Positions 1 through 64,000 of a stretch of 64,000 nt of DNA are shown here, piece by piece. The position numbers and the translations under genes were made by a program. Source of the stretch: a virus (lineage: Duplodnaviria > Caudoviricetes). The notes beneath the pieces are model-generated. The model was not told the origin of the DNA. It worked only from the letters and a program-made list of their open reading frames with translations, and ran no database searches. Numbering within the stretch: the stretch's first letter is position 1; each line of letters begins with the position of its first letter. The DNA is taken from IMG/VR virus record IMGVR_UViG_3300031998_000003, positions 32,001 through 96,000 of that record. One strand, 5' to 3'.

Positions 1-1479
1 TGAAATGGAACTGTTTTGATACCAATATCCATTGTCAGATCTATACCATGTCTCATTGTTATATGTGAATGCTACTGGATTGCTAGTATAGCCTCTAGTA
101 TTATATTTAACTGCTTCCGGATTTTTTGAGAATAATACAGGACCATTCCAGTTATTGTTGTAATGTGATGCAACAAACGCATATTTTGGTAGAGCAGCAC
201 GTTCACTCGTCAAAGTAAAACTTCTACCAATATAGCCTAAATCTGTTTCATCAATAGAGTAATACTCACTTGAAGTATCGTAATCTGAATCAATTGATTC
301 AGTTCGAATGTTGATACCGTTACCAGCAGTATAACCAGCACCGCCTGTTGCGCTCAGCACACCGTTTTGATCAATCGAAAGATTATCACCTATTTTCACA
401 CCACCAAGCGTATTGGATGATGCTGTTGGCAGCGTATAGTTTTCCAGCCCAGCTAGTTTGGTTTGTTCCTCTGTCGTATAAGATGCAGTCGTGTTATCTA
501 ACACACTTTTGTTTGTGTGAGTATGTGAACTTTCTTCCAGGGTCGTTACACGTCCTGACAATGCGGTATCATCATAATTCTCTAAACCGGCAAGTTTGGT
601 CTTTTCTACGGATGTATATGAAGCCGTCGTTGCATCTAATATAGCTTTATTGGCATGCGTATGAGCAACATTTTCCAAGTTTGAAATGCGGCGTTTGACT
701 TCAGTATCATCATACGGCGGTACAATAATACCACTTGTATCGACTGACACTCTTCCGTTAGAATCAATTAATAGACCTTCACCGATAATGATGCCACCAA
801 GCGAATGTCTTGTTGCAATGGGTAACACATATTTGTTTGCATTTGGTTCAATACCAGATAATTTTACAGCAAGTTCCGTTGTGAATGGAGCTGTGATCGA
901 ATCAATAATTGATTTATTCAGGTGAATGTGTTTTGCTTGTTCCAGCAGCGTGACACGTTTTGCTAACTCATTCGCAGTTTTCTGAACAGCAGCAAGTTCT
1001 TCCTTTGTCGCAAATTTCGATACGTCAATATCAATTGCAGATGACAACGGATCCCAACGATTATTGAACCAAACATATTCAATATATGCTTTTCCATCCG
1101 GAGTCACCTTCGCCATTTTAACAAAGCGGATATCACCATCTTTGTTACCAGTCTTTGGTAATGCTGATGCGGATGGGAGAATCGGACCTAATACACGAAC
1201 ATACGGTTGTTTGTCCATATAAGCAATTACGGTTGCTTCAGACGTATCTTCGACAAGTTTCTTTACTTCTTCTTTTGTAAAGTATTTCGAAATATCGATG
1301 TTTGCACCGATGTAAGGAAGTTGTGAATAATACTTATTACCTTCACCAATTTTGATTCGAGTATTTCCATCTGGAGTTAATTCAACGCACAGAACACCAC
1401 GTGGAACAACGTAACTTTGAACAGCACGTTCTTTCCATTGGTCTGTTCGTTTTACAATATGAATATTCGAATCATCCAT
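1..1479 (-). CDS. Tail fibre/receptor-binding protein, runs off the window start (partial)
   Basis: Not in the ORF track. ATG at 1479 follows RBS GAAAGGAG and the frame is open at both ends I translated. N-terminus MDDSNIHIVKRTDQW...RIKIGEG resembles the Mtd_N/hyaluronidase-N domain. Also has HxH repeats (HIHLNK, HTHANK, HTHKTK) and LGGIIIGEGL/LGGVKIGDNL fibre repeats. Confidence 0.75.
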   Translation of the reverse strand, partial: MDDSNIHIVKRTDQWKERAVQSYVVPRGVLCVELTPDGNTRIKIGEGNKYYSQLPYIGANIDISKYFTKEEVKKLVEDTSEATVIAYMDKQPYVRVLGPILPSASALPKTGNKDGDIRFVKMAKVTPDGKAYIEYVWFNNRWDPLSSAIDIDVSKFATKEELAAVQKTANELAKRVTLLEQAKHIHLNKSIIDSITAPFTTELAVKLSGIEPNANKYVLPIATRHSLGGIIIGEGLLIDSNGRVSVDTSGIIVPPYDDTEVKRRISNLENVAHTHANKAILDATTASYTSVEKTKLAGLENYDDTALSGRVTTLEESSHTHTNKSVLDNTTASYTTEEQTKLAGLENYTLPTASSNTLGGVKIGDNLSIDQNGVLSATGGAGYTAGNGINIRTESIDSDYDTSSEYYSIDETDLGYIGRSFTLTSERAALPKYAFVASHYNNNWNGPVLFSKNPEAVKYNTRGYTSNPVAFTYNNETWYRSDNGYWYQNSSIS

Positions 1480-1502
1480 GTCAATCTCTCCTTTCATAGG
1501 AT

Positions 1503-1516
1503 TTAATGAAGCGTTT
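1503..1516 (-). promoter_or_regulatory. Putative late promoter AAAC-N7-TAA
   Basis: AAACGCTTCATTAA upstream of the tail fibre gene; same pattern at 6156, 16438 and 60868. Confidence 0.5.
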
Positions 1517-1524
1517 TCAGTAAA

Positions 1525-1548
1525 TGGGCGGGGCATTTGCCCCACCCA
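1525..1548 (-). terminator. GC hairpin after the endolysin
   Basis: tgggcggggc-attt-gccccaccca. Confidence 0.5.
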
Positions 1549-1557
1549 CTACTATTA

Positions 1558-2460
1558 TCATTTCATCAACGCTTCACGAGTTTCGAGATTACATGTTGCT
1601 GTCAGTTTCAGTTTCTGATCCCATTGGAATCCGAGGACTGCAGACATCGTCTTCTTCCCGAAGTCACCGTCATCTTCACCCTTCGTGAGATATCCCTTTG
1701 CGATCAGCTGTTGCTGGAGCCACTTCACATCATCACCGTTGTCACCACGTTTCAGCTCTTTGACATCCTCAGTCAAGAGCACCCAACCAACACCGGACTT
1801 CAGCTTACCGTATTTCAGTGAACCGATTGTGGTTTCTTGTACGATCGTGTAGATACTCTCGACAGAAATCATGCTGACCTGTTCGACCTTGTTGTCATCG
1901 ATACGGAAGATTTTGGTACCGAACGGAAGCCGCTTCGTATATGGCTTGAAAGGTTCGGGTTCTGGACCATTCGGTTGTAAAACAAATCCGAGGAACATGT
2001 AACCTGAACCTGCTCCCCAGTTTCCGTCACTGCCCTTCTTTCTGTTTGTCGTCCAGAATGCATTTGGACAATCGTATCCAGACTCGGATGTCACAATGGA
2101 TCCGTCAGCATTAATCTGTTCGACGATGGCGACATGTCCTGCGCCATCTTTGTAGCTGAGTGTGGGGCCTGCTTGCCATACAATGATGGCACCAAGCTGT
2201 GGATTCTGTGAAGTTTTCAATCCGTGCTGAATGCCGTTTGCATACATATTCTCTGCGTTGATTGGATCAATCAGTGAGAATTTTGTATCACCAGCAATCT
2301 CATGGAAACGTCCACAAGCATATCCAACACAATTGTGAAGTACATTGCAATCCGGATCTGTTGGACTACCCAAGATCGCAGTACTGTATCCACCGCTGTC
2401 TTTGCGGATATAGTACTTGTTACCCTTTTCAGGTCTCGTGAGTCTCGGTTTAAATGCCAT
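1558..2460 (-). CDS. Endolysin: CHAP amidase + SH3-like + PG-binding domain
   Basis: NCVGYACGR and GHVAIVEQ...SESG CHAP motifs; YTIVQE...GKLKSGVGWV SH3-like segment; LKRGDNGDDVKWLQQQL...DGDFG PG_binding_1. Start moved to the ATG after AGAAAGGA. Confidence 0.9.
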   Translation of the reverse strand: MAFKPRLTRPEKGNKYYIRKDSGGYSTAILGSPTDPDCNVLHNCVGYACGRFHEIAGDTKFSLIDPINAENMYANGIQHGLKTSQNPQLGAIIVWQAGPTLSYKDGAGHVAIVEQINADGSIVTSESGYDCPNAFWTTNRKKGSDGNWGAGSGYMFLGFVLQPNGPEPEPFKPYTKRLPFGTKIFRIDDNKVEQVSMISVESIYTIVQETTIGSLKYGKLKSGVGWVLLTEDVKELKRGDNGDDVKWLQQQLIAKGYLTKGEDDGDFGKKTMSAVLGFQWDQKLKLTATCNLETREALMK

Positions 2461-2488
2461 GGTAACCATCCTTTCTATTTGAATATAA

Positions 2489-3169
2489 TCAATCAGTTGC
2501 TGTGCTGATCGCAAGATATCCATCCGTGATGTATTCAACACCATCGAGTGTGAATGTTCCGAAGTTCAATGCATATGCTGTATCACGAATGATCATGAAC
2601 GCTTTTGGTGTAACACTCTTGGTACCAAGATTTGCATTTGTAGCAAACGCCTGTAAAACGGTTTGTGTACCAACTTCGGATGTGACCGGTGTAGTTGTAT
2701 TAAATGATGGATTATCCCCATACGCTATGTGACGAAACGGTTTGGTGAAACTGGCACTACCCTGCGCGAAATCTACTCCGATGTATGCCGGCACGCCATT
2801 GTTTGTTTTGGTTATCATGAAATGCATCTGATAAGCATATCCGTTAGAGGTTGTAGCAGTTCCTTGGACAATAATACCATTTTCGCAACCGATATAATTT
2901 GTCACATTCTGTTCGCTGGAATGTATAAGCAGATTAACTTCGGCTAAAGTCACATAATCATTCGGACTTCGGTAGACCCTGTAATAGCCTGGAGTTGACG
3001 AACCGTCTGGTCTGTCGGAAAATTCCATCATGATATGCCTATCGGCATCCAAGCACATGATTTGATTATTCGGACCCAGTTCAACCGATGCAAAAATACT
3101 TGGAACCAATGTATCTAATAACTGTTTGAACTGGTTTGCGTTTTTCAGTACTCCTCGAACAATTGCCAT
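2489..3169 (-). CDS. Hypothetical virion protein
   Basis: ORF in the structural operon, beta-rich composition. Confidence 0.6.
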   Translation of the reverse strand: MAIVRGVLKNANQFKQLLDTLVPSIFASVELGPNNQIMCLDADRHIMMEFSDRPDGSSTPGYYRVYRSPNDYVTLAEVNLLIHSSEQNVTNYIGCENGIIVQGTATTSNGYAYQMHFMITKTNNGVPAYIGVDFAQGSASFTKPFRHIAYGDNPSFNTTTPVTSEVGTQTVLQAFATNANLGTKSVTPKAFMIIRDTAYALNFGTFTLDGVEYITDGYLAISTATD

Positions 3170-3174
3170 TATTA

Positions 3175-3549
3175 TCACTCACTTTCTGTATTCGTACGAT
3201 GACCTGCGAGAGTAACTTCGGCAGAGCCATATTTTGATTTTGGAGCATATCCGGCGGTGTAACCATCACCGGTACCACCGCCTCCACCTCCTCCTCCGCC
3301 ACCGCCACCACTGTGTGGATCTTCATCCGGAAAGTATTCATAAATGTTTTCACCATTTACGATCTTTCCTGTGTTAGAGTCGGTGATCAGATACTGAGGA
3401 AAATTGATGAGAAATGATATCTGTTCGTAGGTCGCAACGTATCCTTTCACAGGATTCGGTTGGTTGATGATTGCAATATTGATCGCACGCATTGAAGGAA
3501 CCGAAATATCAGTTACATCAATCTTCAAAGTTTCATCAGCCATTATCAA
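3175..3549 (-). CDS. Hypothetical protein with poly-Gly tract
   Basis: ORF coupled to its neighbours; run of 12 glycines. Confidence 0.65.
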   Translation of the reverse strand: MIMADETLKIDVTDISVPSMRAINIAIINQPNPVKGYVATYEQISFLINFPQYLITDSNTGKIVNGENIYEYFPDEDPHSGGGGGGGGGGGGTGDGYTAGYAPKSKYGSAEVTLAGHRTNTESE

Positions 3550-4799
3550 TCACCAACTTCCGCATCAACTGGTTGGATGAATGTAAGCGGAATCAGTTTG
3601 CCGAGTGCAATATCAGCATTGAATGCCTGTTCAACAGTGACAGACTCGTCATCCGTTGTGGTATATGCTTCAGTGGTCTGATATACAGTACCAGGTTCGA
3701 GCCATGTGATAACTCCCTTATGGAAGTAATGGCTCTTCACATATTCCTCGGAAGTGTAGTAGATGTTCTCAACACGGTGAGCTAGTGCCTCGATGGTAGC
3801 ATCCTGTTCCTCGATACGTGCGGTCAATGCAGTAATCGTTTCGGACATCGAAGTGATTGCATTCCGCATTGTCTCGATTACATCTTCCATCGGCTCATAC
3901 AGCGCGGACCATACGTCATATACATTACCAGCAATGATCATGTTGGAAGTGTATACATTGAACGAAATCTTGAGACGTGTTGTGATATTTGCCTGGAAGG
4001 TTGTAGACCAGTTCAGATTTGAAGCAGCCACCAAGACGACTTCATCTTCCTGTGTTGCATTAATTGTGTCAACTTGCTGACTGATCTTGGTGTCGTTCTG
4101 TGTGAATGCATAGAACGGATTCAGTCCTTCCGTAATATGATTCTTTGTGATGATCTTTCTACCGTATACTTCGATACGATCCAGACGCAGGATATACATA
4201 CCAGCATAATCCATCGCCGGAATATTCGTCACCATCATATTTGAGATGGACTCGACGAAATAATCCATGACGTCTGTGTAGTGGAACTTACCGATCGTAT
4301 TGCTGGACTGAACGGAGTTGGTATATACAACACCACCCTGTTCGTCCAGAACTGTGAACAAGATCTTCACTTGGAAGCCACTCTTCAGAATGGAAAGAAC
4401 ATGATCATTGGTCTCAAACTGAGAACCGATTTTATTGCAGAGGAATGAATACAACGAGTCATTTGTGATGATGTTGCCTTCAGTCAGATCGAATGTACCA
4501 ATGAGATTGATACAAGACATATCACTGCGTCTTGTTACCTGAGTGCGGACATTCTCAGAGACGCTGATCTTTGTACCGTACTCAAACAGATCACGCTGAA
4601 TCAGAAGCGGATCGTTGTTTACGATCGTGAACAGACTGCCGTTGATCATTCCCGCAGTCGGAATCTTCGAGTTGTCCGGATTCGGTTGATACATCTGATG
4701 GCAGCAATCACATGCATAGTTTCCATTCATCATAAATGGATAGGTACGCGGAACCGGAACGCGTCCACCGCATCCGCAGCCAATTGTCATTTCGTTCAT
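3546..4799 (-). CDS. Putative virion structural protein with coiled coil
   Basis: 417-aa ORF with heptad segment MRNAITSMSETITALTARIEEQDATIEAL. Confidence 0.65.
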   Translation of the reverse strand: MNEMTIGCGCGGRVPVPRTYPFMMNGNYACDCCHQMYQPNPDNSKIPTAGMINGSLFTIVNNDPLLIQRDLFEYGTKISVSENVRTQVTRRSDMSCINLIGTFDLTEGNIITNDSLYSFLCNKIGSQFETNDHVLSILKSGFQVKILFTVLDEQGGVVYTNSVQSSNTIGKFHYTDVMDYFVESISNMMVTNIPAMDYAGMYILRLDRIEVYGRKIITKNHITEGLNPFYAFTQNDTKISQQVDTINATQEDEVVLVAASNLNWSTTFQANITTRLKISFNVYTSNMIIAGNVYDVWSALYEPMEDVIETMRNAITSMSETITALTARIEEQDATIEALAHRVENIYYTSEEYVKSHYFHKGVITWLEPGTVYQTTEAYTTTDDESVTVEQAFNADIALGKLIPLTFIQPVDAEVGD

Positions 4800-4811
4800 G
4801 GGATACCCTCC

Positions 4812-6104
4812 TTATTTGATTTTGAGTGTTTGTTTGATAATATAGATGATAATCGGTGTCCACAAGAAGACTTCCTTCGACATCGAGTTATCAAATAATT
4901 GATCGCCGGTGTACAATGACAAATCATGAATCGAACGGATCTTTCCATGAATGAAATCGTGAATCATTGACACGTAGTCATACCGTCTGAGTTTGAAATG
5001 TCTGATACATGTGTCGCGGAATTTGCAACACTGACAGTCACATGTTTGACAATGTCTGGTGTCATTTTCAGCTTCCAGAATTTGATAGACTTCTTCTGGA
5101 AAATAGAACTCACAATCCGGTGCTTGACACCAAGTATCACCAGGCATCATAACCGAAACATCGTCTCCATAGTTATAGAAAGATGAATTCGGGAATGCCA
5201 ATGATGTCATGAGTTTATACTTAAATCGATCAAGATAACGAATCGGTGCATCTCGTTCGATCCATTTATAAACCGATCTCTGATAATAGTAATCAGCCGT
5301 ATTGGAGTTCATTTTGTTCTCATTCAACACGATATTTCCATGAGCATTGTCACGGATCATGATGCCGTGTTTTGCCATGAATGTGTTCCCACACATATCA
5401 AACAGAGTCATGCCGTTCAGATGCAGGACGAAACAGTTATGTGTATGATCGTAATAGTTGGAAATGTAGTTTTCAACCATATCATCAACCATACGAATCA
5501 AACGACTCCGAAGCTCGTAATCTTCTTTACCGATAACAGGTGTCAGATCTTCTGCACCAACAGTCTGTAGATCACATTTATAATGACCAACAACCTGACG
5601 ACGGAGTTGTTCGATTTCACTCGGTTGTGTTGTGAACAACGAATATGAGATTCGATAAGAACCATCTGTGTTCAGACCATCTTGTGTGACTTCCGTAACA
5701 CGAATCAGATGTGTCATCTTCAGATGATTCACGATGAAGAAATCGTTTTCTTTTGGCATTACCGTTCCAGGAATGATGAATGCATCTCCAGAAAGATTGT
5801 AATTGCGGACTGTTGTTGACGGAGTTGTTCCATTCTCCGGATTCAACGGTGACATTCCGAGAAGTGGGAAGTCTTCAATCTCGTTCCATCTGATAGGAGA
5901 ATCGATTCCGAGAATCTGATATGCGTCGTTCAGTCCCAGAGAATCTGTTGTATTCTGATCATCGATTGAGAAGTATGTAACAATTGTTCGCCCAGCTCCA
6001 GTATACTTATTGATTCTGGAATGAAGCCATTTATCATATTTATACATCTGACCGTTGACCAATGAATTTTCGTCATAAATCAATTGCGGCATTTTTCTCA
6101 CCAC
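4812..6104 (-). CDS. Putative virion structural protein
   Basis: 430-aa first gene of the operon, downstream of a late-type promoter; Cys cluster CQTCDCQCCKFRDTC. Confidence 0.65.
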   Translation of the reverse strand: MVRKMPQLIYDENSLVNGQMYKYDKWLHSRINKYTGAGRTIVTYFSIDDQNTTDSLGLNDAYQILGIDSPIRWNEIEDFPLLGMSPLNPENGTTPSTTVRNYNLSGDAFIIPGTVMPKENDFFIVNHLKMTHLIRVTEVTQDGLNTDGSYRISYSLFTTQPSEIEQLRRQVVGHYKCDLQTVGAEDLTPVIGKEDYELRSRLIRMVDDMVENYISNYYDHTHNCFVLHLNGMTLFDMCGNTFMAKHGIMIRDNAHGNIVLNENKMNSNTADYYYQRSVYKWIERDAPIRYLDRFKYKLMTSLAFPNSSFYNYGDDVSVMMPGDTWCQAPDCEFYFPEEVYQILEAENDTRHCQTCDCQCCKFRDTCIRHFKLRRYDYVSMIHDFIHGKIRSIHDLSLYTGDQLFDNSMSKEVFLWTPIIIYIIKQTLKIK

Positions 6105-6155
6105 ACTTTCTTGATGATAATTTTGTAAACATGTCGGACTGTTATATCCCGACAG

Positions 6156-6169
6156 TTACAATGCGGTTT
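6156..6169 (-). promoter_or_regulatory. Putative late promoter
   Basis: AAACCGCATTGTAA (AAAC-N7-TAA). Confidence 0.45.
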
Positions 6170-6195
6170 CAATTTATTTTTCTTCTTCTACGTGC

Positions 6196-6212
6196 ATATA
6201 TCATTCAAGTGA
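6196..6212 (+). promoter_or_regulatory. Putative early promoter
   Basis: ATATATCATT-CAA-GTGA; motif shared with 16478, 24049, 55403 and 60900. Confidence 0.55.
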
Positions 6213-6260
6213 ATACAGGGAAACCATATCAAAGCTTGTATTCAGAAAGGAAGTGCTATC

Positions 6261-6899
6261 ATGATTCGAATCAGAATCAATCAGAAAAAGGTGTCAGACG
6301 TGACATCTATGAACGCTAAAGGTTGGCGTGTGTCAATATACCGGGATGCAAATCCATTGAATGAAATGGCTACTGTTGAGAAGGACGCCATCAAATTCAT
6401 GCTCAGTATCATGCATCCGGCCGTCCTTCAAAATGGAACCAGCGCCCATACGGTGAATGCGGTACAGATCAAGAAGTATGTACATGGGTATTTCACAGAC
6501 TCCAAAATCTTCATGGATACTGGATCTGGAATCAACGGCACTATATGTATCTCCGAAGGAAAATGTGTTGAGACAACATATGCATTCTTCAGATCCGAAG
6601 AGCTGCAAAAAATAATTGACGATTATGGACTGAAAAGGGTATCATTCCCAAAAGACATCTCAGGTTATTCGTTTGACAAAATCGTCCCATCACCGGCAAA
6701 CCTGCCTGAAACAAAAGCATCATTGCCACCGTTCCATACAGATGGGTCGTATGAGAAATATAAGACTGAAGATGGTAATGTTGCATGGCGGATCCATGGC
6801 GCATCGTATGTATACGAATATAATACGTGCACATTGACGATCCCATGGGAATACAACATACTCCGTGTGAGAGAATTCATGGATGCGCTAACATCATAA
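6261..6899 (+). CDS. Hypothetical protein
   Basis: 212-aa ORF with RBS GAAAGGAAG. Confidence 0.75.
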   Translation: MIRIRINQKKVSDVTSMNAKGWRVSIYRDANPLNEMATVEKDAIKFMLSIMHPAVLQNGTSAHTVNAVQIKKYVHGYFTDSKIFMDTGSGINGTICISEGKCVETTYAFFRSEELQKIIDDYGLKRVSFPKDISGYSFDKIVPSPANLPETKASLPPFHTDGSYEKYKTEDGNVAWRIHGASYVYEYNTCTLTIPWEYNILRVREFMDALTS

Positions 6900-6905
6900 G
6901 GAGGA

Positions 6906-8093
6906 ATGATCGCAATGGCCGATCAAATCAAATATAACTATCCCGTTGCACAATTGGATGAAATCATTCAAAAGATAAACGACGGGATTCAACCAATGAT
7001 GACACCGGATCTTGAAGCCGAAGTGCGTCTTCGTATACGTGAGCTGCAACATCAGATCGATGATGATGGTGATTGGGATGACGAATTTCAGGAAGCGATA
7101 TCTCAGCATAAGAAAGTTATGAACAAAATCGAAGATGAGCGTCGAAAGGCTCGATCGAGAAATGTCATTGAACTTGAGCTGACAGAAGAAGAGCTTTCAG
7201 AAATTCGCGATGGATGTTCCGTGATGTATGTCCGTAATGATCCGAATTCCAAGTATAACATATCCGAAGATAAGCTTGCATCGTCTGCGGAAGAAGCTGA
7301 AATTCGCAGACGTTTGGAATCTCTGGGTAAGGTGTATTATCATGCAGAAGATTTCAAGAATGCAATGAAAATCATCACGGATGCAATTGAATATTCATTG
7401 AAACATGAGTATCCGTGGATGAGTTATCAGGAGGCTGTCGAAGCCTTCAAAGCTGGACGTATTAAATATAGCTTCGGTGATCTCCCGACATTGTTCATCG
7501 GATTTGATAAACAGATTACGGATCCGAAAACACTTGCCGGCATTGTAAGTGGAGAAATAAAGTTGGTTGATGAAGATGAAGTTAAGCCGAAGAAGAAGAA
7601 ACGTAAGAAAGCTGAAGAGATGGAAGGTGTATATGTCGATATCGATATTATCGGTGATGCCGAGCATAAAATGTATGTCGATATGCATAACGCTGGCTGG
7701 GATACTCCGATCTCACTCATGCTAAAAGCTTCGTCTACGCTTTATAATAGATATGTCATGCCTCCATCTGCAACATGGTTTGGTGATAAGAAACCGCAGA
7801 AGCCGATCGAAATTGATTGGGCTGCTCCTGGCGCAGGTGAACAATATTATGACATGCTTCATGACATCAAGCATAATCAGACAAATGAAATTGTGGCCGC
7901 ATTACAGGATGCAAATGGTCGCCAGTTGAATCAAGTAATCGGTGATTCGTTACGGCAATTCCCTGTATTGTGGAAGGGTGGACCTGAACCTGAGAAGTTT
8001 GTTCTGTCGACCAGTCTCGAGGAGAATCAGCAGGCTGTTGCAATTGAACAGAATATCTTAAATCGTATCAGGCAAAACAACCCTAATTTATAA
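6906..8093 (+). CDS. Hypothetical protein, acidic/coiled-coil with a Lys tract
   Basis: 395-aa ORF with RBS GGAGG. Confidence 0.8.
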   Translation: MIAMADQIKYNYPVAQLDEIIQKINDGIQPMMTPDLEAEVRLRIRELQHQIDDDGDWDDEFQEAISQHKKVMNKIEDERRKARSRNVIELELTEEELSEIRDGCSVMYVRNDPNSKYNISEDKLASSAEEAEIRRRLESLGKVYYHAEDFKNAMKIITDAIEYSLKHEYPWMSYQEAVEAFKAGRIKYSFGDLPTLFIGFDKQITDPKTLAGIVSGEIKLVDEDEVKPKKKKRKKAEEMEGVYVDIDIIGDAEHKMYVDMHNAGWDTPISLMLKASSTLYNRYVMPPSATWFGDKKPQKPIEIDWAAPGAGEQYYDMLHDIKHNQTNEIVAALQDANGRQLNQVIGDSLRQFPVLWKGGPEPEKFVLSTSLEENQQAVAIEQNILNRIRQNNPNL

Positions 8094-8097
8094 AATG

Positions 8098-8340
8098 CCG
8101 ACCCCACGTTCGAGTAGGTCGGGTGGTTCAGTCACCACGTCTTCAACAAACATACCTCGAACGTGACGCTCTTGGACTTAACTCCTTGGACAAGGGCACA
8201 TACCCGGGTGGGATCCCAACTCCTGCCCGGGAACTTGATATTTCCAGAACCCGTACTGAGTTTCGCGATCTCTCAGTATTGGGGCTTGCCATAGAATCGG
8301 GGGCGGTGACTGAACCACCGCCCCGACTCTTCTTTTTTTT
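8098..8340 (+). ncRNA. Unknown structured RNA (pseudoknot and complementary loops) ending in an intrinsic terminator
   Basis: GC-rich intergenic region with several perfect complementarities (see findings) and a terminal hairpin followed by a U tract. Confidence 0.55.
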
Positions 8341-8412
8341 TACCCTAAAATAAGCATAATACACGTATGCCTAGGGCTCTACAGAGCAGAGTCCGAATTT
8401 CTTCATCATTAT

Positions 8413-8450
8413 AGAAAAGGGGTGGGGCTTTCGCCCCACCCTCCCTTTCT
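8413..8450. terminator. Terminator hairpin between convergent units
   Basis: gggtggggc-tttc-gccccaccc with an A-rich left flank. Confidence 0.7.
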
Positions 8451-8451
8451 A

Positions 8452-11400
8452 TCATTTTATTTGAACTGGTGTTGTACCTGGAACTGTTGAGATGACCCAG
8501 AGATTTTCGAACTCCGGTGCAAGAATCACGTGTGTACCAGCACGAAGCATCGGCATGATACGAACAGTTGTTGTTGCATTCTGAATCTTTCCGGTTTTTG
8601 TTGTGGACAGATACAACGTAAACGGACGATCGAATGTTCCGGATGTGTAGATCTCGAAGTGATCATCGCGACGAATCACATGTAAGAATTGTGTTGCGTC
8701 AGACTGCGTCTTCAACTTTCCGTTATGTGTGATTGGAATCACACCATTCAGGATTTCCTTCTTCCATGTACGATCTAATATGTCGATCACTTGTTTGTTC
8801 GTTATTTCAATCAAGCCGAGGGTTTGTGTAGTTGCATGGAATATCGTTTGTCCATTGATGGTCGGAATATGATATAGCTCTTCATAGCTTGTCGGTTCTT
8901 CCTCATCAATTTGAACATATGATAGGATATCTGGTTCATAATCTCTGTTACCAGATGCACGTACATCTGATGCAAGATAATCGTCCAGATTTGTCTTGGT
9001 CGATTGATTGAATTGATACTTGATGGATTGATCAATGATATTTGCTTTGTATACAAGCATCGAATGATATGATCCATAAGTGTTTCCATTCAGATCAACA
9101 TACACAGGACCCTTTGGCATCAGTTCCGTATCTGAAATGTCATCCACCAGTTCGATGACTTCCAGATTGTGCAGTGATGTCATGTTTCTGAGTTGGAATG
9201 ACGTTGGTGAGAGGATAATGATATCCGGATCATCGACATATTTACCATTCACCCAGAACTCATATCTGTCACGAGTCAATGGTGTCGGAATATATCCGGT
9301 AAGATCGATGATACCATCCTGAGGAATGACATGTGATGCATAACGACACACGGAGATGTGATTCGAACGAATCGTGGACACATCTGTTGACGTTTCTGTA
9401 TCAATGACAAGTCTCTCCGAAGCACGATTCTTCAACACGTTTCCAATCGGATAGCGGACATCATGTTTCTTATCATAGTAATACGTGAATGGTGCATCCA
9501 ATGTATCACTCTTGATATCATCCGAACCATCCGAATCCAACACATACTGATTTTTCAGACGAACCTCTGAAATGTTCAGCACATCGAATGTTGGATCTTT
9601 TGGAACGAGAATGACCTGTTTGGGGATAATTTTGTATGCTACATCGCGGTGTTCCTGGTCGTGATACAGATTCACCCAATTTGTTGAACGATACTCTTCA
9701 ATGGGCTGAATCGCAAGTTCTGACACATTTAGTGTCAAGCCGCTTGCAGCCGATCCATCAACAACGACAGTCGAAATTGATTCACCAGACCAAGTTTGCG
9801 TAGCTTCGTAATCGATCGTCACCATAGCTCCATCAGGACCAAGTGGATATTCACCTGGGGTGTATCCGTCAGCAAACAAGTTCCTGACACCGAGCACGTG
9901 TCCTTCACCATCACTGATGGTTTTGAACACTTCTCTTGACAATGTAGAATCCTGAAGCATCAACCGAACATAGTTTTCACCGTATCCAGTACCGCTGTTT
10001 GCGGGAGAAGCGTTTCGTATCATGTATTTGATATCCACAAGAGGAGATGGCTGTTTGATTTCGGTTACGACAACAGATACCAAACCACCAGACATTGGTG
10101 ATGTTCCATCAGGTACAACAGTACATGTGAAGGTTCCCGTTACACCTATCGGAAGTGTTGAGGATGTGATCGTGATAACAGGATTACCTTCGTTCATAGC
10201 TGTGATACCTTCGAACATAATATTCGATGATACACCATTAAATCCTGAGACATCGTCGTTCTTAACTGATACCAGAAGAACATGGTGATTCTCTTCGAAA
10301 CCATCGATTGCAACAGGGATCGACACGTTGTAATCTTTATCAATATGATACATCGGGATCTCAACTGAATTCATTGGATTTCGTACGTAGATGTCAAAAT
10401 CTTCATAGGTCATTTCAGTACCGTTTGCAAGAATGCGCATATCGCAGAATCGAATTGGTGATCCATACTTATACTTTCCTGAACGATCAGGTCTGACAAG
10501 AAGAAAACCATTCTGTCTCGGAAAATCACTTGGTGTCGGGAATAGGTTAATCAAACGATAAGTCTCAGATTCATCGTAGTGCTTTCTTACACGGATTTTG
10601 CTGTAAAGATCTTGCGTTAAAGGTTCCTGATTTACATGCATAACCGGTTTAAACACAACCTTACATTCCATCGGACCTGGTTCGATTTCCGACCACGGAG
10701 TATTATTATCGTATACAAGATACACAAGGATCTTCTTTGAGTTAAACGTTGGGTCCGTGAATAGAATATTCAATGTACTCTTGACACGCGGTGACAGATA
10801 ATCATCGTAAACGTCATGCGCATTATCATATCCTATAACCGAATAGATGTAATCTCTTGGGGATAACCAACGTTTATTTTCCCAATCATATAGTCTAATC
10901 TGTGCTTGCCCGATAATAACATCTCGCAATGCAGTTTTTCGAACAGGAATCATCCGAGCACGACCATTATCGATGTATATCATTGCAGCATCGTATGAAT
11001 TCACATTATACCATTTCGTCGGAGTTTCCAGCTCTGTATTGTACAACTCCATGCGTTTGATAAATGCTTCCCAATATTCGATATCACGTTCAATGGCTTC
11101 GATGTGAAGTTTCAGCGCACGTTCTTTCTTTCTGTATTCACGTTGAATCTGTGTAACTGAATTAGCGGGGAGTATATATGGCGGATCGAAGTAGCTGGGA
11201 TATGCGCGTCCATCATTATATACCGACGGATTCTCTTCGTCTTGTACAACATGCTTCAGATATTTAATTTCGATAGAACCACTGGCGGTTGATGTCTGAT
11301 ACAGTGCTTCAATGTCAACAACCGCGTCGCTTTTAATACGGAAAACTGTCCACACACATTCCAAAGCCCATGATGGAACCGGTACGTCATTTTCCCAACA

Positions 11401-14400
11401 TGAACCCGGTTTAATGAAAACAGTATCACCAATCTCAGGCAACGTGTCGTCAGTATGTGACAATCTAACTCTGATTGGATCATAAAGCACCTCATCAACA
11501 ATCCATACGCGTTGACAGTCTTCGATCGAAATGTATTGATCACCAACCATTGTGCCAGGTTTGATCATAACCGTCGAGTCTTTTTCAAGCACCGGATGTA
11601 TCAGAAGATTAAGTTTTTCTTGTTGTGCAGCGAGTTCCTCTTTGAGTTCTGCAATTTTCAAGTTTGCATTGCCGATATTCTTTTGGAATGTAAGATGTTC
11701 TTGCTTCCAAACAGAATGATCGTCAGGCTCTTCTCGCAGAACAGGATACATTTCCGGAGTCGTGTAAGAATTGAAGTCATGATACAGCAAATTGATATTG
11801 GCCGAACGAGCTACATCATTAACAGCGACATCTCCGAGATACAAGAAATGATACATCGGGTTGATGGTTCCATCGATTCTGTTTGGAATCTCATCATGGA
11901 ACATCCAATTCAATCTGGTGTATACATACTCTGAATTATTCACGACATAAATCGGATCACCAGGAAGTGTGTACACATCATTCCACTCGGAAGGAATCTC
12001 GACTGTCGACGACATCTGTGGAATTGGATAATATGGTCCTTCATATTCCGTGTATTCATCCATGAAGTTCCGAATGTTATCATCAACAATCGTGCATGTG
12101 ATCGGTTCTGTCATATTGAGGTATTTTTGAATAACTGAGATGTCTGATGTGCGGAACCATGGTGCATTAAACTCATCAACCTTTGCTTCAACAAAGCCAT
12201 GTTCTGTCGAATGATCTACTGCGGTAATGATCAACGGAAATACACACAATCCATCATCGGTACATGCGTATATCGTTTGTCCCTCAAAGTAACCACTACC
12301 GAGGGAATTCATATACCCGTTTTCAATATCGAGATGCATCACTTGACATGGTTTAAAGAACCATGTTGTTTGTGGTCTTCCACCCATATCAGTTGTTACA
12401 TAACGATTCAGTTGGTCACACTTTAGGAACAGTTTGTCATGTGGACCGGAATGTGCATTTACAACAAACTCTGAATCAGAATCCAATGGTGCAAACTTAT
12501 TTCCGGCAAGAAGTTCATAGTGAAGCTTTGCGTGCTTATCATTCAGGATTGATCCATCCGGGAGAACATCGAATGTCTCATGAATATTCTGAACTTCAAG
12601 TGGAATGGTTTGGCAACCAATGTATTGTTCGAACTGATTCATGATATCTGAAGATGTTGACACCTTCTTGAATCTGATCACGAGTCCTGTGTCAATGACG
12701 TTATTCGCTTCAGAACCGTCCTTGAAATAGAATTTCATCGTAACCGTAGTTCCATCAACTGTCAAATCATTTCCATTAAAGAACGCATAATTGCACACAG
12801 GATGCAGCGTAACGATATCACCATTGTCGTAGATCGGTCTGAATATCAATGTGACATTGGTTGAGGGAATCGCTTGCTGAGATGGGACAACAACATGCGG
12901 ATCTGTTTTCGGAATTGTCAATACTGCAAATGTTGGAGTCTCAGCACCAACGTCGACAGATCCGAAATACAACGGAAGCTCCATGTCATCGATAGCATAC
13001 ATGTCAAACATGAAGTTGTTGATTAACGTATCGAAGTATGTTTTGATCAATGGGATGAATTCATTCCACCATGCATCAAACTCGTACAGTGTTTTCAGAG
13101 TCTGTACGGTTTGTGACAATGCTGTTGGCAAATTCGGATTGAAAACACACTGTTTGAGTTCATTCAAAACAATTGCGAATTTGAAACGTTCAGTGTCATC
13201 TTTCAGGATTGGTGAAGTCATATTTGGTATCAGCATTCCATCAAAGGTGAATGTAGGACTGTTGCCTTGATCGAAGTTCCGAAGTGTTTGTGCCCAGTTA
13301 CCAGCGACTTTCAAAGACATTGGTTCATCAATGTCCTTCAAATGGATATAGACAGCTCTTGCATATCGAGTTCTGTCATAGTCATATCCGATGTTTTTAT
13401 GAACATACTGAATTTCTGTTAAAGCGTCTTGTGCATATTTCTCAAGTGGAATTGAACTCGATGAAACTTTACGAGCCGCATCAATCACATTTTTGATGTC
13501 TGTGAACAATTTCATCAGACCTGTCGAAGATGTTTTCTTAAACCAGTTGATGAACAGTTGTTCGGTTCCGATTGTTGAGAGGGTATTCAGCATCTTGAAT
13601 TGCATATCACCATTGTTGATATAGCTTTCAATTCTATCAGACCATTTTTCAATAATCTGAATCGCGGAATTAACCGCAAATGTCTGATCCCAAGTGATCT
13701 TATAATTCGTCTGAATGTGACTGATAATACCAGCCAACTCCGAAATGCACAATGACATCATCGAAGCTACCTGTGGATCATCGTAATAATGAATGTGTTC
13801 AATGCCATTTGTCGTAAGGTTCACAAATGAAACATAGTAATCCTTGTCAATGCCGGTATCAGAAACTAACGGAAGCGGGATGCCATCATAATATTGATTG
13901 AACATGTAGAGATATTCATTATCCGATGTCATGTGATGGATGTTATGTGCTCCATCTAATACATACGGAAATCCATTATACACAGCGAAGTCATTTCCGT
14001 CAGGGAAGACTGATATATTCTGGTCACCTGTTGAGAATATTGATGGTCCCTTTGTGATAACCGAATAATTGATGCGCTCGCTTGAGAGCTGTGGATCGAT
14101 TTTGTCAACGGTTAAATCAGCATAACGAGGATGGAACTGTCGACCTGTCAATTGTCTTAGGAAGTATGCTTGCAGTTGATCTTTGTTGTCATAAAGCTGA
14201 GAAACTGTATAGAACATGAAATTCAATGCGAATGGTGCACGGATCTCATATTCCCCAGCACCGACATTGTCGGATGAAACATTTGACATTTCATAGTTGA
14301 TGATAGAAGGATATTCCTCCAGCCAATCGCTGTCCATCTTATGATCCAGAATTCTTGACAGGATTGAAATTTGCGTTTTCACGTCATTCATCCCATACAT

Positions 14401-16413
14401 CATCTTTGAAAGTTTCATCAGACGTGATTCAACATTCCAATATTTAATGTATCCGAGATGTTCCTCCACTTCATCCATGAACTTATCAAAATCCATCAGC
14501 TGATTATCATCGAAATATCCAATGGTCTTTTCAGCAGTATTTTCCGTATCAGTATACAGAATCAGGAACTTAAAGGTTCGACCACTTTCTTTCTTATCCC
14601 GAATATAGAAAGTATTCGAAATACCTTTGAAATGATTGATTGCCGGACATGTGAACTTCCAGCATGCTTCATCGCTATCGTATCGAAATGCAATGAAGCA
14701 TTGTTCAGATATTGGTCGATTGATGCGATCTTTCAACATCGTATCTCTGGATCGATCGCTGTGATAACGCTCGGATGCATATGGATCAAAGAAGAATCCG
14801 ACACCCGGGTTACCGCCTAATGCAGCTTTGAGTCTAACGATAGTAGGCTCACTCTTAAAGGGTGCTGTAACAACATTGACAAAGTTGCTGCGATATACAT
14901 CTGGATTTGCAGTGATCAATTGCGGGAAGCTGTTGCAAATATCATTGTAGATAGCTTCATTGTACATAGCTGGTGCAGCCATAATCTTTTCGTGATATTC
15001 GCTCAATTGCTCCATAAAGTCATCGAACGCATTCTTTGACGCATTGTCGACAAAATTTGTCGTAATACATATATTCAGATATTGAGCATAAATGCTTGCA
15101 ATCTTATAGTATGCATTATCAGCAGCTTCCTTCGCTTTATCGATCATTGTAGCATATGTATCACTGTACAATTGAAAATAGGTATCGAACATTTTCTCAA
15201 AATCAGACCACAGCGCATTCAAGTTGTCTTCCATATATATTGCATCGATGAAAGGAGCCATGAGTTTGTCATCAGTTCGATCAACAGAAATTGGTGGAGT
15301 ACAGTCATTTCCAGATGAATCATTTGCCACATTGTATTCCGTGACGATATAATTTCCGTCTGGATTCGTGATGTGATTGTATTTGCCGTCATAGATATGC
15401 TTTCTTGCAATAACACTGTAGAAGTTGATCATCGGATATAAATCAGGAATCTCGAATAGATATTTTAGTGCATATATCCTGAAACGAACAGTGTTAGAAC
15501 CACCAGCGTCCATATCAGTTTTGATGCGTTCTTGAACAAATGTTACATCAAGTCCATTTGATTTCATGATACCGAAGTTTGGTGTCATTTTCACAGAATT
15601 CTTGACGGAGTTATCACATAGATGGAAAATGCATCTAGAACCAAAAAGTTCAGGATGGTCACCCAGCTTGAGCCATGACATACTGAGGTACTTTGTTTCC
15701 ATCATTGATGTGATTTCTTCTTTTGGTATATCGACATCTGCGACAAATGTATTATCGAGTTTATAGATTATGAAATCAGCCTTGTCGACATATGTCCATC
15801 CAATTTTGAACTTGAAACCCTTCTCGTCAATTGCAACCTTCCAGTCATTCGTGATAAAACCATTGACTGTGCAGAGTAACGTGAATCCAAGAATGTCAGA
15901 AATGTAACTCGACAAGAATCTGTCTGAATCCATGAAATAACCGTTTTCAGTTTCATGGAATTCATGGAGCCGTTGACGAACAAACTCGTCTCTATCTCCA
16001 AAATGCAACTGATTGAATGGTACATCGATGATATAGTAATGATCCGTTGCACCATGGAATACATGTTTTTTATCAGACGAAGAATAATGTGCAATAACCG
16101 CATGTGTATTCACAACCATGGAACTCATCGCATTCTGGAGAGACATCTTATATGTCTTGATCAGAGACTGATCCATGTCTTCGAATGTATAATTGGATTT
16201 CTCCAGCAAGTCCATTAGACGTTTGAACGCCGTGTAGTTACCGACGACATTATACGGCTGATACTTGATCAGTTCAGAGTTCAGCCCAATCAACGTTTCT
16301 AGACGTTTGTTCATCGTAACCCATTTGGTGTCGTTGTATGTCGTAACACCATCGCGGGTTCCCGTCAGATAATGATGGGACTTTAGAAACCAATCATGAT
16401 AGTTGATTTGCAT
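8452..16413 (-). CDS. Very large virion structural protein (baseplate/tail-associated), 2653 aa
   Basis: Single 8 kb ORF with RBS GAAAGGAG and a late-type promoter; internal coiled coil and SH3-like insert. Confidence 0.75.
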   Translation of the reverse strand: MQINYHDWFLKSHHYLTGTRDGVTTYNDTKWVTMNKRLETLIGLNSELIKYQPYNVVGNYTAFKRLMDLLEKSNYTFEDMDQSLIKTYKMSLQNAMSSMVVNTHAVIAHYSSSDKKHVFHGATDHYYIIDVPFNQLHFGDRDEFVRQRLHEFHETENGYFMDSDRFLSSYISDILGFTLLCTVNGFITNDWKVAIDEKGFKFKIGWTYVDKADFIIYKLDNTFVADVDIPKEEITSMMETKYLSMSWLKLGDHPELFGSRCIFHLCDNSVKNSVKMTPNFGIMKSNGLDVTFVQERIKTDMDAGGSNTVRFRIYALKYLFEIPDLYPMINFYSVIARKHIYDGKYNHITNPDGNYIVTEYNVANDSSGNDCTPPISVDRTDDKLMAPFIDAIYMEDNLNALWSDFEKMFDTYFQLYSDTYATMIDKAKEAADNAYYKIASIYAQYLNICITTNFVDNASKNAFDDFMEQLSEYHEKIMAAPAMYNEAIYNDICNSFPQLITANPDVYRSNFVNVVTAPFKSEPTIVRLKAALGGNPGVGFFFDPYASERYHSDRSRDTMLKDRINRPISEQCFIAFRYDSDEACWKFTCPAINHFKGISNTFYIRDKKESGRTFKFLILYTDTENTAEKTIGYFDDNQLMDFDKFMDEVEEHLGYIKYWNVESRLMKLSKMMYGMNDVKTQISILSRILDHKMDSDWLEEYPSIINYEMSNVSSDNVGAGEYEIRAPFALNFMFYTVSQLYDNKDQLQAYFLRQLTGRQFHPRYADLTVDKIDPQLSSERINYSVITKGPSIFSTGDQNISVFPDGNDFAVYNGFPYVLDGAHNIHHMTSDNEYLYMFNQYYDGIPLPLVSDTGIDKDYYVSFVNLTTNGIEHIHYYDDPQVASMMSLCISELAGIISHIQTNYKITWDQTFAVNSAIQIIEKWSDRIESYINNGDMQFKMLNTLSTIGTEQLFINWFKKTSSTGLMKLFTDIKNVIDAARKVSSSSIPLEKYAQDALTEIQYVHKNIGYDYDRTRYARAVYIHLKDIDEPMSLKVAGNWAQTLRNFDQGNSPTFTFDGMLIPNMTSPILKDDTERFKFAIVLNELKQCVFNPNLPTALSQTVQTLKTLYEFDAWWNEFIPLIKTYFDTLINNFMFDMYAIDDMELPLYFGSVDVGAETPTFAVLTIPKTDPHVVVPSQQAIPSTNVTLIFRPIYDNGDIVTLHPVCNYAFFNGNDLTVDGTTVTMKFYFKDGSEANNVIDTGLVIRFKKVSTSSDIMNQFEQYIGCQTIPLEVQNIHETFDVLPDGSILNDKHAKLHYELLAGNKFAPLDSDSEFVVNAHSGPHDKLFLKCDQLNRYVTTDMGGRPQTTWFFKPCQVMHLDIENGYMNSLGSGYFEGQTIYACTDDGLCVFPLIITAVDHSTEHGFVEAKVDEFNAPWFRTSDISVIQKYLNMTEPITCTIVDDNIRNFMDEYTEYEGPYYPIPQMSSTVEIPSEWNDVYTLPGDPIYVVNNSEYVYTRLNWMFHDEIPNRIDGTINPMYHFLYLGDVAVNDVARSANINLLYHDFNSYTTPEMYPVLREEPDDHSVWKQEHLTFQKNIGNANLKIAELKEELAAQQEKLNLLIHPVLEKDSTVMIKPGTMVGDQYISIEDCQRVWIVDEVLYDPIRVRLSHTDDTLPEIGDTVFIKPGSCWENDVPVPSWALECVWTVFRIKSDAVVDIEALYQTSTASGSIEIKYLKHVVQDEENPSVYNDGRAYPSYFDPPYILPANSVTQIQREYRKKERALKLHIEAIERDIEYWEAFIKRMELYNTELETPTKWYNVNSYDAAMIYIDNGRARMIPVRKTALRDVIIGQAQIRLYDWENKRWLSPRDYIYSVIGYDNAHDVYDDYLSPRVKSTLNILFTDPTFNSKKILVYLVYDNNTPWSEIEPGPMECKVVFKPVMHVNQEPLTQDLYSKIRVRKHYDESETYRLINLFPTPSDFPRQNGFLLVRPDRSGKYKYGSPIRFCDMRILANGTEMTYEDFDIYVRNPMNSVEIPMYHIDKDYNVSIPVAIDGFEENHHVLLVSVKNDDVSGFNGVSSNIMFEGITAMNEGNPVITITSSTLPIGVTGTFTCTVVPDGTSPMSGGLVSVVVTEIKQPSPLVDIKYMIRNASPANSGTGYGENYVRLMLQDSTLSREVFKTISDGEGHVLGVRNLFADGYTPGEYPLGPDGAMVTIDYEATQTWSGESISTVVVDGSAASGLTLNVSELAIQPIEEYRSTNWVNLYHDQEHRDVAYKIIPKQVILVPKDPTFDVLNISEVRLKNQYVLDSDGSDDIKSDTLDAPFTYYYDKKHDVRYPIGNVLKNRASERLVIDTETSTDVSTIRSNHISVCRYASHVIPQDGIIDLTGYIPTPLTRDRYEFWVNGKYVDDPDIIILSPTSFQLRNMTSLHNLEVIELVDDISDTELMPKGPVYVDLNGNTYGSYHSMLVYKANIIDQSIKYQFNQSTKTNLDDYLASDVRASGNRDYEPDILSYVQIDEEEPTSYEELYHIPTINGQTIFHATTQTLGLIEITNKQVIDILDRTWKKEILNGVIPITHNGKLKTQSDATQFLHVIRRDDHFEIYTSGTFDRPFTLYLSTTKTGKIQNATTTVRIMPMLRAGTHVILAPEFENLWVISTVPGTTPVQIK

Positions 16414-16437
16414 ATAATCTTCTCCTTTCGTAAGAGA

Positions 16438-16451
16438 TTACAGAACCGTTT
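16438..16451 (-). promoter_or_regulatory. Putative late promoter
   Basis: AAACGGTTCTGTAA. Confidence 0.5.
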
Positions 16452-16477
16452 CTTACGATTTTTTCAGAATCCTATCT

Positions 16478-16494
16478 ATATATTATTAATGTGA
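16478..16494 (+). promoter_or_regulatory. Putative early promoter
   Basis: ATATATTATT-AAT-GTGA. Confidence 0.55.
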
Positions 16495-16612
16495 ATAGAG
16501 ATAAAGCATTTCACCCCAATGCAATCTTCTATTCCGGGTATCAAATTTTGTATGCTGCCTGACGATGATGGTACCGGCTACCGATAAAGATCGGAGAACA
16601 CGGAGGCTTATT

Positions 16613-17230
16613 ATGACTACCACCACAAATTCTTTCATGGAAAAACTGCAGCAAATGATGACAGAGCGGAACATCAGCACCGCTGCGACCTTCAACACAA
16701 CAGCTCGCAACATCAATCCCGAGACCCCAACATTCGGGGTCACTTCCATCCTGGATGATGGCACCATCACAATGACTGCCGTCGACGACGAGTTTGGTCA
16801 GTACTTCGAAGAAATGAATAAGAAGTATTTGATCAACTGTAACGTCATATCCATGTGCATGCTGTATATGGATAGAAAGACCCATCAGGGTGCAAAGCGG
16901 CGCATTCTGGCAGCCATGGGTCTTTTCAGCGATGTTCCTACCACAGGTTATTTCGGTAGGAAACATGACAACTCTCGCACCCATCAGAAATTCCTGTCAA
17001 ATTATACGAATGGCATCCGTGACAGCAGATTTGCAGGAAAAATGCTTACCGATGCGGAATGGGATCTCCGTCACGCTCGTAATGATGGTGAGCGTGCAAA
17101 AGCAGCGTGGGAGTGTGTATTCTGGAAATGGATCCAGCAGCATGGCGACATGGAGCCCCAGCTGGACATCATCTCTGATGCACGGGCTCAGCACATCATC
17201 GACAATTGGAAAATACTGATATCACATTGA
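16613..17230 (+). CDS. Hypothetical (early) protein
   Basis: RBS GGAGG before ATG 16613. Confidence 0.75.
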   Translation: MTTTTNSFMEKLQQMMTERNISTAATFNTTARNINPETPTFGVTSILDDGTITMTAVDDEFGQYFEEMNKKYLINCNVISMCMLYMDRKTHQGAKRRILAAMGLFSDVPTTGYFGRKHDNSRTHQKFLSNYTNGIRDSRFAGKMLTDAEWDLRHARNDGERAKAAWECVFWKWIQQHGDMEPQLDIISDARAQHIIDNWKILISH

Positions 17231-17238
17231 GGAGGATA

Positions 17239-17820
17239 ATGAAAATGACCAGACTCGAAGTATTGGAAAAGGAACTCTCGACGCTTCAAGAAAGTTCCAA
17301 AAGAATTTCAAACATGTTCGGGGCACAGTATGTCCCGCAGGAGATCTTATCAGAGATCGATAAAGTAAACACCTCTATTGCAGCCGCAAGAAAAGAAGCT
17401 GAAGACGCCGCAAAAATAAACCATATTCTGAATAATGTCATGACGGCAAGCGGCATGGAAAGCCGTAAAAATTCCATATGGAATCCCGCACACTATAATG
17501 ACGTCGATTTCTACTATGGAACATCGACATCAGGTACATACCAGACAGCTAGTATAAAGCTTGTATGGGATCTCGATGATGAGATCCATCAGGCTTATAC
17601 GGTGACCGCATTCAAGATCAACGTCACCGAAAAAACATACGATCTCGGTGACATTGATACCATACTTAAAGCCGTTGCCGATCAGCTCAGCTCGGATCAG
17701 GATGCCAAGTGGTATAACACAGCTGCGATAAAATACAGTGTTGATACGATCGAGGCGGTTCTGAATAAGCAGGGATACAAACGGCGAGAGGCCGAAAGCC
17801 GGCAGATCACTGTCAGCTAA
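17239..17820 (+). CDS. Hypothetical protein
   Basis: RBS GAGGAGG before ATG 17239. Confidence 0.75.
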   Translation: MKMTRLEVLEKELSTLQESSKRISNMFGAQYVPQEILSEIDKVNTSIAAARKEAEDAAKINHILNNVMTASGMESRKNSIWNPAHYNDVDFYYGTSTSGTYQTASIKLVWDLDDEIHQAYTVTAFKINVTEKTYDLGDIDTILKAVADQLSSDQDAKWYNTAAIKYSVDTIEAVLNKQGYKRREAESRQITVS

Positions 17821-17967
17821 TTGACATCTTCGGGGATTAGGGGAGAAAAAGGGGGAGGCTGTTGAGAGCGCTTGACCGGCTCTATACCTCCCCCGCCTCC
17901 GTAATGTCCCCTTACAAAAATCTGAAATAACATGTGCCCGTAAGGGTAAGAAAGGTAAGGTACAATT

Positions 17968-18573
17968 ATGAAAAATGCAAATATAGAACAGCGTCTCGAT
18001 ACCCTGCGTGAGCTTTCGCAGAAAGCCATCCAGGAGATGGTTGCAATCGAGCTGGAACTGTCAGCAATTCAAAACGAAATGCTGAGATCTGTCATCGATA
18101 ACGACGAGCAGCGACAGATGGAGCTCATCGATCAGATTCGTGAGTATGGTCTGTGTGATCCGCAGGCGACCACGCAGGAATGCATGGACATACTCGCGGA
18201 CATCATCAAAGATTTTTCCGACCTGGTTATCGACGCTTCCGCGGAGATCCCACAGTTCTTCAACCTCCGCACGTTGGTTGGTGCTAAAAAGCGCTGTCCG
18301 TCGTGTGGATCGGAATTGCTCGACACTGACGAGTACTGCCATGAATGTGGCAGCCATGTGGGTGCTGAGCGGCCGTATGTTGAGGGACCCACAATTCACT
18401 GCAATAAGTGTCACAGCTGTGGTCATACCTATAATGCTGAGTATAAGCATTGCCCGCAGTGTGGGACAGCCGCAAGTGATCAGCCTTCCAGTCTGGCAGC
18501 TCACTACAAGAGCGAGCTCGATGCGTATAAGCATCCTGATAAACAGGACGGCTTCCATGATTACGACTCATAA
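17968..18573 (+). CDS. Double zinc-ribbon domain protein
   Basis: CPSCG...CHECG and CHSCG...CPQCG motifs; N-terminal coiled coil. Confidence 0.8.
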   Translation: MKNANIEQRLDTLRELSQKAIQEMVAIELELSAIQNEMLRSVIDNDEQRQMELIDQIREYGLCDPQATTQECMDILADIIKDFSDLVIDASAEIPQFFNLRTLVGAKKRCPSCGSELLDTDEYCHECGSHVGAERPYVEGPTIHCNKCHSCGHTYNAEYKHCPQCGTAASDQPSSLAAHYKSELDAYKHPDKQDGFHDYDS

Positions 18574-18585
18574 TGATGAAATGAG

Positions 18586-18608
18586 AGGGGCGCGCAATGC
18601 GCGCCCCT
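18586..18608 (+). terminator. Intrinsic terminator
   Basis: aggggcgcgc-aat-gcgcgcccct followed by a T-rich stretch. Confidence 0.7.
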
Positions 18609-18627
18609 TTCCTCTTCCGATTTTTTT

Positions 18628-21600
18628 TTATTTTTCCCAGATATCGCGGACCTGTTTCTTCAGTTCCAGAAGAACCTTATTAGCAGCACCTGTAATAAGT
18701 ACTGATGGTATCATTCGTTTTAAAATACTACTCGGGGCTACAAACATTGAGATCTCTTCATCGGGTGTGGATTCTGCATACGGCTCCAATCCTTCAGGAA
18801 TGACCTCGGATATAACCTGCTTAGATGCAGCGTACACAACACACTTATCACCGACAGACACTTCATCATCATGTTCGATGTACACTTCAATCATGACGTC
18901 ACAATTGATACCCTTGATCGACGAACCCTTCAGAGGTTGAGTTGGCAGTGTATACAGTGTGTCAAGCTTATATACAGAATTGCTCTTGTCATGCTTATCA
19001 AGAATTTTTCTTTTCCTGATATTTTCTTTGAAATGATTATCTAGTAGATCGAACAATGATGGCGAAAGTTTATCCATCGACTTGATTGTGTACATTCTGA
19101 CATCAACAACACGTCCCGCATGTTTTGAACGAACGACACGTTTTGCGGTATCAGCAAGATTCGTTCCTGCTTTCTGGAACGCTTGTAGGAATGCATCGAC
19201 TGCTTTGTCACCAGTGTCACCAAGACCAAAGATGATCAACGGATCACCGATTTCAACCTCGTCACCGACTTTGACAACGAACTCCACATCATCTGTTGCT
19301 TCCAACTTGGATGCTTGTTTCATTGTAATGCTGGTAGCAAGCTTCTTGGACATTTTCTCTGTAATTAATCCAGCATCTTCGTATGTCGAATACAAACCAC
19401 AGAATGCGACTTTTGCAAGTGGTCCAATATTCATACGAACCATACCAGAAGAATCCTTCGTGAAGAACTTCTCATGATATGCCAGAATGTCATTTTGCTT
19501 GAAGGAATCATTCACTTCGAAGTTTGTTTTCAGTTTGTTGTCAACATAGAAACCGGAACCAGTATTGAATGAATATCTGTCCATAACAGGAATAGCCTGT
19601 TTGGTACCAGACTTATACTGGACGATCATGTATCCGTCACTGATCTCGAGAACTTTACCATCCTCTTTTGCCATAACAGCAAATTCATCAGACAGATAGG
19701 ATGCCGCAATTTCATCAACACCATTCGAGATCAGAACAGGTTCTGCTTCAGCAGTCGATACGATATGAGATGTTTGTGATGTTGCAATCGCATTACGAAT
19801 AGCATCATCACGAGATACCGTACCCGGTGTCAACAGCTCGGAGAAAGATGCAAGTTGTAAATCATTGTAGTCCGCATCAGGTCCCTGTGTAGATGTGTAA
19901 CCGCGAACAGATTCGATCTTTGGATCAACGGTTAACTGACGATTGATGCCAACACCTGCGGAGTTCGGTGAAGACATTGCCATCTTACCGATCATAGAGT
20001 CTTCATAGGAACGCTTCGTACGAGTGAATGCGCGTTCATTGTTAACGCCACGATATCCTTTCAAAGAAATGGTTTCCTGCTGGTGTAACTCGACCATTGG
20101 ATTCAGTGCGTTGGTCGTTGCAACGGTTTCAATATTACGAAGCTCATTGATCAGATCATTCGGGTTGACAACAAGCTTATTGTCTTTTTTCTTACTACCG
20201 ACACGGTTGTTGTATTTTGAAATTTCTCGTGCCAGAATATAATGAATGATAGCAGGAACGATTTCAGATGAACGAATACGATACAACGCTGAGTTTGTTT
20301 CTCTGGTAAAATTGTTATCAGCTAACATGTTCGCAGCATACAAAAGTAACCCAGCAACCTCATTTGGAACATGATAGTGATTGCATACATCCGCAGTGAT
20401 TGCATCCATGAAGAAATAATACATCGTGATGAATGTTGTCAACTGTGAGTATTGACGGAAGAACATGCTGTTGCAGATATCAACAAACACGGAGTTCGAA
20501 TCCATGATTGGTGTATCAAACTCATCAAAGTTGTAATCCTTCGTATTGATACGATAGAATCCGTTGAAGATCAACTGATTGACGAGTGTGTTTTTAACTG
20601 CGAGCGATTTATCTTTGAACTTGAATACCAGATATCCATTCGTATCTTCACGACCGTTGATGAACTTATATTGTGCATTCGACTTCTTTAACAGTGATGA
20701 GATTCCTTCCCATGCAGCAATCGCAACACCTAACGGAATCAATACACCGATCTTGATTTCAGCATACATTGAGATCTTCGTCGGTTTGATTTTGTCGAAT
20801 ACCTTTCTAATTTCCTCCGGAAGAACTGTCAAAAGAATCTGTGTAATCGAGCGTTCATTTCTGTCAAGACCTGTTTCTGTATTCAGAACAATTGGAACCT
20901 GATTAATCATACCGATACAGAATTCATTTTCATCGACTGTGACAAAGCCGAATTCGCGCAAGCATTGTTCACGGTTGAAGATGATCTTACAGTCAGCTTC
21001 CGGATTTTCGAAAGAATACCAACGTTTTGCATATTCATCATATTCAATCGTCGATACAAATCGAGAGTTTGTCACAGAAGAAGAACCGGTCTTGACATAT
21101 GGGTTTGTTCCATCCGGTTTTGATACGGAATTCACAGCCTTCATCATCTGTGTCAAATCAACCAACGATTTCGTATCATAACGCATGACAGAAATCTTGT
21201 TGTAGTTGGAAGTCAACATTACAAGTTTCTGGTTAATCTTCATGACCGGGATTGGGAAGTCCTGCTTGGTAATGGTATACCATGTTCCATTATGATAGAA
21301 CTTACCATTTTTCATGATCGGGACATACATATTGATGTGAGACTGTGAACCAGTACGCTTGTTCTTCAGATTGATTCGCCAGTTATTCATCAGAGATACC
21401 GGTGATGACATGTCAGTTACTTCAACACCAGTTACGGTGAATCCTTCTGGTAACTTGCCGAGATTCATAAATGTTGCAACGATATCTTGATCCATAACAT
21501 TATCTTCATAGATCTTAGAGATATTCGGGAACGATGAACCCCGCATTGCACCAGTGTTCGTCGTTGTAATACGTAATGGATGAGTTGGTGGTGGAATTGG

Positions 21601-22800
21601 AATATCAGTGACGCTACTGAGCGCGGTCATATCCAGTTTATCCAATTGGATTTTACCAACACCCTGACGCAATTTCAACTCACGTGCATTGGAAGTTGCA
21701 TTCATTGCTGTTGTAGAATTCGCAGCAGCTCTACTACCACTCAATTCCTTAGAAGCTCTGTCAACGATAGCGTTTTCAACAGGATGATCACCACCGGTTG
21801 TCAACTGTGCAGAAATGTGTTTGTAATCATCCAATTTCGATGTATCCGGTGACAAACGGTGTAACAACTGTGCATTGATCTCAAATGTCTTTGCATCATT
21901 CATTGAATCGCGTGTCGTGTTATCCGTTTTGATATCAAATCTCGCTTTCAGCGCCGCAATCGATTGGTTCAAAGACTTTGAATTCTTCGGTTCATCATCG
22001 CCGTCACCTTCAGATTTCAGATCAGCAAGCATTGCATCGATATCCTCGTCGGATGTCAAAGGCGTTCTATTTTGAGACTTGAAAGGAACACCGATCTTTT
22101 CACACATCTGACGAACACCTTCCGAATCAGAAATATCTGACCGAAGATCCATCTTATAATCCATATTTCCTGAACGGAAAATGAAGGTCGTGTCATGCGA
22201 GATTCTGGACTTTGTTCCATTGATTGCAGCCATCAGAACACCATTGATCAAATCCGAACCAACCGCATCGACGTTCTCACCGTCATAGATTTTGAATCGG
22301 TTTGAATCGATAACCCAAATCTTTTTCTTTGTATTTGGGAATAGCTGCATGAACTGAGACATCATGTTCAGAACATTCTGTTCCACATAATCATTAGACA
22401 TACCGCGGACGACTTGATTCAGTTGACGGAATACATCCGATACAGGAACATATGTATTCGTCTGATCCGTCTTGGAAAAGTTTGGTTTTGATACAACCAG
22501 CTGTGGAATCATCTTCTGTTTCTGCAAATACTTCACACGTTCATTGTACTTAGAACTATCGATACCATATTTGAAATCAGCAGTTCCAATTCTTCCCATT
22601 AAAGAATACGGGATGATAATGTTCCGATAGTTGGTTCTTGGTGGCGGCATATGCTTGATCAGTTCCAGATCATATTCATACGAGCCTGACAGAAGAAAGA
22701 CGGTAACACCATCCTTTTGATCAGGCATGCTGTATATCGGAACTTGCGTCAGGTTCTTTCCAGAAGAAAGGTCTGTTGTTTCCTGATAGAACCGTGCCAT
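18628..22800 (-). CDS. Phage multisubunit RNA polymerase beta-like subunit (probably virion RNAP)
   Basis: RpoB-like motifs in the correct order: VPIMKNGKFYHNG, SPNSAGVGINRQL, RDDAIRNAIATSQ, TYEDAGLI, VGDK...KQVISEV, APSSILKRM. Confidence 0.9.
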   Translation of the reverse strand: MARFYQETTDLSSGKNLTQVPIYSMPDQKDGVTVFLLSGSYEYDLELIKHMPPPRTNYRNIIIPYSLMGRIGTADFKYGIDSSKYNERVKYLQKQKMIPQLVVSKPNFSKTDQTNTYVPVSDVFRQLNQVVRGMSNDYVEQNVLNMMSQFMQLFPNTKKKIWVIDSNRFKIYDGENVDAVGSDLINGVLMAAINGTKSRISHDTTFIFRSGNMDYKMDLRSDISDSEGVRQMCEKIGVPFKSQNRTPLTSDEDIDAMLADLKSEGDGDDEPKNSKSLNQSIAALKARFDIKTDNTTRDSMNDAKTFEINAQLLHRLSPDTSKLDDYKHISAQLTTGGDHPVENAIVDRASKELSGSRAAANSTTAMNATSNARELKLRQGVGKIQLDKLDMTALSSVTDIPIPPPTHPLRITTTNTGAMRGSSFPNISKIYEDNVMDQDIVATFMNLGKLPEGFTVTGVEVTDMSSPVSLMNNWRINLKNKRTGSQSHINMYVPIMKNGKFYHNGTWYTITKQDFPIPVMKINQKLVMLTSNYNKISVMRYDTKSLVDLTQMMKAVNSVSKPDGTNPYVKTGSSSVTNSRFVSTIEYDEYAKRWYSFENPEADCKIIFNREQCLREFGFVTVDENEFCIGMINQVPIVLNTETGLDRNERSITQILLTVLPEEIRKVFDKIKPTKISMYAEIKIGVLIPLGVAIAAWEGISSLLKKSNAQYKFINGREDTNGYLVFKFKDKSLAVKNTLVNQLIFNGFYRINTKDYNFDEFDTPIMDSNSVFVDICNSMFFRQYSQLTTFITMYYFFMDAITADVCNHYHVPNEVAGLLLYAANMLADNNFTRETNSALYRIRSSEIVPAIIHYILAREISKYNNRVGSKKKDNKLVVNPNDLINELRNIETVATTNALNPMVELHQQETISLKGYRGVNNERAFTRTKRSYEDSMIGKMAMSSPNSAGVGINRQLTVDPKIESVRGYTSTQGPDADYNDLQLASFSELLTPGTVSRDDAIRNAIATSQTSHIVSTAEAEPVLISNGVDEIAASYLSDEFAVMAKEDGKVLEISDGYMIVQYKSGTKQAIPVMDRYSFNTGSGFYVDNKLKTNFEVNDSFKQNDILAYHEKFFTKDSSGMVRMNIGPLAKVAFCGLYSTYEDAGLITEKMSKKLATSITMKQASKLEATDDVEFVVKVGDEVEIGDPLIIFGLGDTGDKAVDAFLQAFQKAGTNLADTAKRVVRSKHAGRVVDVRMYTIKSMDKLSPSLFDLLDNHFKENIRKRKILDKHDKSNSVYKLDTLYTLPTQPLKGSSIKGINCDVMIEVYIEHDDEVSVGDKCVVYAASKQVISEVIPEGLEPYAESTPDEEISMFVAPSSILKRMIPSVLITGAANKVLLELKKQVRDIWEK

Positions 22801-22844
22801 TTATATTCACTCCTTATCAACGAAATTAAAAGGGAGGTGACGAG

Positions 22845-23012
22845 ATGTCTGAACATCCGTACTATCACACATGTCCCAAATGTGGGGCAAATCTAGACCC
22901 CGGTGAAAGTTGTGATTGTCAGAAAGATTCTGATATTTCATCAACAGTTACCGAAAAGTCCAAGCCTACTAATATAAAGGAGAAACCAAATGAGAAAACT
23001 AGGAATTCATGA
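22845..23012 (+). CDS. Small zinc-finger protein, 55 aa (not in ORF track)
   Basis: RBS GGGAGGTGA; MSEHPYYHTCPKCGANLDPGESCDC... Confidence 0.75.
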   Translation: MSEHPYYHTCPKCGANLDPGESCDCQKDSDISSTVTEKSKPTNIKEKPNEKTRNS

Positions 23013-23250
23013 TGTACTCGGGTTCATATGTCTCGAGGATATCACAAACATGCGTGAAGAAATGAATGTTGTCATTTACAACTTTGAATTGAATCCTGCT
23101 GAACGTGTCAGTGAGTTCAAACGTATTATGGAAGAACGATATTCTCATAAATTTACAAAGGAAGAACTTGACGCAACACTCGAATATACACCTGGCACGG
23201 CACCGGAATTGATCAAATTAATCAGAACATATATTTTTGGTCATGACTGA
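22990..23250 (+). CDS. Hypothetical protein
   Basis: 86-aa ORF with RBS AAGGAG. Confidence 0.7.
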   Translation: MRKLGIHDVLGFICLEDITNMREEMNVVIYNFELNPAERVSEFKRIMEERYSHKFTKEELDATLEYTPGTAPELIKLIRTYIFGHD

Positions 23251-23261
23251 CAAAATAGTAA

Positions 23262-23401
23262 TTCCAGCGGCCGTTGCTTTCCATCAGTTACCCATTCTGA
23301 TGGGCCTCCTTTCTTTATGAAGTCTAGTCAACAACACCGGAACGATAGCCGATGTTGAGCGTGTCACGGGCAAAAGCACGCTGCCGATTCGACCGCTGGA
23401 A
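23262..23401. ncRNA. Unknown multibranch structured RNA
   Basis: Closing stem 23262-23273/23390-23401 (11 of 12 pairs) encloses three hairpins. Confidence 0.5.
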
Positions 23402-23420
23402 GATCTAAAAAAAAAATATT

Positions 23421-23441
23421 GAGGGGGCCTTGAGCCCCCTC
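23421..23441 (-). terminator. Intrinsic terminator
   Basis: gagggggc-cttga-gccccctc with an A tract on the plus side. Confidence 0.7.
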
Positions 23442-23447
23442 GTAGAT

Positions 23448-24032
23448 TTATTTTTCGTAAAACTCCGCGAGCAGGATGTCACCCGTCATGTTTACAAGGC
23501 GCTGAATTGTCGTAACAGAAATCACCATCTTAACACGTTCTTCATTGGATGATTTCTTCCACTTCGACACAAGCTGAGAAACGTTATTCACGATTGTCGG
23601 TTTCAATGTCTCAGTCATACGTTTGCGGATTTCAGTCGGCGTGATGTCATAACTCTGAACAACCCAATCGAACATCGGTAAGAATGACACATCACCTTCG
23701 AATTCCCATTCATGTTTCGGCATCATGTCCGAATCATATAACGTAACACAACATACCAATGTTGGTTGATGCACACGTAACGATTCAAGAATATCCGATA
23801 GCTTTGTTTGAGAAATCGTATTGGTCTCTGAGTTCAGCAACTTAACCAATCGCTCATTCATAGACCCGGGTTTAATAACGCCATCAGCAACAGCTTTGCA
23901 TAATGCCGTCATCAAAATATCATTATTCACCTTATGTGAAAAATCGATGTCAGGTTTCACAGTTGTTATGTCATGAAGATTGTCCAGGTTTTCCTTCGTA
24001 ATCATAGACATGGCTTCTTCAAGTGTCAACAT
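23448..24032 (-). CDS. Hypothetical protein
   Basis: 194 aa; RBS GAAAGGAGG and early-type promoter. Confidence 0.75.
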   Translation of the reverse strand: MLTLEEAMSMITKENLDNLHDITTVKPDIDFSHKVNNDILMTALCKAVADGVIKPGSMNERLVKLLNSETNTISQTKLSDILESLRVHQPTLVCCVTLYDSDMMPKHEWEFEGDVSFLPMFDWVVQSYDITPTEIRKRMTETLKPTIVNNVSQLVSKWKKSSNEERVKMVISVTTIQRLVNMTGDILLAEFYEK

Positions 24033-24048
24033 GTGTTACCACCTCCTT

Positions 24049-24065
24049 TCACGAAAATAATATAT
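24049..24065 (-). promoter_or_regulatory. Putative early promoter
   Basis: ATATATTATT-TTC-GTGA. Confidence 0.55.
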
Positions 24066-24081
24066 GTATAAAATAGCAAGA

Positions 24082-24109
24082 ATATGGTGGGGCCGAAGCC
24101 CCACCATAT
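24082..24109 (-). terminator. Terminator hairpin
   Basis: atatggtggggc-cgaa-gccccaccatat. Confidence 0.7.
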
Positions 24110-24116
24110 ATCTCAT

Positions 24117-24962
24117 TTATTTGAAGTAATCGAAGAATCCTTCCTGGATTGGACGCGGTTGCTGCCACTTATCGATACGAGTCGCAGTGGGATCCATCTT
24201 GAACAGATAATCCATTTCGGTCAGACAGAACTCGACGATTGCAAGCTCCATGCTCTGCTCCTGTGTGATCGGAATCTTTTGTACGGCAGCTTCTGTCATG
24301 ATCGTCTGATGAATGTTCATTATGACGGATTCAGACTGGACATCCTCACCTGCAACATCACCGCCCTCAGCATTTGCATCCTGAGTTTCAGTGCTCTTTG
24401 CAGTGAGTTTCTCATCCAGATCATCGAATACCGGAGCATCGTTTGACTGGGTGATCTCCTTAGCGACATCATCAACAACCTTACGAGAAACGATGTCACG
24501 AAGCTTCTTACGAAGTGTTTCGTAATTATCGATTTCCGGGAGTTCTTTCTTCATGTTTGCAATGTCGTTTGTGAATGCATCATCCTGAACTTCAGAGACC
24601 TTGGTCGTAACCTTTTCAGTCTTGTCATCGATCTCCTGGATGATGTTATTCAGCAATGGAGACTTCAGTTTGTCACAGGACTTACAGAGATAATCATAGC
24701 ATCCACAGCCGTATTCGTCACGAATGTGCTGCATAATGGAATGATCGATCATTCCATCAAGATCCTTTGTTTCATCATGCATCATAGCCGAGATCAAGTC
24801 TCTCAGAACATACATAGAAAGCTTCTCACGAAACTTTCCAGCATCGAATGTCTGCGGCTGTTTGACACCCATGTTCTGATGCATGGTAGAATTGACGGTA
24901 TTCGGGAATTTGTTATTCGCACCGTCAATGATATTATCGAGCATGCTCTTAATATCGGGCAT
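24117..24962 (-). CDS. Putative internal head protein
   Basis: 281 aa, acidic; ends PIQEGFFDYFK, the same motif as in the neighbouring gene. Confidence 0.6.
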   Translation of the reverse strand: MPDIKSMLDNIIDGANNKFPNTVNSTMHQNMGVKQPQTFDAGKFREKLSMYVLRDLISAMMHDETKDLDGMIDHSIMQHIRDEYGCGCYDYLCKSCDKLKSPLLNNIIQEIDDKTEKVTTKVSEVQDDAFTNDIANMKKELPEIDNYETLRKKLRDIVSRKVVDDVAKEITQSNDAPVFDDLDEKLTAKSTETQDANAEGGDVAGEDVQSESVIMNIHQTIMTEAAVQKIPITQEQSMELAIVEFCLTEMDYLFKMDPTATRIDKWQQPRPIQEGFFDYFK

Positions 24963-24977
24963 TATGATTCACTCCTT

Positions 24978-27638
24978 TCAATTTGATTTGAATTTCGACA
25001 CTAGGTCTTTTGCAAAGTCTGCAATTGTTTGAGCAGCTCTCATAATTGCAATACCCTTTTTCTTATGAATCAGATCCGGAGCACCATTCACAACTGGAGT
25101 TGCTTCAACATTTGTGCCTTGTGCAGAAACCTTAATGGCAAGCTCAGGTTTTTCTTTTGATTTCATCGTGAATGTTGGAATCATTGATCCACCAATGAAA
25201 TCAAATGCATCAGACAACATATTTCTCAACTGGTTTTGAACATTGAGAAGTGCTGCCGATGTTGCCGCCTCTTGTACAAGTGCTGACTCTTGAACGGAAT
25301 CATCGCTGGATAGCTTCTTTTTGAAGTCATCAAAAGTTTTTGCAATAAAGATGAGACGTTTGCCCTCAGGATTATCATGAATATTTATGAACATGCGCTC
25401 ATCGGACTTGGATGAATTACCCATGAGGATTTCATTACCAAAGCCATCATTTGCGAGTGCAATGAACTTACCACCATTGCCATCATAATCAAACGGATTT
25501 TCGATACTTCTCTCAATCTGTTTGGGTCCATAGAATTCGAAAGAACCGTGACGACTGTTTTTGTCATGTTTGACAGTAAAAGTCCCGGACTCTTCGTTGA
25601 CGAATTTCTTATAACTATCAGGGAGTTTCCGTCCGAGTTTATTTTCAACTGTGGTGAAGTCCAGACTCCTCGGTGCCGCAGCTTCTTGAACAGGTTTACC
25701 AGGATGATTCTTTTCAACCAGTTTCGCAACACCGGTTGCTTGTTGGACAAATGCTCGGATGAGACGCTTCGTTGCGTCAACACCGCTCTTATCCTGATCT
25801 GTACGCATGACCGCCATCAGATCAGATAGAAGCGCATTCAATTTCAGGAGCTGTTTGGTCTCTTCCTCATTGAAGACATCTTTCATTTTGGAAGCCTTGT
25901 GAACAACACGGTTCAGCTGTTTACCTTCCTTGCGGAATTCAGCACACAGCATTTCGATTTCCATGTCGCTGTCATTTAGGATTCCGAGCGTTTTTCTGAG
26001 GTGAATATCAAGCTCCTTACCGATATTACCTCGCGTCAGAAAAAAAGCTTCCTGAACTCCTTCGTCACCAGCTGGAAGTTCCGGAGCATTACCGTCAGGA
26101 GAATTCATGAAATCCTTTAGCTGCTGAACAGTCATCTTCTTCAGCTTTTCCTGACCTTGGGCAAGAAGCTCTTCGATTGTCATATTGTCGACATCAACAT
26201 CGGATGTTGCAGCTGCTTCATCACCGGCTGTATCCTCGCTGTTTGCATCAGCATCACCGATATCAGCATTGACATCATCTTCAGTTGGCATGTCGGTAGA
26301 ATCGATTGCGGAATCAGCGTCATTAGAACCATCATCGATACCATCGACATTCAGGCCCTCGTCTTCAGCCGCAGCATTCTTGGTTTCGTCAGAAACCTTT
26401 TCAGCAATCTCATCGGAAACGTTGTTTGGATCAGCAATTTCTTTCGGAGCAGCGTCACCTTCAGCAGGTGGTGCAGCATTCTCAGCTTCAGGAGCAGCTG
26501 CATTCGCATCAGGTTGTGTATTTTCATCACCGAATGAAACACTGCCGCCAGCAGATTCTGGAGTAGGCGCGGCATTCGGATCACCGAAGTCAATGGCTTC
26601 CTGAATATAATCGAATCTGTTACGTGAGAAACGATTTCTGACAACCGGCTCAGCTTGTGCAGCTTCCATCGCCATCTGTTCTTTGATGATCTGACGAGCT
26701 TTCTTTGGGGTGATTGCCTTTAGGCTTTCGATCTTACCAGGATTGATCTGCTTAAACTGATTATCGGAAGCATTGGTGAGTTTTCCATCACCCTTCTTTC
26801 CCTTCTTGATAACCATCTCCCAGCTCAAGAACTTCTTATCATCAACACCGTCAATCTCGAATTCGATCGCGATACAATAGCGATCAATCGGATCAACAGG
26901 AACGATGAGGGCTGTTGGAGTGACCTTGTCCCAGATCTCCTCAACGGACTTGCAGCCGCACATACCACCCCACGCATCAAATGCAACTTCCTGGCATGCG
27001 ATTGTACGAGACTGATCGGACATGAAGATCTGGATTGCTTCAAGCTGCTTATGAGTGATACGGTTCTTCCTATCGACCTGATATGCAACTGAGAGTTTCA
27101 CATAATGGTGATCATTGCCCTTGTAGCTTCCGAAATCCATTGTAACAGAAGACGGTACACGTTTATCATCGATCGGAATCTTGTCGAAGCCGAAGAGTCC
27201 TTCCTGAATCAGATAATCACGATACTTCTGATACTCGGCTTCAGCATATGTCTTACACCGTGACTCAAAGACGCCTTGAGTTTCACGCCCGAACGGCACA
27301 AGCGTATCACATGCTTCCTGATAGAAGTCGTCAAACGTCTTCATCAGGCCGAGATCTACGGATTCCTGAACAGTCGCATCCATTGGAACATCAACAACAC
27401 GACCGTCCAACAGGTTCAACTCGACGGATGTGATTTCCGGATTGTCTTCAAGCGGAATATCAACATTCGCGAATTGACGTGGACCGTTTGTTGCAGTTCC
27501 TTCAAGCGACAAGTCGTCAAACTCTTGGAAGAGATGTGCGCAATCCAGAATAGCTTGGTCCATCAGCTGCTCCTGAACTGCTTCTTGCTGTGGTGCAGGG
27601 TTCATTTCTTGCAGCTGTTGCTTAATGTAATCAAGCAT
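24978..27638 (-). CDS. Putative internal head polyprotein with SMI1/KNR4 (SUKH) domain
   Basis: Repeated [VI]QE-[AGS] motifs and a long acidic linker; VENKLGRKLPDSYKKFV...FIALANDGFGN is an SMI1/KNR4 signature. Confidence 0.7.
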   Translation of the reverse strand: MLDYIKQQLQEMNPAPQQEAVQEQLMDQAILDCAHLFQEFDDLSLEGTATNGPRQFANVDIPLEDNPEITSVELNLLDGRVVDVPMDATVQESVDLGLMKTFDDFYQEACDTLVPFGRETQGVFESRCKTYAEAEYQKYRDYLIQEGLFGFDKIPIDDKRVPSSVTMDFGSYKGNDHHYVKLSVAYQVDRKNRITHKQLEAIQIFMSDQSRTIACQEVAFDAWGGMCGCKSVEEIWDKVTPTALIVPVDPIDRYCIAIEFEIDGVDDKKFLSWEMVIKKGKKGDGKLTNASDNQFKQINPGKIESLKAITPKKARQIIKEQMAMEAAQAEPVVRNRFSRNRFDYIQEAIDFGDPNAAPTPESAGGSVSFGDENTQPDANAAAPEAENAAPPAEGDAAPKEIADPNNVSDEIAEKVSDETKNAAAEDEGLNVDGIDDGSNDADSAIDSTDMPTEDDVNADIGDADANSEDTAGDEAAATSDVDVDNMTIEELLAQGQEKLKKMTVQQLKDFMNSPDGNAPELPAGDEGVQEAFFLTRGNIGKELDIHLRKTLGILNDSDMEIEMLCAEFRKEGKQLNRVVHKASKMKDVFNEEETKQLLKLNALLSDLMAVMRTDQDKSGVDATKRLIRAFVQQATGVAKLVEKNHPGKPVQEAAAPRSLDFTTVENKLGRKLPDSYKKFVNEESGTFTVKHDKNSRHGSFEFYGPKQIERSIENPFDYDGNGGKFIALANDGFGNEILMGNSSKSDERMFINIHDNPEGKRLIFIAKTFDDFKKKLSSDDSVQESALVQEAATSAALLNVQNQLRNMLSDAFDFIGGSMIPTFTMKSKEKPELAIKVSAQGTNVEATPVVNGAPDLIHKKKGIAIMRAAQTIADFAKDLVSKFKSN

Positions 27639-27715
27639 TTACTATCGCTCCTTTTCATTAAAATTTTTATGAATGAAAACATACATTGTTTTCAAGAACG
27701 GCGAGGATATACGAT

Positions 27716-27862
27716 TTATAAGATGACACCGAATACTTCCAGAAAGATCTCTGAAACCATGTCTGGAGTTAACTCTGTAATACCGATGTCTTCCAATTCC
27801 ATTCCCTCTTCCAAGGTTACACCATTGATCGAGGGTTTGTTTTCGAGATCTTCGTAATTCAC
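27716..27862 (-). CDS. Small phage protein
   Basis: GTG after GAGGTG; NYEDLENKPSINGVTL motif, which I recognise from Firmicute phage tail-associated proteins. Confidence 0.55.
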   Translation of the reverse strand: MNYEDLENKPSINGVTLEEGMELEDIGITELTPDMVSEIFLEVFGVIL

Positions 27863-27892
27863 ACTTATCACCTCTTGAAAGGAGCAAATTTC

Positions 27893-29818
27893 ATGAATCC
27901 ATATCATGCATATTTAAACTCCATATTTGAAATGTATATGCAGACACATCCGAATGCGAATCCAGATAAAGTAAAGCAGCATATACAAGATCTGACTGAT
28001 CAGCATTTTAAAGACATACCGTGTAATCTACACAACAACCTTACAGATGAACGTGTTGACACGACTGTCTGCAATGTATTTGACTGGATAGATCAACGAC
28101 AACCGATCATTTCTGGTAATGCAACATTCTTCAAACAACATGAAGAGCAGTTGGCTCCGATTGTTGTTATGCTGGAAACTCTTCAGAAGGAAAGAAAATC
28201 CGTCAAGAAAGAAATGTACAAATACGACAAAAAGTCAGTTGAGTATGCTTTGTTGAATACTGAGCAGGGTTCAATCAAGGTCATTATGAATGCTGACTAC
28301 GGCGGGTCTGGAACGACGTTGTCTGCATTCTATTCGTGCTATATACCACCGGCAACAACCGGATCGGCACGTGTAATGACCACGACCTTAATCTGCTGTT
28401 TGGAAATGCTCTCAGGAAACAAGAATAAATGGGCAAAGATCCAAACGATTAATGGATTATACGATTTCATCAATATCGTATTAACAGACACCGAAGAACG
28501 AGCCTTGATCAATGATGTTTATTCTGTCGACGAGGTTGTAGCACAACTGATGTCATTTGTACAGCAATATACTATTAGAGATATTGACGTATTGAAGATG
28601 TATATTGCGACATTGACGAATGAACAGCGAACAAAGCTGATGCTGGCGTTTAATGTCAAGCTTGTTCTGACGAAATATGTTGCAAATGAAGTTGCTGATG
28701 TTATGAAATATTTGAAGTCACATAAGCTGGATCTAAATAACATCACAGAAGAGACTTTAAAGATTTCTGGATTCGGTTTGGAGATCCCACCGGAAATCAA
28801 AGCACCTGTTGAAGTCATAAACAAGCTCGTTGCAGACAACTGTTGCTATCCATTTATCCTGAACGATAATGAGATTCGTGCCGCTGAAATGGAACGTCTG
28901 ATTGTGTGTGTTACAGATACCGATTCACTGATGGTACACTTTGCACATTATCTCGATGAGTTCCAAGCACATGTTCCAAACTTCCGTGACAGTTGTCTGA
29001 TTGCAACAGCATTGGGTATGCGTTTGTTTGTCGAAACAATCATTCCTCGGATGGTTGTATACTTAACCAGAGGATGCAATATCAAAGACAAATATTATTC
29101 AGACAAGTTCGTGTTCAAGAATGAGTTCGGCTTCCTGGCAATGGCATTAATTGCAAAGAAAATGTATGCGTCATCAATGTTTGTTCAGGAAGGAAACCCG
29201 AGAGATATTCACGATATCGCTGTATCAGGTTTGTCATTTAAGAAACGAGATTCTGCTGAGTTCTTGGAGCCTGTTATGGTAAATCTTTATGACAAATATG
29301 TGTTGACAAACGATCATGTTCGTCCAGATGGAATTTTGGATGAATATGATGCACTGCGACATAAAATCTTGGGTGAATTGGATCAACACACAGGATATTA
29401 TCAGGTACAGAGTATCAAAGATGTTTCTGCATATTCTGCTGATAAAGTTCTCCCTGAACAGATGCGTGGTGCATTGGTCTGGAATGCAGTCATGCCTGAC
29501 GAACAGCTTCTTCCGATGGACCGTGTTATCGTGGTACGTCTATCATTTGATTTGATGCGAAAGTATGCCTCTAGTAATCCGAAGATTGCGGAAGTATTGC
29601 GATTGTCATTAATTAATAATGAGAAAGAAAAGTATGATCCGTTTATCTGTTTACCGGAGAACTACAAGGAACTGCCCGACTGGATTAAGCCAATCATTGA
29701 TAAAGAAGGAACGACTGATCGTTTGCTGACACCGTGCAAACAGCTGTTGAGTTTGTTCGATATCATGGTTGCTGAAACCAGAGCTGGAGTTGTTTCGTCC
29801 AGAATGATCTATTTATAA
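27893..29818 (+). CDS. Family B DNA polymerase, catalytic subunit of a split enzyme
   Basis: Motif B QGSIKVIMNADYG, motif C TDTDS, AKKMYA and GLSFKKRD. No exonuclease domain or motif A recognised. Confidence 0.85.
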   Translation: MNPYHAYLNSIFEMYMQTHPNANPDKVKQHIQDLTDQHFKDIPCNLHNNLTDERVDTTVCNVFDWIDQRQPIISGNATFFKQHEEQLAPIVVMLETLQKERKSVKKEMYKYDKKSVEYALLNTEQGSIKVIMNADYGGSGTTLSAFYSCYIPPATTGSARVMTTTLICCLEMLSGNKNKWAKIQTINGLYDFINIVLTDTEERALINDVYSVDEVVAQLMSFVQQYTIRDIDVLKMYIATLTNEQRTKLMLAFNVKLVLTKYVANEVADVMKYLKSHKLDLNNITEETLKISGFGLEIPPEIKAPVEVINKLVADNCCYPFILNDNEIRAAEMERLIVCVTDTDSLMVHFAHYLDEFQAHVPNFRDSCLIATALGMRLFVETIIPRMVVYLTRGCNIKDKYYSDKFVFKNEFGFLAMALIAKKMYASSMFVQEGNPRDIHDIAVSGLSFKKRDSAEFLEPVMVNLYDKYVLTNDHVRPDGILDEYDALRHKILGELDQHTGYYQVQSIKDVSAYSADKVLPEQMRGALVWNAVMPDEQLLPMDRVIVVRLSFDLMRKYASSNPKIAEVLRLSLINNEKEKYDPFICLPENYKELPDWIKPIIDKEGTTDRLLTPCKQLLSLFDIMVAETRAGVVSSRMIYL

Positions 29819-29827
29819 GGAAAGGAG

Positions 29828-30385
29828 GTGTACATTATGGATGAAGAGCTGTACACCTGGCTGGAGTCATTTTCAGGTGCATCGTATGATCTCACGAGCA
29901 CAATCTATTCGATTGAAGCCACATTACCATTCATATCTCCGTTTGACTGGAGAACTTCGATTGACAATGTTCTCGAACAGATGGATGAGGCTTGTGCGGT
30001 TATTGAGAAATACGGTAAGAGTCTTCCGGACAATCTTCCCAATAAGCAGGAAGCAAAGCGTCAGTATGTAATGACCGTGCTCGGTATGCTTGTGGATAAT
30101 GTCCGTGCCGTATGCCGACAACTGAATATCGATATCGATGATATCACGACGGTTGATAAGTTGAAAGACATCGTATTGGCTTTGTCTGAGCTGATTGATA
30201 TGTTCATCAACAATGATATCGACACGATCAAAAAAGATGGATTGTATGATCAGCATGAGGATGATAATGACGACTCATTCAGAGAAATCCTGAATGTTGA
30301 TGAACGTGATCTTGTGCAACTTTCGTACAATGTATCACAGATCAGATCCACATATTTCATGACCCTTGATGATGATTCCGAATAA
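29828..30385 (+). CDS. Hypothetical acidic protein
   Basis: 185-aa ORF with RBS AGGAGG. Confidence 0.75.
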   Translation: MYIMDEELYTWLESFSGASYDLTSTIYSIEATLPFISPFDWRTSIDNVLEQMDEACAVIEKYGKSLPDNLPNKQEAKRQYVMTVLGMLVDNVRAVCRQLNIDIDDITTVDKLKDIVLALSELIDMFINNDIDTIKKDGLYDQHEDDNDDSFREILNVDERDLVQLSYNVSQIRSTYFMTLDDDSE

Positions 30386-30447
30386 CAATAATAGTATTTC
30401 GTGAATTAACATCACTATACCACACTTTATGCGAGGAGGAAATAACA

Positions 30448-31020
30448 ATGCCTTTCCAGAATTCCAATTTCGGAGGAAACTCCAACAACCAGCAGCAAGA
30501 CGGTGAGAAGAAGAAAACAAATTATCGTCTTGGACGTTTCTACGGATCCGATGCAATCCTTGAGGTGTCCGTTTGGATCTCGAACTCTTCGGTCAACACG
30601 ATTCTCCAGATCAAGTCTGCAGTCGGTAAAGACCCGAGCACTGGACAGAACGTGTACGAGAACAAGGGTCCGATGGAAATCCCGCGTGTGTTCTTGAAGC
30701 CGGATCAGCTCCGGTTATTCACCGACTATATCAAGACACATGATTCAATCGACTGGTCGCCAAGTGATAATTCCCACATCACAATTACCGGCATCAACAA
30801 TGGTGACATCAAGATTACCATTGCTGAGAAGAAACATCCACAACCGCGCACAATCACGTTCCCAGCAATTCCTGTCAGCAACGGTAATGTCCAGAATGGA
30901 AACTGGGAGAACATTCTGACAATTCTGGACATCGCACTCGACAGAGCACTGTTGATCAAGCTGAATCCGGATGCTTTCTCCGACGCAAACCCGACGGCAA
31001 CCGATGATCTCCCGATCTGA
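30448..31020 (+). CDS. Putative single-stranded DNA-binding protein
   Basis: Beta-rich core, C-terminal DDLPI resembling the SSB tail DDIPF, and location in the replication operon. Confidence 0.5.
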   Translation: MPFQNSNFGGNSNNQQQDGEKKKTNYRLGRFYGSDAILEVSVWISNSSVNTILQIKSAVGKDPSTGQNVYENKGPMEIPRVFLKPDQLRLFTDYIKTHDSIDWSPSDNSHITITGINNGDIKITIAEKKHPQPRTITFPAIPVSNGNVQNGNWENILTILDIALDRALLIKLNPDAFSDANPTATDDLPI

Positions 31021-31642
31021 GATACTGGACTGGTCTTTCATTGGAAAAGAAGGGTTGATCATCCAATTCGAAGACCTAGTATCGTTTATCGGCTGGAACG
31101 CCTCTGAGTATATCAATAATGCTCAGGGGCGTCCTGTCTCTAAAACAAAGGATGAACGTCTGGTAGATTACATTAATCGATTGGACTATGATATTCCTGC
31201 GTTTGTCAAAGAGACAACTGGTGTTGATATCACCATGGAACAATTGATCAACTCGAAACACGCAACACCACCAAACGTATTATATGCGTTCAGAATGTTC
31301 AAGGCTTCCGTGGACAACGGATTGACAAACCTGATGATTCATTCAAATGTATATTCTCCGTTGTTGGAATCGTATATTAAAGAGGCTGTCAAAGAGGCCA
31401 AATATGTACACGGGGATATTGTCCCCGTGTTAAAAGACAATCCTAACTGCACGTATACGACTTCCGATCCCGCAAACATACGAAAGTGTGTAAATGTCGG
31501 AGTGCCGTTCGCTTTAACAATTTGCGACGACTTCATGTACGTTGCAGACGTCGTGACTGACGACAAATTGCTGAATCAACTCAAAGAACAGAATGTGTTT
31601 GTTCAATATACAAGCATAATGGGAAGTGGATTGATTCGGTAG
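30971..31642 (+). CDS. Hypothetical protein, possibly degenerate HAD-like fold
   Basis: ORF in the replication operon; true start probably 31004. Confidence 0.6.
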   Translation: MLSPTQTRRQPMISRSEILDWSFIGKEGLIIQFEDLVSFIGWNASEYINNAQGRPVSKTKDERLVDYINRLDYDIPAFVKETTGVDITMEQLINSKHATPPNVLYAFRMFKASVDNGLTNLMIHSNVYSPLLESYIKEAVKEAKYVHGDIVPVLKDNPNCTYTTSDPANIRKCVNVGVPFALTICDDFMYVADVVTDDKLLNQLKEQNVFVQYTSIMGSGLIR

Positions 31643-31672
31643 CATATCACTCGCACGAAAGGGAGGAACAAT

Positions 31673-33313
31673 GTGAAAGAACCGGTAAACAAGACTATGT
31701 TGTACTTGTATGATCCAGAAGCCGAATACACGTACAACGCTGCACATGGTACTGTATATGAGTACAATGGTTTCCCAACTGGATGGAACGGTCGAAAATA
31801 CAAGAAGACTCGATTCATTGGATGGGAACCGATCCCTGAGGATATCATTATTCGTCATGCAGGTTCACAAATCTTTGTGAACTTCTCGGCATTGTTCCCT
31901 GATAATGTTATCGATCCTGCGATTCAATTGTTTCAGATGAGAACGAGAAGACTCGATCTTCAGAATCTGATTTGTGAACAGATCAATTTCTTCACGGCTT
32001 TATACGATGATGACAATGACCTGATCACAAGTATGTTGATTGCAAAGTATCTGACGGACTCTCAAACATACACCATCGTGACGTTTGATGAGTTCCAGAA
32101 GCAGCTGTTTGAGATTCTGTTCCCTGAAAGAACAATTGCAAAGATCAGAAAGATGGTTGAAGAGAATGACGTTGGTGACGATGTCAAAGGTTTGTTCCCG
32201 GAAGATATGCCACGTGATATCTTCATTGTATCTTTCATGATCAAAGTTATGCACATCTTTATCGAACACTTCATCATTTCCACAGGCAATTCTCCGAAGG
32301 ATTTGTATGAGCTGTTTGCCACTGCATTTACCAATATCATGAATCACATTAACCCGAACATCTACGTGTTGTTGTATGATTACGTGTACAACTCTGTCGT
32401 TCAAAGCTGTTCATCGAACTCGAATATCTATGATATGCAGGCGATCGATGGCGTCACAATTCCGACAACAACGCAGTATGTTATGCGTAAGAGTCTGCTG
32501 TGCGATGGTCTGATTAAACTGACATTTGCATCTGTTTGGGATAAAATAAACAAGCGTCCAACATATTCCTGTGTTGGTTTGATCAAAGCGATCATCACTC
32601 AGGCATCATTCGTAACCAGAAAGGTTCAGCTTCGGTATTCGCTCGTTAATGTGGATGATGTGTCACAGCTCCTCTCCGATCAGATTTCAGCCAACTCCCC
32701 GATCTCCATGATTCGTTCGTTCAATCCTGGTGAATATTGCTGTATGTTCATTGATCTAAATACGATCATTGCAAGAATCGCGATGGAAACGAATCTCGAA
32801 CCACTGGATTTCTATCTGCAGAATCTTCCACAGATGAATGATCTCTCTAAGATTCTGATTGAGTTCGTGTTGTATAACAAGTTTCACTCGTCATTGTCTA
32901 TCAATACATTGTCGATGAAACAGAAGTACATTCTGTTGTTGTATGTAAGAAGCGTTGTCATGCAACTTTATATGTTGGACGAGCAGTCTACAACGACAAA
33001 CGCGATCGTCAATATGCTTACAGCAAAGACAGTGAATCATGCAACCAAGACGCTGACTCAAAAGGATTTGAATTCCATCAAGAAATATGTGAAACTTAAC
33101 AACCTGAAACAGCATCTCCTCTCCGATAATAACGTGAATGCTTTTGTCGAATCGATTATGCATACGATTCTGTCATCATATACTATCGTCAATCATAACG
33201 ATCCCGATCTTCTCGATGTATCGTTACAGTATGATGCAAATGCAATGACAATCGATCTGTTGGATTTGTGTGTACGGTTGTTTGATTACATTGCCCAACC
33301 CCAAGCAGTATAA
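31673..33313 (+). CDS. Putative sigma-like promoter-specificity subunit of non-virion RNAP (AR9 gp226/phiKZ gp68-like)
   Basis: 546 aa, apparently helical, directly upstream of beta'-N. Inferred from size, context and remembered resemblance (SFMIKVM..I.HF; NIY..LY..V). Confidence 0.45.
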   Translation: MKEPVNKTMLYLYDPEAEYTYNAAHGTVYEYNGFPTGWNGRKYKKTRFIGWEPIPEDIIIRHAGSQIFVNFSALFPDNVIDPAIQLFQMRTRRLDLQNLICEQINFFTALYDDDNDLITSMLIAKYLTDSQTYTIVTFDEFQKQLFEILFPERTIAKIRKMVEENDVGDDVKGLFPEDMPRDIFIVSFMIKVMHIFIEHFIISTGNSPKDLYELFATAFTNIMNHINPNIYVLLYDYVYNSVVQSCSSNSNIYDMQAIDGVTIPTTTQYVMRKSLLCDGLIKLTFASVWDKINKRPTYSCVGLIKAIITQASFVTRKVQLRYSLVNVDDVSQLLSDQISANSPISMIRSFNPGEYCCMFIDLNTIIARIAMETNLEPLDFYLQNLPQMNDLSKILIEFVLYNKFHSSLSINTLSMKQKYILLLYVRSVVMQLYMLDEQSTTTNAIVNMLTAKTVNHATKTLTQKDLNSIKKYVKLNNLKQHLLSDNNVNAFVESIMHTILSSYTIVNHNDPDLLDVSLQYDANAMTIDLLDLCVRLFDYIAQPQAV

Positions 33314-33333
33314 AGAAAGGAGCGTGATGCTAT

Positions 33334-34716
33334 ATGCGAGCTGAACGAATCAATATGAATATCGAGTATCTCGCAGACTTGGCAACACATAATGGGTTTC
33401 GCATCGAGAATGAAGACCAGTATTCTCCTACAAATGTTGATGCATGGGTAAACTCTCAGAAGTTTACGGATGTTGAATACAGATGTGATTGTGGTGCGTT
33501 TACTGGTCAGGAATTTATCGGCCAAACATGCCCGAGATGCCATACAGAAATCATCCTGCATTCTCTGAATTTCGGCTATACTGGATGGATTCCACTGAAT
33601 GGTCATCGCGTTATCACGCCGGTATATTATGTCATGCTGAAGCGTGTTCTGGGTACACAAATGCTGCGGTATATCCTTGGTGATTACAAGGAAAAACAGA
33701 CAATCAAATACAACGAAAATGACAATGGTGAAATTGCTGAAGAAAAGAAACAAAAACGTGCAGGAAGAATCGCAGCCGATGACATCAGAGCAATCGAAGC
33801 TAAGATTCCGAAATCCAAGCGGATGTACAAAGGTCTCGGTCATGACGGATTCTATGAAAGATTCGAAGAAGTCATAAGAGCATGTGCGCCTAAAAATGAT
33901 GAAGAGGCCGAGACATTGATTCGTGAAAAGGATGCTGTGTTCACAACTCAGATTCCGGTATATTCTACTGCATTTCGTCCGGTGTCAAAAACTTCAGAAA
34001 CCAAGTTCTATCCAAAGATCAACAAGCCGATTGCAATGATGATATCAGTTGCTTGTAAGATGGAGAACATGCAACTCCAGCTGGAGTATATTCAGGCATT
34101 GAATTACATTCAGTCATGTTGGATGGACGCAGTTGAGCATTTGATCAAGAATGAAATCTCCAAAAAAGAAGGTTTCGTTCGTTCTGAAATTGTTGGCGGT
34201 GGATTCCTGTTTTCAGCTCGGTGTGTTATCACGTTCGATAACACACTGAATGTTGACGAAGTTGATCTTCCGTATTCGATGGTACTGACAGCATATCAGT
34301 TCAGAATCACGAGAATGCTTGCAACGCGTTATAATATGACGCTGGAACAGGCATATTTGTTCGTCAATACCAATGAACAGAATGAACTTGTGAAGTCTCT
34401 GCTGGATGAGATATTGTCAACACCACAATGGATCATCTATCTACGTGAGCCAACAAATAATATCGCATCGATCGTTCTGGCAAAAATTCGTCGTTACAAG
34501 ATGAACGATGATACTATGTCCGTTCCGCCTGAGCCTCTGCGTGGTTTGAATGCAGACTTCGATGGTGATGCTTTGGACATCTTGTTCCTGACTGATCAGC
34601 TGGTCCCGATGTTTATGTCGTTCCACTATTCATGTATGATTGATTACGTCAATGAGCGTATTCGTCTGGAAATGAAAGAATGGAATGATATTGCTATTGG
34701 AAGAATGACTGAATAA
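33334..34716 (+). CDS. Phage RNA polymerase beta' N-terminal subunit (catalytic)
   Basis: Zn finger CDCG...CPRC, GWIPL, KEGFVRSEIVG...SARCVI, LREPT and catalytic NADFDGD. Confidence 0.93.
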   Translation: MRAERINMNIEYLADLATHNGFRIENEDQYSPTNVDAWVNSQKFTDVEYRCDCGAFTGQEFIGQTCPRCHTEIILHSLNFGYTGWIPLNGHRVITPVYYVMLKRVLGTQMLRYILGDYKEKQTIKYNENDNGEIAEEKKQKRAGRIAADDIRAIEAKIPKSKRMYKGLGHDGFYERFEEVIRACAPKNDEEAETLIREKDAVFTTQIPVYSTAFRPVSKTSETKFYPKINKPIAMMISVACKMENMQLQLEYIQALNYIQSCWMDAVEHLIKNEISKKEGFVRSEIVGGGFLFSARCVITFDNTLNVDEVDLPYSMVLTAYQFRITRMLATRYNMTLEQAYLFVNTNEQNELVKSLLDEILSTPQWIIYLREPTNNIASIVLAKIRRYKMNDDTMSVPPEPLRGLNADFDGDALDILFLTDQLVPMFMSFHYSCMIDYVNERIRLEMKEWNDIAIGRMTE

Positions 34717-34723
34717 GAAGTAG

Positions 34724-34745
34724 TGGGAGGGCAAACGCCCTCCCA
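34724..34745 (+). terminator. Intrinsic terminator
   Basis: tgggagggc-aaac-gccctccca with a downstream T run. Confidence 0.7.
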
Positions 34746-34763
34746 TATAACTTCATTTTTTTT

Positions 34764-35399
34764 TTATTGTGCGATTGTGATGTCGTACGGCTTTCCAACA
34801 TTGCGTTGTTTATAATTCAATTCATCGCCGACTTTCAAGACACCCCAAATATCAGATGATATTTCAACATACTTAAGCTCGGTGTCATTCGAATTGACCA
34901 GTTGTCCGATTGCAGTATATATCCGAGAACGATATGATTCGCGTTCTGCACCAATTCCATCAGATCGATCTGACGTTTTTAATGTGAATTCTCCGAAGTA
35001 TGGTTCATGATCGTATCCTTGTGTTGGAACACGTCGAGTCACATGCCATTCGTTTCTGTCATAATCATACCGAGTCACATAGTATGTTTCCGTACGGCTC
35101 TTTCCATCTTGATCCACGACAGTTCTAGTTTTTCGTTTTCTATACGAATGAACATTATACGCATCTGATGGATAGTCACTCTCGTCAGTATGATGGATCA
35201 CTTGATATTCTTCAATATTCACAGTATATTCCCATTGAATATTCTTAACCTGCATGGTATAATCATGTGGTTTCAGCAGATAGGCAAAGAGAAATATTAC
35301 ACCCAGAATAGCACCAATGATGACGCCATAATGAATCCAATCATCATGGATTCGAATGCTTTTGTTCTGGGTAATTTTGAGCTCATGATAAACGTCCAT
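34764..35399 (-). CDS. Membrane-anchored hypothetical protein
   Basis: Transmembrane segment YGVIIGAILGVIFLFAYLL. Confidence 0.7.
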   Translation of the reverse strand: MDVYHELKITQNKSIRIHDDWIHYGVIIGAILGVIFLFAYLLKPHDYTMQVKNIQWEYTVNIEEYQVIHHTDESDYPSDAYNVHSYRKRKTRTVVDQDGKSRTETYYVTRYDYDRNEWHVTRRVPTQGYDHEPYFGEFTLKTSDRSDGIGAERESYRSRIYTAIGQLVNSNDTELKYVEISSDIWGVLKVGDELNYKQRNVGKPYDITIAQ

Positions 35400-35703
35400 C
35401 TGCACCACCCTTATATCTGTCAGCGTTAATTCTGTCGAGTATAACAATCTCTTCATTAGCAAGTTCATCCGGACGAATCACAAGTTCTTGACGAACATTC
35501 TTCCAGGAGTCATCTTTGGCGTAATATACAATACGTGCTTCGTGATGCACATCGGTATCTGTGTGAACGGGAAATACATCAACACAAATTCCACAGATGA
35601 TGTCTTCATTAAACACGGTCCTATTGTTTAATACGTACAGATCACCAACACGAAAGAAATCCGTGTCGATATCATGCAATGTTATTGTACGTAACCCATT
35701 CAT
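35383..35703 (-). CDS. Hypothetical protein (repeated beta-barrel family)
   Basis: RBS GAAAGGAG; DTDFFRVGDLY motif. Confidence 0.7.
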   Translation of the reverse strand: MNGLRTITLHDIDTDFFRVGDLYVLNNRTVFNEDIICGICVDVFPVHTDTDVHHEARIVYYAKDDSWKNVRQELVIRPDELANEEIVILDRINADRYKGGADGRLS

Positions 35704-35733
35704 ATTTGAAACTCCTTTCGGTAAGAAAAGAAT

Positions 35734-35751
35734 ACCCCGCGTTTGCGGGGT
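35734..35751. repeat. 18-bp hairpin, copy 1
   Basis: accccgcgtttgcggggt, identical to 36509-36526. Confidence 0.85.
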
Positions 35752-35764
35752 ATTCCATATATGA

Positions 35765-36475
35765 TTAATCAATTTTTTTCAGCTCTTCATCGATAACAAA
35801 GGAAATGTCATCATATGCTTCTTGGAATTTTTCAGGAATGAATTCATCACATCCGCCATTCCAAAGATCCGAAATGAATTTGAGGACGAGGTTGTTTTCA
35901 TCAGTACGAATCACCTCGTATCTTTCATAATCATTCCTATATTTTCTGTCACCAAATTTGTCTCTGTTTTCTTTTCTATCAAGAATCTCATCCGGATATT
36001 TCTTTATGAACACAACTCTTGAAGATGCACATGAAGCACCAACGAGTATATCCATCGGGTCAGTTGCATCTTTATTGATTTTTGTTATCCATGCTTCGAT
36101 CTTAAAAGCAATGTCATACTTTTCACAGTCACGCTGATCAGCCGGATGCTCGAACTCGATCACGCTATCAAGATTATCAATGTCACCATAACGTCTGATT
36201 GTGATATTAACCCATGGCTCGTTTTTGATATACGTGTCGTCAAGGCCCTTTTCAATATCAGCAGCTGAGCCAAGATTGATTGAGATTCCGATATAATCAG
36301 TGTCATTAGCATCGGACGGCTCCGGGTACGGGGTTACACGAGCTCCGAGTTCATTTTGAGCAAACGTGGCACATTTGTCAAGTATTCTAGCAAATGTCAT
36401 CACGGTCTCGTTGACACATGCTGCTTGAGCAGCAGCCTCATCCATTTTGTCTTTGAAAATGTCGGTGTAAATCAT
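35765..36475 (-). CDS. Hypothetical protein
   Basis: RBS GAAAGGAAG before ATG 36475. Confidence 0.7.
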   Translation of the reverse strand: MIYTDIFKDKMDEAAAQAACVNETVMTFARILDKCATFAQNELGARVTPYPEPSDANDTDYIGISINLGSAADIEKGLDDTYIKNEPWVNITIRRYGDIDNLDSVIEFEHPADQRDCEKYDIAFKIEAWITKINKDATDPMDILVGASCASSRVVFIKKYPDEILDRKENRDKFGDRKYRNDYERYEVIRTDENNLVLKFISDLWNGGCDEFIPEKFQEAYDDISFVIDEELKKID

Positions 36476-36508
36476 ACTAAACTTCCTTTCAGTTTGAAAT
36501 ATTAAATC

Positions 36509-36526
36509 ACCCCGCGTTTGCGGGGT
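36509..36526. repeat. 18-bp hairpin, copy 2
   Basis: accccgcgtttgcggggt. Confidence 0.85.
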
Positions 36527-36540
36527 GATTTTTAACATGA

Positions 36541-37914
36541 TTAAGCCGCTTCTTTCAGGTCATCAACAATCTTCGTGGTGAGATCATCGATGATATCATC
36601 CATGTCAAACCGCTTTGCACCAGACTCATCAAGCGGCGCTTTTGCGATAAGCTTCTCCAGCTCTTCTCGAGCAGTTTGCATGAAAATTTTGTATGTTGCG
36701 ATGTTGTTCTTGAAGTCATCGTAGCATGTCTTCCAAGTGAACTTCTCAGAGATCGGTTCACCATTCTCATCGGTAACTCTCCACCCAGCCTTGTTGCCTT
36801 TCAGGCGGCCTTTCTGTTTGAGGTACTCGATGAGTGTACGGATGTTGTCAACACCTTCCTTGCGTTTGTCAATGATGATGTTGAAGCCGAGCCCTGTCTT
36901 GACATTACCAGACTCATTTGTCGAACACTTGGTCGGCTCAAAGAGAACTGTATTGCCCTCGAAACCATCAGAGTCTTCATGGTAACGAGAATCCTCGGAT
37001 ACCAGACCAGACAGATTGAGAACAGTTGATGCATTGAACTCGACAGAAGAACCGCCGGAAATTCTCTCATCGTTTGCACCATACTGGAACTGCTTCTTGA
37101 CACCAGCAAATGGATTCAGCGCCATGTTCGCAGTCTTGTGTGCGATCGCGATCAGAATGATGTTTGCCTCGTGAAGCATCGGAAGGATATCTGTCAGAAG
37201 ACCACGAATTGTCTTTGCAGTCTGAGCACCGTACATATTACCACGGAGCTCTTTCGAATCTTCAACCCATTTCTTGTCATTGACATTGTACTCGTTCTCA
37301 ATGACATTCTGAATGGAATCGAGAAAGACAACTGTTGGAGGCATCAGCTTGATCGGACGATTCTGATCATCTACTTCACCAGTGTCCTTCAACAGATACT
37401 GCTTGTTCTGCATCTTGTTTGCATAGATCTCTGCGATGTCATTCTGAAGTGTGTCATAACCGATTGCACCAGACCGCAATGCATATCTCGGATAATCTCC
37501 AGAGAACCAGTGTGAATCCAGCTTCGATAGAGTCTTGACACGTTGCAGAACCAGACGCTGTTCGGCATCATAGTGTACGATGTTTCCACCATACTTCTCC
37601 GCGATTGCGGAAATGATCTGAATACAGATTGTTGTTTTATATGACTGCGTACGGCCAGTGACAACGTTGAACGATCCTGCCTGCAAACCTTTGCAGACAC
37701 GCTTCTTGATGAACTTATCTCCATCAAACACATTGACTTCATATCCCAGCGCATAGTCGATGATGGGAATACCTGTGCTGTAGGAATAGTCAACCAGCGT
37801 GTTCTTGGAGAATACACGGGATGTTCCATGACCGGATACGAATGACATGAAGTCCAACTTACCCAGGTCTTCCTCCAATGGAGTCTGTGTTTTTGTCCGT
37901 TTAATCGTTGGCAT
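36541..37914 (-). CDS. RecA/UvsX-like recombinase
   Basis: STGIPIIDYALG, Walker A GRTQSYKT, YDAEQ, Walker B VFLDS and ISGGSSVEFNAS. Confidence 0.85.
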   Translation of the reverse strand: MPTIKRTKTQTPLEEDLGKLDFMSFVSGHGTSRVFSKNTLVDYSYSTGIPIIDYALGYEVNVFDGDKFIKKRVCKGLQAGSFNVVTGRTQSYKTTICIQIISAIAEKYGGNIVHYDAEQRLVLQRVKTLSKLDSHWFSGDYPRYALRSGAIGYDTLQNDIAEIYANKMQNKQYLLKDTGEVDDQNRPIKLMPPTVVFLDSIQNVIENEYNVNDKKWVEDSKELRGNMYGAQTAKTIRGLLTDILPMLHEANIILIAIAHKTANMALNPFAGVKKQFQYGANDERISGGSSVEFNASTVLNLSGLVSEDSRYHEDSDGFEGNTVLFEPTKCSTNESGNVKTGLGFNIIIDKRKEGVDNIRTLIEYLKQKGRLKGNKAGWRVTDENGEPISEKFTWKTCYDDFKNNIATYKIFMQTAREELEKLIAKAPLDESGAKRFDMDDIIDDLTTKIVDDLKEAA

Positions 37915-38013
37915 TTGGGTTCCACCTTTCATGATTTTTTGGTATGAATAGGTTTCTGATATTCTTCGATATATCGACCTACTTCGTCCAAATGATGTAT
38001 ATGTCAAATTAAA

Positions 38014-38550
38014 TTAATCTTCCAAATCAGAAGAATCTTTGACATAATCCGTCACAAGATCATGATATAACGGATCCGCTAATGCAGCTGGATGTGGTTC
38101 TGGTTTCGCAATATCCCGATGGAACTTATCTGCAGCAAATTGACGAAGTGCACGAACACGATGACATTCTGATATCTTGATCAAATGTTTCATTTCATTC
38201 AATCTGGAGATCCGATCGTCAATGTGTTTCGCATCAATGTCAAATCTTTCAATCCGCACTTTCAGTTCACTTTCATGAACGCGGATGCTATGAACAACTG
38301 GAGCTTTGTCAGTACACCTTGGATCATTGGCTATCTGGCACATCTTTTCAATCTGAGTGTTATGATAATCAGACCACGTCTTTAACTCATCTTTCAGCTT
38401 ATCAAGTTCATATTGTGCCTCGATGATGTCATCTTCAAGTTGAACCATATTCTGGCATTTTCGAAGATTATAGATGCGACGAATTTCATCAAGTGTTAAT
38501 TCTTCCAGAACAAGCCGACCCTTTTCATCAGTGGTTATCATAATGATCAC
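38014..38550 (-). CDS. Hypothetical coiled-coil protein
   Basis: ORF in the minus-strand accessory array. Confidence 0.65.
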   Translation of the reverse strand: MIIMITTDEKGRLVLEELTLDEIRRIYNLRKCQNMVQLEDDIIEAQYELDKLKDELKTWSDYHNTQIEKMCQIANDPRCTDKAPVVHSIRVHESELKVRIERFDIDAKHIDDRISRLNEMKHLIKISECHRVRALRQFAADKFHRDIAKPEPHPAALADPLYHDLVTDYVKDSSDLED

Positions 38551-38561
38551 CCCATTCTCAA

Positions 38562-38963
38562 TTATTCGACAATCATCAGCCGATCGATATAAATGTCAAA
38601 GTCGCCATGATGATAATCACCATTCGCATAGTCTCTTGCATTAATTCGAAGCTGATCCGGTGATGTTGCTCTGAGATTATGTCCGCCAGCAGCTTCGATC
38701 CCATATGTTTCGAACACTGCAATCGTCTGGTTTTCTTCAAATCCGAGGAAGATTGCAACAACACCTTTATCCATGACGTCAAGCACCTTTACTTTCATCA
38801 TGGAACCTGTTCTGGTTGATGATATGTCATCCCACTTATCACAATCGATGGAATGGCGTACAGCGCTTTCAGTTTTCAACTGGAGTCTGTATGCTTCACC
38901 GGGGATGAAAGCATCTTTTACAAACCCAGTCACTTGTGTAATATACGGACGCATATATTTCAC
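38562..38963 (-). CDS. Hypothetical protein (repeated beta-barrel family)
   Basis: DAFIPGEAYRL motif. Confidence 0.65.
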   Translation of the reverse strand: MKYMRPYITQVTGFVKDAFIPGEAYRLQLKTESAVRHSIDCDKWDDISSTRTGSMMKVKVLDVMDKGVVAIFLGFEENQTIAVFETYGIEAAGGHNLRATSPDQLRINARDYANGDYHHGDFDIYIDRLMIVE

Positions 38964-38964
38964 C

Positions 38965-39753
38965 TCACTTTACACGAATGATTTCAATCTTTTCAGATGT
39001 AACATCCTTCACAGAGAATGTTACATTTGTTGCTTTCCGGTCTCCATCACGATGATCGATTACGACTACTTTCAGATTGGTATTGTGGTCGGTTTGCTCG
39101 AGCACAAACGCATTATAGAAATATCCCTTCTTAAACATCAGCGGCGGCTGTTTGAGAGCGCTGTCATCTTTGATATAGATTTGGATGAGTGCACCCGGTT
39201 CGAGGAATTGCGGATCAAATATCGGCCGTGAGATAATACCGTTGTATTTCGTGTGTTTCATAGTCTCATCGATCTTCTGAGACACAACCCATTTATCTCG
39301 CATTGCCTCTTGGATCGGACTGTAAAGCCGAGACATGAAATCCCAGAGATATCTGTATCCGGATGCTTTCAGTTCATTCTCATCCCAGTAATTCAATTTG
39401 GGATAGTCATTCTCTCGGATACAAATGCCTTTGTAACGATCTTGTACTTCACCGTTTCTGTGCAGCATGTTAATGTTTAACATGTTTGCATTTGCACCGC
39501 CTGCATACACATATTCGAGTTGACACACATAGAATCCATCATTTTGTATATCAATTGTGAATCCGTTCTGTGCGTAATCGATATTGAATGTTATATCTGT
39601 ATTGAAATCATCTTCGTTAAGATTGCCAGTTTGTACATTGAAGAACTTTCGCCAGAACATCCGAAGCTGGTCGAGTTCAGTAATCAATACGTTGAGCAGC
39701 TCATTCGTGCTCAACGCTTTCATACCATCACCGTATTCTTTTTTATCAGGCAT
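38965..39753 (-). CDS. Hypothetical protein (C-terminal repeated module)
   Basis: RBS AAGGAGG; DPQFLEPGALIQI. Confidence 0.7.
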   Translation of the reverse strand: MPDKKEYGDGMKALSTNELLNVLITELDQLRMFWRKFFNVQTGNLNEDDFNTDITFNIDYAQNGFTIDIQNDGFYVCQLEYVYAGGANANMLNINMLHRNGEVQDRYKGICIRENDYPKLNYWDENELKASGYRYLWDFMSRLYSPIQEAMRDKWVVSQKIDETMKHTKYNGIISRPIFDPQFLEPGALIQIYIKDDSALKQPPLMFKKGYFYNAFVLEQTDHNTNLKVVVIDHRDGDRKATNVTFSVKDVTSEKIEIIRVK

Positions 39754-39943
39754 TTTGTTTATCCTCCTTAGAAAACTCTGATGATTTGACAGGTTTTACA
39801 GTATACTCATATTTCCCGGGTTGATCGGTTAATGGAGCAAGATCAATTTCAATCAACATTGGTTCTGGGAATTGAGCAATCAGTGCTTCAGCATCTGTCA
39901 TTCGGTGGCCACGAATAACGTCATTCACGACAACACCCCTCAT
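39746..39943 (-). CDS. Small hypothetical protein
   Basis: Fills the gap between coupled ORFs. Confidence 0.45.
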   Translation of the reverse strand: MRGVVVNDVIRGHRMTDAEALIAQFPEPMLIEIDLAPLTDQPGKYEYTVKPVKSSEFSKEDKQNA

Positions 39944-41240
39944 CTTCAGTTTGGATTAAAGTCTCATTCATCAGAACTCGTTTGACAGTTATCAATCCAC
40001 TCTCAATTTCGTCTGCATGAACCGGGATTCTGAGTAAGTCATCACGTCCCTCAATTCCTCCGAGCATGAAATCGATTACTGTCGAACAAACATCTTCACA
40101 GATTGCATATACCCACCGAGGGACTTTAATGGGTGTCGTTGAAATCCTACTCCAGTCATATACAGGATCGATTTCCAACAGATAGATGTCACCGATCACA
40201 AAATAACTTGTGTCGAGTACAAACACCTCTTTTGTCATGAGACCCACTGGTGCTGTAATCGCGGTATCTTGAAACTGGGGCAAACTATGATACAGTTCGT
40301 AATTCAATGTATTGCGAAGAATATTCACAAACGGTTTGAACACTTTGTCCACATTCAAACCATCAGCAGCATATTCAAAACAGTACATGTCGGGATTTTT
40401 GTATAGAATATTGAATCCATGTTCATAACAAAATCCGGTATCAGATGAATTATATCGGATTATGAATTCATGTTGCCCATACATATCCGGTTGACATGTG
40501 AAACTACAAAGTGGAATAGTATTGATAATAGAATCACCATATACAATTTTTGCCACTACCTGGTTTGGAGTTACATCAATCGCATAACCCAACATGTTCT
40601 TGACCTGGGTCGGTGATAAATCAGGGGCATCAGCAATATATTTTGCTCTAAGCCTCGTCAATTCATTGACTGCATCCCGGTCGACTATCATGATTCGTAC
40701 AGCTTTGATCATGCAATCCTGGATATCATGAACTGATAATGTTTTTGACACGTCGTCCATATTCACACTCACTTCCTCTTCATCATATGACGGATTCGTA
40801 AATCTATTCACAGTGGTCGCAATATTATCTGTCAAGTCATTGAAACAGCCTTTTCCGAATATGTCGAACCACTCATCATAACCACCAGTATCATCCGAAA
40901 TTGTGACATCCACTTTTCCGTCATAAATTTCACAGAACGGATCATATTCAGTATATACCCCGTCTTTCATCTTTTTCAACGAGATTTGGATATAATCCGT
41001 TCCATCTTCATAGTCAAGTGAAATGAATATAGACGAATAGTTATTCGAATCTTTCATTCTACTATATCTCCACTCGACATAATCTTTGTATGTAACGGAA
41101 TCATTATTTATTCTTGATCTTGTGTAATAGCCTCTTGCAAAATCAGTCTTCTCAACCCACCATTTGTCGATTGTTCTGATGACATGCGCGAGTAAACTTA
41201 TCACGTCATCGGCTGACATTTTTCGTTCCATTATTATCAC
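39921..41240 (-). CDS. Hypothetical protein (C-terminal repeated module)
   Basis: 439 aa; DTSYFVIGDIYLL. Confidence 0.7.
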   Translation of the reverse strand: MIIMERKMSADDVISLLAHVIRTIDKWWVEKTDFARGYYTRSRINNDSVTYKDYVEWRYSRMKDSNNYSSIFISLDYEDGTDYIQISLKKMKDGVYTEYDPFCEIYDGKVDVTISDDTGGYDEWFDIFGKGCFNDLTDNIATTVNRFTNPSYDEEEVSVNMDDVSKTLSVHDIQDCMIKAVRIMIVDRDAVNELTRLRAKYIADAPDLSPTQVKNMLGYAIDVTPNQVVAKIVYGDSIINTIPLCSFTCQPDMYGQHEFIIRYNSSDTGFCYEHGFNILYKNPDMYCFEYAADGLNVDKVFKPFVNILRNTLNYELYHSLPQFQDTAITAPVGLMTKEVFVLDTSYFVIGDIYLLEIDPVYDWSRISTTPIKVPRWVYAICEDVCSTVIDFMLGGIEGRDDLLRIPVHADEIESGLITVKRVLMNETLIQTEDEGCCRE

Positions 41241-41246
41241 CTTTCT

Positions 41247-41516
41247 TCATGCAAGATATCCATCTAAGATGGAAGCATTTCGTTCAGCTGCTTCGGTACC
41301 GATCAGGCTGTCATCAAGAAGTTTATGAATGTATTCTCGCTGCCAGTCTGTACCAGATGTTTGCCATATATTCAGTTCATTATGTGTCAGCAATACATCG
41401 TACACATGGCAATCGTAAAATATGCGAATGACATGTGGTGATACAGGGACGACGATGCATTGTTTTCCCCGGAAGATGAACGGTCGAATGAGTTTCTTAT
41501 GAGACACCAGTTCCAT
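41247..41516 (-). CDS. Hypothetical protein
   Basis: RBS AAGGAGG. Confidence 0.65.
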   Translation of the reverse strand: MELVSHKKLIRPFIFRGKQCIVVPVSPHVIRIFYDCHVYDVLLTHNELNIWQTSGTDWQREYIHKLLDDSLIGTEAAERNASILDGYLA

Positions 41517-41832
41517 ATGGAAAACCTCCTTCATTATATAATACAAATTCACCACAGTTGAATCTCACAATCACTTGTTCATCATTGAGTGTCATATATC
41601 CGTATGATGCGCCATATCCGATTTGAATACGATTGATGTCTTTTGTCGGGTAATCAATACCATCAATTCTGATATAATCGTGTGCAAATATGTCGGTCAT
41701 AAGTTCATCTTCTATTGATGTTGAATTATTTTCACACGTCCATACCACAAGTGCAGACACACCTGCGATTATCAGTATAGCCAACATCAAAGGAGTTATC
41801 TTTTTCAAAAACTTTTTCAAGGTTCTGTTCAA
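41497..41832 (-). CDS. Membrane-anchored hypothetical protein
   Basis: N-terminal basic and hydrophobic segment. Confidence 0.65.
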   Translation of the reverse strand: MNRTLKKFLKKITPLMLAILIIAGVSALVVWTCENNSTSIEDELMTDIFAHDYIRIDGIDYPTKDINRIQIGYGASYGYMTLNDEQVIVRFNCGEFVLYNEGGFPYGTGVS

Positions 41833-42281
41833 GTCTCTTCACCACCATTCATTTCTTGACTTTTCCTGATCAGTTCATCTTTCCACAGTTCTGTATTTAC
41901 TTGCACGATTCGTGCATATATTTTGAATAGGGTATTGACCCATTCTTCATCTAATGCAAAACGTGCGAAGTAATCCGTGTTGTACCTGAAGTCAATTGAA
42001 TCTGATGATATCTTAATGATGTAATTGTCTATACACCACTTCCGAAGATCTTCGATTTCAGCTTCTTTACAACCAATTGCACGAATTCTGGAAGTAATTA
42101 CGAAACCGGTATTATCATACATTTCGGCGAGAACCAAATATGGATACGTATGAATTGTCCATAAGGAATGGGCTTTTTCTATATGAAGCTTTGTTACTTC
42201 GCATAGCATATTTCGTAGATAATCACTGTGAAATTGGTCAATGATCTCACATACGATATCTTTCGTAATATACACTTTCAT
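41829..42281 (-). CDS. Hypothetical protein
   Basis: Coupled ORF. Confidence 0.65.
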   Translation of the reverse strand: MKVYITKDIVCEIIDQFHSDYLRNMLCEVTKLHIEKAHSLWTIHTYPYLVLAEMYDNTGFVITSRIRAIGCKEAEIEDLRKWCIDNYIIKISSDSIDFRYNTDYFARFALDEEWVNTLFKIYARIVQVNTELWKDELIRKSQEMNGGEET

Positions 42282-42296
42282 GATTTGACACCTTCA

Positions 42297-43061
42297 TTAT
42301 CGAACTGCATAAAGAACGTGTTCAAGCATGAATGACGGAACATGACCATATACACTTCCGAAACAATCTTCTGTCGGACCATTCACTGTATATGTTGGAA
42401 TCCGCGTAATACAGATATGATCGTCTCGAGACGTTTCACCAAGCGTTCCATCATCTTGTAATCCAATTGATCGAGCCAGGACATCTGCTCTGATTGTGAA
42501 CCGCATCGGTTTCTTTTCTTTTGCGTCATAATAGATGAAAATCGCACGTGTATCATCCGTGTCGAATCCATCACAGATTATGGTTGTTCGAAATCTGTCT
42601 GAACCGTCACCGTATTCATTTGTAAACGTGGGTCCAATACCATTCCGTGTCAACCGATTATACAAAGCGGAACCTTGTGCCAGAATCAGTTCATATGGCA
42701 TACCCTGACGAAAATAATCACCGACACGGAATTTGTATTTAACTTTAACATTCTTATTCATGACTTTCGCATCTCCAAATACAATATGATTTTCGTCAAT
42801 ATACTTTTCGATTGCTTCTCTCATAGAATCATCGAAACGTTTATCGAGTTTATGCTGGGTGTCATCATGAAATGAGATCAATTCATCAATCGAAACTCTG
42901 AACCAGTAATCCCGATAGTATACCCATTTCACGGTGTTATCCGATGGACAAATGGTTGCAATATGACCTCGAACTTCAACTGTCCAAGGTTCGCACTGGA
43001 AATGATTTGTCACATGCATTCGGTGTTTTACTTCCGAAACAACTGTCCCACCATGCATCAT
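42297..43061 (-). CDS. Hypothetical protein (C-terminal repeated module)
   Basis: VGDYFRQGMPYEL. Confidence 0.65.
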   Translation of the reverse strand: MMHGGTVVSEVKHRMHVTNHFQCEPWTVEVRGHIATICPSDNTVKWVYYRDYWFRVSIDELISFHDDTQHKLDKRFDDSMREAIEKYIDENHIVFGDAKVMNKNVKVKYKFRVGDYFRQGMPYELILAQGSALYNRLTRNGIGPTFTNEYGDGSDRFRTTIICDGFDTDDTRAIFIYYDAKEKKPMRFTIRADVLARSIGLQDDGTLGETSRDDHICITRIPTYTVNGPTEDCFGSVYGHVPSFMLEHVLYAVR

Positions 43062-43065
43062 ATTA

Positions 43066-43848
43066 TCAGTCCCTCCTGTATTTTAAATGATAATGTTCGA
43101 TGATCTTATTCAAATCATTCGCGAACAATTTCTGAATATCGGTCATCCATGGATGATTATCACAAATGATTCCTTTCTTTTGGTCGACTTTATTCTCAGA
43201 AGGATCAGCCACGCTCAAGTATCGGTTATAATCAAAGAACAATCTGATGATACGATCATCCACATCAATCAGTTTATCTGGATTCTTAAATATGACTGTG
43301 CAGCTGCCTGTTGAATCCATGAAAATGATATCAATGTTTGCTTCCGCAGAATAACACCTTTCCTCTGTATTGGTGTCAATATGAAGCTGATGCCATTTGA
43401 TTCGATCAACAAATGCTTTCTGAACAGAATTTTTCAGAGCTTTATATAACAAATCTTGTTTCGGAAAACGGACATAACATGACCGTTCACGATACGTCTC
43501 TTCCTTCATTAATACATAATCTGGATTATCGTAAACAGTTGAATGTACCGCATAACTCTGCATGTTTTTATCTATTTTCGAATCCAATACGACGATTGCA
43601 CGAACTTTCGGATTCCCCATGATCAAATTCAGGATGTTAATGATGTCATATTCTGTATCTTCTTCTTCGAATTGAATACCGACAATAATTTCATCCGTGA
43701 ACAGAAAATCAGAAATACCATACAGAAGTTCATATCGTAATACAACGTCACAATAGAATGTTGATTTACGATGTTGACTCTTTTCATCATAAACATTCTT
43801 CAAAAATGGCTGAATTCGAATGTTTTTCATTATTGAACATCCTTTCAA
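43066..43848 (-). CDS. Hypothetical protein
   Basis: 260-aa ORF. Confidence 0.65.
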   Translation of the reverse strand: MKGCSIMKNIRIQPFLKNVYDEKSQHRKSTFYCDVVLRYELLYGISDFLFTDEIIVGIQFEEEDTEYDIINILNLIMGNPKVRAIVVLDSKIDKNMQSYAVHSTVYDNPDYVLMKEETYRERSCYVRFPKQDLLYKALKNSVQKAFVDRIKWHQLHIDTNTEERCYSAEANIDIIFMDSTGSCTVIFKNPDKLIDVDDRIIRLFFDYNRYLSVADPSENKVDQKKGIICDNHPWMTDIQKLFANDLNKIIEHYHLKYRRD

Positions 43849-43856
43849 AAAATTGT

Positions 43857-43882
43857 ATATGGGGCGGTTTCCCGCCCCATAT
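43857..43882 (-). terminator. Terminator hairpin
   Basis: atatggggcgg-tttc-ccgccccatat. Confidence 0.65.
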
Positions 43883-43893
43883 TTTTTATCAGT

Positions 43894-44907
43894 TTATTTC
43901 AGTCTTCCTTCAGAATGCTTCACGAGGTCCGGATACACAAGTTCCAACAACTCTTTGAACTGCGGGTGAGGAGCTCCGGTCGTTCCATGCATTCTCAGAT
44001 TCAGCTTGTGCTGCCACTGAGATTCGAAACAAGCATTCCAGATATCAGCTTTGATGTCATGTGGGAGTCTTCCACGAGCAGCCTGTGCAGAAATACCATG
44101 CTTGACGAACCACATATACGATTCTTCGTCAGCTTTGGTGTCTTTCAACCATCTCTCATATGCTTCCGGATTATCACGGATCTCCTTCATCGGCTCAATG
44201 ATCGTGAGTTCTCCACCGAACTTCTTGACATCATACTTGCAGTAGCGAGTGCTCTCCATCGCATAAGACTCCTCTTCACGATGTCTGACAAGCTCATGGG
44301 TGATACCACGGTTTGTGGTGAACATGACAATGTGTGGGATGATGTCACTCAGATACATGTCGAAGTATCCGTGAGACTTGTAGTCCTGAATCAGCTCTTC
44401 TCTTGTGAAGAACATGAACGGGGACTTGACATCATCCGGATTATTTGTTTCAGAATCGTCATACTCCGGTTCATACTTCTGGTGGAGTTTGTTATAGAGA
44501 TCCCCATATACTTCCGGATACTTTCGAGCCAGGCACCAGACGAGATCCATGAACCCGTCAAAATAATCCTGGTCAAACATGAACTCACCACGAAGCCATT
44601 GTGTAAACCAGTCATAGTATGCGCGGAAGTTGCCGACAGCATATTCACCGGACATATGAATGAAATGCGGTTTGGTAGCCTGGAAGAATTCGAGGAAATC
44701 GATATCGGTAATCTTCAGATAGACATAACCGAATTCGATCATTGCAAGGTGACACCTTCTCACAAGAGCTGCAACAAACTTTGTTGCGGATTCCTCAGTG
44801 ATTTTGTCTTCAGACTTGTAGCAGGTTCTTCCAACTTTCTCGATGATTTGATACTGTGTCATGCCTGTGGTGTCAAGCAGATGTGCTTCTTGCTTAATGA
44901 TTTTCAT
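43894..44907 (-). CDS. thyX: FAD-dependent thymidylate synthase
   Basis: GRTCYKS, HLAMIEF, RGITHELVRHR-x4-YAMESTRY, ARGRLP and APHPQ. Confidence 0.92.
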   Translation of the reverse strand: MKIIKQEAHLLDTTGMTQYQIIEKVGRTCYKSEDKITEESATKFVAALVRRCHLAMIEFGYVYLKITDIDFLEFFQATKPHFIHMSGEYAVGNFRAYYDWFTQWLRGEFMFDQDYFDGFMDLVWCLARKYPEVYGDLYNKLHQKYEPEYDDSETNNPDDVKSPFMFFTREELIQDYKSHGYFDMYLSDIIPHIVMFTTNRGITHELVRHREEESYAMESTRYCKYDVKKFGGELTIIEPMKEIRDNPEAYERWLKDTKADEESYMWFVKHGISAQAARGRLPHDIKADIWNACFESQWQHKLNLRMHGTTGAPHPQFKELLELVYPDLVKHSEGRLK

Positions 44908-45410
44908 TTTGATTTGTCCTCCTTATTATTCAATTCATTCAGTTTAGTTTCCTTCAGAGCAAGTAGTTCTTCTAACCATCGAACCCTCTGCCAATCCAGT
45001 TCGCTATTCTCAAAACTGAAACCTAGAACCATTTTATCATTTTCGATTGTTCTTTTCAGTTCATCAATGTCTTCAATGAGACGATTGGCATCTTGTAAAA
45101 TACCTTCTGTTGTGATCATTATCTGATCATGTTTACTGGAAGCGATGTACTTGATCCAGACTTCTTCGTTTTTGATATCCTTATCCATAATACGAAGTTG
45201 AATAATCGGTGCTCGTTCACCCAAGACATTGAAATCCCAGAATAAAGGTTCACCATTTTTCGAATATACGCATTGCTCAAGTATAGCAGCATAACTTTGC
45301 CTAAGGACAATCTCGCTGAGATCAATACCTTCTGTCTGTAAAACCTGACAGCGCAATCGGTTATCCAAGAACTTTATGAGATAAAAATCTCCTCGTTTTG
45401 ATTCAGTCAT
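44904..45410 (-). CDS. Hypothetical protein
   Basis: Coupled ORF. Confidence 0.65.
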   Translation of the reverse strand: MTESKRGDFYLIKFLDNRLRCQVLQTEGIDLSEIVLRQSYAAILEQCVYSKNGEPLFWDFNVLGERAPIIQLRIMDKDIKNEEVWIKYIASSKHDQIMITTEGILQDANRLIEDIDELKRTIENDKMVLGFSFENSELDWQRVRWLEELLALKETKLNELNNKEDKSK

Positions 45411-45691
45411 GATTCGCTATTCTCCATTGATTCTTCACAGGCTTCATCAAATTCTTCCTCTTCGGATTTGGATGTCAACTCTCCGACACATTCGACGGCG
45501 ACTTTATATGCATTCTCGAAGTTTGCATCTGTACCGATCGACTCGTCTTTATACCTAGAACTCATGTCTGCAAACCGAACGGTCCAACCATTCGGACCAG
45601 CATCAATACGCACGGACAATCCATACTTATCCACGAAATGTTCAGTCCGTTCAATTTCAGATACCGGCATCATGCCGAAAAATCTTTTCAT
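45407..45691 (-). CDS. Hypothetical protein
   Basis: RBS AAGGAGG. Confidence 0.65.
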   Translation of the reverse strand: MKRFFGMMPVSEIERTEHFVDKYGLSVRIDAGPNGWTVRFADMSSRYKDESIGTDANFENAYKVAVECVGELTSKSEEEEFDEACEESMENSES

Positions 45692-45706
45692 TATGATTTA
45701 TCCTCC

Positions 45707-46468
45707 TTAGTTTTTATATGGTTTTGTCAAACCCCTGCGTGTAAAGAGCCTGTGGAAATCATTGATACTGATCTTCATTTCACCAATACGGATATACTCA
45801 ATTTTTAGTTCCCTGAGATATTTGTTTGTATACGGAAACCAACAACAGGGATATGCCTCATTCAGTGCGATATCAGCGATCCAATAGAAATCATCTTCTG
45901 TGAGTGGATGATCTCCATCAGCTTCCCAGTCCTTGTAATTGTTTCGCATATCCATCCAACCAATCTCGAGAGCACCTTCCAGCAGTGTTGGAACATATCT
46001 CACTCGATCAATCAATTGCATCCAATGTGGAAACAATATGATCCTCCTGCACTTCGGACATGTCACGAATGGATATCGATGATATGGGAAATGATTGAGT
46101 AACCTGGCATTCAGTGTTTGATACATATCGATACTGTTCAATTTGTCGCGAAGATCAGTATAACTGATCGGCGAAGTCTGATGACAGTAGATACACTTCA
46201 TTGTGAACCGATGCCTTTCGAATGGCGTCATATATCTGACATAGGGAGGATACCTGACCGGATCACGACCAGGTATTACTTTCTTACGAAGATCCTCAAT
46301 GTCCAAATACACCATAATTTTGAAGTCATCTTCTTTTGAAAATTCTTTAAACGGATTTGTGAGGTATGGAATGACGAATGTCCTGTTTGGGCTAAGTCCG
46401 TACTCATCGTTCATTTTGACCTTTTCTATAGGAACGTCACTCTTCGGAATCGGAGTTGCCATTGTCAT
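45707..46468 (-). CDS. Hypothetical protein with two CxxC motifs
   Basis: CIYC and CPKC; RBS AGGAGG. Confidence 0.65.
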   Translation of the reverse strand: MTMATPIPKSDVPIEKVKMNDEYGLSPNRTFVIPYLTNPFKEFSKEDDFKIMVYLDIEDLRKKVIPGRDPVRYPPYVRYMTPFERHRFTMKCIYCHQTSPISYTDLRDKLNSIDMYQTLNARLLNHFPYHRYPFVTCPKCRRIILFPHWMQLIDRVRYVPTLLEGALEIGWMDMRNNYKDWEADGDHPLTEDDFYWIADIALNEAYPCCWFPYTNKYLRELKIEYIRIGEMKISINDFHRLFTRRGLTKPYKN

Positions 46469-46883
46469 CCTCCTTTTCAAATAATGTGGCATGATGTTCA
46501 AGAATATCACCAGATCCTGTCACAAACTGTCGATCGTTTGATATCGGGTTATTCTTTTCAGCATGATCGACCGCGTTGAAATACGTGTTGAGTGTTTCGA
46601 CTTCCTCAAACGATTGCATCGGTTTTGTAAGACCGATATCGAGATTAAGCGGTTCAATCTCTTCAGCAAGAGTCTCGTGATATTCAAAGACCGCTTCGTC
46701 TTCTGTCATTTCAATCTTGTCAAAATTGAAGAAGTGTGGTGGAAGTGAATTAATAAAATCCGCTGCAGCTTGTTCAAGGGTAACACCCAGCGGAAGTTCA
46801 CTCCGTTTGATTACATGTGTAATTTTGTCCACTCTTATCACCTTCATCAAAGTCGAGTTTAACATATCCATTATCGATTTCAC
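46437..46883 (-). CDS. Hypothetical protein
   Basis: ORF in the array; start uncertain. Confidence 0.55.
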   Translation of the reverse strand: MKSIMDMLNSTLMKVIRVDKITHVIKRSELPLGVTLEQAAADFINSLPPHFFNFDKIEMTEDEAVFEYHETLAEEIEPLNLDIGLTKPMQSFEEVETLNTYFNAVDHAEKNNPISNDRQFVTGSGDILEHHATLFEKEDDNGNSDSEE

Positions 46884-47154
46884 TCTTCAACACACGGATA
46901 TACTTCCGTGTGTTCGATAGCTTGATGTCGAATGCCCATACAGACATGTCAGGACACGGTACCGTTGACATGAGTTCACACGGATACCACACACCTGTCG
47001 TCAATCCATAGTTCTGCATGATAGCAACATATTTGTCTTCATATGGATTGTGATCAGGTGTCGGAATCTCGTGATATGTATCTCTATCACATATCATGAA
47101 TCGCACATTGTGTGTATCATGTTTTGCAGATATCAAATCCATAAAATTTAACAT
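46798..47154 (-). CDS. Hypothetical protein
   Basis: RBS AAGGAG. Confidence 0.6.
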   Translation of the reverse strand: MLNFMDLISAKHDTHNVRFMICDRDTYHEIPTPDHNPYEDKYVAIMQNYGLTTGVWYPCELMSTVPCPDMSVWAFDIKLSNTRKYIRVLKSEIDNGYVKLDFDEGDKSGQNYTCNQTE

Positions 47155-47455
47155 CTCCTTTTGGTGATATACCGATTCTGGCTTCGGTTGTTACATCGGG
47201 ATGTTGAGCAATATCAACATGTGCCTGTGTAGGATGGTCAATTTCACCTAACCATTTTCCTTCTTTGATCAATCGATCATGACGCTTTTCGAAGTCAGCA
47301 ATGGCATCTGATATAAATTCCGGAGAATATATGCGCCCATTCCGGTTCTTATATCTGATAACTTTCTTGCGAATGAATCTTTTGTATTCGTAGCCATGGA
47401 TGAGTCCATGTCTTTTCGCAAGTCTATTAAGTTTCTTACGTTTCCGCCAATTCAT
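47117..47455 (-). CDS. MNWRKRKK-family basic protein
   Basis: N-terminus shared with 50098 and 50480. Confidence 0.7.
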   Translation of the reverse strand: MNWRKRKKLNRLAKRHGLIHGYEYKRFIRKKVIRYKNRNGRIYSPEFISDAIADFEKRHDRLIKEGKWLGEIDHPTQAHVDIAQHPDVTTEARIGISPKGDVKFYGFDICKT

Positions 47456-47882
47456 TCAAGCACCCCCTTCTCTCACAGAACTCTTTCAATTTTGGAAGCA
47501 GTGTCGAATTGATGTAGTCCTCGCGCAGATCATACCAATCATTGTATTTTGACTCAAAGTACTTTGCCTCCTCGAAATCATTCATGAAGTCAGTATTATC
47601 TTCTGCAAATCGATACATCAGATATCTCTGTTTTAACGTCATCTCTCTCAGATGCTCCATCAGAGCTCCAACAAGATGACGTTCAATGCGATCCTTGTTC
47701 TCCGGTTTTCCACAATCCGCAAGCGTCGCATTGATACATGCAATATCCAAGTTTTCTTCATCAACAACGACATGTGCAAGACCACCAGACGAACATCCAT
47801 CCAGTGTATAAATCGTCCATGTTAACATGAGACAAATTGGCATGTTGGGATGACACGGTACACGTTCAATATTTGCATTCAT
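47436..47882 (-). CDS. Hypothetical protein
   Basis: GGLAHVVVDEENLD motif. Confidence 0.65.
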   Translation of the reverse strand: MNANIERVPCHPNMPICLMLTWTIYTLDGCSSGGLAHVVVDEENLDIACINATLADCGKPENKDRIERHLVGALMEHLREMTLKQRYLMYRFAEDNTDFMNDFEEAKYFESKYNDWYDLREDYINSTLLPKLKEFCERRGCLNELAET

Positions 47883-47888
47883 TTTTAT

Positions 47889-48086
47889 TCATCCTCCATG
47901 TATTTCGATTCTATGATGAGAATCATCAATTTCGGTTTTATAACCTTCATCAAGATCTAAACATCTTTCATCCAGATGTGCACCATGAGGATGATATATT
48001 TCATCACACACGAATTCCAGATCATAGTCCCCATACCCTTTTTCAATAAGCCCTTGCATGAGCTCAACGATTTTCCGAACTCTCAT
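47889..48086 (-). CDS. Small hypothetical protein
   Basis: Coupled ORF. Confidence 0.55.
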   Translation of the reverse strand: MRVRKIVELMQGLIEKGYGDYDLEFVCDEIYHPHGAHLDERCLDLDEGYKTEIDDSHHRIEIHGG

Positions 48087-48089
48087 TCT

Positions 48090-49082
48090 TCATTTTTCGT
48101 CCTTTCTGTTGTAGTGGTTATTGATGTTCGCCATCATCAGATACTCGTTGATCTTCAACTTAAGTACATCATACCATCTGTCAGTTGGAAGATGCTCACA
48201 GTCGACCGCGTTGTATATCATCGGATACGGTAAACGTACAAAAGTTCTTGGATCAAGTTGAAGAATATCCGTCTGATGACTCGTGTGTGGTATATCGATA
48301 CGAATCAGACCATTATCGAAACATGTCAACCACATACTTGCTGGGTTATATGCTCCACTACAAGTCCACGTTCGTCCCCAGTATACTTCGAACTCATCTT
48401 TGGCGAATGTACTGAAAAATGATTTGATTCCATTAGTCTGACCAATAACGGTCGGAAGATAACGTTTGTCAAGTTCTGCAGCCATAACATTGAGAATCTG
48501 AATCAGACCAATTGAAAACAAATACCGTCCATTCAGCATAGCTTCTTTCTTCATTCGTTCACCGGAATCATCCATCATTTCACCGATGAGATATGGTGGC
48601 CAGATATCCATCTCTTTCTCAATGTCTTTGACATAGTCAGTGATCATCTTATCTCTTTGCTCTTCTCTCGAGCAATTGTAATTATTCCGTCCAAGCTCGA
48701 ATTCAATTTCGTTTTTGATATCGAAATATGTGTGGAACGGTTGATCTTTGTCAAGCTCTTTGAGCATTTCAGACTTCTTGAATCCCATACACTGTTCAAC
48801 CCAATCCGGATCAGCACAGCTCAGATGATATATCCGTTCGTTGAGCATGAGCATTTCCATCGCTTTCGGATCAATGATACATAAACCCTGGTTGTATGAT
48901 AGATACACGAACAGAATCTGAATGTCAGGATTGTCCGGATCTGCAGGTTTCGGGTCGAGTCTCCGGAATCTAATCAGCGTGTATGGATCCCAGTAGTGGG
49001 CTGGATAATCATGAACATACGACGCATTATACCTCTTTTCACAGAGATACTTATACAACGCGCAAAAGTATAGACGATTCAT
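48090..49082 (-). CDS. Hypothetical protein
   Basis: 330 aa; RBS AAGGAGG. Confidence 0.7.
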   Translation of the reverse strand: MNRLYFCALYKYLCEKRYNASYVHDYPAHYWDPYTLIRFRRLDPKPADPDNPDIQILFVYLSYNQGLCIIDPKAMEMLMLNERIYHLSCADPDWVEQCMGFKKSEMLKELDKDQPFHTYFDIKNEIEFELGRNNYNCSREEQRDKMITDYVKDIEKEMDIWPPYLIGEMMDDSGERMKKEAMLNGRYLFSIGLIQILNVMAAELDKRYLPTVIGQTNGIKSFFSTFAKDEFEVYWGRTWTCSGAYNPASMWLTCFDNGLIRIDIPHTSHQTDILQLDPRTFVRLPYPMIYNAVDCEHLPTDRWYDVLKLKINEYLMMANINNHYNRKDEK

Positions 49083-49432
49083 TCGTCATCCTCCTTCTCA
49101 TTATCCCATGGACGGCATACTGTCAAATTCACAGCCCCATAGTAATTCATATGATCAGCTGTGTCGATGTCGATATCCTTGACCCATTCAAGGAATCTCG
49201 GATAAGTGTCGTCCTCATCGTTGTTGCTCACGTTCAGAAAATGTGCAGACCAAGTTTCTGAGAAAGCAAACCATAGTTTCTCGAGTGTCATCAAATCACA
49301 GTTGATCTTGATATGATCGGCTTCGAGAAAGTTGACAAGCTTTTTCATGTCAGCCGGAAATTCGAAGTTACACTCTTCAAACGGTGTTGGTGGAAATTCA
49401 AGACATTTCATTTCTGAATACCTCCTAACCAT
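49079..49432 (-). CDS. Hypothetical protein
   Basis: Coupled ORF. Confidence 0.6.
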   Translation of the reverse strand: MVRRYSEMKCLEFPPTPFEECNFEFPADMKKLVNFLEADHIKINCDLMTLEKLWFAFSETWSAHFLNVSNNDEDDTYPRFLEWVKDIDIDTADHMNYYGAVNLTVCRPWDNEKEDDE

Positions 49433-49800
49433 TCCTGATATCTGTTATACACTTCCTGAAATACGTCGGTTGTACATTCACCATTGTGAAAGTCCGCTGT
49501 GAAACTCAGTGTGATATTCGATGCATCATCAGATGATGTCATTGCTGATGGATAACACCCCTGTGCAATCTGCATATGCTTGATAGCTTTTCCAGATTTG
49601 CTAGTTGTGATAAGCAACATGTCAACTCCAGTTCCAGCTTTATGTGCTTCGGAACGATGTTTGCCTTCGACAAACCATTCGTAGAACGTTTGCCCACCGT
49701 GCTTCATACCGAAATCAAGAATCCGTTTCCATTCCTTGAATTTGGAATATCTGAAGTATCCACGGCGTTTTTCAAGTTTCTTCTTTTGGCGTCTGTTCAT
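49408..49800 (-). CDS. MNRRQKKK-family basic protein
   Basis: RBS GGAGG; N-terminus shared with 51272. Confidence 0.7.
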   Translation of the reverse strand: MNRRQKKKLEKRRGYFRYSKFKEWKRILDFGMKHGGQTFYEWFVEGKHRSEAHKAGTGVDMLLITTSKSGKAIKHMQIAQGCYPSAMTSSDDASNITLSFTADFHNGECTTDVFQEVYNRYQEWLGGIQK

Positions 49801-50098
49801 TTTTCAAATCCTCCGGTGTAGGAAATAACCCATTCCATTCAGGTTTGAGTTTTGTAATCCCCATGTAGTCAACAAATCCAAGTTGTTCTTTCCGTGTTCG
49901 ATCACACATTTCACTTACCGCTGATTCAATCTTTTTACCGATCAATACTCGCCAAGCTTCACTTCGTTTCTCTTTGCAATATGTCATATATAGGTCGAGA
50001 TGACATAGCCCATAAATTACACTTCTCCATTCATAATAATGGGATTTTCCATGCGCATGTGCGATTTTACGAAGCTTCTTACGTTTTCTCCAGTTCAT
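49772..50098 (-). CDS. MNWRKRKK-family basic protein
   Basis: RBS GGAGGGG before ATG 50098. Confidence 0.7.
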   Translation of the reverse strand: MNWRKRKKLRKIAHAHGKSHYYEWRSVIYGLCHLDLYMTYCKEKRSEAWRVLIGKKIESAVSEMCDRTRKEQLGFVDYMGITKLKPEWNGLFPTPEDLKNEQTPKEET

Positions 50099-50117
50099 TA
50101 TAACCCCTCCAAGAGTA

Positions 50118-50480
50118 TCAATCAAAATTGTGTTTGACGATAATATTTGTTGGTTTGTCAATTTTGATTGATTGAGATGTGGATTCGTCATTTGTAAATT
50201 GAACGATCATCTCGTTCTGTTGTTCAAGATCGTCAACGTTCTTCATAACTTTTGCATACCATTCTTCCTGAGTCATACAATACTCAGGAAGTCCGGCTTT
50301 GCAAAACATTTGATTCATTCTGGGAAGAACCTCTGACCAGTGAATCAAACAGTTCTTGAGTGCATACTCGAATGCGGCGTAATGAATACAAAACTTCAGA
50401 TTACGTTTGTATTCCCAGTAATGGGTGTATCCATAATGATGAGCGATTCTACGCTGTTTCTTACGTTTCCGCCAATGCAC
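50118..50480 (-). CDS. MHWRKRKK-family basic protein
   Basis: GTG start after GGAGGTG. Confidence 0.7.
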   Translation of the reverse strand: MHWRKRKKQRRIAHHYGYTHYWEYKRNLKFCIHYAAFEYALKNCLIHWSEVLPRMNQMFCKAGLPEYCMTQEEWYAKVMKNVDDLEQQNEMIVQFTNDESTSQSIKIDKPTNIIVKHNFD

Positions 50481-51272
50481 TCAATCCACCTCCATTCCCA
50501 TCGCTTCACATGAATTACCGGCAAATCGTTTGCGTCGATCAATAAGATCATCAAGATGTTCCTCAATACGTTCACCATCAGTAGGACCCAGATCGATCGG
50601 ACCGAGATGAATCGGTTCGGACGGAGTCTCTTCAACACCTTTGATGGACATGTTACCATATCGACCGACAACTTTACGTAAATCAATCGTAGCACTTGAA
50701 GGATACTCAATCGCAGAACCACCCAGGATATGCTCATCAGCCATAATCTGCCTACGCATGCGATCTGTATCACCATGCTCAATTGTCAGCTTAGCTGACA
50801 CCATTTCAGGCATCTCACGAATAGCTGACAGTTTGGCTGATGTCATCGATTTATGACCGTCAAGCGGACCCTTTGGAAGCGGTACTGCAAGCTCATCTGG
50901 TTTGTATCCGTTCTTGAAAGAATCCTCATCGATGGAGAATGAATGGATTTTATCACCGACCATTCGCATGCTCATTGATGGAATCACGTCAGGTTTCACA
51001 ATATCAGCATATCTACCGAAACTGGAAACGACACAATTTTCCAATTCCGGCATTCCGTACCGTCTATATTTCCTGTTGAAAATCTTTGTCGGAGCTTTCG
51101 TGAATAAAACGGTTTTTGCATAATTAAACATATACTGCTTAAAAGCATACGGACCGTCGTTATTGACAACAGGTCCAAAGATATCGTACAGAATCTTCAC
51201 CCGCAATTTATAATCGCGATAATGAAAGAATCCTGCACGATTCTCAAGTTTCTTCTTTTGACGCTTGTTCAT
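50481..51272 (-). CDS. MNKRQKKK-family protein
   Basis: N-terminus MNKRQKKKLENRAGFFHY. Confidence 0.7.
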   Translation of the reverse strand: MNKRQKKKLENRAGFFHYRDYKLRVKILYDIFGPVVNNDGPYAFKQYMFNYAKTVLFTKAPTKIFNRKYRRYGMPELENCVVSSFGRYADIVKPDVIPSMSMRMVGDKIHSFSIDEDSFKNGYKPDELAVPLPKGPLDGHKSMTSAKLSAIREMPEMVSAKLTIEHGDTDRMRRQIMADEHILGGSAIEYPSSATIDLRKVVGRYGNMSIKGVEETPSEPIHLGPIDLGPTDGERIEEHLDDLIDRRKRFAGNSCEAMGMEVD

Positions 51273-51822
51273 TTGCCTTTCCTCCATTCAGTATATTTCT
51301 GATCTCATCTTTCAAATGTCCTGCAGCCCAGTTGTCATCAACAAACGAATCGATCAACGCATTAATTTTTTCGATCATCACATCGGTTTTCGGAATATTG
51401 ATACCGATTTTCTTAGCAGTCGCCTCGGTAATCACTTTTTCCAGATTTGGATCGTATTGCTTACAAATCCGCAACCATTCACCGGAAAGTTGATGATCCA
51501 TAAATATTGAACTGAATTTACTTGCTCCCGGATAATTGTTTCTTATATAATGCAACATGATATCGTTGACGATATCTTGGTTCGGTATTCCAAATACACA
51601 AGCGGTAACTTCTCCTTTATAAGCGTCAATCCAGCATGGGTGCTCATTCAAAGACTCAAAGTCAATCTTGTTCCATTCCTCTGTACTGTAATCTTTGAAG
51701 TTGATACGCTGTGTGCGGTTTTTGTCAACAAACAATTCAAATGTGTCATGCCACATCACAACCCGAAGTTTTACTCGAGTAGGGGAAACCCTTTCAAGGA
51801 ATGTTACAAATGATATTGCCAT
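51244..51822 (-). CDS. Hypothetical protein
   Basis: RBS AAAGGAG. Confidence 0.65.
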   Translation of the reverse strand: MAISFVTFLERVSPTRVKLRVVMWHDTFELFVDKNRTQRINFKDYSTEEWNKIDFESLNEHPCWIDAYKGEVTACVFGIPNQDIVNDIMLHYIRNNYPGASKFSSIFMDHQLSGEWLRICKQYDPNLEKVITEATAKKIGINIPKTDVMIEKINALIDSFVDDNWAAGHLKDEIRNILNGGKANEQASKEET

Positions 51823-51834
51823 GAGTTTCTCCTT

Positions 51835-52119
51835 TCAGAATTGATGGAATGTGACGGTTTCATTCGATGGATCCACATTAATGTTGTCTGTGCAAATTGT
51901 TGTTTTACACGGATACATTCCATTGTTAGTCATATAACTGTTGGATTTGAACTCATAGTTTCTGTCGGAAAAGTCAAATACACGAAACGGGAGCACAACG
52001 GCTCCCGTCCCATCCATGTTTGTTTCACGTTTTGCTTCACAACAAAACTTAATTTGATAATTGCCAGCACCCGTTGTCTCAAGTGATTCAAGAATTGCTT
52101 TCAATTGACTCACTGTCAT
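51835..52119 (-). CDS. Hypothetical protein
   Basis: MTVSQLKAILE-type phage N-terminus. Confidence 0.6.
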   Translation of the reverse strand: MTVSQLKAILESLETTGAGNYQIKFCCEAKRETNMDGTGAVVLPFRVFDFSDRNYEFKSNSYMTNNGMYPCKTTICTDNINVDPSNETVTFHQF

Positions 52120-52441
52120 GTTCTTCAGCCTCCTTTATCACCGCTGCTTTCCAGTGAAAATAGTCCTTCCATCCTGGACCAAATGCCACATCCATCAGCC
52201 GTTCAAACATCTTTGGATTATGTTCTGCTATTTCTCTGAGTGTGCTTTTCTCAGTAATAACAAACTCTTCTTTCCGCTTAACAGGTTTCGGTTTTTCAAC
52301 AGGTTCGATGATTATGCGAAACTTCTGACTCTTCGGAAATTTCTCCATGAATCGATACAGACGACCCTGAAGAGAATTGATAAATGACGGTTTGAAAATC
52401 GTCGTTTTGTCAATCGTTGCAATTTCAATACGTTTATCCAT
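52088..52441 (-). CDS. Hypothetical protein
   Basis: RBS GGAGG. Confidence 0.6.
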   Translation of the reverse strand: MDKRIEIATIDKTTIFKPSFINSLQGRLYRFMEKFPKSQKFRIIIEPVEKPKPVKRKEEFVITEKSTLREIAEHNPKMFERLMDVAFGPGWKDYFHWKAAVIKEAEEHDSESIESNS

Positions 52442-52717
52442 TTAAACCTCCATTGGGACTTTTACAAAGATTTGTCCCGTGTTGAGATCTGTATATGGAA
52501 TCAGTGTCTCAATAAGTTGATCTGCTTCATCAAAGAATACAACACTAAGAGTCTTTTCGTCACAGTTCTTGATGAGACAATGATACCATGTTCGCGGTTT
52601 GATATTCCATGTTTCCGGAATATCTTTTACGAACGCAAGTGTGACATAATTGCGATAACAGAACTCTGCAAACCCAAGTGGTGCTTTAACCATCATTGTC
52701 TTCATCCTCCGATTCAA
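52442..52717 (-). CDS. Hypothetical protein (repeated module)
   Basis: Coupled ORF. Confidence 0.6.
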   Translation of the reverse strand: MNRRMKTMMVKAPLGFAEFCYRNYVTLAFVKDIPETWNIKPRTWYHCLIKNCDEKTLSVVFFDEADQLIETLIPYTDLNTGQIFVKVPMEV

Positions 52718-53300
52718 ATGACTTAATTGTCACTGGACGATCAATAGTCGTTCTGAGGAAATCCCTACATGTTGTGAGCACAATATCCGTGAACAATTTT
52801 ATGTCCCCATCTGCGTCATGTTGGTTGATTGGATTCCCATCATAATCGTAAACATCCATTGCAAGTTTCCATTCACGATCCACAATATTGATTCTGACGA
52901 TAACATGCGTTTTGATTGGTTTAAATGATATGACGATGTTGAACCTGTCAGGGTCGTCAGCATTCTCTTGCAATGACAATGACGCGATTGTGCCATCATC
53001 GTTGAACCCAACATAGGTATCACCGTGTTCATCGGTGACATCATCTTTTACACTAGCAACCATACGGCAACCGTCGATCAGATTCCAGGTGTTACCCTCT
53101 GCACCAACCAGATCTCCAGTATGAACAATGAACAGCTCTCGCTTACCAGCGTCAGCCTCTTTGATGTTGTCAGCCAGGTCGAACATGATCTTATGATATA
53201 GCATGTTTGACAGTGAAAAACCTGTCGCAAAAGAATTGGTAGATTTCATTATTTCCTCCTTATTCCAATCCGCATAATACGAATTCTGTGATTCGAACAA
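52686..53300 (-). CDS. Hypothetical protein
   Basis: ORF; true start probably MKSTN after AAGGAGG. Confidence 0.6.
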   Translation of the reverse strand: MFESQNSYYADWNKEEIMKSTNSFATGFSLSNMLYHKIMFDLADNIKEADAGKRELFIVHTGDLVGAEGNTWNLIDGCRMVASVKDDVTDEHGDTYVGFNDDGTIASLSLQENADDPDRFNIVISFKPIKTHVIVRINIVDREWKLAMDVYDYDGNPINQHDADGDIKLFTDIVLTTCRDFLRTTIDRPVTIKSFESEDEDNDG

Positions 53301-53671
53301 TCTTTTGATTTTTTGCCGTCAATCAACATATGGGGTTTGATACCAAAGATGCTTTTGTTCTCATCGGTGATACCAAGATGCTGTTGAACGGGAACAACCG
53401 AAGCATCGTTCGAACGTACAGATGTCACGAATCCTACACAGTTATGCATGTCAGGAATCATGTTGTCACTGGGTGTACGCATGACAGGAATACCTTTTCC
53501 ATGTGTCATGATTTCCTGAAACACCGCATCATTTTCAATATACTCAGTAAACATCCCGCTGTAAGTTTGTGATACTCGCAGCGGGATAGAATATGTTAAC
53601 TGAGCAATGTTTCCTTCACTCATTTGTTTTCCTTTCCGGAACAATACATTTCCGAATCCAAATTTTGTCAC
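53249..53671 (-). CDS. Hypothetical protein
   Basis: ORF; true start probably MSEGN. Confidence 0.6.
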   Translation of the reverse strand: MTKFGFGNVLFRKGKQMSEGNIAQLTYSIPLRVSQTYSGMFTEYIENDAVFQEIMTHGKGIPVMRTPSDNMIPDMHNCVGFVTSVRSNDASVVPVQQHLGITDENKSIFGIKPHMLIDGKKSKDCSNHRIRIMRIGIRRK

Positions 53672-54317
53672 TCATCAGCTGTTCAATTGTGATCTTGTAA
53701 CCGGTCGAACCAAAGACATCACCGATAACCCAGATGCCGTCCGAAACGACTGAATCGATCATTGCATATGACTCAGTGCCCTTGATGTCTGGTAATGTAC
53801 CTTCGATCCACTCGATGAAAATCGGAGTTCCCTGTTTGAAATAATCCTCATCGACAACCAGTTTTGTCTGGAAAAGGATACCTTTGTATTGATCGGCATC
53901 TTTCGTGACACCTTTCACAATGTCTTTGAACCATTTCTCATTATCGAGATTTATGATTCGCAAACCTGATAGATTTCGGCATTTCTCCTCGAAGGCTCTT
54001 TCCATCGGTAACGTTACAGTTCCATCGATGTCAACAGATTTTTTGGTTAGATCGAGAAGTTCATCAGCTTCTTTTTTCATATCCATCATATATCGAGAGA
54101 ATGTCTCTTTATCGATTTTGGTGTTTGATGGAACATCCATGATGTCATATTGGAGTACGAGTCTGGTCGCACAACTCCAGCAAAGTGGTATTCCCATGAA
54201 GAGATGAATCTCATCGTCGGGCCACCAAGGTGAATGTGATTTCCGATGGCATCCACATACGAAACAATCATGTCGATTGATTGTCTTTGGATATGATAAT
54301 TCTTTCGGCATTGTCAA
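53616..54317 (-). CDS. Zn-finger plus repeated module protein
   Basis: CFVC...CWSC; DEDYFKQGTPIFI. Confidence 0.65.
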   Translation of the reverse strand: MTMPKELSYPKTINRHDCFVCGCHRKSHSPWWPDDEIHLFMGIPLCWSCATRLVLQYDIMDVPSNTKIDKETFSRYMMDMKKEADELLDLTKKSVDIDGTVTLPMERAFEEKCRNLSGLRIINLDNEKWFKDIVKGVTKDADQYKGILFQTKLVVDEDYFKQGTPIFIEWIEGTLPDIKGTESYAMIDSVVSDGIWVIGDVFGSTGYKITIEQLMSDKIWIRKCIVPERKTNE

Positions 54318-54805
54318 TCCTCCTCAATTGAATTATTCTTTGACGGTGTCCACCAGATATTGTACGCACGCAGAATCTCGATACCTATAGACAGCTTGCG
54401 ATATTCCCAATTGACTTGTGACGATCTGATATTGCTTCCAACAAGTTCATGAATTTTCTCATATAGTTCGTCACAGATTTTCTGGATTTGCTCAGGACTT
54501 CTTCCACGATAGAAATCATGAAGTTTCTCATCTTCAGCAGTGAATTTCTTCATCCGAAAATAGAAGTCCATATCAATCGGCTCTGTTGCTGATCCGTCAT
54601 AAAGTTTAATATGCTCGAGAAGTGTGTCACGATCAATGTCATCATTCGTAACGAATGAGACTTCTGTCCTAACAGGATTATCGAGCATTCCTGTCGATGA
54701 TTGGTTGATACACCAGAGTTCAATTTTCATTGTAGATCTCCTCCCATAATGATTTAAGATTCTGATACAGTTCCTCGGAAGGTTTGATAGGTTCCTGAGG
54801 AACAC
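54314..54805 (-). CDS. Hypothetical protein
   Basis: ORF; true start probably MKIEL after GGAGGAG. Confidence 0.6.
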   Translation of the reverse strand: MFLRNLSNLPRNCIRILNHYGRRSTMKIELWCINQSSTGMLDNPVRTEVSFVTNDDIDRDTLLEHIKLYDGSATEPIDMDFYFRMKKFTAEDEKLHDFYRGRSPEQIQKICDELYEKIHELVGSNIRSSQVNWEYRKLSIGIEILRAYNIWWTPSKNNSIEED

Positions 54806-55361
54806 TCAGTCGATATCCATGAAACGGATAATATGTTATTGTATCTCCGTCACGTTCGCATTTGGCCTGTGAACTGTCAATGTATTCCAATCGTTCATTG
54901 ACGCGTTCAATAGCGCGTTTGAATTCGTTGAGATATTGCGGATGGGTCATCTTGATATATACATCGTCAAAGCTTTTACAACCATAAAGCGTTTTGAATA
55001 TATCCAGGATCCATGTATCGACCTCTCGTGCTGCAGCATTTGAAGCTTCAATCAATTGACTTTCAAGTTCGTGAGCAATCCCATAAACATGCTCGGATGC
55101 TTCGAAAGCTTCCTTTGCAGCCTTGAAATCTTCTGCAGTAAATTTCGGAAGTTTTGAACGTACAAATGTAAAGTCGCCAATCTTGATGTCTGGTAATGTG
55201 GCATCGTCTTTCGGTTCGGCTGTTGACAAAGCTTTTTCCAGTTCTTCCATTTTAAGCAAGACAGCCTTGAAACCATTGCCTTTATACGGTCTTGAATGAA
55301 ACTCCATATCCGAAACAAAAAGTTTCAGATGTTGCCATGCGGATTCGTAATTAATTGGCAT
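54720..55361 (-). CDS. Hypothetical protein, first gene of the accessory transcript
   Basis: RBS AAGGAGG before ATG 55361; early-type promoter upstream. Confidence 0.7.
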   Translation of the reverse strand: MPINYESAWQHLKLFVSDMEFHSRPYKGNGFKAVLLKMEELEKALSTAEPKDDATLPDIKIGDFTFVRSKLPKFTAEDFKAAKEAFEASEHVYGIAHELESQLIEASNAAAREVDTWILDIFKTLYGCKSFDDVYIKMTHPQYLNEFKRAIERVNERLEYIDSSQAKCERDGDTITYYPFHGYRLSVPQEPIKPSEELYQNLKSLWEEIYNEN

Positions 55362-55402
55362 TTGATATTCCTCCTTGTTTTCACACAACACTGTGTGTTT
55401 TA

Positions 55403-55419
55403 TCATGATAATAATATAT
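55403..55419 (-). promoter_or_regulatory. Putative early promoter
   Basis: ATATATTATT-ATC-ATGA immediately after a terminator. Confidence 0.5.
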
Positions 55420-55436
55420 TCGTAAAGAAAAAAAGA

Positions 55437-55458
55437 ATCGCGGGGTAATCCCCGCGAT
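55437..55458 (-). terminator. Intrinsic terminator
   Basis: atcgcgggg-taat-ccccgcgat with an A tract on the plus strand. Confidence 0.7.
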
Positions 55459-55464
55459 CCCATA

Positions 55465-55845
55465 TTATAGATGCCAGCTGTCACCGGGCATGCCGAGATA
55501 CTCTTTCTCGATGTGATGAGCGATCTCGAGAGCTTCGTCGTCAGTGACATTACCAAATACCTTCCGAATATGATTCCAGCGGTCTTCAAAATATTTCTGA
55601 CAGATCTCATCGGTGGACTCCGGCATGAATGATGCATTAACCGTAACCTTGATACAGTAGTCAATACGTGAATGCATCACATCAATGAGAAACTTCATTT
55701 CAACATCAGTCACAAGAATATCCTGTTTATGAAGATCTATGCGGGCATCCTCACTGGTAGTACCCCATATTTCATGAGGCGTCTTGGGTCCTAAAACGAA
55801 TATCTCATGTGCCTTCATTGGAATATCCTGTTGACGATAAATCAT
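55465..55845 (-). CDS. Hypothetical protein
   Basis: Coupled ORF. Confidence 0.55.
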   Translation of the reverse strand: MIYRQQDIPMKAHEIFVLGPKTPHEIWGTTSEDARIDLHKQDILVTDVEMKFLIDVMHSRIDYCIKVTVNASFMPESTDEICQKYFEDRWNHIRKVFGNVTDDEALEIAHHIEKEYLGMPGDSWHL

Positions 55846-56126
55846 GATGCTCCATTCGCGGGAGAAGGCTCGTCTGTACTCTTTAACGAACATTCAGGAA
55901 TCTCCTTTCCGTCACGGCTAACGATAACGCCATCACCAGTGATCTTGAACGCAGTATCATTGTCGAGACCCATATGGGCCATATATTTGCACAATCCGTT
56001 CCAGTGTTCGGAATCATTGTGCAGAACATACAAAGCGCTACCACCCAGACCTAGTGCAAGCTGTACAAGAATCTTGAGTTTCGCGACTTCAGCTTCAAGC
56101 TGTTCAATCCGTTCTTTCTGGGTCAT
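55842..56126 (-). CDS. Hypothetical protein
   Basis: RBS AGGAGG; resembles the C-terminal half of the next ORF. Confidence 0.6.
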   Translation of the reverse strand: MTQKERIEQLEAEVAKLKILVQLALGLGGSALYVLHNDSEHWNGLCKYMAHMGLDNDTAFKITGDGVIVSRDGKEIPECSLKSTDEPSPANGAS

Positions 56127-56625
56127 GATCGTTACCCTCCTTTGGTAAAATATCCAGGCCTTCAGGTGTCAGCTTAAAAGGAAAATCATCGACACCATGA
56201 TTACGTGCCCATTCCCAAATACTCTGATACCATTTCTTCAAGACTTTGTCAGATGGCACCATGCCACCGCCATGATATTGCGATAGTACCGGTAATGACT
56301 GATTAGTCAGTGCCAGTGTTAAGCTCACAACTTCCTTCAGTTGTTCAAGTTCTTCCCGAAGGACAACGTTCTCCTGTTCCAGAGCAATTAACCGTTCAGC
56401 GAATTCCGTCAATTGAATTCCCGGTTGACTAATCGGGACTTTGATACAACGGGCTTCATTTGTTGTGATGTTTTCTTTCCAATAGTTTGGATCATTTGGA
56501 TCATCACAGATTTTTTTAATTGTCACTGGTGTTGATGATGAGTCTGGAAACGGGGTATCCCGTTTGGTGGTATTGTTGAAATCGCAACCACCACCACTCA
56601 GACGGAATCCATCAATCTCAATCAT
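56104..56625 (-). CDS. Hypothetical protein
   Basis: RBS AGGAGG. Confidence 0.65.
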   Translation of the reverse strand: MIEIDGFRLSGGGCDFNNTTKRDTPFPDSSSTPVTIKKICDDPNDPNYWKENITTNEARCIKVPISQPGIQLTEFAERLIALEQENVVLREELEQLKEVVSLTLALTNQSLPVLSQYHGGGMVPSDKVLKKWYQSIWEWARNHGVDDFPFKLTPEGLDILPKEGNDHDPERTD

Positions 56626-56654
56626 ACGATATCCCTCCTAAAAATGTTTGTATG

Positions 56655-56680
56655 GAATGGTGGGCCGAAGCCCACCATTC
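56655..56680 (-). terminator. Terminator hairpin
   Basis: gaatggtgggc-cgaa-gcccaccattc. Confidence 0.65.
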
Positions 56681-56687
56681 ATATTTT

Positions 56688-57419
56688 TCAATCTTTTGAC
56701 TTCCGATTCATCAACGACTCAAAGTCAATTGTGAGGGAACGGGTGTCCATCATCATCTTGATCGCTTTCATTTTGATATTTAAGTAATCATGGAACGGAC
56801 GATGTTCAACAAGATACGTGATAGATGGAGAGACCGACATGTTTGATTTTTTGTAATACCGGGTTCTTCCATCATCCTCGTCTTCATATGCGGGAGGATC
56901 CCATATCGGCAAAGCTCTGTCAACGAGAATTCTTCTGACTTGCATTAGAATTTGTCCAAGACGGTTGTCACCGGTAAGCACAATTGTCTCGCTGTCTTTG
57001 ACCGGGACTTTAGTCGGAATAGCACCCCAGTACTTGTCACCCCAGGTATTTCCCTCAACCAGTCGCATTCCAGATGTCTCGATCAGCTGCCGTGTCAGAA
57101 GACTGTTCTGAGAGAACTTCTGATACACAACATACCACATGACGTCGAATTTGATTTCTTCCCAGTCTGAACGAAGCTTGACCTTACGACCCGCAGCCTT
57201 TGCTTCTTTCGGTCCCATCTTAGCAAACTTTGCACGGATCTTTGGATCGGTAGTTTTGTAGGACTGGAACATCGCTTCAGCAGAGGTGAATTCATTTCCT
57301 TCATAATCCCGAATTTTGCATTTGTGAAAATTCGAAAGGAAAGCGTATTCATCTCTGAAGCGATTTACACATCCCCGTGAGTTGCTTAACAGCTCCTCAA
57401 TCTGTTTGGTGTCATTCAT
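56688..57419 (-). CDS. NADAR (YbiA-like) family hydrolase
   Basis: FLSNF, SAEAMFQSYK, DWEEIK...M...KFSQN, LVEGNTWGDKYWG and GDNRLGQILMQVR. Confidence 0.9.
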   Translation of the reverse strand: MNDTKQIEELLSNSRGCVNRFRDEYAFLSNFHKCKIRDYEGNEFTSAEAMFQSYKTTDPKIRAKFAKMGPKEAKAAGRKVKLRSDWEEIKFDVMWYVVYQKFSQNSLLTRQLIETSGMRLVEGNTWGDKYWGAIPTKVPVKDSETIVLTGDNRLGQILMQVRRILVDRALPIWDPPAYEDEDDGRTRYYKKSNMSVSPSITYLVEHRPFHDYLNIKMKAIKMMMDTRSLTIDFESLMNRKSKD

Positions 57420-57431
57420 GACAATTCCTCC

Positions 57432-57659
57432 TTAAGATTTATTAGCAATCAAACGTGTGAGTTCGACTCCTGCCCATGATACAATGCTAACAATCAACAC
57501 GATTGTTCCGATGATTAGAATCCATTTTAGGATCTTATCACGTTTCACGTTCTGTATACGTTCTGCTTCAACTTCATGTTCAAGCTTTTCACGTATTTCA
57601 CGTTTCTTTTCGTCTTCAGGATCTTTTTCCCATGGAGGGATGTAACGATCTTCATTCAT
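57432..57659 (-). CDS. Small membrane protein
   Basis: One transmembrane helix, WILIIGTIVLIVSIVSW. Confidence 0.6.
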   Translation of the reverse strand: MNEDRYIPPWEKDPEDEKKREIREKLEHEVEAERIQNVKRDKILKWILIIGTIVLIVSIVSWAGVELTRLIANKS

Positions 57660-58716
57660 CTTTTTTGACCTCCTTGTTGATCTGCGCTTCATATTCAGCC
57701 AGCTGATCATGTGCGTCCATACCATATTTGTCTTTGATGTATGAATCTAATAGAGAAACCGGAGCGACCGCTTCCATTTGTGCATCCATGACATCATCCA
57801 CTGTTAACTGCAGATCATCTTCATCAACAGTTTCAGTCAACTTGAATTTTAGGTTCGGGTCTGATCTGTTTGTATTGATTATACCACGATATGTTTCCAT
57901 ATCCTTTGGAGCAGCTTCGATAATGAATCGTCGAGGATGATCACATTCTTGTGCTGTGATTTCTCGCAATTCTTCTGGGTTATGAATCTCAACCGTCTCA
58001 TATTCAAGAGCGAGTGGATTCGGTTTCGTGAAGACTTTGAAGTTGTCGTCACAGAAGAAGAATACACGAGGTTCATCCTCACCATATTTCCACCGCAACC
58101 ATGGTCCTGTGTAATATACACCATTTCCGAAATCAGTGTATCCGTGATAATGACCGAACACACATAACTTTGAGATGCTACCAAGCTGCTCCACAGAATG
58201 TATGATCTCATAATTAGCTGCTTTGCATGGACTCTTCGTCTTGGAAGCCATCGGTCCATGACCAACAATCAGATCATACTTCTTATTGAGAAGCTCATCA
58301 TAGTTGTTCGTATATTCCTGTGGAAGGAACAATGCTTTGATACCACTTCCGATGATTGTTCCTTCACAGGCTTTATTGATCAACCAGACTTTTGCATTCG
58401 GAAGTTTATCGAGTGCTTGTGTGAAGATCTCATATTGGGATTGGTCATGGGAATCCGTACCGTGAATGAAATATACCGGTACATGCTCCATACCATTCTT
58501 TCCACAGAAATTACACACAAGATTCACCATGAAGAACATTGCGAATTTAGCATCTTCCACAGAAAGTCTACCATCAAACAAATCACCACAGACAAAAATC
58601 GCATGACACGGTTCTTTACACTCTTTGATGGTTTCAAGAAACATGTATAAAGAATCCATGAATTGTGATTTGGGTAATTTCACACCTATATGAATATCCG
58701 CCATAAATGCATACAT
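57652..58716 (-). CDS. SbcD/Mre11-like nuclease
   Basis: ADIHIG, GDLFD, GTDSHD, GHG and GHYH metallophosphoesterase motifs. Confidence 0.8.
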   Translation of the reverse strand: MYAFMADIHIGVKLPKSQFMDSLYMFLETIKECKEPCHAIFVCGDLFDGRLSVEDAKFAMFFMVNLVCNFCGKNGMEHVPVYFIHGTDSHDQSQYEIFTQALDKLPNAKVWLINKACEGTIIGSGIKALFLPQEYTNNYDELLNKKYDLIVGHGPMASKTKSPCKAANYEIIHSVEQLGSISKLCVFGHYHGYTDFGNGVYYTGPWLRWKYGEDEPRVFFFCDDNFKVFTKPNPLALEYETVEIHNPEELREITAQECDHPRRFIIEAAPKDMETYRGIINTNRSDPNLKFKLTETVDEDDLQLTVDDVMDAQMEAVAPVSLLDSYIKDKYGMDAHDQLAEYEAQINKEVKKDE

Positions 58717-59078
58717 TAATCAGCCACCGCCCTAGTTATGATAGATTGATCCATTCTTGATCCAAAGATATATCTGTCTGCCAGCATGAATGGTAACAGC
58801 AACATGTTATAGTTGACATTGATAATCCAGTCAACTCTTTTCAAAACATATTGTTCACCATCGATCTTTTCAAACACATACGTCCCGATCATATTCGGAA
58901 AACCCTGACAGTCGATCATGTACACATCGTATATATGTCCTGCATTCAACTTATGTACGATTTCACCATTCTCTTTGATAGTTCCGTCAGTTCCGTTTTC
59001 ACTCAGAATGAATTCAATCGAACGGTTCATTTGCATATAATTTGCAAAATTTATTTGTGACATGGTTATCACCCCCAA
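58716..59078 (-). CDS. Hypothetical protein
   Basis: Coupled ORF. Confidence 0.6.
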   Translation of the reverse strand: MGVITMSQINFANYMQMNRSIEFILSENGTDGTIKENGEIVHKLNAGHIYDVYMIDCQGFPNMIGTYVFEKIDGEQYVLKRVDWIINVNYNMLLLPFMLADRYIFGSRMDQSIITRAVAD

Positions 59079-59464
59079 TAATATTTAGCACTTGCGGATA
59101 GATCTCCTTTGTATGAATCCGCGAGTTTTTGTTTCGGAGGCTTATGTTGTTCCTTCATTAGGTCTTCATATAATCGTTGAATTTTATATTGCACACATAC
59201 CTCATGTTCAACTTTACAACCAGCAGATTTTTGCCATCCTGTTGCGAATACGCATACCGTTGCATCACGCATCATTGCAATGCTATCACCTAACATTGCA
59301 ATTCGTCCACGACCGACGATTTCTTCAGACTTCGTGAAAGAATCAATGACATCAATATCCTGACCAGTATACCAGTCTCTAACTTTCTGGATAATCTCAT
59401 TTCTTCTTTGCAGAATCTGCTCGTCAGTCAATCCAGCCATTGGCTGAGAGATGAATACTTTCAT
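59069..59464 (-). CDS. DUF4406 / nucleoside deoxyribosyltransferase-like protein
   Basis: KVFISQPM.G and GWQKSAGCKVEH. Confidence 0.75.
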   Translation of the reverse strand: MKVFISQPMAGLTDEQILQRRNEIIQKVRDWYTGQDIDVIDSFTKSEEIVGRGRIAMLGDSIAMMRDATVCVFATGWQKSAGCKVEHEVCVQYKIQRLYEDLMKEQHKPPKQKLADSYKGDLSASAKYYWG

Positions 59465-59817
59465 ATTATACCTCCATACACTTCATTATATTGCAAGAAC
59501 CATAAGGCTCTCTTTTGTGTTTCGTTCGCTTTTCCGGTGTACCCATTTTCCCATACGGATATACATCCGGTTTTATCACATAGCCACTCATTCGGATCCA
59601 TACCCGAATAATCTTTCGTATATTCTTCGAAGATCTGATCCATCGATTTACCATAGATTGAAGCGAGTTTCGTCATATGGGATGGAACTGCGTATTCAAC
59701 TGTTCCGTCTGGACGGATGATCACTTCGAGATAGTGAATGAATGTCTTTTTATGGACTCTGACATCGAACGGAGAATGAAGAACTTTTTGCTGTTCCTCA
59801 TAAGATGGTAATTCCAT
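59461..59817 (-). CDS. Hypothetical phage protein
   Basis: YLEVIIRPDGTVEYAVPSH; RBS GAGGTG. Confidence 0.65.
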   Translation of the reverse strand: MELPSYEEQQKVLHSPFDVRVHKKTFIHYLEVIIRPDGTVEYAVPSHMTKLASIYGKSMDQIFEEYTKDYSGMDPNEWLCDKTGCISVWENGYTGKANETQKRALWFLQYNEVYGGII

Positions 59818-59836
59818 AATATCACCTCAAAACATT

Positions 59837-59862
59837 GTATAGCGGGGTTTCCCCCGCTATAC
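59837..59862 (-). terminator. Terminator hairpin
   Basis: gtatagcgggg-tttc-ccccgctatac. Confidence 0.65.
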
Positions 59863-59865
59863 TAT

Positions 59866-60144
59866 TTATTTCGACTCTTCATACATTTTCTTGGTAGCAA
59901 GACCGCCACGAATATGTTTCACAGACCAGTTATAGTCAAGCTGTTTCAGCAGCTTTTTGTACTTACGTTTTCCACCACCTTTTACAAATGGAAAATATTC
60001 GTGGATGAAAACATGTAAGGTTGATTTTGATAGTCCATATACATGTGCCGCTTGACGAATCGTACATTTCGTCCGAATGATAAACTCACATGCATTGATG
60101 AAACTATCCATGTATTTGTTGATGACGCTGTATCGAGGGCCCAT
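59866..60144 (-). CDS. spoIIID: SpoIIID-like sporulation transcription factor
   Basis: TIRQAAHVYGLSKSTLH...LDYNWSVKHIRGGLATKKMY matches SpoIIID TVR..A..FGVSKSTVH...LDY....RH.RGG.ATK.KY. Confidence 0.88.
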   Translation of the reverse strand: MGPRYSVINKYMDSFINACEFIIRTKCTIRQAAHVYGLSKSTLHVFIHEYFPFVKGGGKRKYKKLLKQLDYNWSVKHIRGGLATKKMYEESK

Positions 60145-60156
60145 TTGTATCACTCC

Positions 60157-60843
60157 TTAGTCTGGATATGGATCTACATAACACTCTTGTTCGAATTTAT
60201 CCGGACACACCTTGACGGTTTTTGCATATGCTGGCTGTGCTTTGATTACCATATTGAGATCGATTGGGGTCTTACGTCCACCAACCGCAGCAACATCAAT
60301 CTGATTTGTATAAGGGCACCAATATGTTTTATATCCATGAATGTGTCCGTGAATATTCAAACGGTTATTGTTTTCTTGTGGCATGTGAGAGAATAAAATA
60401 TTATCGTATATGAATTTCGGAGTGATGTACTTGAATCCGATTGATGTGTAATAGTCATCCGGGTACAGATCATTGTTTCCGCGAACCAATACCTTTTTAC
60501 CTTTCAATTGACTGATTACATCCGCAAGTTCTTTCTTACGTTCAACCTCTCCGTCTGTCAAATCACCAAGATTGATAACCAGATCATCGTCGGTTACAAT
60601 GTCATTATATCGGTTGATGATTTGTTTGAAATCGGAACGTTGTGTCTTCTGTTTTGTTTTCTTGTCATACATCCAAAGATGCCAGTCCGTGCACAAGTAA
60701 ACCTTGTGACCTTTGTTCAGTGTTGAACGAATCAACGCTACAATCGGTGAAGATTCTTTTGTCTTCGACTCTTTAATCTCCTTACCGATCTCCTCTTCAT
60801 GACGTCTGGAATACTCCATCATCACCCTATCAAATTTGTCCAT
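60157..60843 (-). CDS. Calcineurin-like metallophosphoesterase
   Basis: TDWH, LGDL, GNND, SHMP and HGHIH. Confidence 0.85.
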   Translation of the reverse strand: MDKFDRVMMEYSRRHEEEIGKEIKESKTKESSPIVALIRSTLNKGHKVYLCTDWHLWMYDKKTKQKTQRSDFKQIINRYNDIVTDDDLVINLGDLTDGEVERKKELADVISQLKGKKVLVRGNNDLYPDDYYTSIGFKYITPKFIYDNILFSHMPQENNNRLNIHGHIHGYKTYWCPYTNQIDVAAVGGRKTPIDLNMVIKAQPAYAKTVKVCPDKFEQECYVDPYPD

Positions 60844-60867
60844 ACATGTTCTCCTTTCCGGGATTAG

Positions 60868-60909
60868 TTATGAAATCGTTTTTCCACTAATCTCGGAATA
60901 ATGATATAT
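60868..60909 (-). promoter_or_regulatory. Tandem early-type (60900-60909) and late-type (60868-60881) promoter motifs
   Basis: ATATATCATT and AAACGATTTCATAA. Confidence 0.45.
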
Positions 60910-60923
60910 CGGTGTAAGAAAAA

Positions 60924-60947
60924 ACATGGGGGCATATGCCCCCATGT
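60924..60947 (-). terminator. Intrinsic terminator
   Basis: acatgggggc-atat-gcccccatgt with an A tract. Confidence 0.7.
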
Positions 60948-60949
60948 AA

Positions 60950-61654
60950 TTATTTCCGTTCTTTCAATTCTAAGATACAGTCACGCCGACGCTGAAGTGT
61001 CCGGCGTACTTTTCTCAGCTCCGTAGGATCTTTGATTTGTTGCATGTGGCGATCAGCCGCAGCATCAAATAACCTGATATCAACTCCGCGAAGAGAAACC
61101 GTATTCATGATCGCAATCCGTTTATTCAACGGAACTCCGATCGCCTCCAGCCAACGTTCAAAATTGTTCGGAAGATCAGGTATAAACACATTACCCGCTG
61201 CGAGCCATGCCATCAGGAACATGTGATTCGGTATATCATCAATCTTTGTACTGGAATTATCCTCATTATCAGCAACAGGATGAATAGGATGAGATGACGC
61301 AATCTCAATCCACCCACCACTTGGTGCAATATAACCTTTTTCTTCGAGAGATGTCCCGGTCAGAAAATATCCGAGTATTTGTGTATGACCTTTGTCACAG
61401 AGTATTGTTGTTTGTGGATTGAAATCCGGATCAGTGTTTGCAAGATATACACGACCACCAGCTGCATCACAAGCTTTCCACATTTCGTACACATACGATG
61501 TATCTTTCTCAACTTCTTCGAGACAATATGCATACAGCTGATCTCTCTCAGACGGATTGAAAAGATAACCGTCAATTGTTGCAAAATCTCCTGTAAACGT
61601 GTCATTGATTTTGACAGGAATTTTGATAACAATCGGAGTTCTTTCAGTTAGCAT
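60950..61654 (-). CDS. Hypothetical protein
   Basis: RBS GGAGGTG. Confidence 0.65.
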   Translation of the reverse strand: MLTERTPIVIKIPVKINDTFTGDFATIDGYLFNPSERDQLYAYCLEEVEKDTSYVYEMWKACDAAGGRVYLANTDPDFNPQTTILCDKGHTQILGYFLTGTSLEEKGYIAPSGGWIEIASSHPIHPVADNEDNSSTKIDDIPNHMFLMAWLAAGNVFIPDLPNNFERWLEAIGVPLNKRIAIMNTVSLRGVDIRLFDAAADRHMQQIKDPTELRKVRRTLQRRRDCILELKERK

Positions 61655-62288
61655 TATTATCACCTCCAATTCGCGTTGGACCAACCGAGAATTCATTTAC
61701 AATTTCAACGATCTTGTCAATCCAATCATGGAACATCTTGACATTGCGTTCATCATTGAACAGCTCGGAAATCAATGCTTTGAAATCATCAATCGTATAT
61801 TGTCCTGCAAGTTTACAAGTGTTTTCTCCAGGATACCGGGATTGTATGAAGTTCTCGATATAATCGGTTGCTGTCTCGAAATCAAATAGAATTTCTTTGC
61901 AAGTGTCCATCTTATCCATACCAAGGCGAATGTTTACCCAGAACTGGATAATTTCATCGCCAAGCTTCGGCGAATCCATCACATCAAAATTGTAGAACAT
62001 TCCCAGCCGTAACCGATAAAGCTCCTCACCATTTGACGTGATTTCAGCTTCCCAAATCATATCCTCGTTGAAATCAGTTGATTCTTTGAGATTAATTGTG
62101 ATCGGTTCCGGATGAATCGGAATACCATCACAAATGTTTGTCGTCTCGTCGTAGTACTCGAACATCTTGCGACCGACAAGAATATGAGTTGCTTCATCAC
62201 ATTTAGCCACAGTCTCCTGAATTTTGTCAGCGACATTGTTCATTTGCGTCAGGATACTCTTAAAGTTTCCATACCATAATTCATTCAT
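61644..62288 (-). CDS. Hypothetical protein
   Basis: RBS GAAAGGAG. Confidence 0.65.
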   Translation of the reverse strand: MNELWYGNFKSILTQMNNVADKIQETVAKCDEATHILVGRKMFEYYDETTNICDGIPIHPEPITINLKESTDFNEDMIWEAEITSNGEELYRLRLGMFYNFDVMDSPKLGDEIIQFWVNIRLGMDKMDTCKEILFDFETATDYIENFIQSRYPGENTCKLAGQYTIDDFKALISELFNDERNVKMFHDWIDKIVEIVNEFSVGPTRIGGDNNAN

Positions 62289-62334
62289 AAAAATACTCCT
62301 TTCAATGGGTGGGGCGTTGGCCCCACCCCTCAAC

Positions 62335-63999
62335 TTAAAATGGCTTGAACAGATTATCCGGAACTTCATCCGGTGTGTAGATAGGAATGTTCAGCTTCTT
62401 TGCTCTGGATACTTTATCGGACTGGAAATTCTTGTCCTTTACGATCAATGCTTTCAAATCGTTTGTGAAACCACCGACCTCATAACCGTTGTCAACAAGC
62501 TGTTTTTCAAGCTCCTTATCACGGAACCCTGTGAAGCATACACGTCCAGCATAATTGCCCCATGGTGTTGTTGGTTTCAGCTTCTCCGGAATCCAAGACA
62601 TCAATGATTGAATCTCTTCTTTATTCCGAAGATATCCGTCAAAGATCTTTTGAATTTTGATCTTACCGACCGATGGAATGTAACCCGTATTCAGAATCAT
62701 CTCGGGGAAACTTCCATCGATCATTGCACGAATAATCGGTTCATCACCCAGAACACGAATAACTGCAGACCAGGTTTTTTCATCCGTATCATTGAATGGC
62801 ATTGCTCCAAGGAATCTTGCAAGGGTTGCTTCAGACAAAGCTTTATCAACCGACTTCACCATGTTGTCATATGATGTATACCCAAATCCTTCTGTTTGAG
62901 CAATGCAATCATCCCATTTTCGCAGATCATACAGATCTTCGATTTTAGTAACGAATTCATTGTCATACAACTTCGTCAGAACTCCTTCACCAAGTCCAAC
63001 CATTCTCATCTTTTCAGCATGGCGAATAATGGCACCCAGCTTCAATCCTTTACATTCAGGATTCTTACATCTGACAATGACGCCTGAATTGTAATCCAGA
63101 GCTGCACCACATATCGGACAATTTGTCGGCAGCGGTATTGGATAATCACCATCGTGATACGATTCCAGAAAATATGGTACGATGTTATACATGATTCGTA
63201 TCGTATCACCATGCCGAAGTTCCATAGATCTGACGCGATCGAGTGTCGACAACGTTGCATGATCAACCGATATTTTATCATCACAGAACTTCACGGTGTC
63301 GAATATTGCTACAGGTGTGATTCGACCCTGTTTACCAAACTGATAGTCGATCGACCGAAGCTTCGTTTCTTTGACATCGTTTAGAATCTTGATTGCAACT
63401 TCAAGTTCTGGATCGACAAATGTCGTAGATGGCTCTGTTGATGATTCGGAATTTATCGACGCAACAACACCATCAATCGAAAATGTCTGATCAAAGATTT
63501 TTGTCGTTGCAGATTCAGCCAATCGATCTTTGATGAATGCTCCGATTGAACTGAAATCGTCTGCAAACACATGCTCACAGATTTCATTCAATAATTTCGG
63601 GATATATTGTTTACCGCTAACGTATCCTCTTAACGGCACCAACGTGATGAATTGTGCCATTTCAATATTTCTGGATGTGATTGTTGCAGATACAACATCA
63701 CGTGGACGTTTATATGTGAGATTCAATGCATAATGCAGAAACTGTTCATGAGACAAAATTGCCTCGAACTTCATTGCAGTTGTTCCAGGTTGTGCAAATG
63801 ATTTGACTACTTCAAGATGGTGTTGGAATAATTCTGTCACGTCAACAGATTCACCATTATCATAGTCACCTCTGGTGAAGAATCGACCGGTTGTGAAATC
63901 AAGTGCAACTGAACATCCATCGAATTTCGGTTGCAATATGATTTTACATTGATCAAGTGCTGGATGTGACTTCATGTTTGTGTCAAGCCATTTCTTATA
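62335..63999 (-). CDS. ligA: NAD-dependent DNA ligase (5' end outside the window)
   Basis: KFDG adenylation motif, TRGD, IDGVV, GRITPVA, CPIC..C...C Zn finger, HhH region and BRCT (VCFTGFR). The frame is open to the window end. Confidence 0.92.
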   Translation of the reverse strand, partial: YKKWLDTNMKSHPALDQCKIILQPKFDGCSVALDFTTGRFFTRGDYDNGESVDVTELFQHHLEVVKSFAQPGTTAMKFEAILSHEQFLHYALNLTYKRPRDVVSATITSRNIEMAQFITLVPLRGYVSGKQYIPKLLNEICEHVFADDFSSIGAFIKDRLAESATTKIFDQTFSIDGVVASINSESSTEPSTTFVDPELEVAIKILNDVKETKLRSIDYQFGKQGRITPVAIFDTVKFCDDKISVDHATLSTLDRVRSMELRHGDTIRIMYNIVPYFLESYHDGDYPIPLPTNCPICGAALDYNSGVIVRCKNPECKGLKLGAIIRHAEKMRMVGLGEGVLTKLYDNEFVTKIEDLYDLRKWDDCIAQTEGFGYTSYDNMVKSVDKALSEATLARFLGAMPFNDTDEKTWSAVIRVLGDEPIIRAMIDGSFPEMILNTGYIPSVGKIKIQKIFDGYLRNKEEIQSLMSWIPEKLKPTTPWGNYAGRVCFTGFRDKELEKQLVDNGYEVGGFTNDLKALIVKDKNFQSDKVSRAKKLNIPIYTPDEVPDNLFKPF

Positions 64000-64000
64000 A

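What the first reader, a model, noticed from the sequence alone, without database searches (positions are those of the whole stretch)
8098..8340. Unannotated ~240-nt RNA with a pseudoknot and perfectly complementary kissing loops
Seen: hairpin ccgacc(8098-8103)/ggtcgg(8117-8122) has a loop, cacgttcgag (8105-8114), that is perfectly complementary to ctcgaacgtg (8156-8165), giving a 10-bp pseudoknot. ggtggttcagtcacc (8122-8136) is the exact reverse complement of 8305-8319. Each copy also folds locally, exposing loops GTTCAGT and ACTGAAC that are complementary to each other; the second is the loop of the terminator hairpin. Further stems are cccggg/cccggg and tactgag/ctcagta. Inference: a structured ncRNA that could close via kissing loops, oligomerise hand-in-hand (as phi29 pRNA does), or switch between terminator and antiterminator. 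I do not recognise it as tRNA, tmRNA or a known ribozyme.
Basis: partly seen in the sequence, partly recalled or inferred. Interest (0 to 1): 0.75.

Follow-up and report, generated by a model that had tools for sequence, protein, structure and literature searches.

The report
Conserved folded 3'UTR RNA, jumbo phage
Directly after a gene of an uncultured rumen giant phage lies a roughly 245-base RNA whose folded shape has been kept by evolution in five phage lineages and matches no catalogued family, but the eye-catching 'kissing loops' are peculiar to this one genome and probably do nothing.

Summary
The region (8094-8341, + strand) starts 4 nt after the stop codon of a 395-aa gene and ends in a canonical intrinsic terminator. 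The phage is a 249-kb phiKZ/AR9-like jumbo phage.

Homologous elements exist in five lineages of related metagenomic phages.
- On a model-guided alignment, 98.9% of cells pair and 19 of 39 pairs show changes on both sides. No shuffle out of 500 reached this.
- In the 10-bp "pseudoknot" helix, 8 of 10 pairs are compensated. The P1 hairpin also covaries.
- The two helices cannot both be fully formed: 9-11 nt of a 12-13-nt loop would be paired, with linkers of 0-2 nt. I read them as a bistable or partial pseudoknot.
- G-U pairs place the RNA on the + strand.

The 15-nt (extended 25-nt) complementarity between P2 and the terminator is not conserved. It is strong only in the window and its nearest relative.

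There is no Rfam match, no tRNA and no conserved ORF. The invariant, exposed loop motifs are CU-rich and complementary to the phage's Shine-Dalgarno consensus. My best guess, at modest confidence, is a 3'UTR-borne regulatory RNA that pairs with ribosome-binding sites. No expression data could be obtained. The same stretch was noted once before in this genome, not on other DNA.

The parts
6906..8093 (+). Upstream 395-aa gene of unknown function. Its stop codon (8091-8093) lies 4 nt before the first paired base of the RNA.
   Evidence: ORF list. No Pfam or PHROG family. 113 homologues in metagenomic phages. Always sits next to a head-tail-joining-like gene and a giant gene of about 2600 aa.
8098..8122 (+). 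P1 hairpin: arms 8098-8103 / 8117-8122, 13-nt loop.
   Evidence: Compensatory changes: G-C to U-A in L037 and in L013, an extra U-A pair in lineages B, D and E, and C-G to G-C in L013. Folded alone it gives -10 to -15 kcal/mol. It starts 1-4 nt after the stop codon in every lineage.
8105..8114 (+).
   Evidence: Forms a 10-11 bp helix with the downstream strand in all five lineages, with different sequences. Cross-lineage pairing reaches only 4-7 bp for unrelated lineages. 8 of 10 pairs have changes on both sides.
8123..8138 (+). P2 hairpin: stem 8123-8126 / 8135-8138. Its loop is the one claimed to 'kiss'.
   Evidence: The stem covaries, U-A to C-G in L013. The loop varies between lineages.
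8139..8155 (+). Conserved linker after P2. It begins with the invariant CGUCUUC, counting the last stem base.
   Evidence: Invariant columns in A2 and A3. In the long-range-helix state it is predicted to pair partly with the 3' arm of P1.
8156..8165 (+). 3' strand of the long-range helix.
8168..8197 (+). P3 hairpin: stem 8168-8174 / 8191-8197. Its 16-nt loop carries the invariant ACUCCUUG (8181-8188).
   Evidence: The stem covaries. The motif is invariant in all lineages. Its predicted unpaired probability is about 1 in most lineages. It is complementary to AGGAG/AAGGAG, the commonest 5-mers upstream of start codons in this genome.
8203..8231 (+). P4 hairpin: 11 bp, with the invariant 7-nt loop UCCCAAC (8214-8220).
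   Evidence: 6 of 11 pairs have changes on both sides. The loop is invariant and predicted unpaired.
8253..8279 (+). P6 hairpin: arms 8253-8260 / 8272-8279.
   Evidence: Kept with compensatory changes in lineages D and E and a C-to-U wobble in L022. Replaced by a longer hairpin in lineage C.
8300..8341 (+). Intrinsic terminator: 9-bp GC stem 8300-8308 / 8316-8324, loop 8309-8315, U-tract to 8341.
   Evidence: Terminator scan. A strong hairpin plus a T-run of at least 8 is present in every lineage, with different stem and loop sequences. The T-run follows the stem only on the + strand.
8354..8394 (+). Two further conserved hairpins after the terminator (8354-8358/8366-8370 and 8374-8380/8388-8394). 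Whether they belong to the same RNA is uncertain.
   Evidence: Conserved with compensatory and G-U changes in lineages A, B, D and E; absent in C.
8419..8442 (.). Bidirectional terminator hairpin that ends the convergent 2653-aa gene (8452-16413, - strand).
   Evidence: Terminator scan on both strands. Conserved in all relatives, including those that lack the RNA.

Best explanation
SHOWN. 8094-8341 is a + strand structured RNA element of about 245 nt, conserved in five lineages of rumen/gut phiKZ/AR9-like jumbo phages.
- It has six covarying helices and ends in an intrinsic terminator.
- Its 5' module holds two helices that both covary but cannot both be complete. One is the local hairpin P1, placed 1-4 nt after the stop codon of the upstream gene. 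The other is a 10-11-bp helix between the P1 loop and a strand about 45 nt downstream.
- Three single-stranded motifs are invariant: ACUCCUUG in the P3 loop, UCCCAAC in the P4 loop, and CGUCUUC after P2.

INFERRED, about 0.7. The element is transcribed as the 3'UTR of the 212-aa/395-aa operon and ends at its own terminator. P1 forms first on the nascent chain, and the RNA then refolds into the more stable long-range-helix state.

INFERRED, about 0.35-0.4. The element, as 3'UTR or as a processed 3'UTR-derived small RNA, is a base-pairing regulator. Its exposed CU-rich P3 loop pairs with Shine-Dalgarno regions (AAGGAG) of phage or host mRNAs and lowers their translation. The 5' P1/long-range module and the terminator would act as protective or conformational end structures.

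The confidence given for this entry refers to the functional reading. That it is a real conserved + strand structured RNA I put at about 0.9.
For: Structure:
- 98.9% of cells paired, 19 of 39 pairs with double changes, 0 of 500 shuffles as high, and slid controls of 3 or fewer.
- An independent MAFFT/RNAalifold run gives 16 of 45 pairs with double changes.
- The long-range helix is 10-11 bp in each lineage, with lineage-specific sequence.

Strand:
- 22 G-U cells would be A-C mismatches on the other strand.
- The T-run lies only 3' of the stem on the + strand.
- z = -4.86 on the + strand against -3.1 on the - strand.

Not coding:
- The 87-codon -1 frame seen in the window is closed after 27-47 codons in most other lineages (82 in L018).
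- Indels are not multiples of three.

Two states at the 5' end:
- P1 alone gives -10 to -15 kcal/mol. The first 85 nt give -20 to -32 kcal/mol with the long-range helix.
- MFE folds of nearly all full-length members use the long-range helix.

Anti-SD reading:
- AGGAG, AAGGA and GGAGG are the top 5-mers upstream of 221 ORF starts.
- The P3-loop motif is invariant although whole RNAs are only 51-69% identical between lineages. It is predicted unpaired.
- More distant relatives (L008, L009, L011, L012) carry, at the same position, an unrelated sRNA-shaped unit of about 150 nt. It has a single-stranded CCUCC between hairpins and a long terminator.

Intrinsic terminators are used efficiently by AR9 transcription (PMC5312081). 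The window encodes split RNAP beta/beta'-like proteins.
Against: - Transcript ends, processing and abundance are therefore unknown.
- No convincing or conserved target emerged from a duplex scan of 247 start regions. The top hits were mostly short doubtful ORFs.
- The loop gives only 6 bp with the consensus SD. The second CUCCU copy is half buried in the P4 stem.
- The family is absent from relatives at 50% or less protein identity. Some of these (L002, L005, L007) have only one long hairpin plus a terminator there, so the function is dispensable or replaceable.
- Invariant loops would be explained equally well by a protein partner.
Confidence: 0.38

Rival explanations
1. A purely cis-acting 3'UTR. 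A stack of hairpins stabilises the operon mRNA against 3' exonucleases and insulates two convergent transcription units. It has no trans target.
For: It lies between convergent genes and is followed by further hairpins and a bidirectional terminator. Relatives carry other, unrelated hairpins at the same place. No target was found.
Against: Generic stabilisers do not need invariant loop sequences, or two competing covarying helices. Relatives manage with one hairpin plus a terminator.
Confidence: 0.22
2. A translation-coupled or nuclease-blocking conformational module. A ribosome terminating 1-4 nt upstream melts P1 and licenses formation of the complete long-range helix. Alternatively, the partial pseudoknot blocks a 5'-to-3' exonuclease, as xrRNAs do, and so releases a stable 3'UTR fragment.
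For: The 1-4 nt spacing between stop codon and P1 holds in all five lineages, despite a recombination junction at that spot. Both helices covary yet are sterically incompatible. P1 is stable enough to trap the nascent RNA.
Against: There is no experimental or expression evidence. Close spacing of a stop codon and a hairpin is common in compact phage genomes. No downstream gene on the + strand could be controlled.
Confidence: 0.15
3. A protein-bound RNA (RNP scaffold, assembly or packaging RNA of the pRNA type, or decoy for a host defence or RNA-binding protein), recognised through the invariant loops.
For: Invariant loops and linker. It lies in a virion-structure gene neighbourhood, next to a head-tail-joining-like gene. 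This phage is reported to carry several other structured RNAs (unchecked notes).
Against: The pRNA-defining intermolecular loop complementarity is not conserved. No RNA-binding domain is detectable in the neighbours. The element is absent in slightly more distant relatives that keep the same structural genes.
Confidence: 0.13
4. Terminator/antiterminator or kissing-loop switch through P2-terminator pairing.
For: 15 nt perfect and 25 nt at 84% complementarity in the window, far beyond shuffles.
Against: It is not conserved. z is about 0 in lineages B, C and D, and weak in L035 and L037, whose RNA is about 95% identical to the window's. P2 pairs with the 3' arm of the terminator, which is transcribed last, so it is kinetically ill-placed to prevent terminator formation. 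Nothing lies downstream on the + strand to be controlled.
Confidence: 0.05
5. Not an RNA. Either a DNA-level element (cruciform, origin, recombination site), or a coding or recoding extension of the 395-aa gene.
For: Inverted repeats exist on both strands. The -1 frame is open for 87 codons in the window. A recombination junction lies at the gene/RNA boundary.
Against: 22 G-U cells against almost no A-C cells fit only a + strand RNA. The open frames are not conserved and indels break them. No canonical slippery heptamer lies at the stop codon.
Confidence: 0.03

Closest known systems
Base-pairing sRNAs of Gram-positive bacteria that display C/U-rich loops against Shine-Dalgarno sequences (RsaE/RoxS, hairpins of S. 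aureus RNAIII)
   Same: Exposed pyrimidine-rich loop motifs (CUCCUU, UCCC) complementary to the SD consensus of the system. Several hairpins followed by an intrinsic terminator.
   Different: No sequence or Rfam relationship. Two to three times longer. Placed directly after a stop codon as a 3'UTR. Has a bistable 5' module. No target or expression has been shown.
3'UTR-derived small RNAs (e.g. CpxQ, DapZ, SroC in enterobacteria)
   Same: Lies at the 3' end of a protein-coding operon and shares that operon's intrinsic terminator. A conserved seed-like motif sits in an otherwise faster-evolving region.
   Different: Those are usually 60-120 nt with a single-stranded seed. Here there are about 245 nt and seven helices. 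Processing site or internal promoter is unknown.
phi29-family prohead/packaging RNA (pRNA, Rfam RF00044)
   Same: A phage-encoded structured RNA of similar size. In this one genome two loops are mutually complementary.
   Different: In pRNA the intermolecular loop pairing is maintained by covariation across relatives. Here it is not. No Rfam hit even at E up to 10. Different genomic setting and phage type.
H-type pseudoknots and exoribonuclease-resistant RNAs (xrRNA) of viral 3'UTRs
   Same: A hairpin whose apical loop pairs with a downstream single strand, located at the start of a viral 3'UTR.
   Different: The loop helix is 9-11 bp within a 12-13-nt loop, too long to coexist with an intact P1. 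Known pseudoknots of this topology have loop helices of about 3-7 bp. No nuclease resistance has been tested.
Riboswitch-type expression platforms (mutually exclusive helices)
   Same: Two alternative helices sharing a strand, both kept by covariation.
   Different: It lies in a 3'UTR with no downstream gene. The competing helices are not the terminator and an antiterminator. No ligand-binding aptamer is recognised.

Membership tests
Any Rfam 15 family (4227 models) | Covariance-model score at or above the family's gathering threshold | tested here: not met
   0 hits in the window at gathering thresholds. Within 8094-8341 at E up to 10 there are only two far sub-threshold matches, BjrC68 (13 bits against 39) and mir-627 (15 against 86). 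A Termite-leu match (21.6 bits against 51) overlaps only the U-tract end.
tRNA / tmRNA | ARAGORN detection of a cloverleaf or tmRNA | tested here: not met
   0 genes in the window.
phi29-type pRNA | Match to the family model | tested here: not met
   No RF00044 hit at E up to 10.
   Loop-loop pairing is 5-7 nt in the window, 3 nt in L022 and 2-3 nt in all other members. Duplex z is about 0 in lineages B, C and D.
Intrinsic (factor-independent) terminator | GC-rich stem-loop directly followed by a U-tract on the transcribed strand | tested here: met
   9-bp stem with 8 GC pairs, a 7-nt loop and a T-run ending at 8341. Equivalent hairpin plus T8-10 in all lineages.
H-type pseudoknot | Two helices of crossing topology, each supported by covariation | tested here: met
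   P1 and the loop-to-downstream helix both carry compensatory changes.
H-type pseudoknot | Linker lengths that let both helices exist at once | tested here: not met
   Linkers are 0-2 nt and 1-2 nt around a 9-11-bp loop helix. By the established geometry of A-form helices, one full turn (about 28 A) cannot be spanned by these linkers. At most about 6-7 bp can coexist with P1. This is an inference from known geometry; no 3D modelling was done.
Anti-SD base-pairing sRNA | Accessible motif complementary to the SD consensus of the system | tested here: met
   Invariant ACUCCUUG in the P3 loop with unpaired probability about 1. The genome's RBS consensus contains AAGGAG.
Anti-SD base-pairing sRNA | Identifiable, conserved mRNA target with extended pairing | tested here: inconclusive
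   A duplex scan of 247 start regions gave no credible outlier on a real gene. Target conservation could not be examined because relatives are held only as short loci.
3'UTR-derived sRNA / expressed ncRNA | Transcript with defined 5' and 3' ends | not testable with these tools

The most novel reading that the evidence does not exclude
The 5' module is a translation-sensing RNA switch.
- P1 is held 1-4 nt behind the stop codon, so it lies inside the mRNA channel of every terminating ribosome.
- Melting P1 frees its loop to zip up the full 10-11-bp long-range helix. This state is topologically hindered while P1 is closed.
- The first round of translation would therefore convert the 3'UTR irreversibly into its active or stable fold. 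That fold could be the anti-SD regulator, or a nuclease-resistant fragment.

This would be a new way for a virus to couple a regulatory RNA's activity to translation of the gene it trails.
Probability: 0.12. Interest if true: 0.8.

Novelty: new variant of a known kind. Interest (0 to 1): 0.5.

Why it matters
- It adds a well-supported, uncatalogued structured RNA family to a group of uncultivated rumen jumbo phages that transcribe with their own RNA polymerases. Earlier notes of this scan, unchecked here, say these phages carry several other folded RNAs, some with anti-SD loops.
- If the anti-SD reading holds, giant phages would be using a set of small RNAs to tune translation of their own or host genes.
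- Two mutually exclusive helices, both kept by covariation and placed right behind a stop codon, are a rare and testable signature of an RNA that must change shape during its life.
- The comparison also gives a caution. The most striking single-sequence feature, a perfect 15-nt loop complementarity, is not conserved.

Tried and rejected
- **Rfam and tRNA scans.** Rfam at gathering and at E up to 10, and ARAGORN, found nothing.
- **Phage records.** blastn of the region against 50,697 phage records gave no match.
- **Collection scans.** The close-relative protein scan of IMG/VR found nothing. Two DNA-pattern scans of IMG/VR also found nothing.
- **Covariance model.** R1, built on the 5' domain, found no member in the distant relatives L002-L012, L025 and L026 and no paralogue in the 249-kb genome. 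The only other hit was a 30-nt P2-like match at E 0.025.
- **Coding or recoding extension.** Rejected, because the frames are not conserved.
- **Promoters.** The AR9 late-promoter consensus AACA-N6-T-A/G (PMC5312081) is not enriched in this genome: 191 and 195 sites per strand against about 185 expected. It is absent in front of the RNA. De novo k-mer and gapped-motif searches recovered only SD motifs and an AT-rich early-type motif. An own promoter could be neither shown nor excluded.
- **Target prediction.** RNAduplex against all start regions gave no credible target.
- **The 395-aa neighbour.** No family. The AlphaFold model is poor (pTM 0.29), and the Atlas gave only TM values below 0.35. 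I therefore ran no fold search.
- **CsrA-type GGA motifs in P3.** Not conserved in lineages C and E.
- **Closing helix.** A helix between the 5' arm of P1 and the segment after P6 appears in some MFE folds, but not consistently.

Full report
**Setting.** The window is bases 32001-96000 of a 248,669-bp IMG/VR virus record.
- It encodes split RNA-polymerase beta- and beta'-like proteins and a family-B DNA polymerase. It is therefore a phiKZ/AR9-like jumbo phage.
- Its genes use strong Shine-Dalgarno sites. AGGAG, AAGGA and GGAGG are the commonest 5-mers upstream of 221 ORF starts.
- The finding lies in a 358-nt gap between two convergent genes. One is a 395-aa gene (6906-8093, +) with no Pfam or PHROG family. 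The other is a 2653-aa gene (8452-16413, -).
- Relatives come from rumen and gut metagenomes. They keep the same neighbourhood: a head-tail-joining-like gene, a 212-aa gene, the 395-aa gene and the giant gene.

**Observation.**
- The 10-nt loop-to-downstream complementarity and the 15-nt P2/terminator complementarity both exceed chance. In 300 dinucleotide shuffles the longest inverted repeat reached 10 or more only six times and never exceeded 12.
- The repeat finder extends the 15-nt match to 25 nt at 84%.
- The + strand folds at -95.9 kcal/mol, z = -4.86. The - strand gives z = -3.1.
- The last hairpin, followed by a T-run, is a textbook intrinsic terminator on the + strand only.

**Not a known RNA, not coding.**
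- Rfam gives nothing at gathering scores and only far sub-threshold noise at E up to 10. ARAGORN finds nothing.
- In the window the -1 frame stays open for 87 codons across the element. In most other lineages it closes after 27-47 codons (82 in L018), and indels of 1, 2 and 4 nt occur.
- A coding or recoding extension is therefore rejected.

**Homologues and covariation.** The 395-aa protein has 113 homologues.
- Contigs encoding proteins at 65-70% identity, and near-identical ones, carry an alignable element. There are five lineages:
  - A: window, L022, L017, L035/36, L037.
  - B: L023, L027-L034.
  - C: L013-16, L040.
  - D: L018-20, L041.
  - E: L021.
- RNAalifold on a plain MAFFT alignment finds 16 of 45 pairs with changes on both sides.
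- I built a covariance model of the 5' domain with the long-range helix and realigned all members. P1 was added as a second bracket type. Results:
  - 98.9% of 366 cells form standard pairs, against 87.1% in shuffles.
  - 19 of 39 pairs have changes on both sides, against 5.7 in shuffles and 0-3 when partners are slid by 1-3 columns.
  - None of 500 shuffles reaches any of the five measures.
  - The long-range helix has 8 of 10 pairs compensated, and P4 has 6 of 11.
- The alignment was fitted to the model for these helices, which flatters them. P1 was not in the model, and the raw alignments show the same changes.
- A direct test supports the long-range helix. The P1 loop and its own downstream strand form 10-11 bp in every lineage. 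Loops paired with the strands of unrelated lineages reach only 4-7 bp.
- P1 itself changes from G-C to U-A, in L037 within lineage A and in L013. It gains a U-A pair in B, D and E, and changes C-G to G-C in L013.
- P6 is compensated in D and E. Every lineage ends in a different strong hairpin plus T8-10.

**Strand.** 22 cells are G-U pairs, which would be A-C mismatches on the other strand. The few non-standard cells are alignment slips in P1 and one end of the long helix. Together with the terminator polarity, this makes it a + strand RNA and not a DNA structure.

**Pseudoknot or switch.**
- The P1 loop has 12-13 nt, of which 9-11 pair with the downstream strand. That leaves linkers of 0-2 and 1-2 nt.
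- A 10-11-bp A-form helix is a full turn about 28 A long. From established pseudoknot geometry, such linkers cannot bridge it while P1's closing pair is intact. At most about 6-7 bp could coexist with P1.
- All 10-11 pairs covary, so the full helix must form at some stage and P1 must then be at least partly open.
- P1 alone gives -10 to -15 kcal/mol on the first 34 nt. Once 85 nt exist, the long-range state gives -20 to -32 kcal/mol. Nearly all full-length MFE folds use it.
- I therefore read the 5' module as bistable. P1 forms first, and the exposed loop then nucleates the more stable helix.
- P1 begins 1-4 nt after the stop codon in every lineage. A terminating ribosome would have to unwind it. 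This is an inference and has not been tested.

**Kissing loops.** They are not conserved.
- Loop-loop complementarity is 5-7 nt in the window and 3 nt in L022. It is 2-3 nt elsewhere, including L035 and L037, whose RNA is about 95% identical to the window's.
- Duplex energy between the P1-3'arm/P2 segment and the terminator segment gives these z values: -6.8 (window), -4.8 (L022), -2.3 and -1.7 (L035, L037), -2.6 (E), and about 0 for B, C and D.
- Most relatives have CC in the P2 loop where the window has UUC. That single local change turns a 13-of-15 quasi-palindrome into a perfect one.
- It looks like a lineage-specific event, perhaps a templated quasi-palindrome correction. It does not look like a selected contact.
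- P2 is complementary to the 3' arm of the terminator, which is made last, so it is also poorly placed to act as an antiterminator.

**What it may do.**
- Between lineages the RNA is only 51-69% identical overall. Three single-stranded motifs are nevertheless invariant: ACUCCUUG in the P3 loop, UCCCAAC in the P4 loop with its flanks, and CGUCUUC after P2.
- The first two are predicted unpaired with probability about 1.
- ACUCCUU is complementary to AAGGAG, the core of this phage's ribosome-binding sites.
- More distant relatives lack the family. Four of them (L008, L009, L011, L012) carry at the same place an unrelated unit of about 150 nt. It has two hairpins, a single-stranded CCUCC and a long terminator, the classic shape of an anti-SD small RNA.
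- This positional analogy and the exposed invariant loop make an SD-pairing regulatory RNA my leading hypothesis, at roughly 0.35-0.4.
- Against it:
  - A duplex scan of 247 start regions found no credible target.
  - The pairing to a consensus SD is only 6 bp.
  - A protein partner would explain the invariant loops equally well.
- No expression data could be obtained. No promoter could be recognised in front of the element. Co-transcription with the upstream operon is therefore the default assumption.

**Verdict.**
- The 'structured ncRNA with a covarying loop-to-downstream helix' reading is supported.
- The kissing-loop, pRNA-like and antiterminator ideas are not supported.
- The element is a new, clade-restricted RNA family. 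Its function is unproven.
- Its most interesting real feature is the pair of mutually exclusive, covarying helices placed directly behind a stop codon.

Noticed in passing
window 8342-8451: After the RNA's terminator come two more hairpins (8354-8370 and 8374-8394), then the bidirectional terminator 8419-8442. Both hairpins are conserved with compensatory and G-U changes in lineages A, B, D and E, and the whole block is deleted in lineage C. It could be a read-through extension or a separate small element.
   Followed up: partly
window 8090-8100 versus L035 2370-2380: Recombination junction at the gene/RNA boundary. The window and L035 share only 69% nucleotide identity in the 395-aa gene, but 95% in the RNA and 92% in the 3' end of the giant gene. 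The RNA therefore travels with the downstream side, not with the gene it trails.
   Followed up: partly
L008 1424-1589; L009 4168-4328; L011 4162-4304; L012 4153-4303: Distant relatives (32-38% protein identity) have a different sRNA-shaped unit of about 150 nt at the same position. It has two hairpins, a single-stranded CCUCC stretch and a long terminator hairpin.
   Followed up: partly
L025 2665-3107; L026 2677-2948: Relatives at about 52% protein identity have 270-440-nt structured gaps here. They are unrelated in sequence to the window's RNA and carry repeated UCCUUUC-type motifs. The covariance model does not match them.
   Followed up: no
window 31535-31564 (- strand): The only other place in the 249-kb genome with a P2-like hairpin: the same AGUCA-containing loop, a compensated 4-bp stem and a following GUCU-type tail. 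Covariance-model E = 0.025. It lies antisense inside a coding region and may be chance.
   Followed up: partly
window 8090-8353 (+ strand, -1 frame of the 395-aa gene): An 87-codon open frame runs through the whole RNA in the window. It is not conserved in the other lineages, so it is probably a by-product of GC-rich stems.
   Followed up: yes
window 7840-7880: Inside the 395-aa gene there is an AT-rich stretch resembling the phage's enriched early-type motif (ATATTAT) and a sigma-70-like hexamer pair. It overlaps a conserved protein motif, so a promoter role cannot be judged.
   Followed up: no
L035 (GCA_017618395.1 contig JAFZUJ010000024.1): A 13-kb piece of a related phage is deposited inside a MAG labelled Paludibacteraceae. 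Given the phage's strong SD usage, this is more likely a binning artefact than host evidence.
   Followed up: no

Follow-up and report, generated by a model that had tools for sequence, protein, structure and literature searches.

The 886-residue protein studied here is built from a conserved carrier of about 650 residues followed by exchangeable cassettes, which in this phage are one SUKH (SMI1/KNR4) module and the 96-residue cassette M5. Each of the boundaries is a short low-confidence linker with a hydrophobic-Gln-Glu motif followed by Ala, Gly, or Ser. Based on sequence comparison, the motif at these joints is probably cut by the head-maturation protease of the related phages. Judging from sequences and structure models, we see a slightly better than even chance that the carrier is built into the prohead and cut after the joint Glu, and that the modules then leave with the DNA.

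The carrier gene and its surroundings

The gene is located in a window of 64,000 nucleotides (the whole stretch of DNA that was analysed), which belongs to the genome of an uncultured phage (G000). This genome is represented by a 248.7-kb contig that is 92% complete and has interrupted ORFs at both ends. The original prediction of an acidic 886-residue reading frame at 24978-27638 was correct. It is encoded on the minus strand, is preceded by a Shine-Dalgarno sequence, and contains 157 Asp and Glu compared to 100 Lys and Arg. The features are as follows (residue numbers are those of the carrier protein; a slash follows the Glu of the motif):

24978..27638, minus strand: whole carrier ORF, 886 aa and stop, with the ATG at 27638-27636
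27648..27654, minus strand: Shine-Dalgarno sequence AAAGGAG, 9 nt 5' of the ATG
27363..27638, minus strand: residues 1-92, conserved N-terminal leader with helices at 2-40 and predicted disorder at 41-92, ending in DATVQE/S
26598..27362, minus strand: residues 93-347, helical hairpin and alpha/beta domain (pLDDT about 83-90)
26049..26597, minus strand: residues 348-530, acidic and largely disordered, ending in VQE/AFF (E530)
25683..26048, minus strand: residues 531-652, four-helix bundle (pLDDT 85-92), the final part of the carrier, ending in KPVQE/A (E652)
25287..25682, minus strand: residues 653-784, SUKH cargo cassette between E652 and E784
25269..25286, minus strand: residues 785-790, six-residue spacer separating the tandem sites SVQE/S and LVQE/A
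24981..25268, minus strand: residues 791-886, cassette M5 (the second cassette, 96 aa), small and of the alpha+beta type
Carrier residues: TVQES 89-93; LIQEG 143-147; YIQEA 344-348; GVQEA 527-531
Carrier residues: PVQEA 649-653; SVQES 781-785; LVQEA 787-791
Carrier residues: QQEA 17-20; YQEA 106-109; AVQEQ 20-24

The leader TTTAATGAAAAGGAG, which includes the Shine-Dalgarno sequence of the carrier gene, has only one other copy, at the gene for a 1287-aa protein (G000 322-4185). Judging from its strong Shine-Dalgarno sites, the phage may have a Firmicute as host. The carrier gene heads a conserved rightward block, continued by genes for a 281-aa protein, a 194-aa protein, a 1390-aa RNA polymerase beta-like protein, and a 2653-aa protein, and this block runs divergent from the DNA polymerase gene. 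The synteny of the family is fixed and its evolution is fast. The location amid replication and transcription genes, outside the head module, would suit an uncleaved multidomain protein that is not part of the virion but acts, for example, in host takeover or in association with replication. The QE motifs would then be linker, helix-capping, or docking motifs, and the SUKH domain a tethered binder. We consider such a role rather unlikely. AR9-type early promoter motifs, of which G000 contains about 20, are absent from the 236 nt upstream of the gene, which does not favour an uncleaved takeover protein. A search for a late-promoter class of the carrier gene did not yield an assignable one.

The QE motif and the domain organization

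All motifs listed in the original prediction are present in the carrier, and AVQEQ, which had not been listed, is a further one. In total, the protein contains 14 QE dipeptides compared to 3.6 expected from its composition. The tripeptide [VI]QE is found eight times, whereas shuffled sequences contain 0.42 and none of 200,000 shuffles reaches eight. The control tripeptides [VI]EQ and EQ[VI] are absent, and Q[VI]E is present once. The entire genome encodes 42 [VI]QE in about 79,000 residues, eight of which belong to the carrier. Within the carrier family, the P1' residue is Ala, Gly, or Ser in 66% of the QE contexts, compared to 27% after any Glu.

In the AlphaFold2 model the QE motifs at 92, 347, 530, 652, and 784/790 are part of linkers with pLDDT below 50 that connect folded units, whereas those at 39, 108, 146, 217, and 497 are placed within helices or folded parts. 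Because five of the motifs are found within such parts, the motif by itself does not mark a cut. The suggestion that the protein is a modular polyprotein with the motif at its domain boundaries thus holds for the architecture and for the linkers with their conserved hydrophobic-Q-E/[A/G/S], but not for about half of the QE motifs. The conservation of QE 39, 108, 146, 217, and 497 despite their structured surroundings would be easier to understand if the protein were never cleaved.

Residues 1-92 are a candidate propeptide or targeting region. QE dipeptides are present at 11, 19, and 23, as a T4-type tag might have them, but this N-terminal region is shared with no other G000 protein, and a paralogue of the carrier was not found among the G000 proteins either. 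At the end of the region 93-347, which contains QE108 and QE146, the chain is disordered and has the near-invariant [FY][YFI]QE/AIDFG. The acidic region 348-530 includes a short invariant helix (N405, V407, S408) and the helices 488-511.

A known family was recognized for the SUKH domain only. When folded separately, residues 93-347 reached a pLDDT of 83, and this model had no match in BFVD at E<=0.001 and a top Z of 6.3 in VIA wide, which covered the helical hairpin alone. The full carrier model had no match in the PDB at E<=0.001 with Foldseek, and the search of the ESM Atlas gave no usable match. The matches to the four-helix bundle (residues 531-649; VIA wide, Z up to 11.9) are generic, and for bundles a Z of this size is too low to be meaningful. 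Apart from SUKH, nothing was found in Pfam at E<=1, and no family in PHROGs. Accordingly, no known head-protein family, the phiKZ-type inner-body families included, was recognized in Pfam, PHROG, and PDB searches, a result that also fits a protein from outside the virion.

Cassette swapping in the carrier family

The carrier family belongs to uncultured jumbo phages of 230-295 kb that are distantly related to AR9/PBS1. No homologue was found in cultured phages: the gene (megablast) and the protein (tblastn) had no match in 50,697 phage records, and the carrier profile (A2) found nothing in the whole AR9 genome. Of the 121 family members, 83-120 retain the Q/E at positions 92, 347, 530, and 652, with E530 found in 120 and Glu23 in 99, and the residues of the linker around 652 are variable. 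In distant relatives the P1 Glu is kept while P2 varies (VVE, AME, VTE, IEE, VNE). A constant P1 Glu next to a variable P2 agrees with x-x-Glu as the rule for S80/S77 proteases, as far as sequences can tell, and speaks against a docking or capping motif in an uncleaved protein.

The comparison of orthologues that the original prediction had proposed as a check shows that different domains fill the slots between the conserved QE sites in the 120 homologues. The layouts include core-M8-M3-M1, core-M8, core-M11-M7-M3, core-M7-M6, core-M4-M6, and core-M5, and cargo is also found in the slots behind E347 and E530. From none up to three to four SUKH domains together with DUF6985 or DUF1963 are present, and the content varies strongly among close relatives; the sets are SUKH and DUF6985, or SUKH_5-like, SUKH-1, and DUF6985, or DUF1963. 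Cassette-free forms exist: some homologues stop directly after E652, and P0025 terminates precisely at ...PVQE. Identities are mosaic. P0002 and the G000 protein are 97-100% identical throughout except for the SUKH segment (76%), whereas P0003 is 44% identical in residues 147-347 and 94-97% in the cassettes. In P0019-P0021, M5 is attached directly to the carrier and is 78-82% identical compared to 35-67% for the carrier. BLAST matches start within 20 residues of a joint in 34% of the cases compared to 16% at random, in an automatic breakpoint test that is noisy. The comparison of the cassette-type profiles linked only M1 and M3, weakly (69% probability over 24 columns). An exchange of cassettes exactly on the motif, together with a homologue that stops there, argues against an uncleaved protein.

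Alternatively, the joint motif could mainly be a recombination landmark for swapping cassettes, comparable to the VENN or PxxxxDPxGL borders of polymorphic toxins, and not a protease site, given that the cassettes are swapped at the joints and that the identities are mosaic. We regard this as very improbable. The DNA of the joints has only about GTT CAR GAR GSN in common (approximately 9-11 nt), and the Gln and Glu codons vary synonymously, which makes the homology too short and too variable for recombination; the conservation must therefore act at the peptide level. In addition, the motif is also kept in the protease, in the portal, and at positions such as 92 and 347, where no swapping occurs.

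The prohead protease and the portal

Six related genomes encode a protein of 280-295 aa, and all six proteins match Pfam Peptidase_S80 above the cut-off as well as phrog_3014 'head maturation protease'. One S80 protease of a related genome is encoded by the ORF at L043:1498-2349 on the minus strand. The motif AC[FY][VI]QE/[AS]P is found at about residue 19 in 118 of 120 protease homologues, and xQE/[GS] at about 70 residues from the C-terminus in 77 of the 120. The latter, by analogy, parallels the C-terminal propeptide of 64 aa that SPN3US gp245 removes by self-cleavage (PMC10052503). The portal homologues of all six related genomes contain [IV][IV]QE in a variable linker at about residues 239-255, and the SPN3US portal sheds a propeptide of 254 aa (PMC10052503). 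The same motif at both ends of the S80 protease and at the expected propeptide border of the portal is not what an unprocessed takeover or replication protein would lead one to expect.

The proposed cutting by a prohead protease is thus supported by a Glu-directed Peptidase_S80 with the same end motif in related genomes, but such a gene is missing from the G000 contig, which suits an uncleaved protein. Neither a Peptidase_S80 nor a full S77 gene was found on this 92% complete contig. BLAST and HMM searches with the protease of the relatives and the PF20034 search gave nothing, and PF03420 only found a 112-aa ORF with 17 bits, an S77-like N-terminal fragment. A 593-aa protein (G000 178820-180601) was considered as the protease and rejected, as its phrog_3894 match is weak (E 1.7e-4) and it has no PDB or phage match. 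The S80-family profile had no significant match to the PDB sequences. None of three PHROG batches revealed the major capsid protein.

The SUKH module

The predicted SMI1/KNR4 domain between PVQE/A (E652) and SVQE/S (E784) was confirmed. Pfam SMI1_KNR4 (PF09346) matches residues 661-772 with E 4.3e-10 and 40.7 bits (cut-off 25.4), covering profile positions 7-122 of 125 and DNA positions 25323-25658, which are within 25287-25682. SUKH_6 (PF14568) matches the same protein with E 2.1e-7 and 31.9 bits (cut-off 27). In the whole-protein AlphaFold2 model, residues 661-777 have mixed helices and strands with pLDDT of about 56-77, and in fold searches with the whole-carrier model the helical bundle dominated the results. 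A search against 1.84 billion representatives gave six matches at E<=1e-3, the best of which are phage family members, and revealed no close cellular relative. Searching also against shorter proteins gave almost nothing outside the carrier family. No toxin family was found by Pfam and PHROGs in the carrier or in the neighbouring genes.

A proposed mechanism

In the reading that we favour, the carrier would be loaded into the prohead, where the Peptidase_S80 of the clade (phiKZ gp175 / SPN3US gp245-type) would cut it after the joint Glu residues. Such cutting would therefore set free the SUKH and C-terminal modules as small proteins, which would exit the capsid alongside the DNA. Given the protease-type joints and the swappable SUKH tail, the phage may inject ready-made toxin blockers. 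By analogy to T4 IPI*, which blocks a restriction enzyme, the SUKH module might block a toxin-type effector of the host (such as a nuclease or deaminase that belongs to a defence system or to a system of interbacterial toxins), an idea that we put forward tentatively. It is similarly conceivable, with some doubt, that the carrier is a loading rack, from which protease-clipped hypervariable strings of immunity-type modules are injected as a strain-specific antitoxin kit, a phage-delivered polyimmunity. The kit would comprise SUKH variants, DUF6985, DUF1963/TYPP, and unknown cassettes, and might be directed at abortive-infection and defence effectors of the host or at interbacterial toxins that are lethal to the infected cell.

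Prohead cutting could also serve only the particle. The carrier would then be a scaffold, an inner-body protein, or a means of charge balance, and the SUKH module would either be a self-immunity that silences a co-packaged toxin-like effector of the phage within the producer cell or the capsid, or be discarded in the manner of a propeptide. The S80 cuts in SPN3US and phiKZ mostly remove propeptides that exit the head (PMC10052503), the classical function of SUKH domains is to protect a producer against the toxin that it makes itself (PMC3482391), and a long acidic disordered segment is present in the carrier. G000 encodes further large proteins with hydrophobic-QE motifs (1146 aa and 1287 aa) that have enzyme-like modules. 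Such a particle-only function nevertheless seems unlikely to us. The number and type of the cassettes vary among close relatives, and variable external targets fit this better than a fixed internal partner. Moreover, because cassette-free forms exist, the cargo is dispensable for assembly.

Comparison with known systems

We did not find a paper that describes a carrier with QE joints and SUKH cassettes. If the proposed delivery is true, it would join the immunity proteins of polymorphic toxins with capsid-packaged counter-defence (T4 IPI*, P1 Dar), which have been studied in separate fields, and would provide a natural modular route to load a giant capsid with foreign proteins and to release them at defined joints. 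The cassettes would then be a catalogue, whose host targets could show which toxin-type defence effectors matter to bacteria of the rumen and gut. The code predicted for cleavage is a hydrophobic residue, then Q and E, with A, G, or S next.

[quoted passage not shown] As in T4, the proposal includes loading into the prohead core, a Glu-directed protease that frees the mature part, and ejection with the DNA, as well as a non-essential and poorly conserved cargo in an arms race with the host. The T4 proteins are small single-domain proteins with N-terminal tags of 10-19 aa, whereas the present carrier, with about 650 aa, has several internal joints and strings of cassettes at the C-terminus. The cargo is of SUKH type, and there is no similarity in sequence. 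With phiKZ, 201phi2-1, and SPN3US (gp175/gp245), the family shares the Peptidase_S80 of the relatives, x-x-E with a small P1', and multiple predicted cuts per substrate, and, as in gp245 and gp81, the self-sites and the portal site are at comparable positions. The published motifs of the phiKZ/SPN3US type are A-X-E and S/A/G-X-E (PMC10052503, PMC9026906), while P3 is hydrophobic and P2 mostly Gln here. Known S80 substrates lose N-terminal propeptides, whereas the internal joints of the carrier would free several modules.

Polyvalent proteins, known from phages and conjugative elements (Iyer et al. 2017), combine multiple conflict modules in one chain, are thought to enter with the DNA, and are possibly proteolysed; SUKH or immunity domains are not mentioned in that paper (PMC5512222). 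In the carrier relatives, conflict-related modules are likewise joined on one polypeptide, but the carrier does not have a protease domain in cis, a trans-acting head protease being proposed instead. Polyimmunity proteins (Zhang et al. 2012) are cellular and guard bacteria from toxins (PMC3482391). Like these, the carrier relatives have SUKH and other immunity-type domains in one chain (two to four), which vary between strains. What differs is that the domains are fused to a carrier from a phage, whose joints are of the protease type, and that the G000 copy has a single SUKH. The Dar anti-restriction proteins of phage P1 are packaged into the capsid, are injected, and protect the incoming DNA. 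They resemble the proposed system as head-packaged injected proteins, but their sequences are unrelated and Dar does not have a cassette architecture. The carrier system would be a variation on the theme of the processed head proteins of T4 (IPI*) and phiKZ.

The QE-rich gene and its genomic setting

The 886-aa acidic protein is encoded by a single unbroken ORF of an IMG/VR virus record, G000, which comprises 248,669 bp, is rated 92% complete, and contains the window as its bases 32001-96000. The ORF is on the minus strand, a point left unstated in the original prediction. Among the genes of G000 are those for split multisubunit RNA polymerases and for a divergent family-B DNA polymerase; its nearest cultured relatives, PBS1/AR9, Staphylococcus S6-type phages, and phiR1-37, share about 30% protein identity with it. 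The gene is located outside the head module in a conserved block adjoining the DNA polymerase and RNAP genes, and shows the lowest conservation of the genes there. Its ATG is preceded at 9 nt by a Shine-Dalgarno sequence rated good (AAAGGAG), and the N-terminus MLDYIK is common to its homologues. Strong AAGGAGG Shine-Dalgarno sites precede most G000 genes, which together with the GC content of 42% argues for a Firmicute-type host, whereas one homologue of the protein has been binned in a Paludibacteraceae MAG. The following features are of concern here:

Window 24978-27638, minus strand: the 886-aa protein with hydrophobic-QE motifs and SUKH (SMI1/KNR4) domain
Window 24117-24962, minus strand: 281-aa downstream neighbour
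Window 27642-27887, minus strand: 81-aa TTG-start ORF immediately upstream, overlapping the DNA polymerase start, without ribosome-binding site and probably not a gene
G000 322-4185: 1287-aa gene, likewise with hydrophobic-QE sites

The AR9-type early-promoter motif (TATATATTAT...), compared with the annotated early promoter of AR9, is present in about 20 copies in G000 but missing from the 236 nt preceding the 886-aa gene, which weakly disfavours early expression. The conserved motif (T)CTATATATTATTAATGTGAATA, a close match to AR9's annotated early promoter (AR9 record L022, 2080-2092) with about 20 copies in G000, has copies at window ~16479 (plus), ~24040-24064 (minus), and ~55418 (minus). 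With one copy between the 281-aa gene and the 194-aa gene, the genes downstream of the 886-aa gene may have their own early promoter. A near-identical leader, TTTAATGAAAAGGAG, precedes the 886-aa gene (window 27639-27662) and the 1287-aa gene (G000 4186-4208), equally far from the ATG in both, and G000 has no further copy at up to 2 mismatches. Another motif, AACG[GT]TTCTGTAA, at window 16438-16449 (minus) and G000 190431 (minus) and 102993 (minus), may represent a second promoter class; it precedes the ribosome-binding site and start codon of the 2653-aa and 501-aa genes by about 25 nt and is also found before a start internal to the 1146-aa polyvalent gene.

QE motifs and domain layout

All QE motifs listed in the original prediction are present. 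The protein contains 14 QE (3.6 expected), eight [VI]QE (0.42 expected), and eight hydrophobic-QE-[ASG] (0.19 expected). The latter two counts were matched in none of 200,000 shuffles and 14 QE were reached in one, and the permuted tripeptides of [VI]QE are absent. Genome-wide, [VI]QE is found 42 times in about 79,000 aa. The SMI1/KNR4 domain was placed correctly as well: PVQE↓A (E652) on one side and SVQE↓S (E784; the arrow marks the putative cut) on the other flank it exactly, and Pfam SMI1_KNR4 matches residues 661-772 above threshold. The observation of QE motifs together with a SUKH domain is thus confirmed.

Domain layout of the 886-aa protein (AlphaFold2 model with 110 family sequences)
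Residues 2-40: helices
Residues 41-92: disordered
Residues 100-330: confident alpha/beta domain, pLDDT ~90
Residues 333-485: acidic, disordered, one short invariant helix
Residues 488-511: helices
Residues 513-531: disordered
Residues 539-644: four-helix bundle, pLDDT 85-92
Residues 646-656: linker
Residues 661-777: SUKH domain
Residues 781-801: low confidence
Residues 802-886: small alpha+beta module

Location at domain boundaries, as proposed for several copies, is borne out for sites 92, 347, 530, 652, and 784/790, which are in low-confidence linkers of the model, but not for sites 39, 108, 146, 217, and 497, which are inside helices or folded parts. Therefore, the motif by itself is no boundary marker. 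Domain 93-347, folded alone (pLDDT 83), has no match in BFVD or among 48,161 PDB representatives.

A conserved carrier with swappable cassettes

A word-indexed search retrieved 141 relatives on contigs of up to 280 kb. Residues 1-652 are common to all of them and the C-terminal part varies. The Q/E at 92, 108, 146, 347, 530, and 652 are conserved in 83-120 of 121 sequences, and around 652 V-Q-E-[A/G/S] is constant while the flanking linker residues vary. Of 687 distinct QE contexts, 83% have V/Y/I/F/L at P3 and 66% have A/G/S at P1', a share that is only 27% after any Glu. As anticipated for orthologues, different domains occupy the slots between conserved QE sites, and splitting the tails there gives 22 cassette types, which recombine freely across the family.

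Architectures of family members
core-M8-M3-M1
core-M8
core-M11-M7-M3
core-M11-M3
core-M7-M6
core-M4-M6
core-M3-M4
core-M5
core alone (homologue P0025, terminating exactly at ...PVQE)

Cassettes M1 and M3 are SUKH variants, DUF6985 is often found behind M1, and M6 is DUF1963, the TYPP protein-binding domain (PMC4275035). Relatives carry up to three or four immunity-type domains. Two other joints also contain cargo, the one following E530 (P0021, P0045, P0051) and the one following the E347 region (SUKH at 308-421 of P0081). Identities are mosaic: P0002 is 97-100% identical to the 886-aa protein everywhere but in SUKH (76%), P0003 has 44% in residues 147-347 versus 94-97% in the two cassettes, and P0019-P0021, with carriers of 35-67% identity, have 78-82% in the 96-aa end module. 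At the DNA level the joints have only ~GTT CAR GAR GSN in common, with synonymous variation, and the constraint is thus on the peptide and not on recombination homology. Distant relatives keep the P1 Glu and change P2 (VVE, AME, VTE, IEE, VNE), a pattern that a Glu-directed x-x-E enzyme would tolerate. By comparison, the reading as a putative polyprotein that would be cut at QE joints is well supported.

The 281-aa neighbour ends in ...RPIQE↓GFFDYFK, the joint motif followed by a cassette-opening stub; GFFDxFK opens many cassettes of the homologues, and among 16 related loci only three have this type of tail.

The carrier is without homologues in Pfam, PHROG, PDB, and cultured phages, and a virion proteome is therefore not transferable to it. 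Its N-terminal region matches no other G000 protein.

The SUKH cassette

Only the profile match identifies the cassette as SUKH. Against 1.84 billion representatives it matched six proteins at E<=1e-3, the best ones being family members, which makes it an old phage-adapted lineage rather than a recent capture. Among the immunity domains of polymorphic toxin systems SUKH is the commonest; it forms polyimmunity proteins and has also been acquired by eukaryotic DNA viruses (PMC3482391). The literature searched did not link SUKH to phage capsids or anti-defence, and a survey of polyvalent proteins does not mention it. Because of this, it is from the habits of the SUKH family and the T4 IPI* precedent (PMC9026906) that we infer that the module might be injected and block a toxin-type effector of the host.

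Portal and candidate head protease

Further features are needed here:

G000 168012-170396: portal
Window 47117-47455, minus strand: 112-aa ORF, the single and weak S77 match of G000
G000 4431-5246: 271-aa C2H2 zinc-finger / endonuclease-like gene
G000 5243-5740: 165-aa gene

The portal was examined as second control for the QE motif. Its homology to the AR9/PBS1 portal begins at residue 369; [IV][IV]QE is found at residues 239-255 within a variable linker in all six genomes, and a second QE site at ~342-348 in three of them. From the SPN3US portal a 254-residue propeptide is removed (PMC10052503). PHROG searches in three batches identified no major capsid protein among the G000 proteins.

The 112-aa ORF begins with a basic leader, carries a T4 gp21-like His motif (NRNGRIY...GEIDHP) in its N-terminal part, and covers only positions 56-102 of Peptidase_S77, without the Ser half. 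Of 18 related IMG/VR loci retrieved with the carrier profile, one genome encodes a 287-aa S77-like ORF, with homologues in five further related genomes (49-61% identity). All six match Pfam Peptidase_S80 above cut-off (best E 1.5e-8), the family of phiKZ gp175 and SPN3US gp245, and also the 'head maturation protease' family phrog_3014 (best E 3.6e-13). The S80 gene is absent from the G000 contig. In three close relatives it is directly upstream of the homologue of the 165-aa gene, a position taken in G000 by the 271-aa gene. ORFs are interrupted at both contig ends, and most likely the S80 gene is part of the missing 8%.

QE is nearly confined to two places in the S80 homologues, AC[FY][VI]QE↓[AS]P at about residue 19 (118 of 120) and xQE↓[GS] at about 200-215 of ~280 residues (77 of 120). 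SPN3US gp245, which cleaves after A-X-E, frees itself of a C-terminal propeptide of 64 residues (PMC10052503), and C-terminal processing is also known for phiKZ gp175 and T4 gp21 (PMC9026906). The QE near the C-terminus of the S80 proteins would have its counterpart in the self-cleaved C-terminal propeptide of gp245.
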